Origin: Desulfovirgula sp.
GTDB lineage: Bacteria; Bacillota; Desulfotomaculia; Desulfotomaculales; Nap2-2B
Length of the DNA: 64,000 nt
Assembly (NCBI GenBank): GCA_020725585.1
Contig: DYES01000065.1
Span: forward strand, 737-64,736
Reading direction: 5' to 3'
Shown: in pieces, positions 1-64,000 of the stretch
Numbering within the stretch: the stretch's first letter is position 1
Layout: each line of letters opens with the position of its first letter
Made by a program: the position numbers and the translations under genes
The notes under the pieces: generated by a model
Database searches by the model: none
What the model saw: only the letters and a program-made list of their open reading frames with translations
What the model was told of the DNA's origin: nothing

Positions 1-212
1 GGGGTCAAAGGTTCGATGTAAACCCGGTCGGCCATGTTGGTATCGGTCATGATGGTCGCCGGGTTGCTGTTGATCAATACCACCTCCAGGCCCTCTTCGC
101 GCAGAGCGCGGCAGGCCTGGGTCCCGGCGTAATCGAACTCCGCCGCCTGGCCGATAATAATCGGTCCCGAACCAATCACCATTACCTTGCGGATACCTTT
201 TTTGATCGGCAT
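1..212 (-). CDS. carB: carbamoyl-phosphate synthase large subunit, N-terminal part (runs off the window edge)
   Basis: Hand translation from ATG at 212: [41 protein letters not shown]...[11 protein letters not shown]; GGAGGAG RBS upstream; follows carA. Confidence 0.97.
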
Positions 213-235
213 TTTTAAATATCTGCTCCTCCTTG

Positions 236-1309
236 TTAAGCGTCCCTCATTAGTTCCATAAATTGATCAAACAGGTAGGCGGATTCCTGCGGTCCGGGAG
301 AAGCCTCCGGGTGGTACTGCACAGCAAAAACCGGCAGGTGCCGGTGCCGGATCCCTTCCACAGTCTGGTCGTTTAAGTTCCGGTGCGAGACAACAACCGG
401 TAGCCCCCGCAACGATTCTTCAGCCACCGAAAAACCGTGATTATGCGAAGTGATGTACACTTTCCCGGTGGCCAGGTCTTTCACCGGGTGGTTGGCGCCG
501 CGGTGACCGAATTTCATTTTGTAGGTTTTGGCGCCCAGGGCAAGGGCAATTACCTGGTGCCCCAAACAAATCCCAAACATGGGCAGCCGCCCAATTAATT
601 CCCTGGTGGTGGCAATGGTCGCGGGTACATCCACCGGATCTCCCGGTCCGTTGGAGATTAAAACTCCCTGGGGATGCAGGGAAAGTATTTCCTGCGGCGT
701 CGTTTTGGGCGGCACCACAACCACCTCGCAATTTCTCTTCTGCAGGTGGCGAATGATGTTCAGCTTGGAACCCAGGTCAATCAACACCACGCGGGGGCCG
801 TTCCCTTCCAGAACGTAAATTTCTTCGGTGGCCACTTCGGGCACCAGCTCCTGGCCGGTCAGGTGAGGACAGCTGCGGGCCTTTTCGACCAGGTCCCGGG
901 GGTCGGCCGCTTCCGTGCTGATTACCCCGCGCATAGTGCCGTAATTGCGCAGGTGGCGGGTCAGGGCGCGCGTATCCACTCCGGAGAGCCCCACCACCCC
1001 CTCCCGGTCCAAGAAGTCGGCCAGGCGGTAGCTGGCCCGCCAGTTACTGGGCTGAGTGCATTCCTCGTGAACGACGAACCCCCGCACGTAGGACTTTTTA
1101 GATTCAAAATCCTCCCGGTTGATGCCGTAGTTGCCGATCAACGGGTAGGTCATCACCACAATCTGCCCACAGTAGGAAGGGTCGGTGAGAATTTCCTGGT
1201 AGCCTGTCATACCGGTGTTGAAAACCACCTCCCCCCACCGTTCGCCGGCGGCGCCGAAGGCCCGGCCTTTAAAGATCGTCCCGTCTTCCAGGGCAAGCGT
1301 TGCCTGCAT
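236..1309 (-). CDS. carA: carbamoyl-phosphate synthase small subunit
   Basis: [28 protein letters not shown] (catalytic Cys) and [10 protein letters not shown] motifs; start moved to [10 protein letters not shown]. Confidence 0.97.
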
Positions 1310-1434
1310 TGGATATCTCCTTCCCGTAAACAACTTTGTTTGCTAACTAACTTTCGGTCACCTAGAAAATTGTTGAAAAACCTCATGGCTCAACTCGAAT
1401 TTGCCGGGATCTAATTGAACGGCTGGCGGTGTTT

Positions 1435-2736
1435 TTATCCGCCGTCGATAATCCCCTCCCGCCTGAACACGATCTTCCCTCCGACGATCGTGACCACCGG
1501 CAGGCCCTTTAACCGCCAGCCGGCAAAGGGGGTATTCCGGCCCTTGCTGGCAAATCGGGCCGGATCGACTACCTCCTCCCGCTCCGGATCGATGATCGTG
1601 ATATCCGCATCCGCCCCTACCGCCAGGGTGCCCTTGGAAAGACCCAGGATGCGGGCTGGGTTGACTGTCATTTTGGCAATTGCCTCCACGGGATCGAGGA
1701 CGCCGGGAAGCACCAGTTTTGTCCAGACCAGCCCCACCGCGGTCTCCAACCCGACCATGCCGAAGGGGGCAAGCCCGTACTCCACATCCTTTTCCTGGAC
1801 GGTGTGCGGCGCGTGGTCGGTGGCGATCACGTCGATGGTGCCGTCGCGCAGCCCTTCGCGCACGGCGCGCACGTCCGCGGCGCTGCGCAAGGGGGGGTTA
1901 ACCTTGGTGTTAGGATCAAAGTTGACTACCGCCTCTTCGGTCAGGGAAAAATGATGGGGGGTAACTTCCGCCGTAACGGGCAGACCTTTTGCCTTGGCCT
2001 GCCGGATCAGCTCCACCGATCCCGCCGTGCTTACGTGGGCGACGTGCAACCGGCAGCCGGTCGCTTCGGCCAGAATAATATCCCGGGCCACCATGATCGT
2101 TTCGGCGGCCGCCGGGATGCCTTTTAAACCCAGCACGGTGGAGATGTATCCTTCGTGAACGAGCCCGCCCGCCGACAATCCGGCGTCCTCGCAGTGCTCG
2201 ATTATAGGCAGACCTACCATCCGAGCATATTGCATGGCCCTGTACAGTACGCCGGAATTGGCGACACAGCGGCCGTCGTCGGAAACGGCCACCGCTCCCG
2301 CTGCTTTTAAATCGGCCATTTCGGAAAGCTGTTCCCCCGCGCAGCCGGCGGTAATGGCCCCGACCGGAAAAACATTCACCAGACCCTTTTCTTTAGCCCT
2401 GGCGCAGATATAAGTAATTACCGCTTTATTGTCCGCCACCGGATCGGTGTTCGGCATGCAGGCGACGCTGGTAAAGCCCCCGCGGGCCGCCGCCCGCGTG
2501 CCCGTCTCGATGGTTTCCTTCGCCTCGAAGCCGGGGTCCCGCAGGTGGACGTGCATGTCAATAAGCCCGGGCGCGACCAGCTTTCCGCGGGCGTCAACGG
2601 CTACGCACTGTTCGCCCTCCCCGCCCAGGTCAGTGCCGATGGCCAGAATTTTTCCTTCGCCCACCAGCACATCGGCAAAAAACATCTTCCGGGCAACCGG
2701 ATCAATGATCCGGCCACCTTTTATGATCAGCTTCAC
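1435..2736 (-). CDS. pyrC: dihydroorotase
   Basis: PGLIDMHVHLRDPG, MPNT, KVNPPLR and ATDHAPH motifs; pyr operon context. Confidence 0.96.
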   Translation of the reverse strand: MKLIIKGGRIIDPVARKMFFADVLVGEGKILAIGTDLGGEGEQCVAVDARGKLVAPGLIDMHVHLRDPGFEAKETIETGTRAAARGGFTSVACMPNTDPVADNKAVITYICARAKEKGLVNVFPVGAITAGCAGEQLSEMADLKAAGAVAVSDDGRCVANSGVLYRAMQYARMVGLPIIEHCEDAGLSAGGLVHEGYISTVLGLKGIPAAAETIMVARDIILAEATGCRLHVAHVSTAGSVELIRQAKAKGLPVTAEVTPHHFSLTEEAVVNFDPNTKVNPPLRSAADVRAVREGLRDGTIDVIATDHAPHTVQEKDVEYGLAPFGMVGLETAVGLVWTKLVLPGVLDPVEAIAKMTVNPARILGLSKGTLAVGADADITIIDPEREEVVDPARFASKGRNTPFAGWRLKGLPVVTIVGGKIVFRREGIIDGG

Positions 2737-2739
2737 GGG

Positions 2740-3663
2740 TCATCCTCCCCTTTCGGTGAGCAGGTATAGAATGGCCATGCGCACGGCTACCCCGTTGGTA
2801 ACCTGCTCGTTAATTACCGACCTGGGATGTTCAACCATCTCGGGGCTGATTTCCACTCCCCGGTTCACCGGCCCCGGATGCATGATCAAGGCATCGGGTT
2901 TGGCCAGAGACAGTCTTTCCTCATTTAAACAATAAAGGCGGCTGTATTCCCGCAAACTGGGGAAAAGACCCGCCTTCTGCCTTTCCAGTTGAATGCGCAG
3001 CATCATAATCACGTCTGCTTCGCAGACTGCTTCCTCAATGCGGTGATACACGCGAACTCCCAGGCGTTCCACCTCCGGGGGAATCACGGTCGCCGGACCG
3101 CAAACCACAACGTTTGCCCCCATTTTAAAAAAGCCCCAGATATTGGAGCGGGCAACGCGGCTATGTAAAATATCACCGATAATGGCTACTTTGACTCCTT
3201 TTAAAATACCCTTTTTCTCTTTCACCGTAAATATATCCAGCAGCGCCTGGGTGGGGTGCTCGTGCGCCCCATCACCGGCGTTCACCACCGCGGCGTTGAT
3301 TGTTTTCGCCAGCAAGTGCGCCGCCCCGGCCAGCGGGTGACGGAGCACAACCACGTCCGCGCCGAGAGCTTCAATGGTGCGAGCGGTATCTTTTAAGCTT
3401 TCCCCCTTGGCCACACTGCTGGCGGAGGCGGAGATATTTATACTGTCGGCGCTTAAATATTTGGCGGCCAGCTCAAAAGAAACGCGGGTGCGGGTGCTGG
3501 GCTCGTAAAAAACATTGACTACCGTGCGTCCTCGCAAGGCGGGCACCTTTTTAATAGGCCGCGAAATTATTTCTTTCATGCGGGCCGCCGTATCCAGGAT
3601 CAGGTCAATTTCTTCGGCAGTCATTTCGGCCAGCCCCAGCAGATCCTTTCCTTTTAACTGCAT
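2740..3663 (-). CDS. pyrB: aspartate carbamoyltransferase catalytic subunit
   Basis: [23 protein letters not shown] and [12 protein letters not shown] motifs; GGAGG RBS before ATG at 3663. Confidence 0.97.
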
Positions 3664-3682
3664 TGTCCGCCTCCTGCAAAGT

Positions 3683-4299
<617 letters not shown>

Positions 4300-4327
4300 A
4301 GTTCGACCACTGTCAGCTTTTCCTATG

Positions 4328-4364
4328 TTCCTTACCGGCCTCGCTGGACCAGGTTTAAAGGATT
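4328..4364 (-). promoter_or_regulatory. PyrR-binding RNA element
   Basis: Minus strand ATCCTTTAAACCTGGTCCAGCGAGGCCGGTAAGGAAC matches the PyrR-site consensus (CUUUAA...RGUCCNGNGAGGY) and lies upstream of a terminator. Confidence 0.88.
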
Positions 4365-4376
4365 CGGTTCCAGTAA

Positions 4377-4405
4377 AGATTATCAAAAACCAACCCTGCT
4401 GTCAA
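4377..4405 (-). promoter_or_regulatory. sigma-A promoter of the pyr operon
   Basis: TTGACA-N17-TAATCT on the minus strand. Confidence 0.65.
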
Positions 4406-4413
4406 GAAAATTT

Positions 4414-5040
4414 TTAATGTGCATCTCCGGCGGCCATTTCGGCCACGGTGACTTTTTTAAGTTTCCCGTCAAGATAAATACACGCCGTGGAATCATCTTC
4501 CCGTAATTTACTTGCCATTTCCCCGGGCGGCTTGATGTTCAGCGCTCTTAGCGCGCGGGCCGCGTGCGCCCGCACCGCGGGACTTTGGTCGCCGAGCAGG
4601 GACAAAATTTTATCCGCCGCCGGGCTTACCAGCGCGGGTCTGACCCGGCCGATTTCGGCCGCCGCCCACAAAACCCCGCACCGCAAGGCTGGATCGTCGA
4701 GATAAGAAAGGAGGATGGAAGCCAGGTCCCCGTACAGGCCGGGGCGGCGGCTGATGATCGCTCCGATGGCCTCCGGAACGCTGCGCGCGTTGCCTCCCGA
4801 TTCATCGTTGAGGGCCCAGAAGAGGCGGCGCAGGATATCGCGTCCCTTTTCCGGCCTTTCGGCGGCCAGCGCGTCCACGGCGCAGGCCAGCGCCTCCACC
4901 GCCCGCCAGTGGATCAGGTCGTCAGCGGCGTACAAAAGAGAAAAAAGGGCGCGCCAAACCGCCGCCGGCCTGGCCGCGCCCAGCAAGCCCGGAAAATCTC
5001 TTCTCTTCAAATAGCCTACGGCCTGCTCCCGAAAATTCAT
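4414..5040 (-). CDS. HEAT-repeat protein (DVU0298-like)
   Basis: Helical HEAT-like repeats, RRLFWALNDESGG motif and C-terminal IYLDGKL..VTV; directly downstream of clpB. Confidence 0.7.
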   Translation of the reverse strand: MNFREQAVGYLKRRDFPGLLGAARPAAVWRALFSLLYAADDLIHWRAVEALACAVDALAAERPEKGRDILRRLFWALNDESGGNARSVPEAIGAIISRRPGLYGDLASILLSYLDDPALRCGVLWAAAEIGRVRPALVSPAADKILSLLGDQSPAVRAHAARALRALNIKPPGEMASKLREDDSTACIYLDGKLKKVTVAEMAAGDAH

Positions 5041-5056
5041 TTCCCTCTCCCTCGCC

Positions 5057-7669
5057 CTATGCGGCCGGGGTCACTTCGAAACTGAGCACACCGCCGCTTC
5101 CTTTTAACGTAACCACGTCCTTTGCCTTGACTTCCCCGCGGACGATCTTGCGCGAAAGGGGGGTTTCCACCTCCTGCTGGATAACCCTCTTTAGCGGCCG
5201 GGCCCCAAAAGCCGGATCGTACCCTTTTTCGGCCAGGTAGTCCACCGCCCCCTCGCCCCAGTGCAGGGCGCAGCCGATGGTTTGCGCCAGCCTGGCCGCC
5301 AGGCGCTTGAGAAGCAGGACGGCAATCTGGCGCACCTGCGTGCGCTCCAGGGCGTGGAAAACGATGATTTCGTCTACCCGGTTCAAAAATTCGGGGCGAA
5401 AATGCTGCTTTAAGAGGGCGAGCACGCCCTCCTTCATTTTCTCGTAATCGCCGCCCCTTTCCTGGAAGCTCAGGATATGCTGGCTGCCGATGTTGGAGGT
5501 CATGATGATAATGGTGTTCCGGAAATCCACCGTCCGGCCCTTGCCGTCGGTGAGCCGGCCGTCGTCGAGGATCTGCAGCAGCACGTTAAAGACATCGTTA
5601 TGCGCTTTTTCAATCTCGTCAAAAAGCACGACGCTATAGGGCTTTCTGCGCACGGCCTCCGTGAGCTGGCCGCCTTCCTCGTAGCCCACGTAGCCGGGGG
5701 GCGCGCCGATAAGCCGTGCCACGGTGTGCTTTTCCATGTATTCGGACATGTCCAGGCGGATCAAGTTGCGCTCGTCGTCGAAAAGCGCCTCGGCCAGCGC
5801 CCGGCTCAGCTCTGTTTTCCCCACGCCGGTGGGGCCAAGGAAAATGAAGCTGCCTACCGGCCTGTTCGGATCCTTGATCCCGCTGCGGGCCCGTAATACC
5901 GCGTCGGCTACGGCCCGCACCGCCTCGTCCTGGCCGACGACGCGCTCGTGCAGCAGCTCTTCTAAGCGCAGGAGCTTTTCCTTTTCCCCTTCCATGAGCC
6001 TGCTCACCGGAATGCCCGTCCAGCGGCTGACTACCCGGGCGATGTCCTCTTCGTCCACTTCCTCCTTTAAGAGCATGTTGTGCTTTTGCTTGCCCGCCAG
6101 CAACTCCTCTTCCGCTTTCAGCCTTCTTTCCAATTCGTTGAGCCGTCCGTACTTGAGCTCGGCCATGCGATTTAAGTCGTATTCCCTTTCCGCCTTTTCA
6201 ATTTCCATGCGCACTTCCTCGATCTCCCGCTTTAAGGCGCGCACCCGGGCGATGGCCTGCTTTTCCGCCTGCCACTGGGCCCTCATGGCTTCGGCATCAA
6301 GGCGCAGGTCCGCCAGCTCCTTCTGGATCTTTTGCAGCCTCTCCTGCGAAGCCTGGTCTTTCTCCTTTTTCAAAGCCGCCTCTTCAATCTCCAGCTGCAT
6401 GATGCGCCGGGTGATTTCATCCAAAGCGGTGGGCATGCTGTCGATCTCCGTGCGCAGGCGCGCCGCCGCTTCATCCACCAGGTCGATCGCCTTATCCGGC
6501 AGGAAGCGGTCCGTGATGTAGCGGTCGGAGAGGACGGCGGCGGCCACCAGCGCGGTGTCCTGGATGCGCACGCCGTGGTGAACCTCGTATCGCTCTTTAA
6601 GGCCGCGCAAAATAGAGATGGTTTCCTCCACCGACGGCGGATTGACCATCACAGGCTGAAAGCGCCTTTCCAGGGCGGCGTCTTTTTCAATGTGCTTTCT
6701 GTATTCGTCAATGGTGGTGGCTCCGATGCAGCGCAGCTCGCCGCGGGCCAGCATAGGCTTTAAAAGATTGCTGGCGTCCATGGCGCCTTCGGCTGCGCCG
6801 GCCCCCACCACGGTGTGCAGCTCGTCAATAAAGAGAATGATTTTGCCGGCGGCGTCCTGCACCTCTTTTAACACCGCCTTCAGGCGCTCCTCAAATTCCC
6901 CCCGGTACTTTGCGCCGGCCACCAGAGCCCCCATGTCCAGGGCGATGATCCGCTTATCCTTTAGCCCCTCGGGGACGTCGCGGGCCACGATCCGCCTGGC
7001 CAGACCCTCCACGATGGCCGTTTTTCCCACCCCCGGCTCGCCAATGAGCACAGGGTTGTTTTTCGTGCGCCGGGAAAGAATTTCCATCACCCGGCGGATC
7101 TCGTCGTCCCTGCCGATCACCGGGTCGAGCTTGCCTTCGGCAGCGAGCCTGGTCAGGTCGCGGCCGTACCGCTCCAGGGCTTCGTACGTTTCTTCCGGAC
7201 TGTCGCTGGTTACGCGCTGGCTGCCCCGCACCTCCCGGAGCGCGCGCAGCAAAGAGTCCCTGTTCACGCCCGCCTGCCGGAAGAGGTTTTTAATTTCCTC
7301 CTCCCCTTCTTCCGGCATGGCCAGCAAGAGATGCTCGACGCTGATATATTCGTCCTTCAAAGATTGCGCTTCCTTTTCCGCCCGGGCCAGCACCCGCGCC
7401 AGGCCCGCACCGACATGCAAAGCTCCTTCGTAGCCAAACACCGCCGGGGTTTTTTGCAGCAGTTCCTCCAGCCTGTACTGCAGCAGCGTTAGACTAACCC
7501 CCGCCCGCTCGAGGAAACGGGGAGCCAGCCCCCCTTCCTGGGCCAGCAGGGCGGCGAGCAGATGCTTTGTGCCCACTTCCTGGTGGCGCCGCTCGGCGGC
7601 CAGCCGCTGGGCGGCAAGGAGCGCCTCTTGCGATTTTTTCGTGAAGCGATTGAGATCCATTTCCCTCAC
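5057..7669 (-). CDS. clpB: ATP-dependent disaggregase ClpB
   Basis: Two AAA+ modules ([16 protein letters not shown]) and a long coiled-coil M domain (AELKYG); 870 aa; start may be the ATG at 7660. Confidence 0.96.
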
Positions 7670-7947
7670 CTTGCTCTTTTTAATCTTTCAATTTCTTCCT
7701 GCAGCTCTTCAATACGGTCCAAAAGATCCAGAATAATGGCCGCGCCGGGCAGATTCACACCCAAACAGTTTTTCAAGCGCAGCAATTTATAAATGCGCTT
7801 CAGCTGCTCGGGAGTAATGCAGTCGTCGCTGATTTCAATGATCCCCAGTTCGCTCAGCGTCCTGATCATTTCAGGGTGAAACTCCAGGTGGTAGATGCTG
7901 AGCCTTTCTTTTTGCACACCATGGTAGCGAATTTGAATGAAATTCAT
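7666..7947 (-). CDS. chaperone modulator CbpM-like (MerR-type HTH) protein
   Basis: [30 protein letters not shown] resembles the CbpM signature; follows a CbpA-type J protein. Confidence 0.8.
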
Positions 7948-7998
7948 GTTCACTCCCTCGTCAAGCAAGTACTCAGGTTATGCCGGCGTTGCCCACCG

Positions 7999-8991
7999 TC
8001 AGGCTTTTTCCCGCAGTTCCTTGAGCTGCCGGTAAAGCCGGCGCTCCTGTTCGCTCAAGGAGGCGGGGATATCGATGATCACCCGCACGAATTGATCGCC
8101 GCGCGCGCCGTCTTTTCCTGGCAGCCCCTTTCCGCGCAAGCGCAGCTTCGTTCCCGCCCGGCTTCCCGCCGGCACGGTAACCGTCACCGGACCGTCCAGC
8201 GTGGACACGGTAACCTTATCGCCCAGGACAGCCTGCTCGGGAGTTAAAACGATCTCCGTTTCCAGGTCGCTGCCCTTCACGGTAAAAACGGGGTGAGGGA
8301 GGAGACGCACCTTCAGGTAGAGGTCGCCCCGCGGACCTCCCCCCAGGCCTTCCCCTCCCTGGCCCTTCAAACGAATGCGGCTGCCCTCCTGAATCCCGGG
8401 TGGAATCTTTACTTCCAGCGTTCTCGTGTCCGGGAGTGTTCCCGTGCCGCCACACTGAGCGCAAAAACTCCGGCCGGAAAGACCTGCGCCTCCGCACTCG
8501 GGACATACCGTCCCGCTAGAGATCTGCACGGTCTTTACCGTTCCACGGTAGGCCTCTTCTAAGTTGAGCTCGATCTCGCTCTCCACGTCCTGGCCGCGCC
8601 GCGGGCCCCAGGCGGAAGCGGTCCGGCCAAAGCGCGTACCGCGGCCGAAAAGCAGTTCAAAAAAATCGCTGAAACCGCTTCGAAAACCGGATTCAAAGTC
8701 GCCCGTAGCATAAAAATGCACGTCTGTGCCGGGCGGCGGCTCAAAATCCTGCCCTGCCCGCCAGCTGCTTCCCAGGCGGTCGTACTTGGCGCGTTTTTCG
8801 GGATCGCTGAGCACTTCGTAAGCTTCGTTGATCTGCTTGAATTTTTCTTCCGCCTCTTGTTTCATTTTGCCCGTGTGCAGGTCCGGGTGCCACTTGCGGG
8901 CCAGCTTCCGGTAGGCGGCCTTGATTTCCTTTTCCGTGGCGTCGCGGCTCACGCCCAAAATTTCGTAATAATCCTGGTAGGGTACAGCCAT
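7999..8991 (-). CDS. DnaJ/CbpA-class co-chaperone
   Basis: J domain with HPD, short G/F region, only two CxxCxGxG repeats and a DnaJ C-terminal domain. Confidence 0.92.
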
Positions 8992-9147
8992 TTATTTAAA
9001 CTTCCTCCATATTACTCATAATCACTCATACTCATGTGATTTAATCTATCTATTTAATTTAATTTTCAAGTCTATCCATCATAAACTACCGTGAATAGAA
9101 GAGTGAAACCGGCCGTTTCCACCAGAGGTTGCTGATTATTCTTCTTG

Positions 9148-11040
<1,893 letters not shown>

Positions 11041-11214
11041 ATCAATTACCCCCAACTATTTAAGTTTAAGAATTTTGTTCTATAATTTTTAATATGACAG
11101 TTTTCATATGACAATTTTTACGGCGGAACATTAAACGAACGGGGAAATTTCCCCCGGGCCGATATTCCGGTATTTATATAAAAATTTTCCGGCCGTTTTA
11201 AAATGTTTAAATAT

Positions 11215-11239
11215 AAAAGGCAGGGTATTTCCCCGCCTT
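11215..11239 (-). terminator. rho-independent terminator after hsp20
   Basis: Minus strand AAGGCGGGG-aaat-ACCCTGCCTT followed by TT. Confidence 0.55.
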
Positions 11240-11268
11240 ACGCGCTACTAAAAACCAACCCGCGCGTT

Positions 11269-11718
11269 TTATTCCTTAACTTCCACCTGAATTTCTTTCG
11301 GTTTAACTTCCTCTTTCTTCGGCAGGATAATTTCCAGTACACCGTTTTTGTAGTTTGCTTTTATTTCATCTACCTTCACGGGTATGTCCAACGTGAAGGA
11401 GCGGTAAAAGTTGCCGTAGGTGCGCTCCAGCTTCAGGAAGCGGGCGCCTTCTTCCCTGGCTTCCTGCTTGCGCTCTCCCTGGATGGTAAGCTGGTTGTTC
11501 ACAAAGTGGACTTTAATGTCGTCCTTCTCCACGCCAGGGATTTCTGCCCTCACGATCACGCTGTCCGCCGTTTCCTGGACATCTACGGGAAAAGTCCAGG
11601 CGCTGGCGAACATCCCTGCCCGCTTGGGCAACTGCAGGAAGCTCTCCTCAAAAAGTTTGTTGATCGACTGCTGCAAATTGGTGAGGTCCCTAAAAGGATC
11701 CCATCTTACCAGATCCAT
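11269..11718 (-). CDS. small heat shock protein Hsp20 (alpha-crystallin family)
   Basis: WDPFRDL N-terminus, AEIPGV, ERTYGNFYRSFTL, ANYKNGVLEIILPK and a C-terminal IQV (IxI/V) motif. Confidence 0.95.
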   Translation of the reverse strand: MDLVRWDPFRDLTNLQQSINKLFEESFLQLPKRAGMFASAWTFPVDVQETADSVIVRAEIPGVEKDDIKVHFVNNQLTIQGERKQEAREEGARFLKLERTYGNFYRSFTLDIPVKVDEIKANYKNGVLEIILPKKEEVKPKEIQVEVKE

Positions 11719-11800
11719 GTAATCCACACCTCCCTGCTGATTTTTTTAATTTTAATGGGTTGGTAGAATGGGTCTCTTGAGATTTCCTTTTCTGGTCTTT

Positions 11801-11829
11801 ATTATAAAAGTTGACAATACCATTGTCAA
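11801..11829 (-). promoter_or_regulatory. consensus sigma-A promoter of hsp20, overlapped by palindrome TTGACAAT-N3-ATTGTCAA
   Basis: TTGACA (11824-11829)-N17-TATAAT (11801-11806); perfect 8-bp inverted repeat at 11811-11829. Confidence 0.8.
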
Positions 11830-11907
11830 GTATTTTGTCAATAAATCTTTAAAATTTTTGCCATAAAATTTATTTATGAAAATAAAGCATACAAGAGAAG
11901 TAAATTT

Positions 11908-12183
11908 CTAATTTTCTAGATCCATTACGCTAATACCATATTTTTCTTTAATTTCTAAAATAATTTTAACTCCGGCCAGGTTGACGTTTTTTATCTGGGT
12001 CAGGTAGCGGATATAACGAACTCGGTTAATATCTTTCTGGGAATACAACCTGATATTTCCTTCGGTCCGGGCAGGGTTAATCAATCCGTGATCCTCATAG
12101 ATGCGTAAAGTCCGGGGATGAACGTTGGCCAGGCGGGCCGCCACACTGATCACGTAAACAGGATGTTCATTGGTTATGCTCAT
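11908..12183 (-). CDS. hspR: HspR-like MerR-family heat-shock regulator
   Basis: PVYVISVAARLANVHPRTLRIYE...PARTEGNIRLYSQKD...VNLAGVKIILE is typical of HspR; heads a chaperone cluster. Confidence 0.85.
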   Translation of the reverse strand: MSITNEHPVYVISVAARLANVHPRTLRIYEDHGLINPARTEGNIRLYSQKDINRVRYIRYLTQIKNVNLAGVKIILEIKEKYGISVMDLEN

Positions 12184-12265
12184 TTCCGGGTCCTCCTTGT
12201 TTAACTCAATTATGTACAATTATGTACTCTAATACCTTCAGACTAACCTTACATACTTAACTAAA

Positions 12266-12294
12266 ATTATGATTTATTACAGTAGTATTGTCAA
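12266..12294 (-). promoter_or_regulatory. sigma-A promoter of hspR with an imperfect copy of the palindrome
   Basis: TTGACA-N17-CATAAT; TTGACAATactACTGTAAT at 12276-12294 (minus strand). Confidence 0.65.
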
Positions 12295-12382
12295 GATAAT
12301 TACATAACTTTTTATATTAAATCTGAATCAATTAAATCCATGGTGTATATACTTAACCGAAGAAAAAAGCGTAATCTTTGTC

Positions 12383-12411
12383 TTGACAGATCTGGTTTGC
12401 CAATCTAAAAT
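12383..12411 (+). promoter_or_regulatory. sigma-A promoter of the wHTH regulator gene
   Basis: TTGACA-N17-TAAAAT. Confidence 0.65.
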
Positions 12412-12447
12412 GTGAATAAAAAGAGGTAGCCGGGAGGGAACAGAAGA

Positions 12448-13149
12448 ATGCCCTTAACCAGGCGCCGGAAAGAATTTTTAACCAAAGTCGTAAAAATGTA
12501 TCATCAAACCGGTCAGCCTGTACATTACGCAACGCTCGCCCAATCTTTAGGAGTAAGCAAATGGACTGCTTACGATGTATTGCGGGAACTGGAAAAAGAA
12601 GGTTTACTAACCATGGAATATTCTATAAACAGGGAGGACCGCTACCCGGGCCGGTCGCAAGTCTTGTTCCGGCCAACTCCCCTGGCCTTTCACATACCGT
12701 CAACAGAGCAAGCAGAAAACCAGCCTGGCGAGGATTGGTTGACGGTAAAAAAAAGATTATTAGGAGTAGTTGATAGTATTAAGATTAAAAAACTAGACCC
12801 TAAAAAGATAATTGATGAATTGCTCGAAGAAGTGCATACAATAGAAAAACCCATCACTTACAGCGCCTATATAATTACCTTGCTCACCGCCTGCCTTTAC
12901 TCACTGGGCAACCGGGGAATTCACTTAATGGAAAATTTCCTTCACCTCTCTCCAAAACCAGAATTAATCCTCAGTATGTTTGCCGGCACAGCCTTAGGAG
13001 TGGCCATCAAAACCATGAAGGAAACCATGACCGTTAAACTGGTTACAAAAATAGGCGTATTTCAAAAACACGTTTCTGAATTCAGCAGAAATGAAAGAAG
13101 ATTGCTCGTTAACTTTCTTGGCGAAACTTTACAAAAGGTAACAGCATAA
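12448..13149 (+). CDS. winged-helix transcriptional regulator (HrcA-like N-terminal wHTH, unassigned C-terminus)
   Basis: LTRRRKEFL...YHQTGQPVHYATLAQSLGVSKWTAYDVLRELEKEG HTH; GGGAGGG RBS. Confidence 0.75.
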   Translation: MPLTRRRKEFLTKVVKMYHQTGQPVHYATLAQSLGVSKWTAYDVLRELEKEGLLTMEYSINREDRYPGRSQVLFRPTPLAFHIPSTEQAENQPGEDWLTVKKRLLGVVDSIKIKKLDPKKIIDELLEEVHTIEKPITYSAYIITLLTACLYSLGNRGIHLMENFLHLSPKPELILSMFAGTALGVAIKTMKETMTVKLVTKIGVFQKHVSEFSRNERRLLVNFLGETLQKVTA

Positions 13150-13409
13150 TTTTTTGCATATTTATTTGGTCTTTTGGGTAAGATGATCGGTAAGACAACC
13201 TAAACAGAAAATGGTTTTATAGTAAAAAAATGATCGACGATAAAAAGGAGGTGAGCATAAAATGTACAAATGATAATTTATATGATTATAAATAATTAAA
13301 TAAAGGTCAAAAGTTAAATAATTTAGCTTTATTTATTAAATTGTACAATATTTAGCGGTGCTGTTAAAAAAAGAAGCTTACTCAGCATTTCAAAGAGGGA
13401 GGGAAAGTA

Positions 13410-14792
13410 ATGCGCAAATCAGTGTTTAATCTTTATCATGCCCGCAACTTCCTGGCCGCACAAATCCTCTTCCGCATCCTGGCCTACCTGGAAAAAAATC
13501 CTGAGGTCAACTTCCCGCGGCTTTTAGCCGTTGCCAAAAAAATCGCTGTTTTCAAAAAGCATAAAGACCAGATCGACCGTGTGGCGGCCACTTACCGGGA
13601 AAACGAGGCCATCCAAAAATACGTCCACCGCCTGCTTACCAACACCCACCCGAACGTCAAAAAGCGCCTCGGGCACAACTGGTTCATTAGCGAAATGCTT
13701 TTGGGGATTCCCTACCGGCAGAACCTCTCGGAAAAGCTGGGCGTGCACATCCCCAACTTTCTTCTGGTAGACCCCACCAGCGCCTGCAACTTGAGCTGCA
13801 CGGGCTGCTGGGCCGGCAAATACGGCAAAAAAGACTCCTTGAGCCTTGCGCGGCTGGACCGTCTCTTCACCGAAGCAAAGGAGCTGGGCATCTACTGGAT
13901 CGTCTTCTCCGGCGGAGAGCCGCTGTGCTACCCGCACCTGTTTGACCTGCTAGCCAAGCACAGCGACATGGCCTTTATGGCTTACACCAACGGGACGCTG
14001 ATCAACGAGAAAGTGGCTGACAAAATCATCGCGGTGGGCAACTTCACCCCGGCCATCAGCCTGGAAGGGTGGAAAGAAACCACGGACGCCCGCCGGGGAG
14101 CCGGCACCTTTGACAAAATAATGCGGGCCATGGACCTATTGCGCGAAAGAGGGGCGGTCTTCGGGGTTTCGGTGACCATTACCCGCTACAACGTAATGGA
14201 AGTAACCAGCGATGAATTCATCGACTTCCTGATCGAAAAAGGGGTCACTTACGGCTGGACCTTTCACTACATCCCCATCGGGCGCAACCCCGACGTGGAC
14301 CTCATGGTTACGCCGGAACAAAGGGCCTATTTGGCCGAGCGCATCCCTTACATCCGGACGCATAAGCCGATCCAGATCGCCGATTTCTGGAATGACGGAG
14401 AACTGGTGGAAGGCTGTATCGCCGGCGGGCGCAGCTACTTCCACATCAACGCCAAAGGGGACGTGGAGCCCTGCGCCTTTGTCCACTTTGCCCTGGACAA
14501 CATTAATGAAAAAAGCTTGCTGGAGGTCTTAAAGTCGCCTTTGTTTGCAGCCTACCAGAAAAGGCAGCCCTTCAGCAAAAACCTTTTGCGCCCCTGCCCA
14601 ATCATTGACGTGCCGCAGGCCCTGCGGGAAATCGTCCGCGAATCCGGCGCCCGCCCCACCCACGAGGGAGCAGAAACCGTTTTGGAGGGAACCATCGCCC
14701 GCTTTTTAGACCGCCGCTCCTCCGAGTGGGAAAAGGCGGCCGACGAAATCTGGGCGGCGCGGCGTGGAACGAAGAAGGCGGAGGGGTTTTAA
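13410..14792 (+). CDS. radical SAM protein with C-terminal SPASM/twitch-like Cys region
   Basis: CNLSCTGC (CxxxCxxC), SGGEPL, YTNGTL, GCIAGGRSYFHINAKGDVEPC and RPCP motifs. Confidence 0.92.
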   Translation: MRKSVFNLYHARNFLAAQILFRILAYLEKNPEVNFPRLLAVAKKIAVFKKHKDQIDRVAATYRENEAIQKYVHRLLTNTHPNVKKRLGHNWFISEMLLGIPYRQNLSEKLGVHIPNFLLVDPTSACNLSCTGCWAGKYGKKDSLSLARLDRLFTEAKELGIYWIVFSGGEPLCYPHLFDLLAKHSDMAFMAYTNGTLINEKVADKIIAVGNFTPAISLEGWKETTDARRGAGTFDKIMRAMDLLRERGAVFGVSVTITRYNVMEVTSDEFIDFLIEKGVTYGWTFHYIPIGRNPDVDLMVTPEQRAYLAERIPYIRTHKPIQIADFWNDGELVEGCIAGGRSYFHINAKGDVEPCAFVHFALDNINEKSLLEVLKSPLFAAYQKRQPFSKNLLRPCPIIDVPQALREIVRESGARPTHEGAETVLEGTIARFLDRRSSEWEKAADEIWAARRGTKKAEGF

Positions 14793-14815
14793 AGAGCGTT
14801 CATCCAATCTAATTC

Positions 14816-14856
14816 AAAAAACCGGGGGTGTCTTGAAAAGCCTACCGGTTTTTTTT
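14816..14856 (+). terminator. rho-independent terminator
   Basis: AAAAAACCGG...CCGGTTTTTTTT after the radical SAM stop. Confidence 0.6.
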
Positions 14857-15083
14857 ATTTTGTTTTTATTGACACGGAAATAGTTCAACAACAAACCTGT
14901 TGGTCCTGCAGCGAGGACGCCTATTGGCTAATCTAAAGGCTTAAAGCTCGTTAAGTAAAAAAAACAAAACCAAAAACAAAAGGCAAAAGGTTAAATGGGG
15001 GTTTACTTCGTCGTTTAGGGCTACTATATTATTATTATATTGTCACCAAATCCCCCGAAAATTTGCCGTCCCAGGAGGAAATT

Positions 15084-16448
<1,365 letters not shown>

Positions 16449-16466
16449 TAGTGAGGAGGAAAAAAT

Positions 16467-18068
16467 TTAAATCGAACAAGGCTTCCTCCGCCAAAGATTG
16501 AATACAAACTCCATCTCCTTTACTTTCAACAGCCGGCAACAAATTGTATAAATTAGACCTCCAGCGGCAATCAAAACACCCAGGCGCAATCCCTGCAGCA
16601 CAAAACCACCCAGCCCGCCGGCGCCCAGGCCCAGGCGGCCGGCGAAAACAGCCCAGCCGGCAGCGTCTAAGCCGTAAACGTCAAGCCACCACACGACGAT
16701 CCCCATGAAAAAGGCGGCGGTTGCAATGCGCACGGTCTGGTGCAGCAAAAACAGGCCGCCGATACGTCCCAGACGCCGGCGCAAGCAGCTAAACAACAAA
16801 AGACAGGCGATCCCGGCGGCTATGGAGGAGGCCAGGGCCAGCCCCCCATGGGCCAGGTAACGGACCAGGATCAGGTTTAAGACGACGTTGCTCGCTACGG
16901 CGGCCAGGCCCGTCCACATCGGAGTAACGGTATCCTGCAGGGCATAAAAAGCCCTGTTTAATAAGTCGCGCCAGACGAGAAAGATTAAGCCCAGCGCGTA
17001 GAAAAAAAGGGCGATCGCGGTCATCCGCGTGTCGTTAGCGTCAAAAGCCCCGCGTTGAAAGAGAAACTGAACAAGATCGTGCCTTAAGACAACCAACCCT
17101 ACCGTAAGGGGAAGAAGCAGGAAGGCCAGCAGAGTAGTCCCGCGGCCCAGCGCCCTCCGAAAACCATTCAGGTCGGTAAGCGCCGTCCTTTCCGTAAGCG
17201 TCGGATATAAAACGGTAATCAGCGGGACAGCAAATAGTCCCTGGGCGATCCCCAAAGCCCGCTGGGCATAGCTCAACGCCGAAATGCTGCCTTCCGCCAG
17301 GCCGGAGGCCAGTATCCGGTCCACCACTATGTTTAACTGGTTGGCCCCCACCCCGATCAAAACCGGCCCGGCCAGCAGAAGCATTCTCCGCAAGGCGGGA
17401 TGGCGCCAATTTAACGTCCATCGATAAGTAATCCCGTACCGGTAGAGAGCGGGCACCTGGATAAGAAACTGGCTTACCGTAGCGAAAAGCGTGGCCCAGG
17501 CCACGCCGTAAATACCCCCGCAGGCACCGGCAAGAAAAATGCCACTGATCATAATAATGTTGTACGGAATCCCCATCAGCGCCGGCATCGTAAAATGCTG
17601 GTAGGCGTTAAGCACCCCTTGCGCCCAACCTACCAAACCCATCAGGATCACCATGGGGAGCATTATTCTTACCAGCCCCACCGTTAAGGAAGCCTGCGCC
17701 GGCGAAAAGCCGGGCGCCAGTACTTTGACCAGCCAGGGGGCGAGCGCCAACCCAATGACCACTGCCGCTGCAAAAACAATCAGCAAAGCATGAAAACTCG
17801 CCCAAATTATCTTGTTGAGCTCTCTTCGCTTCTGAGGCTGATGCAAATATTCGCTAAAAACCGGGATGCCCACTGTAGTGATGGCACTCCCCACGATCCC
17901 AAAAAAAACCGCCGGGACAACCAGGGCAACAAGGTAGGCGTCGGTAGCCGCACTGGCTCCAAAAACCGCCGCCAGGGCCACTTCCCGACCAAAACCCAAA
18001 ATTTTACTTAAAATGGTTGCGCCCGTTACGATCGCCGTAGCGCGGGCAATTTTTCCGCCATCGATCAC
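16467..18068 (-). CDS. murJ: lipid II flippase MurJ (MviN)
   Basis: SKILGFGRE..AAVFGA...DAY, FQRGAFD, RAFYALQDT.TPM and HGGLALASS motifs; many TM segments. Confidence 0.93.
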   Translation of the reverse strand: MIDGGKIARATAIVTGATILSKILGFGREVALAAVFGASAATDAYLVALVVPAVFFGIVGSAITTVGIPVFSEYLHQPQKRRELNKIIWASFHALLIVFAAAVVIGLALAPWLVKVLAPGFSPAQASLTVGLVRIMLPMVILMGLVGWAQGVLNAYQHFTMPALMGIPYNIIMISGIFLAGACGGIYGVAWATLFATVSQFLIQVPALYRYGITYRWTLNWRHPALRRMLLLAGPVLIGVGANQLNIVVDRILASGLAEGSISALSYAQRALGIAQGLFAVPLITVLYPTLTERTALTDLNGFRRALGRGTTLLAFLLLPLTVGLVVLRHDLVQFLFQRGAFDANDTRMTAIALFFYALGLIFLVWRDLLNRAFYALQDTVTPMWTGLAAVASNVVLNLILVRYLAHGGLALASSIAAGIACLLLFSCLRRRLGRIGGLFLLHQTVRIATAAFFMGIVVWWLDVYGLDAAGWAVFAGRLGLGAGGLGGFVLQGLRLGVLIAAGGLIYTICCRLLKVKEMEFVFNLWRRKPCSI

Positions 18069-18142
18069 TCCTGCCCTGCCTCCCGGTTTATTTTATCCTA
18101 CCGGCTCTTTTTTCTACAAGCCCATCAAAAATAAAATTTACA

Positions 18143-18169
18143 GAAGGATTACTTTTTTTGATGAAGAAT
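18143..18169 (+). promoter_or_regulatory. sigma-H-like promoter of the CoA-transferase-fold operon
   Basis: GAAGGATTA-N11-GAAGAAT matches the sigma-H consensus RNAGGAWWW-N11/12-RNNGAAT. Confidence 0.55.
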
Positions 18170-18226
18170 AAACTCTCTTATAGAATTTATAAATATTTTA
18201 AAGAATAAAGAAAGGAGGCAAAATCC

Positions 18227-19024
18227 ATGCTACCAGAAAAGTTGATCCCGCTTTTGGAAGCGCAAAAATTTTTTCAAACCGGGAGCATTATTGCCATCGG
18301 CGGCCAGTCTGTATTTATGAACCCCATGGGATTAATCAAAGAACTAATGAAAAGCGGCTGCAAATCTATAAATCTCGTAGCTTCACCGGTGGGCGGCCTG
18401 GGTATTGACCTGTTGATCGGCGCCGGGCTGGTCAACTCGGTAGAATTTGCCCAGGTCAGCCTTTGGGAGTACGGCCTGGCCCCGAATCTGCGGCGCCATG
18501 CGGAAAGCGGCCGCTTAAAACTAAAAGAACATGCCTGAACGAGCTTTTTTGCCGGGCTCCAGGCTGGAGCCATGGGCTTGCCTTTTTTGCCCGTCCGGGG
18601 CTTAATCGGCACCGACTACTTGCGCATCCGTCCCGACTTTCAGATCATTAAAAATCCGTACGGGGAAGATGATCTGGTAGCCATTCCCGCCATCAAGCCA
18701 GATCTTTTGCTCATGCACGCATACAAAGCAGATCGCTTTGGCAATGTGCTGACGGACAAGCGAGAAAGCGATCCCCTGCTGGCCCGCGCATCAGATCGCG
18801 CCATAGCAACGGCGGAAGAAATCGTTCCGCACGTAGAACCAGAGGCGGATAAAATAATCATCCCGGGCATTTATATCGACGCCGTTATTCACCTGCCCGG
18901 CGGGGCGAAACCGACGGCCTGCCCGGGGTATTATGAGATCCAGGACGAAGAGATCCGGCGTTACCTGCAGGCGGCACAAACGCCGGAAACTTTTCGCCAG
19001 TACCTGGAAGAGTTCCTTGCCTGA
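18227..19024 (+). CDS. class I CoA-transferase-fold alpha subunit (GctA/IpdA-like), predicted selenoprotein of 265 aa with in-frame TGA at codon 104
   Basis: ORFs 18227-18538 and 18572-19024 are in the same frame and join as ...RLKLKEHA-[TGA]-TSFFAGLQAGAMGLPFLPVRGLIGTD...; IAIGG, AYKADRFGN and IIPGIYIDAV motifs intact; SECIS-like hairpin follows. Confidence 0.85.
18539..18580 (+). promoter_or_regulatory. bacterial SECIS-like hairpin
   Basis: Stem GGCTCCA (18555-18561) / TGGAGCC (18565-18571) with a G-starting loop 23 nt after the UGA; can extend by GCC/GGC or CGAGC/GCTTG pairing. Confidence 0.7.
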
Positions 19025-19039
19025 AAGGGAGGTGATCAC

Positions 19040-19771
19040 ATGTCAGATCTGGCCTACACCCCTGAAGAATTAATGGCCGTACTGATCAGCCGGGAGGTGC
19101 GCGACGGCGAAAGGATCGGCGTGGGCACCCTTTCCCCCGTAGTGGCCGCGGGATGCATTTTGGCCCACCACACGCACGCGCCTAACGCCAGCCTGGCCAT
19201 CTGGCGGTTTAAGGAATACTGGCCCTTTACCGAAGGAATGAAAGAGCTGTTTGACCTCGGCCAGCGCGGCAAGGTGGACCTGTTCTTTTTAAGCGGCGCC
19301 CAAATAGATCGTCACGGGAATACCAATCTTGTAGCCATTGGCGATTATAGCCAGCCCAAGGTGAGATTGCCCGGGGGAGCGGGCTCGGCTACCTTATCTT
19401 ACACCGTGCCCCGCATAATCTTGTTCCAGGTCAACCACTCGAAACGCACATTTGTGGAAAAAGTAGATTTTATTACTGCCACCAACAACCCGCCGCCAAA
19501 CGTATACCGCCGGGGTAAATTTACCAAATGCATTACCCCCCTGGCGATCTTGAATTTTGAGGGGGAAAACCCTCTTTTGGAAGCGGTCAACCCGGGAGTA
19601 TCGGTACAACAGGTGGTTGAGAATACGGGCTTCACCCTGGTTATCCCCCCCAACGTAAAGGAGGCGCCCCCGCCAACCAGCGAAGAATTGCAGGTTTTGC
19701 GCACCGTCGTGAAAGAAAAGATACGCGCCGTATATCCGCAATTCAGCGCCACCGCTTTCAAAAAACCGTAA
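19040..19771 (+). CDS. class I CoA-transferase-fold beta subunit (GctB-like)
   Basis: YTPEELMA...DGERIGVG, FFLSGAQIDRHGNTNL, RLPGGAGS, FVEKVDFIT and NPGVS.QQVVENTGF motifs; GGGAGGTGA RBS. Confidence 0.9.
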   Translation: MSDLAYTPEELMAVLISREVRDGERIGVGTLSPVVAAGCILAHHTHAPNASLAIWRFKEYWPFTEGMKELFDLGQRGKVDLFFLSGAQIDRHGNTNLVAIGDYSQPKVRLPGGAGSATLSYTVPRIILFQVNHSKRTFVEKVDFITATNNPPPNVYRRGKFTKCITPLAILNFEGENPLLEAVNPGVSVQQVVENTGFTLVIPPNVKEAPPPTSEELQVLRTVVKEKIRAVYPQFSATAFKKP

Positions 19772-19907
19772 AAATTGGTCTTTTGATAAGAAAACGAAAA
19801 GCTTAAGCTATACTCTCTAAAACTCTAAAACACTATCTCTTGACTAATTGCTTAAACAATGATAAAGTTTTTTTAGGCAATTCCACCAGAAGGGAAGGTT
19901 TAAGGGC

Positions 19908-20051
19908 ATGACGGTGGATTGGGGTCCATTTTACACAGCATTAATAATAGTCGGTTTGATTGGAGCGCTAGCGGGGATCTTCTCCGGACCGTTAAACCGG
20001 GTGATGGAAAAAGTTGAAGAAAAGGCATCAGGAAAAGCCACGCATACCTGA
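19908..20051 (+). CDS. small single-TM membrane protein (47 aa), not in the ORF track
   Basis: MTVDWGPFYTALIIVGLIGALAGIFSGPLNRVMEKVEEKASGKATHT; promoter TTGACT-N17-TAAAGT at 19840-19868, purine-rich RBS and its own terminator. Confidence 0.7.
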   Translation: MTVDWGPFYTALIIVGLIGALAGIFSGPLNRVMEKVEEKASGKATHT

Positions 20052-20062
20052 AAAGGGACAGT

Positions 20063-20104
20063 AGCCGTAAGCTGGGGCCTGCTTTTACCGGCTTACGGTT
20101 TTTA
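20063..20104 (+). terminator. rho-independent terminator
   Basis: AGCCGTAAGCTGG...CCGGCTTACGGTT followed by TTT. Confidence 0.75.
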
Positions 20105-20172
20105 ATTTTCCATAAGTTTTCACGGACAACATTATTACTTGCAAACTAATTACTCTCCCGCGAGGAGTCAAA

Positions 20173-21171
20173 ATGCTGGAAGTTCTTTTGCGGGGCAAAC
20201 TAAGTAATATCCTGGGTTTTTTGCTTATTGCTCTCGGCCTACTACCTACCGCATCCTGTTTGCTTGTTCTTTATTTCTGCATTAAACCAAACACGCTCCC
20301 GGAAATTGCCAAACTTAAGGTATTCGCCTGTACTGCGCTGATTGTAGTGATAACACCGCTATGCGTGCTTCTTTTTTACATAATTTTTCGTCAAATTTCT
20401 AAATTTATCGACGAATTTTGCCAGGGAATTGACCAGATCAGCCAGGGCAACTTCGGCATTTTCCTGCAGCCCCGTTACTTTGCTGAATTCGACAAGCTGG
20501 TCGAAAGTTTTAATTGCATGTCCTGGTACCTTTCTTTAGCTCGCCGCAAGCTGACGGACAAAATCAGCCTGCTCCAAAAAGAAAGCGAAGAAATCCGGAC
20601 TGCCTACCAAAACGTGACTAAAAACAACCTTCAGCTCAAAGAATTAATTTTGCAGGACCCCCTTACGGGCATTTTTAACAGACGATATCTGATGCAGCAG
20701 CTCCACTGGCGAGTGAAAATTTCCATGAGATATAAACAGCCCCTGGCCGTCCTCTTTTTAGACATTGACTATTTTAAGGAGATAAACGATACCTACGGCC
20801 ACCAGGTAGGCGATCAAGTCCTCCGGGAACTCGTCCGGATCTTATTGCTGGCGATCCGGGGAACAGACATTCTGACGCGGTATGGAGGGGAAGAATTTAT
20901 TATCCTGGCGCCTCAAACGGACCTGCCCAGCGCCACCAGGCTGGCGGAAAGAATTCGGGAAAGAATCGCCAGCAACGCCTTCCATACGCAAAAAGGGGTC
21001 ATCCACTTCACAGTAAGCATAGGTGTGGCCACGTTTGACGGAAAAAAAGAGTACCGCCCGGAAGAAATTGTAGAAAAACTCCTGGCTTTCGCCGATCGCC
21101 GCTGCTACGAAGCAAAAGCAAAGGGGCGTAACCGGGTCGACATAATAAGCATAGAAGAGCCGAGAAAATAA
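20173..21171 (+). CDS. membrane-anchored diguanylate cyclase (2 TM-HAMP-GGDEF)
   Basis: DPLTGIFNRRY, DIDYFKEINDTYGHQVGD, RGTD I-site and RYGGEEF motifs. Confidence 0.93.
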   Translation: MLEVLLRGKLSNILGFLLIALGLLPTASCLLVLYFCIKPNTLPEIAKLKVFACTALIVVITPLCVLLFYIIFRQISKFIDEFCQGIDQISQGNFGIFLQPRYFAEFDKLVESFNCMSWYLSLARRKLTDKISLLQKESEEIRTAYQNVTKNNLQLKELILQDPLTGIFNRRYLMQQLHWRVKISMRYKQPLAVLFLDIDYFKEINDTYGHQVGDQVLRELVRILLLAIRGTDILTRYGGEEFIILAPQTDLPSATRLAERIRERIASNAFHTQKGVIHFTVSIGVATFDGKKEYRPEEIVEKLLAFADRRCYEAKAKGRNRVDIISIEEPRK

Positions 21172-21251
21172 TTTTTGCACACACCCGGGAATAATGATAT
21201 ACTTATTTATGATTTGAAAGCATAAATGGCTTTAAGCAGGGAGTGTTCTGA

Positions 21252-22100
21252 TTGGCAAGTTTTTATAAATATTTTGCCGTCCCGGTAATCGTTATCTTTT
21301 TCGCCGGTATCTGCGGCTGTGCGGCAATAAAAGAAAAAACAGCCAAAAAAGCCCCCGCGGAAAACCAGCAACCGTTAAATGTAGCCGTTTATTATGTAAA
21401 AATAAACAATCAGGAGGAGTATCTCGTCAGAGAAATCCACCGCCTCCCCCACGCTGCGGATAGCTTAAAAGCCGCCGCCGAAGAATTAATCCGGGGCCAG
21501 CCCATCACCAAAGGAGCAGAAAAAATTTTCCCTCCCGGCACAAAAATACTGGGGATCGTTGTAGAAAGCGGGCACGCCACCGTAAACTTTTCCCGGGAAG
21601 TTCTGCAGGCCAGTGTTGGCTCGGAAGGAGAAGCCCTGGGCATCCAGAGCATGGTCAACACATTGACAGAATTTCCGGAAGTTCGGGCGGTTTCTTTTCA
21701 GGTGGAAGGCAAGCTGGATAACCGCACCAAGGACTGGTGGGGCCACGTCGGTTTATATAATCAACCCTTCCACAGAGACCTCTCCAAAGTTTACGAACCC
21801 CCCATCTGGGTTACCCACCCGGTAGAAAACCAGGTAATCAGCATCCCCCTGCTGGTTAAAGGGAGTGCCAGGGTTTTTGAAGGAACCGTCCACGTCAGGT
21901 TAGTCGATAAGGACGGGCATAAACTGGCCGAGGGCTGGGCCACCGCCACAAAAGGAGCCCCCGAACGTGGAGATTTTGAGCTCAGGCTAAAATTTGAGCC
22001 GCCGCCGGCCGCCGACCAGGGCTACCTGGAAGTTTTTGAAAAAAGCGCCCGGGACGGAAGTGAGCGCCATAAGGTGACGATCCCGGTAAGGTGGCAATAA
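21252..22100 (+). CDS. GerMN domain + Gmad2 Ig-like lipoprotein
   Basis: Lipobox-like ICGC, ATVNFS, IQSMVNTLTEFPEVRAVSFQVEG and GSARVFEGTV motifs. Confidence 0.82.
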   Translation: MASFYKYFAVPVIVIFFAGICGCAAIKEKTAKKAPAENQQPLNVAVYYVKINNQEEYLVREIHRLPHAADSLKAAAEELIRGQPITKGAEKIFPPGTKILGIVVESGHATVNFSREVLQASVGSEGEALGIQSMVNTLTEFPEVRAVSFQVEGKLDNRTKDWWGHVGLYNQPFHRDLSKVYEPPIWVTHPVENQVISIPLLVKGSARVFEGTVHVRLVDKDGHKLAEGWATATKGAPERGDFELRLKFEPPPAADQGYLEVFEKSARDGSERHKVTIPVRWQ

Positions 22101-22118
22101 AATCGGCTTCTAGGGGGT

Positions 22119-22301
22119 GTGAAGAACAACATGACAAGCAAGGGCAAAACCATAAAAAAAGCGCCCATTCCGGATAAACCAGCAGGCGAAACGAGCGAGC
22201 AGCTCGTTAGGCGGATAAAAAGGGACATGATTTGGGTAATCGTGAGCGCTGTCGTCGCCATGGGGCTGGGGCTTGTCGCCGGCCAGCTGATCAAATTCTA
22301 G
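22119..22301 (+). CDS. small hypothetical membrane protein
   Basis: Basic N-terminus and one C-terminal TM helix; fills the gap after the GerMN gene; start may be ATG at 22131. Confidence 0.55.
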   Translation: MKNNMTSKGKTIKKAPIPDKPAGETSEQLVRRIKRDMIWVIVSAVVAMGLGLVAGQLIKF

Positions 22302-22326
22302 CCCTGCTCCACCTTTTAGATCCTTT

Positions 22327-24345
22327 TTAGCCCGCTTCTTCCGTTACCGGCAGCAGCCGGGGGTCTCTCCCCTGGAGTTCCAGGCGCAGCTCAATAAGCA
22401 GGTCACGCAGTTCTGCCGCCCGCTCGAATTCCAGGCGGCGCGCGCATTCCCGCATTTCTTTTTCCAGCCTGGCGATCATCTGCTTGAGCTCTTTTTTCGT
22501 CCGCCGGGCTGTTTTGTGTTCCTCGGAAGCCGCTGGTTTTTGCTGGACGGGCCGGGTGGCCTCAATGATCTCGCGTACGGCCTTTTGGACCGTTTGGGGG
22601 GTAATCCCGTTCCTTTCATTGTATTCCCTCTGCAAACGGCGGCGGCGTTCCGTCTCTTCAATTGCCCGGCGCATGGAAAGCGTGATCTGGTCCGCGTACA
22701 TAATTACCTTGCCCTCCGCGTTGCGGGCCGCCCGCCCAATGGTCTGAATGAGGGACCGCTCGGAGCGCAGGTAGCCCTCCTTATCCGCGTCCAGAATGGC
22801 CACCAGACTGACTTCCGGCAAATCCAGCCCCTCCCGCAGCAAATTAATCCCTACGAGCACGTCAAAGACGCCCAGGCGCAAATCCCGGATGATCTCCATC
22901 CGCTCGATGGCGTTGATGTCCGAATGCATGTAGCGGACCCGAATACCCACCCCGCGCAAATAATCGGTCAGGTCTTCGGCCATCCTTTTGGTCAGGGTAG
23001 TGATCAAAACCCGCTGGTTTTTGGCCACCCGGCAGCGAATTTCCCCTAGCAGGTCATCGATTTGCCCCCTGGTCGGGCGCACGGACAATTCGGGGTCCAC
23101 CAGCCCCGTCGGCCTAATGATTTGTTCCACCACCTGCCGGCTGTGCTCCAGCTCGTAGGAACCGGGTGTGGCGGAGACAAAGATGACCTGGTTGATGCGC
23201 TGTTCAAACTCGTGAAACGTCAGCGGCCGGTTGTCAAAAGCGCTGGGGAGCCGAAATCCGTATTCCACCAGAGCCGCCTTGCGGGAGCGATCACCTTCGT
23301 ACATCCCCCTCACCTGGGGAAGGGCCACGTGCGATTCATCGATAAACATCAAAAAGTCGTCCGGAAAATAATCAATTAAAGTGTACGGGGGCTCTCCCGG
23401 TGCGCGTCCGGTAAGGTGCCGGGAATAATTTTCGATCCCTTTGCAATACCCCATCTCGCGCATCATTTCAATTTCAAAATTAACGCGCTGCTCCAGGCGC
23501 TGGGCTTCCAGAAGCTTGCCCCGGCTGCGCAGTTCCCGGAGGCGTTCGGCAAGCTCTTCCTCAATGGCGGCAATAGCCCGCTCCATCCGGGGGCGGGAAA
23601 CGGTATAATGACTGGCCGGAAAAATCGAGACGTGCTGGCGTTCGCCTAAAATTTCCCCGGTCAGCACATCAAACTCTAAAATCCGTTCGAGTTCGTCACC
23701 GAAGAAGTCTAAACGGATGGCCCGCTCGGTGTAAGAGGCAGGATAAACTTCCAGAACGTCCCCTAAAACACGAAAGGTGCCGCGGGAAAAATCAATATTG
23801 TTCCGCTGGTACTGGATATCGACCAGCTTGCGGATAACGCCATCCCGGTCGTAAGCTTGACCGCGGCGCAAAGAAATAACCAGATCCCTGTATTCCCCCG
23901 GGTCGCCCAGGCCGTAAATACAGGATACGCTGGCCACGATGATCACGTCCCGGCGCTCAAAAAGGGCGCATGTGGCCGAATGGCGCAATTTGTCTATTTC
24001 GTCGTTAATGGAGGAATCCTTCTCTATATAGGTGTCCGTTTGGGGAATGTAGGCTTCCGGCTGGTAGTAGTCATAGTAGCTGATAAAATATTCCACCGCA
24101 TTCTCCGGGAAAAATTCCTTAAACTCGCTGCAAAGCTGGGCAGCCAGCGCCTTATTGGGTGCCAGGACCAGCGTAGGGCGCTGGACAGCGGCAATTACCT
24201 GGGCCATTGTATAGGTCTTCCCGCTGCCCGTTACCCCCAATAACGTCTGCATTTTGTATCCCCGCCGAAGACCCTCCACAAGAGCGGCGATAGCCTTGGG
24301 CTGATCCCCCTTCGGCTCATAATCAGATTTCAAACGAAATTGCAT
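22327..24345 (-). CDS. uvrB: excinuclease ABC subunit B
   Basis: [33 protein letters not shown] and a C-terminal UVR domain. Confidence 0.98.
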
Positions 24346-24458
24346 CGCGGTTGCTCCTCTTTTTCACCATTATTTCCCCGAAAATATTTCCCCGAAAACT
24401 CTTGAGAACATCTGCCGCCTGTATTATATCACAAGCCCAAAGCATATTTTAACCGCCC

Positions 24459-25718
24459 TCAAAAACCTTCTTTCGGGGCCTGTCCCTCCTGGGACGACTC
24501 GATGCTCTTCACCTCTCCGGGAATCTCTATCTCCATCGTTTTTCCTTCCTGAGTGGTAATCTTTAATTTTGTTTTCGCCCGCTGGCCGCCGCCGGATTGT
24601 TTTCCCGCGCCTTCCGATCCCTCTCCCCCGTCTTCACCGGAGCTTTCCGACCCACTTCCCCCGCCCCGGTCCTGACCCTGTCCTGCTCCTTCTTCCTGTT
24701 TCTTCCGGATTTCTTTGCCCCACCGCTGCTCCAGGAGATAGGCATTTGTTTTCTCGATCAAGCGCACGGGCGTAATTTTTGCGGGCACACTGTAATTGCC
24801 GTTGTTTACCCGGGCATCGTACTGCCAGTGTCCCGTTTTGGCCAGGCTCACCGCGGCGTCAAGAACGTAGTGGCCCACCAGCTCCGGCATGGTGTCCACC
24901 TCGGCATCGTGATCGCCTGCCACTAATGCCCGGGCAGCGGTCCGGTCAGCTCCGACACCCAGAGTCAAAACCTGCTCGCTCAAGCCGGCAGATTTTAAGG
25001 CGGCCACGGCTCCCGCAGCAAGGCGGCTATCGGTAGCCAAAACTACATCGATCCTATTTTCGAAAATGGCCTGCCGAACGTTGCGCTCAGCCGCCTCCCG
25101 GTCGTTGCGGGGATGCTCCAATTCTTTGAGCACCCGCATGTTTTCAGTTAAAGAATGGCGAATAGCCGCGGCGATTTCCTGCGCTGCCGGGTCGGCGGGG
25201 CCGCCCTTTAAAATCAGCGCGTTTAAAGGTTTTTGCCGGCCGGCCCGGTTTAAAACATAGCGGACCTGCAACTGGCCGGCCAGAACATGGTCAGAGGCTA
25301 TATAGCCGTCGAGAGGGGCATTGCCGACCAGTTTTTCCAGCACGATTACTTTTATATTCTCCCTGGCCAAAGCTTCCACAAGCAGGGAGCTTTGCGCCGG
25401 GTCCACCGGTTGCAAAACGACTGCTTTTACTTTTTGCCGGCCAGTTTTTCTCAGTAAATGTTCGATCTGTCTTTGCTGTTCAGCAGGATCGTTTTTAGCG
25501 TCCAGCCAGGTGATGTCTAAGCGCTCCCCCCTGCTCCTTTCCTCTACCGTCTTCCGGAGAACCTGCATGCCATCCCATTCTAAATCAGCAACGGCGACGG
25601 CAATCGGAAGGCGCGGGGGAAGGGGCTTTTTTTCCGGTTCAGGGCTGCAACCGCCGATCAAAAAGACAAAAGCGGCGAACAATATTAACCATCTATGAAA
25701 AGAAGTGAAATTGCTCAT
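24459..25718 (-). CDS. orphan sugar-binding-protein-like (RbsB/XylF fold) lipoprotein with low-complexity C-terminal tail
   Basis: Lipobox IGGC, DAKNDPAEQ, VVLQPVD, YIASDH..AGQLQ and GVGAD motifs; G/S/E-rich tail. Confidence 0.75.
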   Translation of the reverse strand: MSNFTSFHRWLILFAAFVFLIGGCSPEPEKKPLPPRLPIAVAVADLEWDGMQVLRKTVEERSRGERLDITWLDAKNDPAEQQRQIEHLLRKTGRQKVKAVVLQPVDPAQSSLLVEALARENIKVIVLEKLVGNAPLDGYIASDHVLAGQLQVRYVLNRAGRQKPLNALILKGGPADPAAQEIAAAIRHSLTENMRVLKELEHPRNDREAAERNVRQAIFENRIDVVLATDSRLAAGAVAALKSAGLSEQVLTLGVGADRTAARALVAGDHDAEVDTMPELVGHYVLDAAVSLAKTGHWQYDARVNNGNYSVPAKITPVRLIEKTNAYLLEQRWGKEIRKKQEEGAGQGQDRGGGSGSESSGEDGGEGSEGAGKQSGGGQRAKTKLKITTQEGKTMEIEIPGEVKSIESSQEGQAPKEGF

Positions 25719-25908
25719 CTCCTTCCCCCCTGATTATTTGTATTATGCTTAATCCGGGAGGAAATATGAGATAAGCAATCAGTTGCCAGTAATTAACAAA
25801 AAACAATTTACATATATATACTACAGAATAAATATCAAAAAAACAGCTAATTATTTTTTAAGTCCGGTTCCCAACTTCCCTTGCCCTAAGCAAAGGTGGT
25901 TGATCGCC

Positions 25909-26202
25909 TTGTTAAAATTAATCCGCATTAATATTTATCACTGGCTTATTAAACAAACAGTCTACCATCGATCAAAACAGATGGGTCTTTTAGAGATGAT
26001 CGAGGAGTCCCGGCTATCCTGGCTAAACGCGCGCAATGAATTTAACCTGGGTGATCGGGAAGTCATTGAGTATTTAATTTATAAAATTAATGCCGCCGAG
26101 AAAAGGTATATGGTTTTGCTCAATCAGGCCCGCGCGCAGGGGATTACGGCCTGGCCCGTTGAGCGACTAAAGCCGGTCGTCTTAACGGTCAGCAGTGAAT
26201 AG
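25909..26202 (+). CDS. YaaL/DUF2508 family protein
   Basis: W..A...FN..D..VIEYLIYKINAAEKRYMVLL.QAR pattern; TTG start after AAGGTGGT RBS (start uncertain). Confidence 0.72.
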   Translation: MLKLIRINIYHWLIKQTVYHRSKQMGLLEMIEESRLSWLNARNEFNLGDREVIEYLIYKINAAEKRYMVLLNQARAQGITAWPVERLKPVVLTVSSE

Positions 26203-26827
26203 AGTAATGGCCGGGATCGATAAGTTCCCGGTACTTGGCCACCACCTGTTTGAAGTCTTCCCAGCTTTCCCTTTTCAACGAAGGGTTGCGGAGCAGGGCC
26301 GCCGGATGATAGGTGGGCAGAATAAAGACACCCTCTTTACGCACCCACTTCCCGCGGTCCCGCGTTATTTTTCCCCTGGGATTCAGAACCGCCTGCAAGG
26401 CTGCCGAACCCAGAAGAACCAGGATTTTTGGCTGCAGAATACGCAACTGTGCGTTTAAGTTCGGGCGGCAGGCAGCCACCTCCATCTCCGTAGGCGTCCG
26501 GTTTCCCGGCGGGCGGCATTTGACCACATTGAGAATATAAACGTGCGTAAAGCGCTCGAACCCGCAGGCCTCCAGAATTTTATCCAGCAGCTGGCCGGCT
26601 CTGCCTACAAAGGGACGCCCCAGCAGGTCTTCGTCCGCCCCCGGCCCTTCCCCGCACAAGACAAGGCGCGCCTGGGGATTCCCTTCGCCAAAAACCACGC
26701 CCCGGCAACCGGCTCTTAAGTTACACCGTGTACACTGCTTGACCTTTTCCTCGAGGTCTTCCAGATTGTCAATGCCGGACAAATCCCAATCGGGATCAGC
26801 AAATAAACTTGTTTCCCCAAACAGCAT
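26189..26827 (-). CDS. uracil-DNA glycosylase family 4 (Fe-S)
   Basis: CTRCNL, GEGPG, GRPFVGRAG, KCRPPGNR and TYHPAALLRN motifs. Confidence 0.93.
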   Translation of the reverse strand: MLFGETSLFADPDWDLSGIDNLEDLEEKVKQCTRCNLRAGCRGVVFGEGNPQARLVLCGEGPGADEDLLGRPFVGRAGQLLDKILEACGFERFTHVYILNVVKCRPPGNRTPTEMEVAACRPNLNAQLRILQPKILVLLGSAALQAVLNPRGKITRDRGKWVRKEGVFILPTYHPAALLRNPSLKRESWEDFKQVVAKYRELIDPGHYSIHC

Positions 26828-26932
26828 CCAAGCGCCCTCCCACCAGCTAAGTCAGAAAAAAATCTAAAGAATCAAACGACCAATTTTAATAATATTTTTT
26901 ACCTTTTCGCCAGAAATAAGATAAAATCCTTT

Positions 26933-26964
26933 AAAAAAACAAGGCCCCCTTTACTGGGGGTCTT
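26933..26964 (-). terminator. terminator after cooT
   Basis: Minus strand AAGACCCCC-agtaaa-GGGGGCCTT followed by GTTTTTT. Confidence 0.6.
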
Positions 26965-26982
26965 TTGGAAATTGTTAGAAGT

Positions 26983-27171
26983 TTATTCTTTTTCTAAGAT
27001 TATCCGGTGGTCCACTAAAGAAAGCTCGGCGATCCTGGCTTTAATGATCTTGCGGCGGCCAAAAATATCCTCCAGCATTAAGCCGTCCTCATGAGGAACC
27101 ACTTTATCCACCGCTTCCAAGAACAGCTCCTCCTGGCCGTCTTTTCGCAAGTAAGCGTTGGCTTCACACAT
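26983..27171 (-). CDS. cooT: CooT family nickel-binding protein
   Basis: MCEANAY (Cys2)...EDIFG...DHRIIL, 62 aa; GAGGAG RBS. Confidence 0.85.
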   Translation of the reverse strand: MCEANAYLRKDGQEELFLEAVDKVVPHEDGLMLEDIFGRRKIIKARIAELSLVDHRIILEKE

Positions 27172-27269
27172 AAAGATACATCTCCTCACTATATATAGTA
27201 ATCTGGCGGACAATAGCAGCTCCTTGCCTCTTTAAAGAAGATCTGCCTCCGTGGCATACGCTTACCTAG

Positions 27270-27298
27270 ATTATATTAACGACTCTCCCCTAAGTCAA
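27270..27298 (-). promoter_or_regulatory. sigma-A promoter of cooT
   Basis: TTGACT-N17-TATAAT. Confidence 0.7.
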
Positions 27299-27421
27299 CG
27301 GTTAGAAATAACACAAATACTACAATCATGAAAATATTTCTTATCGGCCTGAAGGCGTCTTTTTAGCGACGTTGGACGAAGGGCAAGGTGAAGTTTGCTT
27401 AAAATTAAGGCAATAACAAAA

Positions 27422-28660
27422 TTAATGTTTGCATCTCCTCCAGAAATCTCCCCACCACCTGCCTAGAGGCCCGGCAGTGCCGAACTCCATATACGTTTCC
27501 TCTGTCCCCTCAGGAACGGCGAGGACGCCAAAAGCCCGTGTTGTCGCCGCCGAGGCCACTTCCCGCCGGTAAAACCGCCCCTTGCCTTGCAGAAATTCCA
27601 CCTCCACCGGCCAAAATGTCTCCCCTAAAGCAGCTTCCAGGCCGGCCCGGTTAAAAACCCGCCGTCCGTTGACGGATAAAATTACGTCGCCCGAACGAAT
27701 TCCCGCCCTCCAGGCGGGAGTATCAAAAAGCGTGTCCAGCACCCTCACCCCTTCTGGACAAGGTACGTATAAAGGCGGATCGTTAAACTCTAGCTTTTTG
27801 CCAATGAAAATAACCAGCTCATGTCCCAGTGGTGAAAAGAGGGCCGCAAGGAAAGCAACGAAGCGCGAATTTTGCGCGAAGACGCTTAACATTAACAAAA
27901 CAAAGCTATACAACCCCAGATACAAAGCAGAGAACCTGCTTTTTTGCCGCGGGTTACGGGCAATGGCCAGGTCCCCGTACCCCAAGCCGGCCACCACCGG
28001 AAGCATACTGTAAACAACGTTTTCTAGATTGTCAATGCCGTCGGGTTTCAACAACGGCCACCAGTCGGGCATGTTGATTCCTTCTGGCGCTAAAGCGTGC
28101 CCGACCACCACGAGGACGACAATGGGGATGGGCCAAAACTTTTGCATGGTAAACCCCCCCACTACGCGCCCCCGCTTATCCTTAAAATAGCCGGGCACCG
28201 CACCCAGGTGGCCGGAGGTAAGGATCAGTATACTCTCCACCATGTGCAAAATAGCCACCAGGGCTAGAATCTGGGCAATATCCAGGGAGGGAAAGCCAAA
28301 AAGCAAATTGGCCATCGCCAGCAGCCCGCCGGCGTAGGCAAAACATAAAAAACGCGCGTTAATGAGCATCAAGAGGATGGCCACCGGCCACAAGTAAATT
28401 AAACTCGAACCAGAGACGGTCAGGCCTACCACAACAATCAACAGGCTTCCGGCGAAGCCGCCAATGATTCCGTAGATTGCGGCTGCCAGCGTATCCGACC
28501 AGACCGGGCGGGTTTTAATGCCGAAAAGGCTCTCCCTTACCGCCGACATGCGCCGGTATTGGAGGGCCACCAGCAAAACCACGACCCAAAACAAAGGCTC
28601 AAAAAGCACCGTGAGCAGCGAACCCAGGAGCAGGGGGAGGATGCGGTCAAAGGGAAACAT
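27422..28660 (-). CDS. PDZ-domain membrane protein (MinJ/YvjD-like)
   Basis: Multiple TM helices and a C-terminal PDZ domain (PAWRAGIRSGDVILSVNG); located after ctpB as in Bacillus. Confidence 0.8.
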   Translation of the reverse strand: MFPFDRILPLLLGSLLTVLFEPLFWVVVLLVALQYRRMSAVRESLFGIKTRPVWSDTLAAAIYGIIGGFAGSLLIVVVGLTVSGSSLIYLWPVAILLMLINARFLCFAYAGGLLAMANLLFGFPSLDIAQILALVAILHMVESILILTSGHLGAVPGYFKDKRGRVVGGFTMQKFWPIPIVVLVVVGHALAPEGINMPDWWPLLKPDGIDNLENVVYSMLPVVAGLGYGDLAIARNPRQKSRFSALYLGLYSFVLLMLSVFAQNSRFVAFLAALFSPLGHELVIFIGKKLEFNDPPLYVPCPEGVRVLDTLFDTPAWRAGIRSGDVILSVNGRRVFNRAGLEAALGETFWPVEVEFLQGKGRFYRREVASAATTRAFGVLAVPEGTEETYMEFGTAGPLGRWWGDFWRRCKH

Positions 28661-28675
28661 TGCTTCACCAGCCTT

Positions 28676-29845
28676 TTAAGCTGCCTGCTTAATCTTGTCC
28701 TGGAGGATTTCCAGGGCTTTTTGCAGCTGCCGGTCTTCCTTGCCGGGCTCCTGCGAAACAACTACATCAGGTTCGATTCCCTTTTTGTGAATATCGCGTT
28801 TGGCCGGTGTTAAGTAACGGGCGGTGGTCAGCTTTAAACCGGCGCCGTTATCCAGCCTGAATAACTCCTGGACAACCCCCTTGCCAAAAGTTTTTTCACC
28901 GACCAGAACTCCGGATTTGGTATCCTTAATTGCACCGGCTAAAATTTCCGCCGCGCTTGCACTTGCCCTGTTTACCAGCACAGCCAGCGGAACGTCCAGC
29001 TTGTGCCCGTTAACCGTATAGGTCTCGTCTTTTCCCGTCCGGTAATCTATATGCACTACCGGCCCGCGGGGAATAAAATGCTCGGCAACTTTCACCGCCG
29101 CCCTCAATTCACCGCCGGGATTATCCCGCAGGTCCAAAAGAAGCCCCTGCATACCCTGCTTTTGCAGGCGTACCAGCAAAGCGTCCACTTCTTCAGGAGT
29201 TTTCATCGTGAACTGGGTCAGGGCCAGGTAGCCCACGCTCGTGCCGGGAATTATATATCCTTCCGCTGTAGGCACGTTGATTTGTTCCCGGACGATCTCT
29301 AATTCGCGGACTACAGGGTTGTCCTGGCGGGTTAGGGATAACCTGATTTTGGTTCCCACCGGCCCCCGCATCAACCCCACCGCGGTTTCCAGGTCCAGCC
29401 CTTTCGTGTCCCGATCGTTAATCTTTACAATTATATCGCCTTCCGTGATTCCAGCCCTTTTGGCGGGCGTCCCGGGGTACGCCCGCACGACGGTTAGCCG
29501 GCCGTCTTTAATGGTGACGACAATGCCCAATCCGCCAAACGTGCCGCTGATCTGCTCTTCCAGCTGGGCGAACATTTTCGGATCGAGATAGACCGAATAA
29601 GGATCGCCCAGCGCCTCAACAAGCCCGCGGATAGCGCCGTCAACCAGGTCGGCTACGTTTACCGGCTCTAAATAACGCGAGTTAATTAACGATACTACCT
29701 TAAATAAATTGCCAAAGTTTTTATAATTGGTGGCAATGATCCCGCCAGCTCCGAGAACGAACAAAAAAATGAGCACGGCCAAAAGAACCAGGCCCCGCCA
29801 CAGCCATTTCCTGGTGCGGTAAAAATAATAACGCATGCCGGTCAC
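28676..29845 (-). CDS. S41 carboxyl-terminal protease (CtpA/CtpB family)
   Basis: DPYSVY, PDZ domain, LDLRDNPGG, SASAAEILAGA and TFGKGVVQ motifs. Confidence 0.93.
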   Translation of the reverse strand: MTGMRYYFYRTRKWLWRGLVLLAVLIFLFVLGAGGIIATNYKNFGNLFKVVSLINSRYLEPVNVADLVDGAIRGLVEALGDPYSVYLDPKMFAQLEEQISGTFGGLGIVVTIKDGRLTVVRAYPGTPAKRAGITEGDIIVKINDRDTKGLDLETAVGLMRGPVGTKIRLSLTRQDNPVVRELEIVREQINVPTAEGYIIPGTSVGYLALTQFTMKTPEEVDALLVRLQKQGMQGLLLDLRDNPGGELRAAVKVAEHFIPRGPVVHIDYRTGKDETYTVNGHKLDVPLAVLVNRASASAAEILAGAIKDTKSGVLVGEKTFGKGVVQELFRLDNGAGLKLTTARYLTPAKRDIHKKGIEPDVVVSQEPGKEDRQLQKALEILQDKIKQAA

Positions 29846-30037
29846 CTTTCCAGTGTATTATGTATATATTAGCTACGTTATTATACTATACCAATAATAT
29901 CATAAAAAATTAAAACTATAAAAATCAAAAAAAGATTAAACGAAAAAAAACCGGCAGCGCCGATTCTCTTTGATTCAGAATTTTAGATATTAACAAAAGG
30001 TCAATAGGGAATGAATATTTATGACTTACCTGCCCTC

Positions 30038-31165
30038 TTATAAATACGAGTTGGGGTCAACCGGCGAACCGTTAACCATCACTGTAAAATGAAGGTGTGG
30101 ACCCGTAGACATGCCCGTGCTGCCTACCCGGCCGATAATCTGTCCCTTCGCCACTTCTTGACCCGTAGAAACCACCTGCGCGGAAAGGTGGGCGTACAGG
30201 GTCACCACCCCGCCTCCATGATCACACATGATTACCCGCCCGTATCCGCTCATGTACCCGACGTGAATAACCGTGCCGTCCTGCGCAGCCACCACTTTTG
30301 CCCCCGTGGGAGCAGGAATGTCAATTCCGTCATGGAAACGCTCGACACGTAAAATGGGGTGGACCCGGTATCCGTAACCCGAGGACACGGAGTAGTAACC
30401 GGGAACGGGCCAGGCAAAAGAGCCGCCCTTGCGCGGAGCCTTTTTAGCGTTCTGCAAGGCAATCTGCCTTAAAATTTCCCTTTCCTGCGCTTCTAACCGG
30501 TCAATTTCCTCCTGGTGACGGCTCAACGCGGCCTGCGCCGAGGCTACCAGATTCCTTTGTTTAACCTGGTCGGCCTTGAGCTGCTGCAGGATAGCCTCCT
30601 GCTCTTGAAGAAGCCCGGCAACCTGGTTGCGCTTGTTTTCCAGTTCGGCTTTTCTTTCCGCAATGTGGGCCTGCTCAACCTTTACCTGCCTGACAATCTG
30701 GGCATCCTGGGCAATCACCCGCTTGAGCAGCTCGTAACGGTTCAGCAGATCCCAAAAATCCCTTGCGCTAAAGAGTACTTCCAGATAACTGACCTGTCCC
30801 CAGAGATAGACGTTGTACAGACGCCCGCCCAATTTCTGCCTGCTTTTCGCCAGCCTGGCCTGGGCTTCCTGTAAATTTTCTTCCGCCTTGCGCAGTTCAG
30901 CATGAGCAATTTCCAGAGCGTTATTAAGCTCATTAATTTTATTTTCTTTTTCGTTAATCACCCGGTTTAATTCCGTCAAGCGATTGATGTAACGGTTAAC
31001 TTCCCGCTTTTCCCGGTTTACTTCCTGCCTTTTTTGATAAAGCTGATTTCTCGTCTGCTGTAGCTTTTCTTCCAGGCTCAAGCCATACGCCGCATTCACC
31101 GCACTGCCGGCAAAAATAAGCACCAAAATAAACACCAAAAGTTTGCGCCAGGGTGTTCCGGCCAT
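30038..31165 (-). CDS. coiled-coil + M23 peptidase (EnvC-like murein hydrolase/activator)
   Basis: Signal peptide, long coiled coil, HDGID, YAHL and STGPHLHF; follows ftsEX. Confidence 0.9.
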
Positions 31166-31184
31166 TTGTGTTCTCCCCCGCTAA

Positions 31185-32063
31185 TTAAACATTTAAGAAC
31201 CGATGGACGGAAAGCACGCTGCCTGCCGCGCCGATAACCAGCCCTAAACCGATAATACAGGCAAAAACAGGAGAAATTTCATTTAATTGATTGGCGAGTG
31301 GAAAAAAGGGAATTAACGCGCTGACTTCCTTGATAATCAGGAAGTACCCGTAGTAAACGGTGACGGCGGCCAAAAAGGCGCCGGCCACCCCCAGAAACAT
31401 TCCCTCTAAAAGAAAGGGAAAACGGATAAACCAGTTGGTTGCGCCCAGATACTTCATGATGTTGATTTCTCTCCGCCTGGAAAAAACAGAAACCCTAATC
31501 GTTGTAAAAATAAGGAAAACTGCCGCCACGCCCAGAACGGCCATACTTACCCAGCCGGCCATGCGGATCCCCCGGGTAACCATCAACAGCTTTTCCACCA
31601 ACCCTTGTCCATAACGTACTTCTTCCACACCGGCCAGCTTTGCAATTTCTCCGGCTACCCGGGGAACCTGCTGCGGGTCAATGGTTTTCACCCGGAAGGC
31701 GTCTGGAAGCGGGTTGTAATCCAGCCCCTCAAGCTTATCGGCGCCAATGCTTTGCCGCATTTTTTCCAGAGCCTGCTCTTTGGAGATAAACTCCACTTCC
31801 GCTACTCCAGGAACAAATTTAATCTCCTCACGAAGCCGCCGGACCTGTTCTTCGGCCAAATCATTCTTTAAAAAAACGCTTATTTCGAGCATTGACTCCA
31901 GCGCGCCGGCTAATTTGTTGGCATTTAACACCAGCAACAGACAGCATCCCAAAATAAACAGAGAAACGGTCACCGTTCCTATGGAAGCCAAAGAAAGCCA
32001 GCCGTTGCGCCGCAGGGAAGTAAAAGCTTCTCGGAAATAGTAACGGACCGTGTTAAGCGCCAT
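31185..32063 (-). CDS. ftsX: cell division permease-like protein FtsX
   Basis: NPLPDAF and RRREINIMKYLGATNWFIRFPFLLEG motifs; start MALNTV. Confidence 0.94.
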   Translation of the reverse strand: MALNTVRYYFREAFTSLRRNGWLSLASIGTVTVSLFILGCCLLLVLNANKLAGALESMLEISVFLKNDLAEEQVRRLREEIKFVPGVAEVEFISKEQALEKMRQSIGADKLEGLDYNPLPDAFRVKTIDPQQVPRVAGEIAKLAGVEEVRYGQGLVEKLLMVTRGIRMAGWVSMAVLGVAAVFLIFTTIRVSVFSRRREINIMKYLGATNWFIRFPFLLEGMFLGVAGAFLAAVTVYYGYFLIIKEVSALIPFFPLANQLNEISPVFACIIGLGLVIGAAGSVLSVHRFLNV

Positions 32064-32739
32064 AGCTGTAAGCCCCACTTTCCTCGTCCCGCACGATCCG
32101 GCCCTGCGCCAGCGCAACCACCCTTTTTTTCATGGCGTTCACAATATCCCAGGCATGGGTGGCCATGATAATAGTGGTCCCCTGTTCATTAATCCTTTGA
32201 AAAAGCTTCATCAGCTCCCAGGAAGTCTCGGGATCAAGGTTGCCCGTAGGTTCGTCAGCAATGATCAGCAAGGGATTATTGACCAGCGCCCTGGCCACGC
32301 AGACCCTTTGTTGCTCACCGCCGGAAAGCTGGTGGGGGAACATTTTCGCCTTTCCTTCCAGGCCAACCAGCCCTAATACTTCCGGCACGCGTTTTTTGAT
32401 TTCCTTAGGAGATGCCCCGGTTACCTCGAGAGCAAAAGCAACATTTTCGAAAACGTTTTTTTGGGGCAGCAAACGAAAATCTTGAAAGATCATCCCTATT
32501 TTCCGGCGGTGGAAAGGAATTTCCCGCGCGCGCAGGCGGACAATATTTTTCCCGTTAAAAATAACCTGGCCCCGGGTAGGCAGCTCTTCACGAAAAACAA
32601 GCCTGGCCAGAGTGGTCTTTCCGGCCCCGCTCGGTCCAACCAGAAATAAAAAATCCCCCCGGCGCACATGAAGGTTTACATTGTCCAGCGCAGTGACCCC
32701 GTTTGGATATACTTTAGACACGTTGTACAACCGGAGCAC
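32053..32739 (-). CDS. ftsE: cell division ATP-binding protein FtsE
   Basis: [24 protein letters not shown] and [11 protein letters not shown] motifs; GTG start assumed. Confidence 0.95.
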
Positions 32740-32762
32740 AAAATTACACCTCAAGTTGCTTA

Positions 32763-32790
32763 TTTCGACATCATCTAGACAATCTCCTTC
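32763..32790 (-). promoter_or_regulatory. sigma-H-like promoter of ftsEX
   Basis: GAAGGAGAT-N12-GTCGAAA. Confidence 0.45.
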
Positions 32791-32811
32791 TAAAAAAAGT
32801 AAAAATATTAC

Positions 32812-33195
32812 TTAGCTTACTGTTAAAAATTTTGCCGTCGCCCGCGCGGCCCGCCTGCCGTCCGGCAAAACGATCTGGGCGGATAGTTCATAAAGCCGCC
32901 GGTGGATCTTTTCGCACCGGGCCTCCACCACTACCTCCTGTCCAATAGCCACCGGGAAACTGAACCGGACGTTCATTTCCGCCGTCATCGCCCTGATTTG
33001 TTTTCGCCACAACCACTGCGCCATCGCTTCATCCAACATGGTTGCCAGCAGGCCGCCGTGCACAAAACCGTCCCATCCCTGGTGGTTTTCGCTGCCCTTA
33101 AAAACCGCGCGGCAGATTTCGTCTTCCATGGCAAATTTTAAATGCAGGCCGATTGGGTTTTTTGGACTGCAGGCGAAGCACATGCTATCCCGCAC
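32812..33195 (-). CDS. PaaI family (hotdog) thioesterase
   Basis: CFACSPKNPIGL and HQGW.G.VHGGLLATMLDEAM motifs; GTG start after GAGGAGG. Confidence 0.88.
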   Translation of the reverse strand: MRDSMCFACSPKNPIGLHLKFAMEDEICRAVFKGSENHQGWDGFVHGGLLATMLDEAMAQWLWRKQIRAMTAEMNVRFSFPVAIGQEVVVEARCEKIHRRLYELSAQIVLPDGRRAARATAKFLTVS

Positions 33196-33271
33196 GAAAC
33201 ACCCCTCCTCTCCGATGAAAGGAAAAGCTGGGCCGGCGGCCCAGCTCAAAAAACGGATTAATTTTATGGAA

Positions 33272-35293
33272 TCAACGCACAATATTCCAGATTAAAGGTA
33301 CAAGCAATAGGGCAACGATATTCACTACCTTAATCATCGGGTTGATGGCCGGACCTGCCGTGTCTTTGAGCGGGTCGCCGACGGTATCCCCGGTGACGGC
33401 TGCCGCGTGGGTGGGAGTGCCTTTTCCGCCATACATACCCTCTTCAATATACTTTTTCGCATTGTCCCAGGCGCCGCCGCCGGCGGTCTGGAAGATGGCC
33501 AGGAACAAGCCGCTGACAATGGCGCCCAGCAGCATTCCGCCCAGCCCGTCGCGGCCGAGAATCAGACCGAAGATAATCGGCGCCAGCACAGGGATTAAAG
33601 CCGGTAAGATCATTTCCTTAAGCGCCCTTCTGGTGACAATATCCACGCAACGCCCGTACTCCGGACGTGCTTTGCCCTCCATCAAACCTTTAATTTCGCG
33701 GAATTGCCGGCGGACTTCGTTAACCACCTCATAGGCGGCTCTTCCTACCGCACCTATCGCCAGCGAGGAGAAGAGGAAAGGAAGCGCCGCGCCAACTAAC
33801 AGTCCGGCCAGCACCCACGGGTTGTTAATAGAAAAGGTAAGCTGCTCAGCAGGTACGTAATCCCTCAGGTGGTAGGTATAATCGGCAAAAAGCACAATGG
33901 CGGCCAGGCCCGCCGAACCAATGGCATAACCCTTGGTGACCGCCTTGGTGGTGTTTCCGACGGCGTCTAGAGGATCGGTAATGTTCCGGATCTCTTCGGG
34001 CAGTTCGGCCATTTCCGCAATGCCGCCTGCGTTATCGGTAATCGGGCCGTAGGAGTCGATGGCCACAATGATGCCCGTCATAGAAAGCATGGACATGGAG
34101 GCCACCGCAATGGCGTACAGTCCGCCGCCTCCTTCGCCGCCGCCCACTACATAGGAAATTAAGATCCCGGCAATAATCACCAGCGCGGGCAGGACACCGG
34201 CTTCCATCGCGACCGAAAGGCCGGTGATGATATTGGTGGCGTGGCCCGACTGGGAGGCGTTGGCAATAGATTTCACCGGCCTAAAGGACTTTGACGTATA
34301 GTAATCGGTTATATAAACGATGGCCAGGGTGACGATAACGCCAATTAAGGCAGGTATAAAATAGAGGTTGGAGCCCATAATGGACGGAGTCACAAAATAA
34401 AAACCGATCAGCGCCAGAATAGCTGAAGCCCACAACCCCTTGTACAGGGCGCCCATGATATTTTGTCCGCCGCCCATGCGGACAAAAAAGCTCCCGATAA
34501 TCGAAGCGATAATCGCTACCGCGCCCAGTAAAATGGGGTAAACCACGGCCAGCGGGTTATCCGGAAAAACGAGGTGACCTAACAACATGGCGCCAATGGC
34601 AGTAACGGCGTAAGTCTCAAACAGGTCGGCGGCCATGCCGGCGCAATCGCCCACGTTATCCCCCACGTTGTCGGCGATCACCGCCGGGTTGCGCGGGTCA
34701 TCTTCAGGAATTCCCGCTTCTACTTTACCTACCAGGTCGGCGCCCACGTCCGCGCTCTTTGTGTAGATGCCGCCGCCCAGACGGGCGAACACGCTGATCA
34801 GGCTGCCGCCAAAGCCCATACCCACTAAAGAAACTGGGTCTTTAAAAATAAGGTACAGGCCGGAAACACCCAGCAGGGCCAGGCTCACGCAAATCATTCC
34901 CGTTACCGCACCGCCTTTAAAAGCCACCTGCAGGGCATATCCGATGCCGCTCTTGGCCGCTTCAGCGACCCGGGTGTTGCCGCGGGTGGTCACATACATC
35001 CCTACGTAACCGCATAAAGCGGAAAAAACGGCGCCGATGATAAACCCGATCGCCGTCGTGGGTCCTAAACCTGCCCAGATGATAATAGCCACAATGATGC
35101 CGACGAGGGCCACCGTTTTATACTGACGGTTAAGATAGGCCATGGCGCCTTCTTGAATGGCGGCCGAAATTTCCTGCATCCGCGGCGAGCCGGCGGGACG
35201 GCTCAATACCCAGGAAATAAGATAGACGGCAAATAAGAGTCCGATTACGGAGGCAATAATACCTATCCACGTAATGCTCGTAACCTGATCCAA
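33272..35293 (-). CDS. hppA: membrane-bound pyrophosphatase (K+-independent H+-PPase type)
   Basis: [39 protein letters not shown] and [10 protein letters not shown] motifs; GNTTKA (Lys variant) marks the K+-independent class. Confidence 0.95.
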
Positions 35294-35441
35294 GGTAATT
35301 TACCTGGCGGCCTCTTTAACCAGGCTTTCTCCACTCCCTTCCCATTTGGATTTGCCCAGAAAAACAAGGGCACTATAATAGACGAGGCCTGATAACAACG
35401 AAAGCTTAAAAAGTTTACCTCCTCATCCCCTTTTGCCCTTC

Positions 35442-35669
35442 TTATTGCCAGAAGCCCAGAAGAAGGGCCGTTATACCAAACAAGACAGCTACCACCGTAG
35501 TCATCTTGCCCAGTAACTCGTCTAACCCCTTCTTTTTTCCAAATATTGCTTCGGCACCGCCGGCAATGGTCCCGGACAAGCCGGCGCTCCGGCCCGACTG
35601 CAAAAGGACGACGGCAATTAAAAATAGACTGAGCATAACGTGCAGGACGGTTACCAGGCTTTTCACCAT
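35442..35669 (-). CDS. secG: preprotein translocase subunit SecG
   Basis: VLLQSGRSAGLSGTIAGGAEAIFGKKKGLD; two TM helices. Confidence 0.95.
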   Translation of the reverse strand: MVKSLVTVLHVMLSLFLIAVVLLQSGRSAGLSGTIAGGAEAIFGKKKGLDELLGKMTTVVAVLFGITALLLGFWQ

Positions 35670-35739
35670 TCAATCACCCCCCATCCTCTCTCTTTCCCCC
35701 GACAATTATAACATGATGCACAAAAAATGACAAATCATA

Positions 35740-36096
35740 TTATAACTGTGCTACGTTCACTTCCCCGGCGTCCCCCCACAGGCGCTCTAAATTATAAAAT
35801 TGCCTTTCTTCTTCCACAAAAATATGGATGACCAGATCGCCGTAATCCAAAAGCACCCACCGGCCTTCCCGGAAGCCTTCTATGCGCGGCTGAAAACCTC
35901 CCGCCCGCTTTCCAATTTCTTCAATAATTTCTCTGGCTACACCCTTTACATGGATAGGAGATCTTCCGGTGCAGATTAAAAAATAATCGGCAAGGATGGA
36001 AATTTTTCTGATGTCCAGGACTGTAATATCGTAAGCCTTTTTCTCTTCAGCGACCCGCATGGCAATTTTTAACAATGCCTGTGGGTTCAATGCCAA
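35740..36096 (-). CDS. rsfS: ribosome silencing factor
   Basis: EKKAYDI, ADYFLIC and WVLLDYGDLVIHIF...R.FYNLERLW motifs. Confidence 0.95.
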   Translation of the reverse strand: MALNPQALLKIAMRVAEEKKAYDITVLDIRKISILADYFLICTGRSPIHVKGVAREIIEEIGKRAGGFQPRIEGFREGRWVLLDYGDLVIHIFVEEERQFYNLERLWGDAGEVNVAQL

Positions 36097-36179
36097 ATGT
36101 AATTCCCCCTGTAAAACTTATTTTTTTATACTATATTCTCCCTCCAGGTCATAGTTCCTCCTCATTTCATGACCATTTT

Positions 36180-36434
36180 TTATTTTCCTTCTCTGGCTTT
36201 GGCTTCGCTGACGGTAATGATCCGCCCGCCCAGTTCTTTGCCGTTTAGTGCGGCGATAATCGCTTCCGCATCTTCGTCGGCCACTTCTACAAAACCGAAT
36301 CCCCGGGATTTGCCGGTTTGCCGGTCCCGGATAATCCGGCTGTTGATTACCTCGCCGTATTGAGAAAAGGTTTCGGCGAGATCTTCCGCTCTAGTGGACC
36401 AGGGCAGGTTACCCACATATAATATACGCACCAT
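36180..36434 (-). CDS. RRM-domain RNA-binding protein
   Basis: RNP2 LYVGNL and RNP1 RGFGFVEV. Confidence 0.93.
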   Translation of the reverse strand: MVRILYVGNLPWSTRAEDLAETFSQYGEVINSRIIRDRQTGKSRGFGFVEVADEDAEAIIAALNGKELGGRIITVSEAKAREGK

Positions 36435-36566
36435 CTCTTCTCACCTCTTTTCTTTTTCATGGCCTGTTTTATTATTTGCTAAATGGCTGGGGGCAATGCA
36501 AATTCATAAATTATTTAAGGTGCTGTGTTTGCAGCCACAAAGCAAAAACTCTTTATAGGGATAAAC

Positions 36567-37178
36567 TCACGACTTCTTCTGGTACAACCCTTGTTCCACA
36601 ATGTACTTTTCGACCGCTTCCGGCAATAAGTATTTGATGGGGCGTCCTGTCTGCACGCGCTCCCGGATGTCTGTGGAGGATATGGCTAGCGCGGGCACTT
36701 CCATGATGATAATGCGCTTTAGCTGCTCCTCGCCAATCCCGGGGAGCTTCGTTTTGAGCTTCCCCAGCCGGTAGCCGGGGCGCTTAGCAGCTATAAAGCA
36801 ACACTGGGCAAGCAGCTCGTCAAAATGTTTCCAGCTTAAAATTTCCAGCACCGCATCCGCCCCGGTAATAAAAAAAAGATCGGCCAGGGGATAAATTTTC
36901 TTCATCTCCCTGACCGTATCAATCGTATACGACAAACCGGGTCTTTCAATTTCAATGGCCGAGATGCTAAAAAAGGGGTTGCTTTGAATGGCCAGTTGAG
37001 TCATGGCCAGCCGGTGGGAGGCAGCGGAAATTTTCCTGGAAACCTTGTGGGGAGGATGTCCGGCAGGGATAAAAACCACCTTCGCCAGCCCAAACTGGTA
37101 ACGGGCTTCCTCAGCCGCCACCAGATGCCCGTGATGAATGGGATCAAAAGTTCCGCCCATAATCCCGATCCTTTGCAT
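36567..37178 (-). CDS. nadD: nicotinate-nucleotide adenylyltransferase
   Basis: [23 protein letters not shown] and ISSTDIR motifs. Confidence 0.96.
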
Positions 37179-37248
37179 TAACCGATACTCCTTAAGAAAA
37201 TAACATAAAAAGGCGCAGAGTTGAGGCCTGTAGACGTCTTTTCAGTCT

Positions 37249-38505
37249 TTATTGCCTGATCTGTCCGTCTCCAAAAACAATGTACTTATAAGTGGTCAGT
37301 TCTTTTAAACCCATGGGGCCGCGCGCGTGCAGCTTCTGTGTAGAGATCCCAATCTCCGCTCCAAAGCCGTACTGATAACCGTCCGTAAAACGGGTGGAGG
37401 CGTTGACATAAACCGCCGCCGCGTCGACCTGCTGCAGGAATTGTCTGGCCCGGCTGTAGTTTTGGGTTACGATCGCTTCCGAATGCTTCGTTCCGTAACG
37501 GTAGATATGTTCAATGGCTTCCTCCAAATTTTCTACTACTTTCACGGCCAGGATGAGGTCCAGATATTCGGTGGCCCAGTCTTCTTCCGTCGCCGGGACG
37601 ACCCATGGGGCGTACGCGCGCGTTTTGGCGCAGCCGCGAATCTGAACCCCTGCTTCTTTGAGCTTTTCCAGCAGCCCGGGGAAAAGCCTGCCGGCTACAT
37701 TTTGATGAACCAGCAATGTTTCGACGGCGTTGCAAACCCCCGGACGCTGACACTTCGCGTTTATCACGATCGCGACGGCCATTTCGGGGTCGGCGTCCTC
37801 GTCCACGTAAACGTGACAGTTGCCTACGCCCGTTTCAATTACCGGCACGGTGGCTTCCTGCACCACCCTTTGGATAAGACCGGCCCCGCCGCGGGGAATC
37901 AGCACGTCCAGCAGGCCGCTTGCCTTTAACAAAGCGCCCACGGCAGCCCGGTCCGTGTTTTCGATGAGCTGGATCGCTCCCGCAGGCACACCTGCTTCTG
38001 CAGCCGCCGCCGAAATAACGGAGGCGATTGCTTTGTTGGAATTGATGGCTTCCGAACCGCCCCGCAGAACGACCGCATTTCCGGCCTTTAAACAGAGCCC
38101 GGCGGCGTCCACCGTAACGTTGGGGCGAGCTTCGTAAATAATGCCGATCACTCCGAGAGGCACTCTCACCCGGCCGATTTGCAACCCGTTCGGCCTTGTC
38201 CACATGGACTCCACTTCGCCCACGGGATCGGGAAGAGCGGCCACTACCCGCAACCCTTCGGCCATGTCTTCTATTCTCTGCGGGGTAAGCAGCAAACGGT
38301 CGAGCAGGGCTTTGGAGAGGCCCATTTCTTTTCCCGAACGGACGTCTTTTTCATTGGCCTCCAGAATGGCTTGCTGATTTTTAATCAGGCTCTCGGCCAT
38401 CTGGAGAAGCGCGCGGTCTTTAATCTCCGTGGACAGATACGCCAGCCGCCGGGCGGCTTCTCTGGCACGGATCGCCTTTTCCTTGACTTCCTGTTCGTAA
38501 GACAA
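37249..38505 (-). CDS. proA: glutamate-5-semialdehyde dehydrogenase
   Basis: VPLGVIGIIYEARPNVT, CNAVETLLVH and NASTRFTDG...GISTQKLHARGPMG motifs. Confidence 0.97.
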   Translation of the reverse strand: MSYEQEVKEKAIRAREAARRLAYLSTEIKDRALLQMAESLIKNQQAILEANEKDVRSGKEMGLSKALLDRLLLTPQRIEDMAEGLRVVAALPDPVGEVESMWTRPNGLQIGRVRVPLGVIGIIYEARPNVTVDAAGLCLKAGNAVVLRGGSEAINSNKAIASVISAAAAEAGVPAGAIQLIENTDRAAVGALLKASGLLDVLIPRGGAGLIQRVVQEATVPVIETGVGNCHVYVDEDADPEMAVAIVINAKCQRPGVCNAVETLLVHQNVAGRLFPGLLEKLKEAGVQIRGCAKTRAYAPWVVPATEEDWATEYLDLILAVKVVENLEEAIEHIYRYGTKHSEAIVTQNYSRARQFLQQVDAAAVYVNASTRFTDGYQYGFGAEIGISTQKLHARGPMGLKELTTYKYIVFGDGQIRQ

Positions 38506-38593
38506 CTATATCCTACCTCCTTTGAAAACATCCCAGGTACAAAGTTGCCCGGGCACTATCCCTCTTTTGTCTTTGCGCCTTTTCGCCTTAACC

Positions 38594-39712
38594 CTATATA
38601 TTCAACACCATATTGTTCCGGTGGACGACCTCTTCGTAGCCTTTATGACCCAGCAACCTTTCTATTTCTTTGGTCTTGGCCCCCTTGATCGCGTTTACTT
38701 CCGCGGCGGAAAAATTGGTTATCCCGCGGGCGATTTCATTGCCGTCGGGACCGTGTATACTCACCGTGTTACCTATTTCAAAATCGCCTTCTACCTGCAC
38801 TACGCCGGACGGCAAAAGGCTTTTTCCTTTATACAGCAAGGCCGCCGCGGCTCCCTCGTCCACGTAAATTTTCCCGTGCACGGTTGAGCTGTAGGCGATC
38901 CACCGCTTTTTATTCTCCAGCCTCTCCGAGGGCCAAAATACCGTTCCCAGCGGTTCCCCGCTGACCACCCGGCGAACCACGTCTTTTTCGGCCGCGGAGG
39001 CCAGCACCATAATGATTCCGGAATGCATGGCGATCCTGGCCGCCTGAAGCTTCGTGATCATTCCGCCGGTGCCCAGCTTGTTTTTTGTGCCGGCAGCAAT
39101 CTGTTCCAATTGCGGAGTGATTTCCTTAACCTCCGGGATCAGCCGGGCCGGGCCGGCAGAGGGGTCACCTTCATAAAACCCATCGATATCTGAAAGCATA
39201 ATCAATAAATCGGCATCCACCAGGCCGCCAACCTGAGCGGCCAGGTTATCGTTGTCGCCCAGTTTGATTTCCTCCACCGCCACTGTGTCATTTTCGTTAA
39301 TAATCGGCAGCACGCCTATGCGCAGCAATGTATACATGGTGTTGCGGGCATTTAAAAAACGCTTCCGGTCTGCGAAGTCCTCGCGCGTCAACAGTACCTG
39401 GCCTACCGGCACGTTGTACTCCGCGAAAAATTTTTCGTAGATGTGGATCAAAATACCCTGGCCCACGGCGGCAGCCGCCTGTTTTTCCGGAATTGTTTTC
39501 GGACGCCGGGCATAACCCAGCCTGTTTAAGCCCACCCCAATCGCTCCGGAAGTAACCAGAAGCATTTCTTTTCCTTGATTATGCAGGTCGGCCAGCTGGC
39601 GGACCAGGCTTTCCATTTGCGCCAGGTTCGGACGCCCAGTAGGATAAATCAGGGAGCTTGAACCGATTTTGACTACGATTCGTTTCACTGCGGAGAACTG
39701 TCTTTGCTCCAA
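38594..39712 (-). CDS. proB: glutamate 5-kinase
   Basis: VVKIGSS, INENDTV, GDNDNL, GTGGMITKL and a C-terminal PUA domain; TTG start assumed. Confidence 0.95.
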   Translation of the reverse strand: MEQRQFSAVKRIVVKIGSSSLIYPTGRPNLAQMESLVRQLADLHNQGKEMLLVTSGAIGVGLNRLGYARRPKTIPEKQAAAAVGQGILIHIYEKFFAEYNVPVGQVLLTREDFADRKRFLNARNTMYTLLRIGVLPIINENDTVAVEEIKLGDNDNLAAQVGGLVDADLLIMLSDIDGFYEGDPSAGPARLIPEVKEITPQLEQIAAGTKNKLGTGGMITKLQAARIAMHSGIIMVLASAAEKDVVRRVVSGEPLGTVFWPSERLENKKRWIAYSSTVHGKIYVDEGAAAALLYKGKSLLPSGVVQVEGDFEIGNTVSIHGPDGNEIARGITNFSAAEVNAIKGAKTKEIERLLGHKGYEEVVHRNNMVLNI

Positions 39713-39762
39713 TTCCTGCCACTCCCTCGTTAGCTTAAAACCAGTATAAACAATAAACAGCT

Positions 39763-41055
<1,293 letters not shown>

Positions 41056-41607
41056 TCACCTGACCGAAAAACAAAGCGTTATTGCCCCCGTACCGTTGCT
41101 TGCTTCAAATTTTGCCTGCCCCTGGCCGGAAGAAAAACGATCACGAACAGCCTCAAGCTGTTCCTTTATGAAATAGGGATCGCGGCAGAAAAAACTGATC
41201 ACACAGACATAGTAACCGGGCTCTTCCCTTAAATTAACCTTTATTTCCCGATGCCTTATTGAAAGCGGACTTAAGGAAAAAATCGCCTGGGCCAGCGCCC
41301 ATTCCAGGTAAGAGCTGATTTCCTCTCCGGAAAGAGCGCACTTGTCGAGATCTGTTTGCAAATCATACTTTATCGTGATGCCTTTTTGCGCTGCCTCGTT
41401 TTGTGCGACTAAAAAAACCAGGGCCACTTCGGGCAGGTGCAGACGGGTAATTTTACTTTCCTCGGCAATTATTCCAACAACTTCCGCAATGTATTCTCTG
41501 GCCTCGGAAACTTTGTTTAACTGCAGGTAACCCAGAATTACCTGCAGGTGATTTAAAAAGTCATGCCTTTGGGCCCGGACCACCCCTAGAACTGAGCTGG
41601 CCTGCAT
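41056..41607 (-). CDS. spo0B: sporulation phosphotransferase Spo0B-like protein
   Basis: QRHDFLNHLQVILGYLQL motif; position between rpmA and obgE. Confidence 0.82.
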   Translation of the reverse strand: MQASSVLGVVRAQRHDFLNHLQVILGYLQLNKVSEAREYIAEVVGIIAEESKITRLHLPEVALVFLVAQNEAAQKGITIKYDLQTDLDKCALSGEEISSYLEWALAQAIFSLSPLSIRHREIKVNLREEPGYYVCVISFFCRDPYFIKEQLEAVRDRFSSGQGQAKFEASNGTGAITLCFSVR

Positions 41608-41647
41608 CTAAAATTCCCCTGCCCCAACGTAAACTTTTTAACGGTAT

Positions 41648-41679
41648 AAAAAACCGGTCCCCCGGAAAGGACCGGTTTT
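41648..41679 (-). terminator. terminator after rpmA
   Basis: AAAACCGGTCC-loop-GGACCGGTTTT inverted repeat. Confidence 0.75.
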
Positions 41680-41698
41680 GTGCGCTTATTGATATGTT

Positions 41699-41962
41699 TT
41701 ACATCACGAGTACTGGCTCCACGTGAACCTGCTTTTTGTCGCGACCTTTCCGCTGAAAGCGAACCACCCCGTCGACCAGGGCAAACAGGGTATCGTCACC
41801 GCCCCTGCCGACATTGCGGCCAGGATGGATTCTGGTTCCTCTCTGACGCACCAATATGCTGCCGGCAGTGACCATCTGGCCGTCCTGCCTCTTTACACCG
41901 AGCATTTTTGGCTGCGAATCCCTTCCGTTGCGGGAACTGCCCACTCCTTTTTTATGCGCCAT
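41699..41962 (-). CDS. rpmA: 50S ribosomal protein L27
   Basis: [16 protein letters not shown] and [10 protein letters not shown] motifs; AGGAGGTGA RBS. Confidence 0.98.
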
Positions 41963-42000
41963 TTACCCTCACCTCCTGACTTATGAAACACCCCGAATGA

Positions 42001-42318
42001 TCAGGCGCCTGTTTCAATTTTTTCTACAACTACCTGCGTGAAAGGCTGCCGGTGGCCTTTTTTCCGACGGTAATTCTTTTTCGGCTTATACTTAAAGACG
42101 ATAATTTTCTTGCCCCGCCCCTGGCGAACGGCCCTCAGCAATACTTTCGCGCCTTCCACAAACGGCGCCCCTACCTTAAAGTCCCCATCACTAACAATAG
42201 CCAGCACCCTGTCTAAAGTTACCGTTTCTCCCGGCTCCACCGGCAGCTTTTCCACGAAAAGAGCATCCCCTTCACGCACCCGGTACTGTTTTCCACCCGT
42301 CTCGATAATGGCGTACAT
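42001..42318 (-). CDS. rplU: 50S ribosomal protein L21
   Basis: [12 protein letters not shown]...KKGHRQPFT. Confidence 0.98.
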
Positions 42319-42340
42319 AAAAATCAACCCCTTAATTCGC

Positions 42341-42400
42341 AGGACTCGCCCGGAGCAGGTAGGCAGCGCCTTTTTCAAAAACCCGTCCGGCGCGGTATGA
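42341..42400 (-). ncRNA. L21 leader (cis-regulatory RNA)
   Basis: Minus strand ACCGC...TACCTG...GGCGAGTC upstream of rplU, downstream of a TTGACA-N16-TAGAAT promoter (42413-42440). Confidence 0.7.
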
Positions 42401-42600
42401 TTTATAAGTTTTATTCTAACACATAGTATTGTTTTGTCAAGCGGAGTGACGGCGCCCACAAGTGCCGCCAGGCGGTCAACCGCGCCTCGGCGCCCGTGAT
42501 CCTCATTTGAAACCAATTCAACGGCTCAAAAGCTGAACGAAAAATTAATTAAAAAATACTCTGCGCCTTTTTAACCTGTCGGCTTTGAACCTTAAATCGT

Positions 42601-44280
42601 TCACTTCACCAGCCTGGCACGCGCGTAGGTGCGGTAGACTTTGTCCACCTCCACCGGGACCGTTTCGCCGACTAGCGCGCCCGCCCCCTCGATGTCCAGA
42701 ACAAAGCCGTTGATGCGGGCGATGCCGTCCTCCGCCTTGGAAACGTGGGGTTCTTCAATTTTCACTTCCAAAAGCTGGCCGGGGTGCACGGGAAGGGACT
42801 GGGCCTTGATCTCCGCCCGGTCGTACAAAGGCCGAATGGAAACCGATTCGATGTGCTGCGTCTGGGAGCCGCGGATGTATATATTTTTGCCCGTGTGCCT
42901 TTCCAGATCGCGCAGATGGGTGCCCCCGCTCCCGATCAGACGCGCCGCCACGTGGGGATGGGCCTCTACCAAAATGGTGTCGGCGGCAGTGCGGCGCGCC
43001 AGATCGTAAATGTGATTTTTAATGTGAATGCCCACCGTTTCTTCGGAAAGGACCTTTCCCCGTCCCTCACAGTACGGGCAAGGCTTCTGCAATACCTCCG
43101 CCAGGCTGGGGCGGACCTTTTTCCTGGTCAGCTCTAACAGGCCCAATTGCGTAATGCCCAGGATATTGGTCTTGGTTTTGTCTTTTTTCAGTTCTGCTTC
43201 CAGAGCCTCTAGCACCCGCCGGCGGTTCTCTTCCCTTTGCATATCAATAAAATCAACAATAATGATCCCGCCGATATTGCGGAGCCTGATCTGACGGGCA
43301 ATCTCCACCGCCGCTTCCAGATTTGTTTTCAGCACCGTATCTTCCAGATCCGTCGTGCCCACAAATTTACCCGTATTTACGTCGACGGCAGTGAGGGCCT
43401 CCGTCTGGTCGATAACGATGTACCCTCCGGATCTCAACCAGACTTTCCGCTTTAAAGCCTTCTCGATCTCCTGGTCGATGCCGTAATCCTTAAAAATATT
43501 GTTGCGCATCTCCAAAATTACTTTGGGGCGCAGACGCGGGCTGATAATTTCCAGAATATCCATAATTTTTTCGTATTCAAAACGCGAATCAACGATCAGG
43601 CGGTCAAAGTCTTCTGTGAAGAGATCTCTTAAAATACGCTGGCTCAGTTCCAGGTCCCGGTGAATTAAACTGGGCGCGGAACTGTTTTTGGCCCGGGAGA
43701 GGATTTTTTTCCAAAGTTGGGTGAGGATATTGACATCCTGCTGCAAATCCCCTTCTTCCACCCCTTCGGCCACCGTCCGCACAATCAAGCCCATTTTTTC
43801 CGGTTTTACGCGCCCAGCCAGGGTCTTTAGCCTTTCTCTCTCTTTTTCCGAGCCGATGCGCCGGGAAACCCCTATATATTCCATCGTGGGCATTAACACC
43901 AGGTAACGCCCGGGCAAAGTTACGTGCGTGGTGACCCGCGGACCTTTGCTGCCCAGGGGCGCCTTAACCACCTGGACGATGATTTCCTGACCGCGTTTTA
44001 ATAGCGAGGAAATATTTGTTGGGAAGTCTCTGCCGTTACCGTTCCACGTGCGCGGGGGCAGCGCATCCTCGACGTATAAAAAAGCGTTCTTTTCCAGGCC
44101 GATATCCACAAAGGCGGCCTGCATCCCCGGCAGAACGTTCTCCACCCGCCCTTTAAAGATGTTGCCGACCAGCTTTTGGGCAAGGGACCGCTCAATATAT
44201 ACCTCTACCACCACGTCATCCTCTAAAACGGCAACTTTTGTTTCCTCTTCTCCGGCATGAAGAACAATTTCTTTAAACAC
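42601..44280 (-). CDS. rng: ribonuclease E/G family (Rng) with C-terminal TRAM-like domain
   Basis: GNIFKGRV, PGMQAAFVDIG, DVNTGKF, GGIIIVDFIDM and CPYCEGRG motifs. Confidence 0.92.
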   Translation of the reverse strand: MFKEIVLHAGEEETKVAVLEDDVVVEVYIERSLAQKLVGNIFKGRVENVLPGMQAAFVDIGLEKNAFLYVEDALPPRTWNGNGRDFPTNISSLLKRGQEIIVQVVKAPLGSKGPRVTTHVTLPGRYLVLMPTMEYIGVSRRIGSEKERERLKTLAGRVKPEKMGLIVRTVAEGVEEGDLQQDVNILTQLWKKILSRAKNSSAPSLIHRDLELSQRILRDLFTEDFDRLIVDSRFEYEKIMDILEIISPRLRPKVILEMRNNIFKDYGIDQEIEKALKRKVWLRSGGYIVIDQTEALTAVDVNTGKFVGTTDLEDTVLKTNLEAAVEIARQIRLRNIGGIIIVDFIDMQREENRRRVLEALEAELKKDKTKTNILGITQLGLLELTRKKVRPSLAEVLQKPCPYCEGRGKVLSEETVGIHIKNHIYDLARRTAADTILVEAHPHVAARLIGSGGTHLRDLERHTGKNIYIRGSQTQHIESVSIRPLYDRAEIKAQSLPVHPGQLLEVKIEEPHVSKAEDGIARINGFVLDIEGAGALVGETVPVEVDKVYRTYARARLVK

Positions 44281-44283
44281 TTT

Positions 44284-44991
44284 CTACTCCTCCGTCGCAG
44301 TCCTCCCGCTTTCCCTGGAGTCGGAGCTTTTTTCAAAAAATAATCCCGTCCGTTTAATCCTGCATGTCTGCAAAAGCACAGGAAGCCCGCATTTTTCCAA
44401 AAGACCCCGGCAGACCTCCTCCGGGCGCACGTTGCCGCTGCTGCCCGCCTGCAACTCCATTTCCAAGACCACTTTTTTTTGCTCCACCTTGCCTTGCAAA
44501 CGATATATTCCCGGACGGATATCCTTGGTCTTTTGCCGGTCTTTTTTCTTTGTGGCTGCTTCCACTGCAGAAAGGGCCAGAAAAGAATCAAGACAACCTT
44601 GCAATGCGCTGTTTGTCAGCGGACCGGAAAGTTCCATTTCCACTTCGTAACGGGCTTTTTTCAGGGTCGCCATCAATGAAGGTGCGCGATCACTAACCGG
44701 CCGGGCCTCTTTAACCCGAATACCCTCCGGAAAAACCATGTTTAAACGAGAAATTATTTCTTTTGGAGAAATATTTTTCTCCAATTCGATATCTAAATAT
44801 TCCTGCTCCCCTGCCACCCCCACCGGCAGCGGGGCGGCAAAGCTAAACCGGGGGTGGGGATTAAAACCCTGGGAAAAAGCTAACGGCAGCCTCGCCCGGC
44901 GCAAGGCGCGCTCCGTGGTGCGCACAAGGTCCAGGTGCGACAAAAACCTGGCCGGCCCCTCCTTGCTAAACTGCACCCTGTAGCGGGGCAA
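44284..44991 (-). CDS. radical SAM-linked protein (TIGR03936/DUF2344-like)
   Basis: RFLSHLDL, SQGFNPHP and LPVG motifs; coupled to the upstream radical SAM gene; TTG start assumed. Confidence 0.85.
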   Translation of the reverse strand: MPRYRVQFSKEGPARFLSHLDLVRTTERALRRARLPLAFSQGFNPHPRFSFAAPLPVGVAGEQEYLDIELEKNISPKEIISRLNMVFPEGIRVKEARPVSDRAPSLMATLKKARYEVEMELSGPLTNSALQGCLDSFLALSAVEAATKKKDRQKTKDIRPGIYRLQGKVEQKKVVLEMELQAGSSGNVRPEEVCRGLLEKCGLPVLLQTCRIKRTGLFFEKSSDSRESGRTATEE

Positions 44992-46837
44992 CCTCTTTCC
45001 CTCCCGAAAGCTCCGGAGCAATTTCTAAAGTTACACACAAACCGCAGCCGGAACATTTCCCTTCCCGGCAGTCGCCGGTCAATATTCCTTTCAGGGCGCG
45101 CTGATGTTCATCAATCAGGTATTTTTTAGAAACGCCGGCGGATATGTGCTCCCAGGGCAATATGTCATCGTAATCATATTTCTGGTAAGCATACCATTCG
45201 GGAACAATCCCGGTCCGGCGAAAAGCCTCCCGCCAGAGATCAAAGCGGAAACATTCCGACCACCCGTCAAAACGGCAGCCCAGGCGCCACGCCTCTTCCA
45301 GTGCCGCCGCCAGGCGCCTGTCCCCGCGCGCCAGGACGGCTTCTAAAAAACTCTGGCGAGAATCATGCCAGCGAAAAATAATTCCTTTCGTTTTGAGCAA
45401 ATTTTTTAGGAGAGCCTGTTTCTCGTTTAACTCTTCCTGGGTATCCTGTGGTTCCCATTGAAAGGGGGTATGGGATTTAGGCACGAAACAGGACACGCTC
45501 ACCGTAACGGCCAACTTGCCGCGCGGCACCCCCAGGCGCTTCCCTGTCTCCAACACCTGGCGGGCCAGCCGGGCGATGCCTTCTACGTCCGCACGGGTTT
45601 CGGTAGGCAGGCCGATCATAAAATACAGCTTGACCGCCGACCAGCCCGCGGCAAAAGCGCTTTGCACCGCCCGCAGCAGATCTTCTTCGCCAACTCCTTT
45701 ATTAATCACGTTGCGCAGGCGCTGCGTGCCGGCCTCGGGGGCAAAGGTGAGGCCCGCTTTACGCACGCGGCTGACCTCCTGCGCCAGGGCCACCGAAAAA
45801 GCATCGACCCGCAAAGAAGGCAAAGATATGTTTATCCTCTGGGCGGCAAACTCATCCAATAGCTCGCCCACCAATCTGGCGACCTGTGAATAATCGGCAG
45901 TGCTTAAGGAAACGAGCGAAATTTCCTCGTAACCGGTACTTTTTACCAGTTCTCTGGCCTGCTCTAAAAGCGTTTCCGGCCTTTTTTCCCGCACGGGCCG
46001 GTAAATATTCCCGGCCTGGCAAAACCGGCAGCCCCTAGTACAACCCCGCATAACTTCCAGCATGATGCGGTCGTGAACCACTTCCGTGGAAGGAACGACC
46101 AATTTATCCGGAAAGGGCGCGGCGTCAAAATTTTTCACCACCCTTTTAGTTACTCGCTCCGGCACGCCTTCCCGGGACGGTTTGATCGAGGCGATCTTTC
46201 CATCCGGCTTATATTCTACCAGATAGAGAGACGGCACGTAAACACCGCCTATCCCCGCCGCCTGCAGCAAAAATTTTTCCCTGTCCCTGTGTTTCTGATA
46301 ATTTTTAACCAGATCAATAATTTCAGGAAATACCTCTTCCCCTTCGCCAATTACAAAAAGGTCAACAAAGTCGGCCAGCGGTTCGGGATTATAGGCACAG
46401 GGGCCGCCCGCGATAACCAGAGGATGTTGAGCGGAGCGCTCTTGAGCGCGCAAAGGCAATCCGGCCAAATCCAACATGTTGAGGACGTTGGTAAACGTCA
46501 TTTCGTATTGCAGCGTAAAGGCCAGCAGATCAAAGTCCCCGACGGTACGCTGCGATTCCAGGCTAAAAAGCGGAATCCGGTGCTGGCGCATCTCTTTTTC
46601 CATGTCCGGCCAGGGCGCAAAAACTCGCTCCATTAAAGCATCGTCCCGTTCGTTTACTAAATGATAAAGGATTTGCAGGCCCAGATGCGACATGCCTACC
46701 TCGTAAACGTCCGGAAAGGCAAAGGCAATTTTGACTGGAGTTTGCTCCCAGTTTTTGAGCACCGCGTTCCATTCCCCGCCCGCGTAGCGCGCCGGCTTCT
46801 GGACGCGGCTTAAAACCCTTTCAATTTTGGGATTCAT
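44966..46837 (-). CDS. B12-binding-like radical SAM protein (TIGR03960 family)
   Basis: KPARYAGGE, FPDVYEVGMSHLG, RGCTRGCRFCQAG and FAPEAGTQRLR motifs; C-terminal C-x4-CxxCxxC. Confidence 0.9.
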   Translation of the reverse strand: MNPKIERVLSRVQKPARYAGGEWNAVLKNWEQTPVKIAFAFPDVYEVGMSHLGLQILYHLVNERDDALMERVFAPWPDMEKEMRQHRIPLFSLESQRTVGDFDLLAFTLQYEMTFTNVLNMLDLAGLPLRAQERSAQHPLVIAGGPCAYNPEPLADFVDLFVIGEGEEVFPEIIDLVKNYQKHRDREKFLLQAAGIGGVYVPSLYLVEYKPDGKIASIKPSREGVPERVTKRVVKNFDAAPFPDKLVVPSTEVVHDRIMLEVMRGCTRGCRFCQAGNIYRPVREKRPETLLEQARELVKSTGYEEISLVSLSTADYSQVARLVGELLDEFAAQRINISLPSLRVDAFSVALAQEVSRVRKAGLTFAPEAGTQRLRNVINKGVGEEDLLRAVQSAFAAGWSAVKLYFMIGLPTETRADVEGIARLARQVLETGKRLGVPRGKLAVTVSVSCFVPKSHTPFQWEPQDTQEELNEKQALLKNLLKTKGIIFRWHDSRQSFLEAVLARGDRRLAAALEEAWRLGCRFDGWSECFRFDLWREAFRRTGIVPEWYAYQKYDYDDILPWEHISAGVSKKYLIDEHQRALKGILTGDCREGKCSGCGLCVTLEIAPELSGGKEVAPLQGAV

Positions 46838-46937
46838 GATCCCCTCTCCTAAATGCGTTTCTAACTGGTATTATTGCCCGCGGGAAAACGTTCCTTACAT
46901 AAGTTTTTCTTCTTCCGGCTTAAAAAACCTGCCTTCC

Positions 46938-47069
46938 TTAAAATAAAGAAGCTGCCAGCGCTGAGGAGGCCACTTCCTCGTAATCCCCGCCCACCGCCAC
47001 TAATTTACCGTCGCACAAAGCCAGCCACTGATTCTGGCAAAAAACAAAAACCAGGCTTTCGTAGGACAT
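46938..47069 (-). CDS. small protein (43 aa), DUF5678-like core, not in the ORF track
   Basis: GGGAGGTGA RBS then MSYESLVFVFCQNQWLALCDGKLVAVGGDYEEVASSALAASLF. Confidence 0.55.
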   Translation of the reverse strand: MSYESLVFVFCQNQWLALCDGKLVAVGGDYEEVASSALAASLF

Positions 47070-47189
47070 ACCCTCACCTCCCTCTTACTTACTTACTTAT
47101 TTAACTTACCTACTTTAATACCCCCCACAATAACTTAAGGCCACCCCAACCTGGGTGGCCTTTCCTTTTCTGACGAATCCAGAGAATTT

Positions 47190-47312
47190 TCAAGGCAAGT
47201 CCACTGCAGGTTGCCGGCATAAATACGCAAACGCCACTTCCCCGGCGCACATGGCCATGCCCGGGGTGCCTGTAGTAGTCATTGCGTTTGCCATCGTAAC
47301 CGGCAACAACAT
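47190..47312 (-). CDS. putative small peptide (40 aa)
   Basis: Promoter TTGCCA-N17-TATATT (47336-47364), AGGAGG RBS, MLLPVTMANAMTTTGTPGMAMCAGEVAFAYLCRQPAVDLP, then hairpin AAGGCCACCC...GGGTGGCCTT. Confidence 0.4.
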   Translation of the reverse strand: MLLPVTMANAMTTTGTPGMAMCAGEVAFAYLCRQPAVDLP

Positions 47313-47511
47313 TAACTTCCCCTCCTAACGTATACAATATACCATAAGAATGCTGCTCTGGCAATACTTTTTATTTCCGGACGCTGCCCAAAATAAACGC
47401 GCTCCCCAACATTACCAATGTTTGGAAGCATCTCGCTTGACAGAGAAAGGTATAATATGGTATTTTGAGCTCAATGCGAACGCTAATTCCATGCTGAAGG
47501 ATGTGGTTAAA

Positions 47512-48891
47512 ATGGAACAATTCATCACCGTGGACATCGGTCATTTATTAGGCAAAGATCGCGATCTGAACACTTTCGTCAAAAAATACGGCGCCGCTTT
47601 TCAAGAATTTCAATCCTTGCTAAAAGAAAACCGCTCTACCGTCACCCTTTCCTTCCTGGAAGAGGAATCGATCCCGGAAATAAAGCGGATCGCCCTTGAC
47701 TTAAAGACAAGATACGAAAACGTACTGGTCCTGGGGATCGGCGGATCTGCTCTGGGTTTTCGCGCCGTCCTGCAATTTTTAAAAGGGCCTTTCTATAACT
47801 TAGAAAAACACAACCGGCCCCGGATTTTCGTCCTGGACAACGTGGATCCGGCAGTGGTCAAAAAGCTGGACGAGCTTCTCGACTTTCAAAAAACGGCGCT
47901 CATTTACACCAGCAAATCGGGTTCCACGCCGGAAACCGCAGCAAGCTTCATCCATTTTTACAAACTGTATCGAGAAGCCGGAGGCAGGCCGGAAGACATC
48001 GTTATTATCTGCGACCGCCGGGAGAACGGCATCAACAGGATCGCCAAAAACCTGGGGTGCCACCTGCTCCACATCCCCCGCGACCTGCCGGGCAGATATT
48101 CCGTTTTGTCTTCCGTGGGGTTCCTTCCCTCGGAAATTATCGGCATTGACAGCAAACAATTGTTAAGCGGCGCCCGGGCGGTGCACCAGGCTATCACCAG
48201 CGCGCCCCCCGAGGAAAACGCCGTTTTTGTCCTGGGTGCGTGCCTTTTTGAACACGCCCAAAAGGGCCGGACAATTCACGTCCTTTTCAACTACAGCAGT
48301 CTGCTTATCGAATTCGGCCTCTGGTTTATGCAGCTATGGGCAGAAAGCCTGGGCAAAAGGCTCTCCGTTGCCCAGGAGGTAGTCAATGCCGGCACCACCC
48401 CGCTGGCCTGCCTGGGGGCTACAGACCAACATTCACTCCTCCAGCTTTTCAAAGAAGGGCCTGACGATAAGGTTTTCGGCTTTATTAAAATCGATCATTT
48501 CCCCGCCGACGTAGAGCTCACCGCCGAATTTCCCGCTGAGGTGGAATACGCCTACTTCGCCGGGCATACCCTGGGAGAGCAGCTGAGCATCGAGCAGCTG
48601 GCCACAGAAATGAGCCTAGCCAGGGCGGGGCGTCCCTGCTACCGGGTCTCCCTCCCGGACATCTCCGCCCCGACGCTGGGGGCCCTGTTTTACTTTTACG
48701 AAGCTCTGGTCGTGTATACCGCTCGGCTGTGGGGGGTCAATCCTTTCGATCAGCCCGGCGTGGAGGAGGGGAAAAATATCACGTACTCTCTTTTGGGAAG
48801 GCAGGACTACACCGGGCGGCGGCAAGAATACGAAAAAGATATTGAACAATACAGCAAAGAGCAGAAAATTTATAAATTGTATCTTAAGTAG
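47512..48891 (+). CDS. pgi: glucose-6-phosphate isomerase
   Basis: LGIGGSALG, SKSGSTPET, GRYSVLS, QLWAESLGK, DQHSLLQL and NPFDQPGVEEGK motifs. Confidence 0.93.
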   Translation: MEQFITVDIGHLLGKDRDLNTFVKKYGAAFQEFQSLLKENRSTVTLSFLEEESIPEIKRIALDLKTRYENVLVLGIGGSALGFRAVLQFLKGPFYNLEKHNRPRIFVLDNVDPAVVKKLDELLDFQKTALIYTSKSGSTPETAASFIHFYKLYREAGGRPEDIVIICDRRENGINRIAKNLGCHLLHIPRDLPGRYSVLSSVGFLPSEIIGIDSKQLLSGARAVHQAITSAPPEENAVFVLGACLFEHAQKGRTIHVLFNYSSLLIEFGLWFMQLWAESLGKRLSVAQEVVNAGTTPLACLGATDQHSLLQLFKEGPDDKVFGFIKIDHFPADVELTAEFPAEVEYAYFAGHTLGEQLSIEQLATEMSLARAGRPCYRVSLPDISAPTLGALFYFYEALVVYTARLWGVNPFDQPGVEEGKNITYSLLGRQDYTGRRQEYEKDIEQYSKEQKIYKLYLK

Positions 48892-48896
48892 GTCTT

Positions 48897-49030
48897 CGAT
48901 CAGTTCAGCCCTTTTTCCACAAAAGTTTTGGACACTTTTAAGAAGGCCAGCAAGGCACTTTCCAGCTTCTCGACGTTTTGTTCGCTGGCCTTCTCTGCCA
49001 GTTCCCTGGCCGCGGCGTGGATTACGCCAA
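48897..49030 (-). pseudogene. possible gene fragment (helical, GntR FCD-like)
   Basis: Start-less frame VIHAAARELAEKASEQNVEKLESALLAFLKVSKTFVEKGLN* between spoIVFB and the pgi 3' end. Confidence 0.25.
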
Positions 49031-49049
49031 ATTTTTATTTTCAGTGCGG

Positions 49050-49931
49050 TTATAATGGCTTTAAGGGGAGTTTGCCGACCGGGAGATCGAAGCCGTGTTC
49101 TAACAATCCGTCGATAATTTGCACCTCCGTAAGCGTTCCCTTATAATGCCACTGGTTGTCCAGCACCAGCACCAGGTGAAACTTTTGGGGCAAAAAAGGG
49201 CGGAGCACTTCGCCTAGAGTTGCATTTTCCAGAACCACCAGCGGCTCGGCAGGCAGAATGCGGGCCCTGACCAGCTCTTCCTTCTTTTGCATCAGGTGGC
49301 GTACAAAAAGGTAAGGAGCCGCGCTTTTTTCGCGCGTGGCCGCGTAGAAAAGAAACAAACCAGTAAACAATATATCCAGGCCGGTAAATCGGGAAAGCAA
49401 GCCAAAAACCCCAAACAGAACGATGATCACCCCCCATACCTGACCGAGGCCTGCAGCCCGGTAGGTGGCCTCGCGAATCCCGATTTTGGCCGCCAGATAA
49501 GCCCGGTAAACCCGCCCGCCATCCAGCGGCAAGGCCGGAAGCAAATTAAAAGCGGCGATCAACAGATTGCACTGCAGAAAAAAAGGACCCAGCTCTTCAT
49601 GCCAGAGGCCGTGATTTTTCAAAGCCAGGCCGCAGGCGGCCATCACCAGGTTGCTGGCCGGCCCGGCCACGGCGATCCAGCTCTCTTTCAGCGGATCCAG
49701 AATCATCTCCCCGCCCATCCGGGTCACCCCACCAAAAGGGAGCAACTCCACTTCCGTAACCGGCACCGCTAGGCGCCTGGCCACGGCGGCGTGCGCCAGC
49801 TCATGGAAAAACACCACGGCAAAAGCAATCAGCCCCTTGCCGATGACGCCCGCAACAAAGAAAAGGCCCAACAGGCCCAGAAAAAAAACGTTCAGGTAGA
49901 TGTTGATCCCCATGATTTGTACGATCCGCAT
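49050..49931 (-). CDS. spoIVFB: M50 site-2 metalloprotease SpoIVFB
   Basis: HELAH, LLPFGG, AGPASN and FNLLPALPLDGGR motifs; CBS-like C-terminus; downstream of an M23 gene. Confidence 0.85.
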   Translation of the reverse strand: MRIVQIMGINIYLNVFFLGLLGLFFVAGVIGKGLIAFAVVFFHELAHAAVARRLAVPVTEVELLPFGGVTRMGGEMILDPLKESWIAVAGPASNLVMAACGLALKNHGLWHEELGPFFLQCNLLIAAFNLLPALPLDGGRVYRAYLAAKIGIREATYRAAGLGQVWGVIIVLFGVFGLLSRFTGLDILFTGLFLFYAATREKSAAPYLFVRHLMQKKEELVRARILPAEPLVVLENATLGEVLRPFLPQKFHLVLVLDNQWHYKGTLTEVQIIDGLLEHGFDLPVGKLPLKPL

Positions 49932-49982
49932 TAGCTTCCCCCGCAAACAAAAGATATGACGGCGCCCCTTCTCCCGCCCGTC

Positions 49983-50756
49983 TTATTTCGGCGCCTTTAA
50001 TCTGGTTAAAGGGTCGATCAGCTTGCCATTTTCCCTTAACTCAAAATGCAGGCCGCCGCCGGGTACATCGCCACTTTCGCCCACTTCGCCGATCACCTGT
50101 CCGGCCTGTACAGTTTCGCCTTGCGCAATCTGCACGGGCGCCAGTCCGGCATACAGCGTATAATTATTTTCGCCGTGGTCAATTAAGACGAAATAACCAA
50201 GGGAAGGATCTTTGCCGGTGCGGGCTACTTTTCCACTGCGCGCGGCCTTTACAGGAGTGCCAGGAAAAGTTTTGATATCGATGCCGGCGTGAAAACGCTC
50301 TAACCCATCTAGAGGGTCGGCAGACCAGCCAAAGCCCCTTACCACTTTGCCCGAAAGGGGGATGACCAAATCTTCAGTCAATCCGCTTCGCCCCAGGGTT
50401 TCCCGGGATTCCTGAATCATGTCGCCATAAAAGGGATAATTTTCATTAACCATTTGCAGGCCTATTTGCACCGCTCTTTGCACAGCCGGCTGGATATTCC
50501 ATTCCGTAGTGAGAATGTAGCGGAGATTCTCCCGTACCTGCGCACCCAGCGGGTCGGGAATTTCCTTCAAAGCAAGGAAAACAGCCAGCAAAACCAGGGC
50601 TATAGTCACCCGCAAAAATGTCTTGCGGTAACCGTGGCGGGGTTTTTCCTCCGGCCAGCCGCGATAACTTGCCGAACCGGAAGATGGCCAATCCACGATT
50701 TGATACTTCTTGGAGCCAAAAGACCGGCTATCCTTCCTGAAAACCCTCCAGATCAA
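49983..50756 (-). CDS. spoIVFA: M23 family membrane protein SpoIVFA-like
   Basis: One TM helix plus M23-like domain (HAGID, YAGL, LHFELR; the HxH motif is degenerate); sigma-E-like GTCATATT...AATATAT promoter upstream; TTG start after GGAGGGG. Confidence 0.75.
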   Translation of the reverse strand: MIWRVFRKDSRSFGSKKYQIVDWPSSGSASYRGWPEEKPRHGYRKTFLRVTIALVLLAVFLALKEIPDPLGAQVRENLRYILTTEWNIQPAVQRAVQIGLQMVNENYPFYGDMIQESRETLGRSGLTEDLVIPLSGKVVRGFGWSADPLDGLERFHAGIDIKTFPGTPVKAARSGKVARTGKDPSLGYFVLIDHGENNYTLYAGLAPVQIAQGETVQAGQVIGEVGESGDVPGGGLHFELRENGKLIDPLTRLKAPK

Positions 50757-50826
50757 AGCAATCCCCTCCGTTACAAATATATTTTTCGGAGGGGACAAAT
50801 ATGACAAGCCTGCCGCCTGGCGAAGC

Positions 50827-52167
50827 TTAAAACAAAATTTTTCTCCGGCGCACGTGAACGCTCTGCAAAAGCCCCAGCGCCATCATGTTCATGATCATAC
50901 TGGAACCGCCGTAGCTAAAGAGAGGCAAAGGAATGCCCGTCACGGGCATGATGCCGCAGGTCATTCCGATGTTTACAAAAACGTGAAAGGAAAACATGGC
51001 AACAACCCCAAAAGCTAAAAGAGAGCCCACAAAATCCCTCGCTTCCAGGGCAATCCTGATCCCGCGGAGGATCAGGAGAAAAAACAACCCCAGGAGAACC
51101 AGCGCGCCTGCAAAACCGAATTCCTCGCCGACCACCGAAAAGATAAAATCCGTATGGCGGACCGGCAAAAAAGTAAAGTGGGTTTGCGTGCCCCCAAGTA
51201 AGCCCTTGCCGGTCAGCCCTCCGGAGCCAATGGAGATGAGCGACTGCCAGATATGGTAGCCATCCCCCAGCAGGTCCTTTTCGGGGTTTAAAAAGATAAA
51301 CAAGCGGGTCATCTGGTACTCTTTTAACGTGTATTTATGAAACTTCTCGTGCCGCGCGCGCGCCGTCTGATATTTTTTTAATAAATGGGAATACTTTCTT
51401 TCCAGCTCCGGATCGGCCGGTGTTGCCGCGCTGCCGGCCGCGGCGAGCTTTTTTTCTTGTTCCAGAACAGATAACTGCTTTTCCAACTGTCGCTCTGTAT
51501 CGTGCAAATATGCGTGACTAAAAATAAGCACAGCGGCCAGGACCAGTCCCGCCGCAATTATTTCCAGGAGCAAAAGGGGCCTGGCGTCCGCCAGGAACAG
51601 CATCGCCAGCATAATTGCCACAAATACCATGGACGTACCTAAATCAGGCTGGGCAAGGATCAACAGCATAGGCGTTCCCACGAAAACGAAGCAGGGAATT
51701 AAGTCCTTTAACTTATTTAAATTCCCCTTTCTTTTCACCAGAAAGCCGGTGAAAGTTATGATCATCAATATTTTGGAAAATTCGGAAGGCTGAAAAGCAA
51801 AGGGGCCCACCTGAATCCACCGCTGGGCGCCAAAAGCAACGTGACCCTTGACGAGCACCGCCGCCAGAAGAAGCAGGTTCAAAACATAGAGGAGGCGAGT
51901 GTGTTTCACCATGTCCTCATAAGGGATATAAATCATCACGAACATAAAAAAAAGACCAGCAACTACCCAAAGAAATTGTTTCGCCACATAAGTAAAATCA
52001 AGGTGCAAAAGTCTTAAGAGAAAATTTAAATTTTTTAACTCCGTAAAAGAATCATCGGTAAATTCCAAAGAAGCGCTGCCGATGATTACCAGGCCGAACA
52101 AAATAATGGCCACTGCCGTGAAGAGGAGGGTATAATCAAGATTTTTTACTATTCTAGCAATCGACAT
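50827..52167 (-). CDS. rodA: SEDS glycosyltransferase RodA
   Basis: GAQRWI, QPSEFSK, QPDLGT, HTDFIFSVVGEEFG and GIPLPLFSYGGSS motifs. Confidence 0.93.
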   Translation of the reverse strand: MSIARIVKNLDYTLLFTAVAIILFGLVIIGSASLEFTDDSFTELKNLNFLLRLLHLDFTYVAKQFLWVVAGLFFMFVMIYIPYEDMVKHTRLLYVLNLLLLAAVLVKGHVAFGAQRWIQVGPFAFQPSEFSKILMIITFTGFLVKRKGNLNKLKDLIPCFVFVGTPMLLILAQPDLGTSMVFVAIMLAMLFLADARPLLLLEIIAAGLVLAAVLIFSHAYLHDTERQLEKQLSVLEQEKKLAAAGSAATPADPELERKYSHLLKKYQTARARHEKFHKYTLKEYQMTRLFIFLNPEKDLLGDGYHIWQSLISIGSGGLTGKGLLGGTQTHFTFLPVRHTDFIFSVVGEEFGFAGALVLLGLFFLLILRGIRIALEARDFVGSLLAFGVVAMFSFHVFVNIGMTCGIMPVTGIPLPLFSYGGSSMIMNMMALGLLQSVHVRRRKILF

Positions 52168-52217
52168 GTTTAGCCTTCGCCCCCCTTCGAGATCAATTAT
52201 AGTACGAAAGAGGACAC

Positions 52218-52258
52218 AAAAAAAGCCCCGTAACAATTACCAGCAAAAAACGGGGGCT
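52218..52258 (-). terminator. terminator after minE
   Basis: Minus strand AGCCCCCGT...ACGGGGCT followed by TTTTTT. Confidence 0.5.
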
Positions 52259-52281
52259 CTCTTCACCAGGGCGTTTTTTGG

Positions 52282-52569
52282 TTAAATACTGGAAGCAAGT
52301 TCCTTGGGAATCCGTTTCATGCCCCGCACCGGAATGCTGGCCACCAGAGCAACCTGATCTTCGCTGGTTTCCAAACTAACTTCCAGCGCTTTCTCGTCAA
52401 TATCCATATAATTGGAAATGACTTTAATCAGCTCGTTTTTTAGAGTTTCTAAGAGTTGCGGGGACACTCCGGCCCGGTCATGCACCAACACCAGCCGCAA
52501 TCTTTCCTTGGCCACATTTTTGCTGGCGGTCGTTTCGCGCCCAAATACGCGAGCTAAAAATTCAAACAT
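52282..52569 (-). CDS. minE: cell division topological specificity factor MinE
   Basis: SKNVAKERLRLVLVHDR motif. Confidence 0.96.
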   Translation of the reverse strand: MFEFLARVFGRETTASKNVAKERLRLVLVHDRAGVSPQLLETLKNELIKVISNYMDIDEKALEVSLETSEDQVALVASIPVRGMKRIPKELASSI

Positions 52570-52597
52570 CGTTCTTCCCCCCTTGTCCGTGATAGTC

Positions 52598-53389
52598 TTA
52601 CTTTAGACCGATAATCCGCCGTAACCTGCCTAAAAAGCCGCTGTCATCCAGGTTCATCATGGGCACCGCCTCACCCTTAATTCTGCGGACAATATTGCGG
52701 TACGCCTGACCGGAACGAGAACGCTCGTCGGAAACAACCGTCTCGCCGCGGTTTGTGCTGATCACGACCAATTCGTCCTCCGGCACCACGCCTAAAAGGT
52801 CCACCGCCAGAATATCGATGATGTCTTCAATTCCCATCATGTCTCCATGACGGACCATTTTTGGCCGGATGCGGTTAATAATCAAGGCAGGGTTGCGCAA
52901 TTCCGCCGCTTCAAGAAGACCGATTACCCGGTCGGCATCTCTTACGGCGGCCACCTCGGGGGTGGTCACCACGATTGCCTTTTGGGCGCCCGCAATGGCA
53001 TTCCGAAACCCTTGTTCAATTCCTGCCGGGCAATCAATGATCACGTACTCAAACTCTGCCGCCAGCTCACCGCATAACTTTTTCATCTGTTCGGGGTTGA
53101 CCGCCGTTTTATCTTTAGTCTGGGCGGCAGGCAAAAGAAAAAGCCCCTCGTAACGCTTGTCTTTAATCAACGCCTGCCTTAACCGGCAGTGCCCTTCCGT
53201 GACGTCGGTTATATCATAAACAATCCGGTTCTCCAAACCCAGCACCACGTCAAGGTTACGCAAGCCAATGTCGGCATCGACCAATACTACTTTATGGCCC
53301 AAAGCGGCCAGCCCGGCCCCAATATTGGCTGTAGTAGTGGTTTTACCGACCCCCCCTTTCCCGGAAGTCACGACAATTATTTCGCTCAT
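52598..53389 (-). CDS. minD: septum site-determining ATPase MinD
   Basis: SGKGGVGKTT, DIGLRNLD and DCPAGIEQGF motifs; C-terminal amphipathic helix. Confidence 0.97.
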   Translation of the reverse strand: MSEIIVVTSGKGGVGKTTTTANIGAGLAALGHKVVLVDADIGLRNLDVVLGLENRIVYDITDVTEGHCRLRQALIKDKRYEGLFLLPAAQTKDKTAVNPEQMKKLCGELAAEFEYVIIDCPAGIEQGFRNAIAGAQKAIVVTTPEVAAVRDADRVIGLLEAAELRNPALIINRIRPKMVRHGDMMGIEDIIDILAVDLLGVVPEDELVVISTNRGETVVSDERSRSGQAYRNIVRRIKGEAVPMMNLDDSGFLGRLRRIIGLK

Positions 53390-53448
53390 ACACGTACCTC
53401 CCTAAGTCAGTCGTCTGTCATCGGACGCCATGATCGCAGGAAGAAAAA

Positions 53449-53910
53449 CTAAATCAGGTTGCCGTACCGATCGCTGCTTTGAAATACCTCAATCGTTACC
53501 ATGTTATCTTTAATGCGGGCAATTTCGGGCTGTTCAGGACCGGTAATTTCATCATCAGGAGGGCGCGTGATATGATTGGCGATCCGGAGCTGCGTAGGCT
53601 GCAGCCGAAAGGCCAGCACCGCCGCCTGCTCGTCTCCAGAGGCGCCGGCATGAACCACCCCGCGTAAAGCGCCCAGCACAATAATATGGCCGGAGGCTAC
53701 AATCTCGGCGCCAGGGTTTACATCCCCGACCACCACCACATTACCGTCGAAATGTATCTTCTGCCCCGAGCGAAGCGTTCGCCGCACCAGGATGGTGTTT
53801 TCATCAATCATTTCATCGATTTCTTTGGGCCTGCGCGCCTTTTTAAACCATGGCTCGGGGGGGCTATTTTTGATTTCCGTGGCCAAGGCTAACCTCTCCT
53901 CGCAATACAC
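53449..53910 (-). CDS. minC: septum site-determining protein MinC (short, essentially the C-terminal domain)
   Basis: TLRSGQ, GDVNPGAEI, GALRGVVHAG and PTQLRIA motifs; start uncertain. Confidence 0.9.
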   Translation of the reverse strand: MYCEERLALATEIKNSPPEPWFKKARRPKEIDEMIDENTILVRRTLRSGQKIHFDGNVVVVGDVNPGAEIVASGHIIVLGALRGVVHAGASGDEQAAVLAFRLQPTQLRIANHITRPPDDEITGPEQPEIARIKDNMVTIEVFQSSDRYGNLI

Positions 53911-53919
53911 TTATGATAA

Positions 53920-53946
53920 GTTCTACAAAAAAAAACCAAATCCTGC
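53920..53946 (-). promoter_or_regulatory. sigma-H-like promoter of minCDE
   Basis: GCAGGATTT-N11-GTAGAAC. Confidence 0.55.
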
Positions 53947-53983
53947 TAACAATAAATAAAAATAAAGGGTTTTTAACTAGATT

Positions 53984-56230
53984 TTACTCGTTTTGTTGCG
54001 TAGGCAGGGGCGGGATCAGGGGAAAGCGCTCCCCAGGCGGCGGCAGTTGTGCCGGCGGCTTCCTCTGGCCGTCTTGTTCCGGCGGCCTTTGTTGCGGTTG
54101 CCGCGGTTGTCCCTGGTCCGGCTGCTCAGGCGGTTTTTCCGGCGGCTGAGAGCCGGAAAGCCCTTGTTCCGGCAAAGATTGCGGCTGCCGCCCTTCGCCG
54201 GACTCAGAACCTCCCAACCGTTCAACGTTCGGCCGGGTTTCTCTTGGCCCCCCAGACCGGAGGGGCTCTGTCGTCCGCTGCTCGTGAACCTGCTGCCGCT
54301 CCGTTTCCGGTCCCGGAAAAGGCTGCGGTTCCTCTTCTCTGGCGATCCGGCCCTTTGCTTCCTCCAGGCTTTTCGCCTCCGGGCATTTTTGCAAGATAAA
54401 GTAGGCGTCTAAAATTTCCCTGGCCACCGGACCGGCAACGCCGCTGCCCATTCCGCCGTACTCAATAATTACCGACACAGCGACTTCGGGATGCTCATAG
54501 GGCGCGTAGGCAAGGAAAAGAGCGTGCTTGTTGCCGGCCGCATCCCCTACCTCGGCAGTGCCCGTTTTCGCCGCCGCCCGGTAAGGAGCCCCGGCAAAAA
54601 CGGCGGCGGCGGTCCCGTCAGGAGGTAAAGTCACCATGTGGATGCCTTCCTGGATAATTTTCAAAGTCTGGGCCGACACACTTATCTTCCGGGCTAACTG
54701 CGGAGCAAAACTGGCCATCGTCTTGCCGTCGGGAGAAATAATCTTTTTGACAATGTACGGTTTATACAAACTTCCCCCGTTGGCAATCGCCGCCATATAG
54801 TTAGCCAGCTGAATGGCCGTGTATTTATTCTCCCCCTGCCCAATGGCCATATTCGTGCTGTCGTACTCGTGCCACCTGGATTCCCATGGATCATTGGGAT
54901 GGAGTTCTTTCTTTAATTCCCGCGTCGGCACCCGCCCCTGTTCTTCACCGGGGAGGTCAATGCCGGTTTTTTCGCCCAGGCCGTATTCCCGGGCGTACTT
55001 GCCCATCAGCTCCGGCCCGGCCTGTGCGCCAAACATATAAAAAAAGGTGTCGCAGGAAACTTTCAGCGCCCTTCGTATATCCACCCGACCGTGCCCGCCG
55101 GGCTTCCAGTCCTTCTGGGTCTTGTAATAGCCGGGATCGAAAATCGTCGTCTCCGGCCTGACGATGCCTCCCTCCAAGAGGGCCGTAGCAGTGACCATTT
55201 TAAAGGTGGAACCGGGAATATAGGTTGTTTCGATGGCGTGATTTCTAAGGGCGCCGGTTTTAATGAGCTCCTGGTATTCCTTGCTGGAAACCCCGCGGGC
55301 AAATACGGCGGGGTCGTAAGAAGGGAGACTGGCCATGGTGAGAACCTCGCCGGTGCGCACATCCAGAACTACCGCCGCCGCTGACAAGGTTTTTCCTTTC
55401 GGCACCTTTGCCCTCCCAACGGTCACGGCGTTGGCGATGCCCCTGGCAAGAGCATCCTGGGCCGCCCGCTGCAGACGGTGGTCAACAGTCAGGACGAGGT
55501 TGTTTCCAGGCGTCGGAGCCTCCACCCCCAGGTCCCGCACCGGGCGGCCCAGGGCATCCACCTCCACTAATCTGGCCCCCCTCTTCCCCCTTAAGAACTC
55601 CTCGTATTGTCTTTCCAGTCCCGTCTTGCCAAAATTATCCCCCATTTGATAACCTTTATCCTTATGCTTTTCCAGTTGTTCCTTCTCGATTTCTCCTACG
55701 TAGCCGAGCACAGGGGCCAGCAAGTCTCCGTAAGGGTAGTCACGTACGGGCTGCACGTCAATGACCACGCCGGGCAAATCCAGCCGGTGCTCCTCAATTC
55801 TGGCCACCGCCTCCAGACTCACCCCTACGGCCACGTGGACGGGTTCATATAACCTCAGCTTTTTGGCCTGCATCTTTTCCTGGATGCGGGCTTTAATTTG
55901 CCCGACATCCATTCCTTCGTAGGCTTTTTCTCCCACCAGCAAATTGGCCAGCGTATTCACGATGCGGTCCGTATTTTTCAAGCCCAGGTAAGTCACAGAA
56001 ACCGTGTACACAGGCCTGTTGCCCACGATCCGCTCGCCGTTGCGGTCCAGGATATCCCCCCGGGGCGCGGTGATAGGAATTAAGCGCTGGTGGTTCTGGC
56101 GGGCCTGGGTTTGGTATTTGTCCGCCTCCACCAGCTGTAAAAAGCCGAGGCGAACAACAAGCACCAAAAAAGCCCCAGCGACCAGGGCTAAAAAAAAGCG
56201 CATTTTCCTTTCCAGCTTTTTGTGTTCCAT
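53984..56230 (-). CDS. mrdA: penicillin-binding protein 2 (class B) with P/Q/E-rich tail
   Basis: APRGDILDRNG, PGSTFK (SxxK), SCD (SxN variant) and KTGTAE motifs. Confidence 0.93.
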   Translation of the reverse strand: MEHKKLERKMRFFLALVAGAFLVLVVRLGFLQLVEADKYQTQARQNHQRLIPITAPRGDILDRNGERIVGNRPVYTVSVTYLGLKNTDRIVNTLANLLVGEKAYEGMDVGQIKARIQEKMQAKKLRLYEPVHVAVGVSLEAVARIEEHRLDLPGVVIDVQPVRDYPYGDLLAPVLGYVGEIEKEQLEKHKDKGYQMGDNFGKTGLERQYEEFLRGKRGARLVEVDALGRPVRDLGVEAPTPGNNLVLTVDHRLQRAAQDALARGIANAVTVGRAKVPKGKTLSAAAVVLDVRTGEVLTMASLPSYDPAVFARGVSSKEYQELIKTGALRNHAIETTYIPGSTFKMVTATALLEGGIVRPETTIFDPGYYKTQKDWKPGGHGRVDIRRALKVSCDTFFYMFGAQAGPELMGKYAREYGLGEKTGIDLPGEEQGRVPTRELKKELHPNDPWESRWHEYDSTNMAIGQGENKYTAIQLANYMAAIANGGSLYKPYIVKKIISPDGKTMASFAPQLARKISVSAQTLKIIQEGIHMVTLPPDGTAAAVFAGAPYRAAAKTGTAEVGDAAGNKHALFLAYAPYEHPEVAVSVIIEYGGMGSGVAGPVAREILDAYFILQKCPEAKSLEEAKGRIAREEEPQPFPGPETERQQVHEQRTTEPLRSGGPRETRPNVERLGGSESGEGRQPQSLPEQGLSGSQPPEKPPEQPDQGQPRQPQQRPPEQDGQRKPPAQLPPPGERFPLIPPLPTQQNE

Positions 56231-56246
56231 CGCTTTTCCCCCAAGG

Positions 56247-56729
56247 TTACGGGTAAACCCTCGTGTACGTCCGGAAAAACCACCTGTACAGAAGTAAAGC
56301 GACTGCGCCGTTATAAACAGAACCGCAAAAAATAATTTTCCCTAGCCCCACCCCCGGAGAAATAAAAATACCCAGGTAAAAAAGGAGCAGGTAATGAATT
56401 AAACCCTGAAAAAGACAGATCAACAGCGTGATAGTCGCCACCACAAAGGGATTATCTTTATACAAAACCGTTTGCATCAACCCCGCCAGGTAGCCGGCGG
56501 CCAGGTGATCCAGCGCGTTTAAGCCAAAGTAACCCCCTGTGGCCACATCTTTGAGGAATCCGGCTACAAAGCCCCAGAAGGAGCCCTCCCGAGTACCCCG
56601 AAGAAAAGCATAAAAAATTAATAAAATTAAAACAAGGTCGGGCTTTACCCCGAACAGCCGCACAGACTCCAGCGCGGTAACCTGGATAAACGTAGCCAGG
56701 ACGAGTATGCCGAAAACAGTTATCCGCAT
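56247..56729 (-). CDS. mreD: rod shape-determining protein MreD
   Basis: GVKPDLVLI, G...GF.AGFLKD; hydrophobic; follows mreC; start MRITV. Confidence 0.9.
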   Translation of the reverse strand: MRITVFGILVLATFIQVTALESVRLFGVKPDLVLILLIFYAFLRGTREGSFWGFVAGFLKDVATGGYFGLNALDHLAAGYLAGLMQTVLYKDNPFVVATITLLICLFQGLIHYLLLFYLGIFISPGVGLGKIIFCGSVYNGAVALLLYRWFFRTYTRVYP

Positions 56730-56742
56730 CGCCAACCGCCTT

Positions 56743-57621
56743 TTAGCTTCCTGATTCCCGATCCCCGGTCTTTTCCGGCAGCTCACCGGCCAGTTCGGTA
56801 ATGATAAACACCTCTTCCAACCGGTTAAAATCCACAAAGGGTTGCACCGTAGCATTATAAAAGAGACCCGTGGGGTCCTTTTTGGCATCCATAATCTGCC
56901 CGACGGCAACGCCCTTTGGAAATAAACTCCCCAGCCCGGAAGTGACCACCGTCTGGCCCCTGCGGACAAATATATCGTAAGGAATGTGAATCATCCGGAG
57001 GCGTCCGGAGGTATCGGACGTCCCCTCCACAATACCGGGGGAGCGGGTTTCTTGAACAAGGCTGCTGATTGCGCTGCGGGGATCGGTAATCAACATGACC
57101 TGTGCCGTATTGGCGCTTACCTTCACCACCCTGCCCACCAGCCCTTCCGGGACAAGCACCGTCATATTTACCTGGACACCTTGCCGAAAACCCTTGTTTA
57201 AAGTAATGGTTTGAAACCAGTTCCCCGGATCGCGGCCAATAACCGCCGCGGAGGTTCCTTTGAAATCTCCCGGCAGTCTGGTTTGAAAGTCCAAAAGTTT
57301 TTTTAAGCGCTCATTTTCTAAGCGGCACTCCTCCAGTTCCACCAGGCGCCCCTTGAGCTCCGCTACTTCCCTGGTTAATTGTTTATTTTGCCGGGTAGCG
57401 TTAATTAAGGCAATGGGCAAAGACAGCTTGCCTTCCAGCCAGCGCGTGGCCGTTACGGAAAATTTCTGGAGGGGGGCAAAAACATCCCGCAAAGCTCCCT
57501 CCAAAGGCGACATTCCAATTTTTTTTAGATCTGTACTTTTCATGAGCAGTAAAAAAGCCAGCATAAAAATGATGAAAAAGAAAACTCTCTTGCCGGACCT
57601 CCTTGATCGAGGCACCATCAC
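56743..57621 (-). CDS. mreC: rod shape-determining protein MreC
   Basis: ENERLKKLL coiled coil, GLVGRV and VVTSGLGSLFPKG motifs. Confidence 0.95.
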   Translation of the reverse strand: MMVPRSRRSGKRVFFFIIFMLAFLLLMKSTDLKKIGMSPLEGALRDVFAPLQKFSVTATRWLEGKLSLPIALINATRQNKQLTREVAELKGRLVELEECRLENERLKKLLDFQTRLPGDFKGTSAAVIGRDPGNWFQTITLNKGFRQGVQVNMTVLVPEGLVGRVVKVSANTAQVMLITDPRSAISSLVQETRSPGIVEGTSDTSGRLRMIHIPYDIFVRRGQTVVTSGLGSLFPKGVAVGQIMDAKKDPTGLFYNATVQPFVDFNRLEEVFIITELAGELPEKTGDRESGS

Positions 57622-57625
57622 CCAC

Positions 57626-58702
<1,077 letters not shown>

Positions 58703-59398
58703 TCACATGAAGCCCTTTGCCTTCAAACTGCTGAACCGGTTGTCACCAATAATTAAATGGTCGAGAATTTCGATGCCGATAATGTGCCCCACCTCAATTA
58801 AACGCCGGGTCACTTCCAGATCTTCCCGGCTCGGTGAGGGATCGCCGCTGGGATGATTGTGGATTAAAATGATCGCCGCGGCGCTGCGCTTGATGGCATT
58901 TTTAAACAATTCCCGGGGGTGCACTGCCGAAGAATTAAGGGTACCGATGGAAATAATCTCCTGGCCGATCACCTGATTTTTGGCGTTCAGCAACAGAGCC
59001 CGAAAATGTTCCCGGTCAAGGTGGCGCATTTCTTCCATCACCAGGCCGGCCGCATCTTCCGGCGTTTTAATCACCGCCCGGTCTTGGGAAGTGTTCGTCG
59101 CCACCCTTTTCCCCAGTTCCAACGCTGCTTTTATCTGGGCGGCTTTCGCCGGACCCACCCCCTTAATTTCGCCCAATTCCTCCACGCTGGCCTGAACCAG
59201 ACCCCGCAGCCCGTGAAAATGGGTCAACACAACGGCGGCCAGGTCAAGCGCCGTACCCGCAGCCGTGCCCGTGCGCAGCAAAATGGCCAGCAGCTCCGCA
59301 TCGGTTAAAGACTGTGCTCCATCCCGCAACAGCCGCTCGCGGGGCCGTAAATCCACGGGCATGTCCTTGATGGTTAAACGGTATTCCAGAGAAGGCAA
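58703..59398 (-). CDS. radC: RadC/JAB-domain protein (UPF0758)
   Basis: RPRERL, HhH motif GVGPAKA, VHPRE, HNHPSGDP.PS.ED and LDH motifs. Confidence 0.95.
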   Translation of the reverse strand: MPSLEYRLTIKDMPVDLRPRERLLRDGAQSLTDAELLAILLRTGTAAGTALDLAAVVLTHFHGLRGLVQASVEELGEIKGVGPAKAAQIKAALELGKRVATNTSQDRAVIKTPEDAAGLVMEEMRHLDREHFRALLLNAKNQVIGQEIISIGTLNSSAVHPRELFKNAIKRSAAAIILIHNHPSGDPSPSREDLEVTRRLIEVGHIIGIEILDHLIIGDNRFSSLKAKGFM

Positions 59399-59412
59399 AA
59401 AATTTTCTCCTC

Positions 59413-60006
59413 CTATGGGCGCCGATTTATCTCTAAGACGTCTACGCCGAATTCCTGCAAGAGCCGGGCTAAAAGCGCCAACGGCAGGCCGACCACGTTA
59501 AAATAGCATCCCTCCAGGCGCTCAATAAAAATAGCCCCTAACCCCTGAACCGCGTATGCTCCTGCTTTATCCATCGGTTCTCCAGTGGCCACGTAGCGTT
59601 TAATTTGATCCGGCGTCAAGGGCCTAAATTTTACCCTTGTCCGCTCATGAGCTACGGCTATGCGCTCAAAGGGCTTTTGAACAATGGCCAGTCCGGTGAA
59701 AACCTCGTGTTCTTTCCCCTGCAACAGGCTCAACATCTCCGCCGCCTGAGCGGCGTGAGTGGGCTTGCCCAGCACCCGACCCCCGCAGACCACCATCGTA
59801 TCAGCGCCGATCACCAGGCCCTTAGTTATCTTTTCGGCAGCGGCCTTTGCCTTTCGTTCTGCCAAAACCTCCGCCTGCCGGGGACAGGGGAGCCCTTCGT
59901 CTAATTCTTCCTCCACCGGACAGGTTAGAACAGAAAAAGGCACGCCTAACTGTTTTAATAACACATGCCGGCGGGGAGAGGCGGAAGCTAAATAAACGGG
60001 AAGCAA
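59413..60006 (-). CDS. maf: Maf family nucleoside triphosphate pyrophosphatase
   Basis: LASASPRR, IGADT, LGKP, DKAGAY and NVVGLP motifs; TTG start after GGGAGGGG. Confidence 0.94.
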   Translation of the reverse strand: MLPVYLASASPRRHVLLKQLGVPFSVLTCPVEEELDEGLPCPRQAEVLAERKAKAAAEKITKGLVIGADTMVVCGGRVLGKPTHAAQAAEMLSLLQGKEHEVFTGLAIVQKPFERIAVAHERTRVKFRPLTPDQIKRYVATGEPMDKAGAYAVQGLGAIFIERLEGCYFNVVGLPLALLARLLQEFGVDVLEINRRP

Positions 60007-60157
60007 ATCTTCCCCTCCCAAAACAGTTGACAGTCGTCGAACGTCAGAGGTTAGAAATTTTTGATACATTATGATACATTATGAAATATTTACAAAAAAA
60101 TAATGCATTATATTTCAAAGAAGAAAACATTGCCTTTTTCTTCAGATCTAAAGCGCT

Positions 60158-60424
60158 TTAAATTTTTCGATACAAGAGGTACCCAAATAGAAAACCAATC
60201 ACCGTCAAGATCCCTGCGTCCATGGTTAAGCCAAAGGTAAACTTCAGAAAATGGATGTCCAGCGTGGCGGGACTTAGCCCGATTGAGCTGATTGCCTTAA
60301 GCGCACCCAGACTGGGCGGTAAAACGTACGCTACGGCATTGCCAGCCAGTCCGCCGACAAAAAGAAGAAACAGCAAAATCCAGGGATTTCTCGATTGTTT
60401 ATACGGTTTAGCCATTTTTTTCAC
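60158..60424 (-). CDS. DUF4321-like small membrane protein
   Basis: Two TM helices around GLSPATLDIHFLKFTFG; usual position upstream of maf. Confidence 0.7.
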   Translation of the reverse strand: MKKMAKPYKQSRNPWILLFLLFVGGLAGNAVAYVLPPSLGALKAISSIGLSPATLDIHFLKFTFGLTMDAGILTVIGFLFGYLLYRKI

Positions 60425-60592
60425 CTAAAACATAGTAATTTTTCAACTTTTAGTTTATCATTTTCTACCTTAGGTGACAAGCCGTTAATTTTTCTAGCTC
60501 ACCCGGTAATTTCTTGGCCCTTGTGCCCTTTTTCACCCTGCGGCGAAACAGGTTCCGGTTCGCGTGTTTCCTCAGCAAGGCCCCCATCTTGC

Positions 60593-61600
60593 CTAGGCAA
60601 TTATTCCCGAAAACACCGCGGCCAGGAAAACCACATAAAATACCCCGCCGTATGTTACCAAAAGACGGGCGTCCAGGTAGCCAAAACGCCGCAAAAAAAT
60701 GTAAGTAGCCAGCGAAGAGAGCAGGGCAAGCAAAGCACTGAACAAGGCCGCTTCGGTCAAGATCCAGGGGGTTAAAACGATTCCGATGGCCGGAATGACG
60801 GAACTTTGAAAAACCATCGCCCCGGTAATATTGCCCAGCGCTAGAGTGTCTTTATTCTGCCGGAGCCAGATAATGCTGTTAAACTTCTCTGGCATTTCCG
60901 TCGCCAAAGGTGCAATAATCAGGGAAAAAATAAACGCCGGCACTCCCAATAGACTGGACAGACGCGTGATCCCGTCCACAAAAAACTTGGCCCCTACAAT
61001 TATTCCCCCCAGAGATAAAACCACCTGGGCAACCACCAGAAAAAGCGGGGGGTTCGCCAGCTTGCGGGCAACCAAAAGAGGCTCCTGGGCACATTCCTCC
61101 GCGGGCCCCTCCTCCCCCGTAACTGTTTTGTAAACAAAAACTGCGTAGGCCAACACCAGCCCCGCCGCCACCAAATACTTTAAGGCGGCGGGCAGAAAGG
61201 CGGCCAAAACAGCCAACGTATAGACCACCAGGAAAAAAAGGAGGTCGCGGAGGATCACGGACTTCTCCGGTATGATGCGGGAACAGCCCTCCCGGCTCTT
61301 CTGAAAGACCAGCACCGCCCCACCGCTTAAAAAAATGGCCAGCGTACCTAGCATAAACGGGGCGCCTAAAATGGCGCCGATCCCGATGGCGTGTCCCACC
61401 TCCCCGCCGGCGAGCAAAATGGCAATTAAAGGGATGATTGTTTCCGGCATGGCCGTACCCACCGCCGCCAAAACACTTCCGATTGTCCCCTTATTTAAAC
61501 ATAATTTACGCCCGAACCACTCGATTCCGTTGGTAAAAAAGCCGGCGCAGACCAGAATTACCCCCAGGCTGGTGATTAAGACCGCGATTTCAAACAGCAT
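60593..61600 (-). CDS. sodium:calcium antiporter family (CaCA) protein
   Basis: Alpha repeats AVGTAMPE...GAILGAP and PLATEMPE...ALGNITGA. Confidence 0.88.
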   Translation of the reverse strand: MLFEIAVLITSLGVILVCAGFFTNGIEWFGRKLCLNKGTIGSVLAAVGTAMPETIIPLIAILLAGGEVGHAIGIGAILGAPFMLGTLAIFLSGGAVLVFQKSREGCSRIIPEKSVILRDLLFFLVVYTLAVLAAFLPAALKYLVAAGLVLAYAVFVYKTVTGEEGPAEECAQEPLLVARKLANPPLFLVVAQVVLSLGGIIVGAKFFVDGITRLSSLLGVPAFIFSLIIAPLATEMPEKFNSIIWLRQNKDTLALGNITGAMVFQSSVIPAIGIVLTPWILTEAALFSALLALLSSLATYIFLRRFGYLDARLLVTYGGVFYVVFLAAVFSGIIA

Positions 61601-62955
61601 CTCTTTTTCCTCCTGCTCTGACGGCCCAGAAGAAGAATTTCCCTTGCTTCCGCCACCATATATAAAGAACCGGTAACGCAAACAACCTCATTCTGGCGGG
61701 CAATCTGAAAAGCCTTCGCCAGGGCATTTTTTATTGATTCGATGGCATATACCTCTTGAAGATAACGCTGCGCTTCGCCGGCCATAGTTTGCCAGTCCTG
61801 GGCGCGAGGGCTGTTGGGCCTGGTCACGATCACCGCCCTCGCCCGGGGAACGAGCTCCTGCGCCACCCTGGCGCGTTCCTTGTCGCCGAGCATGCCCAAT
61901 ACCAGTATTATTCCCCTGCCGGGAAAATAATCATCCAGCGCCCGACGCAAGGATCTGGCGCCGTCGTAGTTATGGGCGCCATCAATGACGACCGGCGGCT
62001 CGCCCGGGAAAACTTCCAGGCGGGCGGGCCAACAGGTATTCGCAAGCCCCGCGTAAAAAGCATCACGGGTGATTCTGTATCCTTTTTCCAGGAGGAGCTC
62101 TGCAACAGCCACGGCGGTGGCTGCGTTGATCAGCTGGTGCCGCCCCAAAAGAGACAAAAAAAGCTTTTCGTAGTCATCCTTTAGCCCCCGCACAGTCAGG
62201 TACTGCCCGGCCAGGGAAAATCGCTCCCCTTCGTACGTCACCTGCCGGACAAAAGGACCCTCCCATCCCTCCCCGGCGGGCCCGCTTAATACTCTGATTA
62301 AGGGGGCCCCTTTTTGCCGGGCAACCCTTTGGATTACCGCCAGCGCCTCCGGATCGCCGGCGGCGGTGACCACCGGCACCCCTTCTTTAATAATCCCCGC
62401 TTTGACAGAGGCTATTTCGGTGATTGTATTCCCAAGGTAATCCATGTGGTCCATGGCCACGTTGGTAATCACCGTGACCAAAGGGTGCGGCACTACGTTG
62501 GTGGAATCGATGGCGCCCCCCAACCCGACTTCCAAAACCAGAAAATCTACCCGCTTCTCGAAAAAATACTGAAAGGCCATGGCCGTGCTCACTTCAAATT
62601 CCGTGGGATGCTCAAAGCCTTGGGCCACCATGCTCTCTAAATGCGGGCGCAAGCCGGCAATTAACCGGGCTACCTGCCGACGGGGGATTTGCTTTCCATT
62701 TATAGTATAACGTTCGGTATAACTGTGTAAATGGGGGGAGGTAAAGGCGCCCGTCTTATAACCCGCAGCCTGCAAAATAGAGGTAATCATGGCCACCGTG
62801 CTTCCTTTGCCGTTGGTCCCGCCCACGTGAATGACTGAAAGAGGCAAATGGGGGTTGCCCAATCTTCGCAGCAGCTCGCGAATGCGGTCCAGCCCAAAAT
62901 TAAAGCCAAATTTGGTCAGATTTTGCAAATATTCCATAGCTTCTTCGTACCGCAA
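61576..62955 (-). CDS. folC: folylpolyglutamate synthase / dihydrofolate synthase
   Basis: HVGGTNGKGS, FTSPHL, LEVGLGG, DH, WPARLE, DGAHN and VTGSLY motifs; TTG start assumed. Confidence 0.95.
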   Translation of the reverse strand: MRYEEAMEYLQNLTKFGFNFGLDRIRELLRRLGNPHLPLSVIHVGGTNGKGSTVAMITSILQAAGYKTGAFTSPHLHSYTERYTINGKQIPRRQVARLIAGLRPHLESMVAQGFEHPTEFEVSTAMAFQYFFEKRVDFLVLEVGLGGAIDSTNVVPHPLVTVITNVAMDHMDYLGNTITEIASVKAGIIKEGVPVVTAAGDPEALAVIQRVARQKGAPLIRVLSGPAGEGWEGPFVRQVTYEGERFSLAGQYLTVRGLKDDYEKLFLSLLGRHQLINAATAVAVAELLLEKGYRITRDAFYAGLANTCWPARLEVFPGEPPVVIDGAHNYDGARSLRRALDDYFPGRGIILVLGMLGDKERARVAQELVPRARAVIVTRPNSPRAQDWQTMAGEAQRYLQEVYAIESIKNALAKAFQIARQNEVVCVTGSLYMVAEAREILLLGRQSRRKKRCCLKSRS

Positions 62956-63156
62956 ATGCAGTCCTCCCCCGAAAACACAGGCCGAAAGTTTTTCCCAAAA
63001 AAGGCCCAGCAATTTTTCCCCATTTATATTTTGACGGCCACGCGCAAAATCCTACATGGCAACTTTGAAAAGAATAAAGTAATTTTTATCCTTCAAGTTT
63101 CCAAAAACCTGTCGATTGATCAATATTAGAAGAGCCGTCTGGAAGGAGGCTAAAAT

Positions 63157-64000
63157 GTGGGCAAATTCAGAAGAAAGCTGGTGTTTTTAAACGGCGCCCT
63201 TGCTCTTCTGGCCGCGGCGGCAGCCCTGGGAGGCTTTTGGCTGGGCAAGAACTCCTGGCCGATCGCAGCCGTTTTTGCCTCCGGTGGCGTATTGCTGGCC
63301 ACGCTAGGCGCCTATCTTTTGGTTACACCTTTGCAAAGAACGCTTAATCTGGGCATTCGCGAAACGGACAAGGCAATCAAAGGATCCCTCTCGGCAATCA
63401 TCGAGCCCCGCGACTATGGCTGGGGGGAAGTAACACATCTTTTGGTAAACACAGGCAAGGTACTTAAAGGCGTACGCAAGTGGCTCGGCATGGTGAAGGA
63501 AACTTCCGAGGAGCTGGTCCGGGCCGCCGCCCAGATCACCGCCAGCACGGAACAGATCAGTGCGGGGAGCCAGGAACAAGCCGGCCAGATCCAAAAACTC
63601 CTGGAAAACATTGAAGAACTGGCCAGTTCCGCCCGTCATTCCGCGGAGCGGGCCCAGGAAACGGCAAAAAAAGCCCGTGAAACCGAGAAAATTGCCCGGC
63701 AGGGGAGGCAGGTGGTAGAAAAAGTCATCACCGGAATGAATTTAATCCACGAAAAAACTTCTTCCCTGGAGCAAAATTCTTCTAAAATCGTTCAATTTTT
63801 GCAATTAATTGAGGACATTGCCGCCCAGACCAACTTGCTGGCCTTAAATGCGGCCATTGAGGCGGCGCGCGCCGGGGAACACGGCCGCGGTTTTGCCGTG
63901 GTGGCCGAGGAAGTGCGCCGTCTGGCCGAAAATTCCGCAAAAGCCACCCAGGAAATAACCCAGCTGGTCACCGATATTCAGGCCTCCACAGCCGAGAGCG
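63157..64000 (+). CDS. methyl-accepting chemotaxis protein (partial, runs off the window)
   Basis: GTG after AAGGAGG; two TM helices, HAMP-like region and [38 protein letters not shown] signalling hairpin; weak sigma-28-like TCAAG...GTCGAT at 63093-63118. Confidence 0.93.

Follow-up and report, generated by a model that had tools for sequence, protein, structure and literature searches.

Does the TGA at positions 18536-18538 of the 64,000-nucleotide stretch of DNA analysed here (the window) end a gene, or is it decoded as an amino acid? Two open reading frames (ORFs) are listed at this locus, 18227..18538 (103 aa) and 18572..19024 (150 aa). The first-pass annotation had taken them for one frame broken by a single TGA, and direct inspection of the sequence and its translation confirms this. 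The TGA is in frame with the ATG at 18227, which lies 309 nt (103 codons) upstream, and reading through it gives a chain of 265 residues, ...KEHA-U-TSFFAGLQAGAMGLPFLP..., that ends at a second TGA (19022-19024). Judged from comparative sequence analysis, the internal codon is best read as selenocysteine (Sec).

The alpha and beta genes

Read in this way, the alpha subunit gene occupies 18227..19024 on the forward strand and comprises 265 codons including the putative Sec104 (18536-18538, forward strand), with the TGA at 19022-19024 as its true stop. A Shine-Dalgarno sequence read from the DNA, AAGGAGG (18212..18218, forward strand), is located 8 nt 5' of the ATG. Further upstream is a weak sigma-70-like promoter match (18158..18186, forward strand; TTGATG-17-TAGAAT, 9/12 matches); the promoter scan found two sites in the region against 2.2 expected in shuffled sequences, which is not beyond chance. 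A terminator-like match at 18567-18579, overlapping the 3' arm of the hairpin described below, was also treated as a chance hit, as the terminator scan was not above chance. The alpha gene is followed by a beta subunit gene (19040..19771, forward strand), which encodes a 243-aa protein that matches Pfam CoA_trans (E 8e-20) and is without the canonical catalytic glutamate. A stretch of 15 nt separates the stop of alpha from the ATG at 19040 and includes the Shine-Dalgarno sequence of the beta gene (AAGGGAGGTG, 19025..19034, forward strand, read from the sequence), suggesting that the two genes form one operon.

If the TGA were a real stop, the locus would be a pseudogene, or else the alpha subunit would naturally consist of two chains, of 103 aa and about 150 aa. 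Standard gene calling does give two ORFs, and 18 of the 120 database homologues listed are C-terminal fragments beginning just past position 104, as expected from the earlier prediction that automatic annotation would split such genes. The first-pass annotation also saw no other sign of decay in the frame, and the substitution patterns among five genomes of the genus agree with it, with an excess of synonymous changes on both sides of the TGA. Pairwise codon changes number 258 synonymous and 133 non-synonymous upstream, and 445 and 153 downstream; the other two frames downstream give 68/510 and 50/519 (synonymous/non-synonymous). Across the 11 codons from the TGA to the next ATG there are ten synonymous changes and no non-synonymous ones, which argues against a real stop. 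That ATG is ATC in two of the five congeners, so that the restart codon is absent there, and no ribosome-binding site is present in the sequence 5' of 18572.

Read-through that does not involve selenium, whether by near-cognate decoding (as Trp, Cys or Arg) or by a reassigned code, would also produce a full-length chain, and low-level UGA read-through does exist in bacteria. However, the alpha gene itself terminates at TGA, which indicates that this codon is not reassigned genome-wide in the host, and leaky read-through fails to explain why exactly that codon is conserved. An assembly error is a related concern. Among the sequencing-run contigs, only one from run X1, itself the possible source of the window DNA, bridges the TGA, without differences. 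In run X2 the T of the TGA is the last base of one contig, and a second contig begins 28 nt before the codon (31-nt rule). With this pattern the runs neither confirm the TGA independently nor give evidence of expression. The codon nevertheless recurs in four genomes of the genus that were assembled independently and in 25 from more distant organisms, which speaks against an error.

Conservation of the TGA and the selenocysteine machinery

We tabulated residue 104 across homologues, as the first-pass annotation had proposed. The same alignment column is TGA in 30 genomes (17 in an initial set and 13 more), whose proteins are 33% to 87% identical to the query. Every TGA of the first 17 falls in one alignment column, and each of the 13 additional forms, taken from genome contigs, stays open over 264 codons or more, interrupted internally by one TGA only. 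The carriers comprise nine family codes of the window's phylum together with metagenome-assembled genomes titled Methylomirabilota/Rokubacteria and Chloroflexota. Neither TAA nor TAG was ever found inside homologue matches in searches of 61 and 401 genomes, which gave only 'none' or '1 TGA'.

Related alpha subunits had been expected to carry Cys at this site, within the motif D-x-T-C-P-A-I-H-A-x-L-Q-A. The motif does occur, for example in homologues P0031, P0036 and P0037, and Cys is the most frequent residue among 180 pooled homologues (C 83, U 30, N 21, E 19, S 9, H 8 and G 6, with D, Q, T and L once each). It is invariant in alignment A1, whose 31 sequences are the query, entered with C for U, and the full-length homologues nearest to it. 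Sec and Cys forms are intermingled on a 116-row tree. The window protein falls in a clade of 40 C and 7 U (SH-aLRT 99), a second clade contains 6 U and 3 C (SH-aLRT 98), and the well-supported branches require at least four changes between Sec and Cys. In one Sec/Cys pair, L102 and P0018, each of the two branches is only about 0.1 long.

The genome that carries the window encodes the complete machinery whose presence had been set as a check: selB (403 bits), selA (631 bits), selD (394 bits) and tRNA-Sec (72 bits), all above curated cut-offs. The host selD has an in-frame TGA of its own. Among other genomes tested, selA is present in all ten with the TGA form and in two of five with the Cys form; it was not found in the remaining Cys-form genomes, two Paenibacillus and one Cohnella.

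Occurrence of the stop always as TGA, in one column, in 30 genomes and down to 33% identity, its alignment with an invariant Cys, and the presence of selA in the window's genome and in every other TGA-form genome tested make it very improbable that the codon terminates the alpha chain. Selenium-free read-through and an assembly error are likewise given hardly any credence, since both the Cys homologues and the full set of Sec genes favour Sec. TGA conservation, Cys homologues and Sec machinery together lead us to infer that selenium is inserted into the alpha chain.

A candidate bacterial SECIS hairpin is located just 3' of the TGA (18552..18575, forward strand). It consists of a 7-bp stem (18555-18561 paired with 18565-18571) closing a GGC loop (18562-18564), GGCTCCA/GGC/TGGAGCC, and reaches 10 bp with an outer CCG/UGG extension that includes one bulge. 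Bacterial SECIS elements have an apical loop containing G at 16-37 nt from the UGA. Here the loop begins 23 nt past the A of the TGA, and the hairpin fits this geometry, being downstream of the UGA with a G-first loop. A comparable structure, an 8-bp stem with a G-first triloop, follows the UGA of the host selD.

Folding of a 71-nt segment against shuffled sequences gave z = -0.77, so the hairpin taken alone is not beyond chance; it carries weight because it is conserved in other genomes. RNAalifold on nine sequences predicted seven pairs, three of them changed on both sides and none broken. In a sister group of seven sequences, a 6-bp stem is positioned 1 nt upstream and two of its pairs are changed on both sides. 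When pairing was scored in a fixed register, ten Sec forms had 7/7 pairs, whereas 31 non-Sec paralogues averaged 3.5/7 with a maximum of five. However, the hairpin overlaps the codons of a conserved and intrinsically palindromic A/G-L-Q-A-G-A motif and is therefore no specific proof of Sec insertion. Five Cys forms (L088, L091, L094, L099 and L106) retain 5-6 of the 7 pairs, and a stronger local hairpin (-18.5 kcal/mol) is found in the non-Sec paralogue L054. An Rfam scan of 18300-18800 with E up to 10 returned no SECIS family and one chance snoRNA-like match. The hairpin is in part a by-product of the motif codons. The original proposal of a SECIS is supported as regards position, loop, and conservation with compensatory changes, with the caveat that Cys forms having the same peptide motif keep up to six of the seven pairs.

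Fold, gene neighbourhoods and possible chemistry

Both proteins have the fold to which the first-pass annotation assigned them. The alpha subunit matches CoA_trans (PF01144) with E 4.9e-25 and 88.6 bits, and the beta subunit matches it with 71.6 bits, against a cut-off of 23. Sequence comparison with the PDB places alpha nearest to AibA (8e-32), followed by GctA (4e-23) and IpdA (about 1e-22), and beta nearest to AibB (3e-21), GctB (3e-20) and IpdB (6e-14). An AlphaFold model of alpha built from an 88-sequence alignment has a pLDDT of 97.2, and Foldseek aligns it to AibA, IpdA and GctA with TM-scores of 0.89-0.93. A model from a nine-sequence alignment was discarded (pLDDT 60, with residues 101-135 below 50).

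In the retained model, residue 104 is predicted to be the first residue of a helix (104-116) that follows a strand (98-101). Both sequence and Foldseek alignments match it to Glu105 of IpdA (REMD-E-GM), in agreement with the equivalence proposed earlier; the IpdA structures have E at this position in 6co6_A and 6con_A, and A in 6coj_A (entry title 'IpdAB E105A'). We take Glu105 to be the catalytic residue of IpdA, a view supported by the PDB title 'E105A COCHEA-CoA complex' and by a review (PMC6678751) in which IpdAB is called a retro-Claisen hydrolase. There is no CxxU or UxxC redox motif near residue 104, unlike in most known selenoproteins, and no resolving Cys is conserved near it in the homologue alignments.

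The assignment as a class I CoA-transferase probably does not extend to transferase function, as the beta subunit is without the catalytic glutamate. At the canonical site the window beta reads ...THAPNASLAIWRF... When 16 beta subunits were aligned, the motif was FTEGG in the three paralogues that have Glu, whereas the partners of Sec/Cys alpha subunits have A, S, T or I/W in place of Glu; none of these partners has Cys in that column. In the HMMER alignment, THAPNAS of the window beta is matched to THAPDLT of AibB (chain residues 48-54), and an ungapped count from it places Cys56B of AibB at Ala53 of the window beta. The loss of the beta Glu and the position of Sec104 at that of IpdA Glu105 lead us to consider it likely that the locus encodes a Sec104-containing alpha/beta enzyme on the GctAB-type fold that does not transfer CoA.

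Such an enzyme would work as follows. The two gene products would be the alpha and beta chains of one heteromeric enzyme with the class I (GctAB-type) CoA-transferase fold. SelB and tRNA-Sec would decode the UGA at 18536-18538, assisted by the hairpin at 18552-18575, to give a 265-residue chain with Sec104. This residue would be placed at the helix N-terminus in the position of the catalytic Glu105 of IpdA, and beta no longer has the glutamate to which the acyl and CoA groups become attached in true CoA-transferases. The substrate would be an acyl-CoA made by another enzyme, probably a dicarboxylyl-CoA, and the selenolate (a thiolate in the Cys orthologues) would act as nucleophile or base for C-C bond cleavage, decarboxylation or hydrolysis. 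By analogy with IpdAB and AibAB, from which the reaction type is drawn, the enzyme is probably an acyl-CoA lyase, hydrolase or decarboxylase; the predicted catalytic role of Sec104 derives from the sequence and Foldseek alignments to IpdA and from its place at the start of a modelled helix. An AibAB-like role as proton donor would be odd, since Sec is a poor general acid at neutral pH.

The genes around the pair were surveyed in the window and in other genomes. In the window, MurJ is upstream of the pair, a GGDEF protein is downstream and germination genes are nearby, with no metabolic neighbours. Across the genus the conserved neighbours have no relation to the pair (radical SAM/SPASM, DUF1015, MurJ, GGDEF, germination and UvrB). 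Neighbour contexts differ among other lineages. The pair adjoins a family III CoA-transferase in Paenibacillus, in an operon that also holds an NtaA/DmoA-type monooxygenase and an Opp-type ABC transporter. In Dehalococcoidia it is beside a family III CoA-transferase, an acyl-CoA dehydrogenase and an Ich-like hydratase. Two conserved neighbouring proteins, one of 197 aa after beta in Paenibacillus and one of 248 aa before alpha in Dehalococcoidia, had no Pfam or NCBIfam match. A sub-clade that is 33-37% identical to the query (EGSU) has a conserved cluster at its seven loci, with two sets of HdrA-, HdrB- and HdrC-like genes, an MFS transporter and a sigma-54 activator, and in three of the seven a Glu-bearing GctAB-like pair adjoins the Sec pair. 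As in the genus, other loci offer no functional hint: those of G443 and G160 have glycogen genes on the opposite strand, those of G042, G026 and G019 have regulators, RecA and RNase Y, and those of Methylomirabilota have an H+-pyrophosphatase and a large cyclase/AAA/TPR protein. None of the examined loci contains steroid genes, and the window pair has no KstR2-type context.

These contexts bear on two alternatives in which the protein is a genuine selenoprotein. In one, it is still a transferase or thioesterase: Sec104 would replace the beta Glu and form a selenoester, passing the acyl group to carboxylate, phosphate or water. The fold and the CoA-binding scaffold are kept, Sec is by established chemistry an excellent nucleophile and leaving group, and residue 104 is modelled at a helix N-terminus, like many acyl-accepting cysteines. 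However, three lineages have genuine CoA-transferase genes next to the pair, so that a second such enzyme would be redundant there, and no acceptor is apparent. IpdAB (PMC6678751) and AibAB (PMC7756340), the two characterised relatives without the beta Glu, are not transferases. We regard this alternative as unlikely.

In the other alternative, Sec104 would be a redox residue, forming a selenenyl-sulfide or Se-C adduct in a reductive cleavage of acyl-CoA like that of glycine or proline reductase, with an Hdr-like partner for regeneration. The position of the Sec pair inside the conserved Hdr-like cluster at the seven EGSU-type loci favours such a function, as does the fact that most known selenoproteins are redox enzymes (PMC13188914). 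The Hdr-like genes are, however, confined to that sub-clade and absent around the window gene and the genus, Dehalococcoidia, Methylomirabilota and Paenibacillus forms. Aerobic carriers of the Cys form do not have Hdr-like partners, and the missing resolving Cys also argues against redox chemistry, which we consider still more improbable than a retained transferase activity. We return to the preferred reading, an enzyme that acts on acyl-CoA without transferring CoA. An extension of it is possible, although we hold it only tentatively: Sec104 may serve not in thiol-redox chemistry but as a covalent nucleophile with a Se-acyl or Se-C intermediate on acyl-CoA, the founding case of a widespread, unlisted selenoprotein family, and in the Hdr-linked sub-clade it may belong to a new Sec-dependent reductive pathway like that of glycine reductase.

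Known selenoproteins and characterised relatives of the fold

New selenoprotein families are regularly reported, and the first-pass annotation had stated that CoA-transferases are not among the classical ones. Consistent with that statement, Table 1 of a 2026 review (PMC13188914) has no CoA-transferase entry or PF01144 among its 119 prokaryotic selenoprotein families or subfamilies. Our literature search found no selenoprotein with a CoA-transferase fold, although supplementary lists of large-scale screens could include it; PMC5736913 mentions selenocysteine and CoA transferase and treats them separately. As annotation systematically splits the gene or labels it hypothetical, the enzyme family is invisible to metabolic reconstructions. 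Judged by record titles, the TGA form is spread over at least three phyla, and within Bacillota over many anaerobic or thermophilic families. The hidden family would span anaerobes, hot-spring Bacillota, Methylomirabilota and Dehalococcoidia. Some of its Cys-form orthologues belong to cultivable Paenibacillus and proteobacteria and would lend themselves readily to experiment.

The family shares the signature of known prokaryotic selenoproteins: one UGA, Cys orthologues, interleaving of Sec and Cys forms, and a downstream hairpin. Like them, among the genomes tested, its TGA form is found only where the Sec machinery is present. It differs in having neither a thioredoxin-like fold nor CxxU or UxxC, and in that Sec here would replace a carboxylate residue of the nearest characterised enzyme. 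Known selenoproteins are overwhelmingly thiol-redox proteins, and Sec104 at a Glu site would widen the chemistry that selects selenium. If this is true, the CoA-transferase fold would have a third catalytic solution, with Glu, Cys and Sec.

GctAB (glutaconate CoA-transferase, PF01144) has the same fold, two subunits and gene order as the pair described here, with a TM-score of 0.89 for GctA, and databases name the Cys homologues as CoA-transferases of this kind. However, the beta glutamate of GctAB (E-x-G, with acyl-anhydride and CoA-thioester intermediates) is missing in the window beta, and the GctA residue aligned with Sec104 is Gln. The window proteins score well under the cut-offs of NCBIfam equivalog models (56 bits against 315, and 55 against 128.5).

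IpdAB (COCHEA-CoA hydrolase of steroid ring C/D catabolism; PDB 6co6, 6co9, 6coj and 6con) is also an alpha/beta heteromer of the GctAB-type fold. IpdB, like the beta subunits of the window family, presumably does not carry the transferase glutamate. IpdA aligns to the window alpha with Foldseek TM-scores of 0.92-0.93 and E about 1e-22 by sequence, at an identity of only 26-28%. Its Glu105 is the alpha-chain residue at the exactly aligned position, occupied here by Sec or Cys instead of Glu. IpdAB is described in PMC6678751 as a retro-Claisen hydrolase, which acts on a CoA thioester without CoA transfer. Its steroid-catabolism context is not shared by the window family, E-type sequences fall outside the Sec/Cys clades on the 116-row tree, and the chemistry of a carboxylate base need not match that of a selenolate.

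AibA, from the 3-methylglutaconyl-CoA decarboxylase of Myxococcus xanthus (PDB 5mzw-5n03), is the best sequence match to the window alpha (8e-32, 32% identity) and has the same fold (TM-score 0.89). AibAB is not a transferase, and a thiol replaces its active-site carboxylate; according to PMC7756340, this thiol is beta Cys56, at the canonical Glu position, acting as a general acid. In the window family, by contrast, the thiol or selenol would be on alpha, with Ala, Ile, Ser or Thr at the beta site, and the residue of AibA aligned with Sec104 is Gly. The substrate of AibAB is a dicarboxylyl-CoA, in keeping with the C5-dicarboxylate-like neighbours of the Dehalococcoidia pair. Beside IpdAB and AibAB, the Cys-form orthologues would represent a third non-transferase branch of the GctAB fold.

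A probable read-through gene on the CoA-transferase fold

A single TGA codon (18536-18538) is the sole interruption of a forward-strand reading frame that runs from an ATG at 18227, with AAGGAGG ahead of it, to a true stop, also TGA, at 19022-19024. Called mechanically, the frame appears as two ORFs of 103 and 150 amino acids; sequence and ORF calls confirm the first-pass annotation in treating them as one frame split by one codon. With the TGA read through, the product (alpha) has 265 residues (...KEHA-U-TSFFAGLQAGAMGLPFLPVR...). The beta gene (19040-19771, same strand) begins 15 nucleotides beyond the alpha stop and has its own ribosome-binding site, AAGGGAGGTG. On comparative sequence evidence, we predict that the in-frame TGA very probably encodes selenocysteine (Sec), at residue 104.

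Both alpha and beta match Pfam CoA_trans. The nearest solved structures by sequence are AibA/AibB (8e-32 for alpha, 3e-21 for beta), IpdA/IpdB (~1e-22 and 6e-14) and GctA/GctB (4e-23 and 3e-20). An AlphaFold model of alpha built on 88 homologues (pLDDT 97.2) matches the structures of IpdA, AibA and GctA at TM-scores of 0.89-0.93, which, with the Pfam match, agrees with the fold proposed earlier. There is no specific NCBIfam model, the best equivalogs scoring 55-56 bits against cut-offs of 128-315. Forms with Cys at residue 104 are named 'CoA transferase subunit A' or 'glutaconate CoA-transferase subunit A' in databases. Sec forms are split, as had been expected of automatic annotation: 18 of the 120 listed homologues are C-terminal fragments of 148-182 amino acids that start at query positions 106-121.

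New selenoprotein families are added regularly. A 2026 review compiles 119 prokaryotic families or subfamilies, and its Table 1 holds neither a CoA-transferase-fold entry nor PF01144 (PMC13188914). This bears on the earlier doubt whether the family was already listed, as do full-text searches, in which we found no paper describing a CoA-transferase-fold selenoprotein; the family may still be listed, unnamed, in the supplementary tables of a large screen. As judged from sequence, alpha is a predicted new selenoprotein family, an uncharacterized catalytic variant of a known fold.

Evidence for selenocysteine insertion

We searched 61 related genomes and 401 genomes sampled from the phylum in six frames, using the read-through protein as query. 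Each of the 52 match rows contains either no stop or exactly one TGA, and never TAA or TAG. After translation and alignment the TGA occupies the identical column in all 17 TGA-bearing genes (including that of the window), which span nine family codes of the phylum, 33-87% identity to the query and four local motifs (EHAUTS, DHTUPG, EHTUP and EGSUTAI). A scan of one genome per species added 13 TGA forms at the same column, each open for at least 264 codons. By record title these belong to Methylomirabilota/Rokubacteria (7), Dehalococcoidia/Chloroflexota (5) and a Verrucomicrobiia MAG (1). Locus L117, titled Verrucomicrobiia, has a gene and neighbors of Methylomirabilota type, and a congener contig titled 'Armatimonadota bacterium' (L085) is yet 86% identical to and syntenic with 'Bacillota bacterium' contigs and placed in the window's genus; both titles are probably taxonomic or binning mislabels.

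Cys stands at the TGA column in every one of the closest full-length homologues in databases, which come from Paenibacillus and Cohnella (42-49% identity) and from proteobacteria, and it is invariant at this column in an alignment of 31 sequences into which the query itself was entered with C for U. Codon 104, which the first-pass annotation had singled out for tabulation, is mixed among 180 pooled homologues: C 83, U 30, N 21, E 19, S 9, H 8, G 6 and four singletons.

Purifying selection acts on both halves of alpha within the genus, in keeping with the earlier view of a frame free of other decay. The 11 codons from the TGA to the next ATG show 10 synonymous and 0 non-synonymous pairwise changes, and this ATG reads ATC in two of five congeners, which leaves no start codon there for a second, independent ORF.

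The Sec machinery, another point marked for checking, is in place: selA, selB, selD and tRNA-Sec are all present in the window's genome above curated cut-offs. The selD gene (G000:C6; TGA at position 1531 of locus L007) itself has an in-frame TGA (...SKTSG-U-AAKVG...), followed by an 8-bp stem with the G-first triloop GUC; it is thus a selenoprotein gene, and the organism therefore depends on working Sec decoding. Since alpha terminates at TGA, this codon is not reassigned. We found selA in 10 of 10 other TGA-form genomes tested and in two of five Cys-form genomes, the exceptions being two Paenibacillus and one Cohnella. Same-column TGA, Cys homologues and Sec machinery together support the interpretation of alpha as a Sec-containing protein on the CoA-transferase fold.

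The candidate SECIS hairpin is present as originally described (GGCTCCA 18555-18561, G-first loop GGC 18562-18564, TGGAGCC 18565-18571, forward strand), with an outer CCG/UGG extension and a loop that begins 23 nucleotides past the UGA. Its single-sequence fold is unremarkable relative to shuffles (z = -0.77), and its weight must therefore rest on comparison with other genomes. Across nine sequences from three motif groups, RNAalifold finds the 7-bp stem in identical columns, with three pairs changed on both sides and none broken. In the seven sequences of the divergent EGSUTAI (EGSU) group the stem is 6 bp long and displaced by one nucleotide; its loop is of the CGUGC type, and both sides have changed in two of its pairs. 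Peptide and RNA seem to co-vary, since some pair changes also alter amino acids (Q to R with G to A). All 7 stem pairs are kept in ten Sec forms, whereas 31 non-Sec paralogues keep 3.5 on average and never more than 5, a clear contrast. The contrast with Cys orthologues is weaker (5-7 pairs in the 13 new Sec forms versus 1-6 in 17 Cys forms); these orthologues share the A-L-Q-A-G-A peptide, whose codons are intrinsically palindromic. We take the hairpin as supporting, not decisive, sequence evidence for Sec.

A terminator-like element at 18567-18588 (a 5-bp stem, then GCCTTTTTTG) overlaps the 3' arm of the hairpin inside the coding region. Overall, the terminator scan did not exceed chance, and the run of T's codes for conserved LPFLP.

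Phylogeny and gene neighborhoods

A maximum-likelihood tree of 116 rows, thinned at 80% identity within one residue state and with the trait's own column kept in, places the window's protein in a clade of 47 rows (40 Cys and 7 Sec forms; SH-aLRT 99). A second clade consists of six Sec and three Cys forms, and the branches with good support require four or more switches between Sec and Cys. Branches of only ~0.1 each separate a Dehalococcoidia Sec form (L102) from a database Cys form (P0018). Such closeness suggests that Sec and Cys were exchanged very recently, and the two proteins are a natural pair for comparing Sec and Cys activities. The family stands out as widespread, lacking any redox motif, and directly testable through its Cys orthologues.

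In the window and its genus, the alpha/beta pair is isolated, with murJ on one side and a GGDEF gene on the other. Farther upstream (13410-16448) lie genes for a 460-aa radical SAM/SPASM protein and a 461-aa DUF1015 protein; at least two congeners (L082, L083) share this synteny, and as far as seen the two genes are unrelated to the Sec finding. Public sequencing runs X1-X3, from two studies, cover 18100-19800 with shares of 0.98, 0.71 and 0.26 and carry the label hot springs metagenome; the organism probably lives in hot springs.

Outside the genus, a real CoA-transferase repeatedly adjoins the pair. The Paenibacillus/Cohnella operon (at least 15 loci; L088-L103, L107, L115) begins with one or more NtaA/DmoA-family FMN monooxygenases, an Opp-type ABC transporter, and alpha and beta (Cys form). 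After beta come a 197-aa protein that matches no family, then a family III CoA-transferase and a DinB_2 protein. In the Dehalococcoidia cluster, alpha and beta follow genes for an S58 peptidase and an unknown 248-aa protein; after them come NUDIX, a 2-dehydropantoate-reductase-like protein, an acyl-CoA dehydrogenase, a family III CoA-transferase and an Ich/RipB-like hydratase. Such neighbors fit an enzyme receiving an acyl-CoA made by another protein, by analogy probably a dicarboxylyl-CoA.

The cluster around EGSU Sec pairs (L074-L080, from G308, G357, G278, G348, G422, G096 and G201) is conserved and may be an uncharacterized anaerobic catabolic operon. It carries two sets of HdrA-like (~350 aa), HdrB-like (CCG) and HdrC-like (4Fe-4S) genes, an MFS transporter and a CBS/sigma-54 activator, and a further GctAB-like pair, this one Glu-bearing, occurs in three of the seven loci. 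The Hdr-like genes keep alive, for this sub-clade only, a redox role for Sec104, a reading we consider improbable overall.

Residue 104 and comparison with characterized enzymes

In HMMER alignments, residue 104 falls on the E of REMD-E-GM, both in Rhodococcus jostii IpdA (6co6) and in that of Mycobacterium tuberculosis (6con). The 6coj chain has A (REMDAGM) in place of the E of 6co6 (REMDEGM), and its title reads 'IpdAB E105A COCHEA-CoA complex'. Sec104 is thus the positional equivalent of IpdA Glu105, as the first-pass annotation had recognized. In the model, residue 104 opens a helix (104-116) directly after a strand (98-101), and a helix start after a strand is a typical site of an activated thiolate. 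We predict that residue 104 is likely to be catalytic.

Among 16 beta subunits aligned from the fetched loci, the transferase glutamate (FTEGG) is found in three, those partnering ordinary 330-aa alpha paralogues. Betas partnering Sec or Cys alphas have A, S, T or I/W at this position in all cases. With beta lacking the transferase Glu and the key residue on alpha, the family looks like a third non-transferase branch of the fold. By analogy, we lean toward a non-transferase like IpdAB and AibAB over a CoA-transferase.

Where alpha has Sec104, GctA has Gln and AibA has Gly. AibB has Cys56 at the transferase-glutamate position, proposed as the general acid of the decarboxylase (PMC7756340), and IpdAB is a retro-Claisen hydrolase (PMC6678751). 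As in the Sec/Cys family, the key residue of IpdAB lies on alpha; it is a carboxylate there, whereas here it would be a chalcogen nucleophile.
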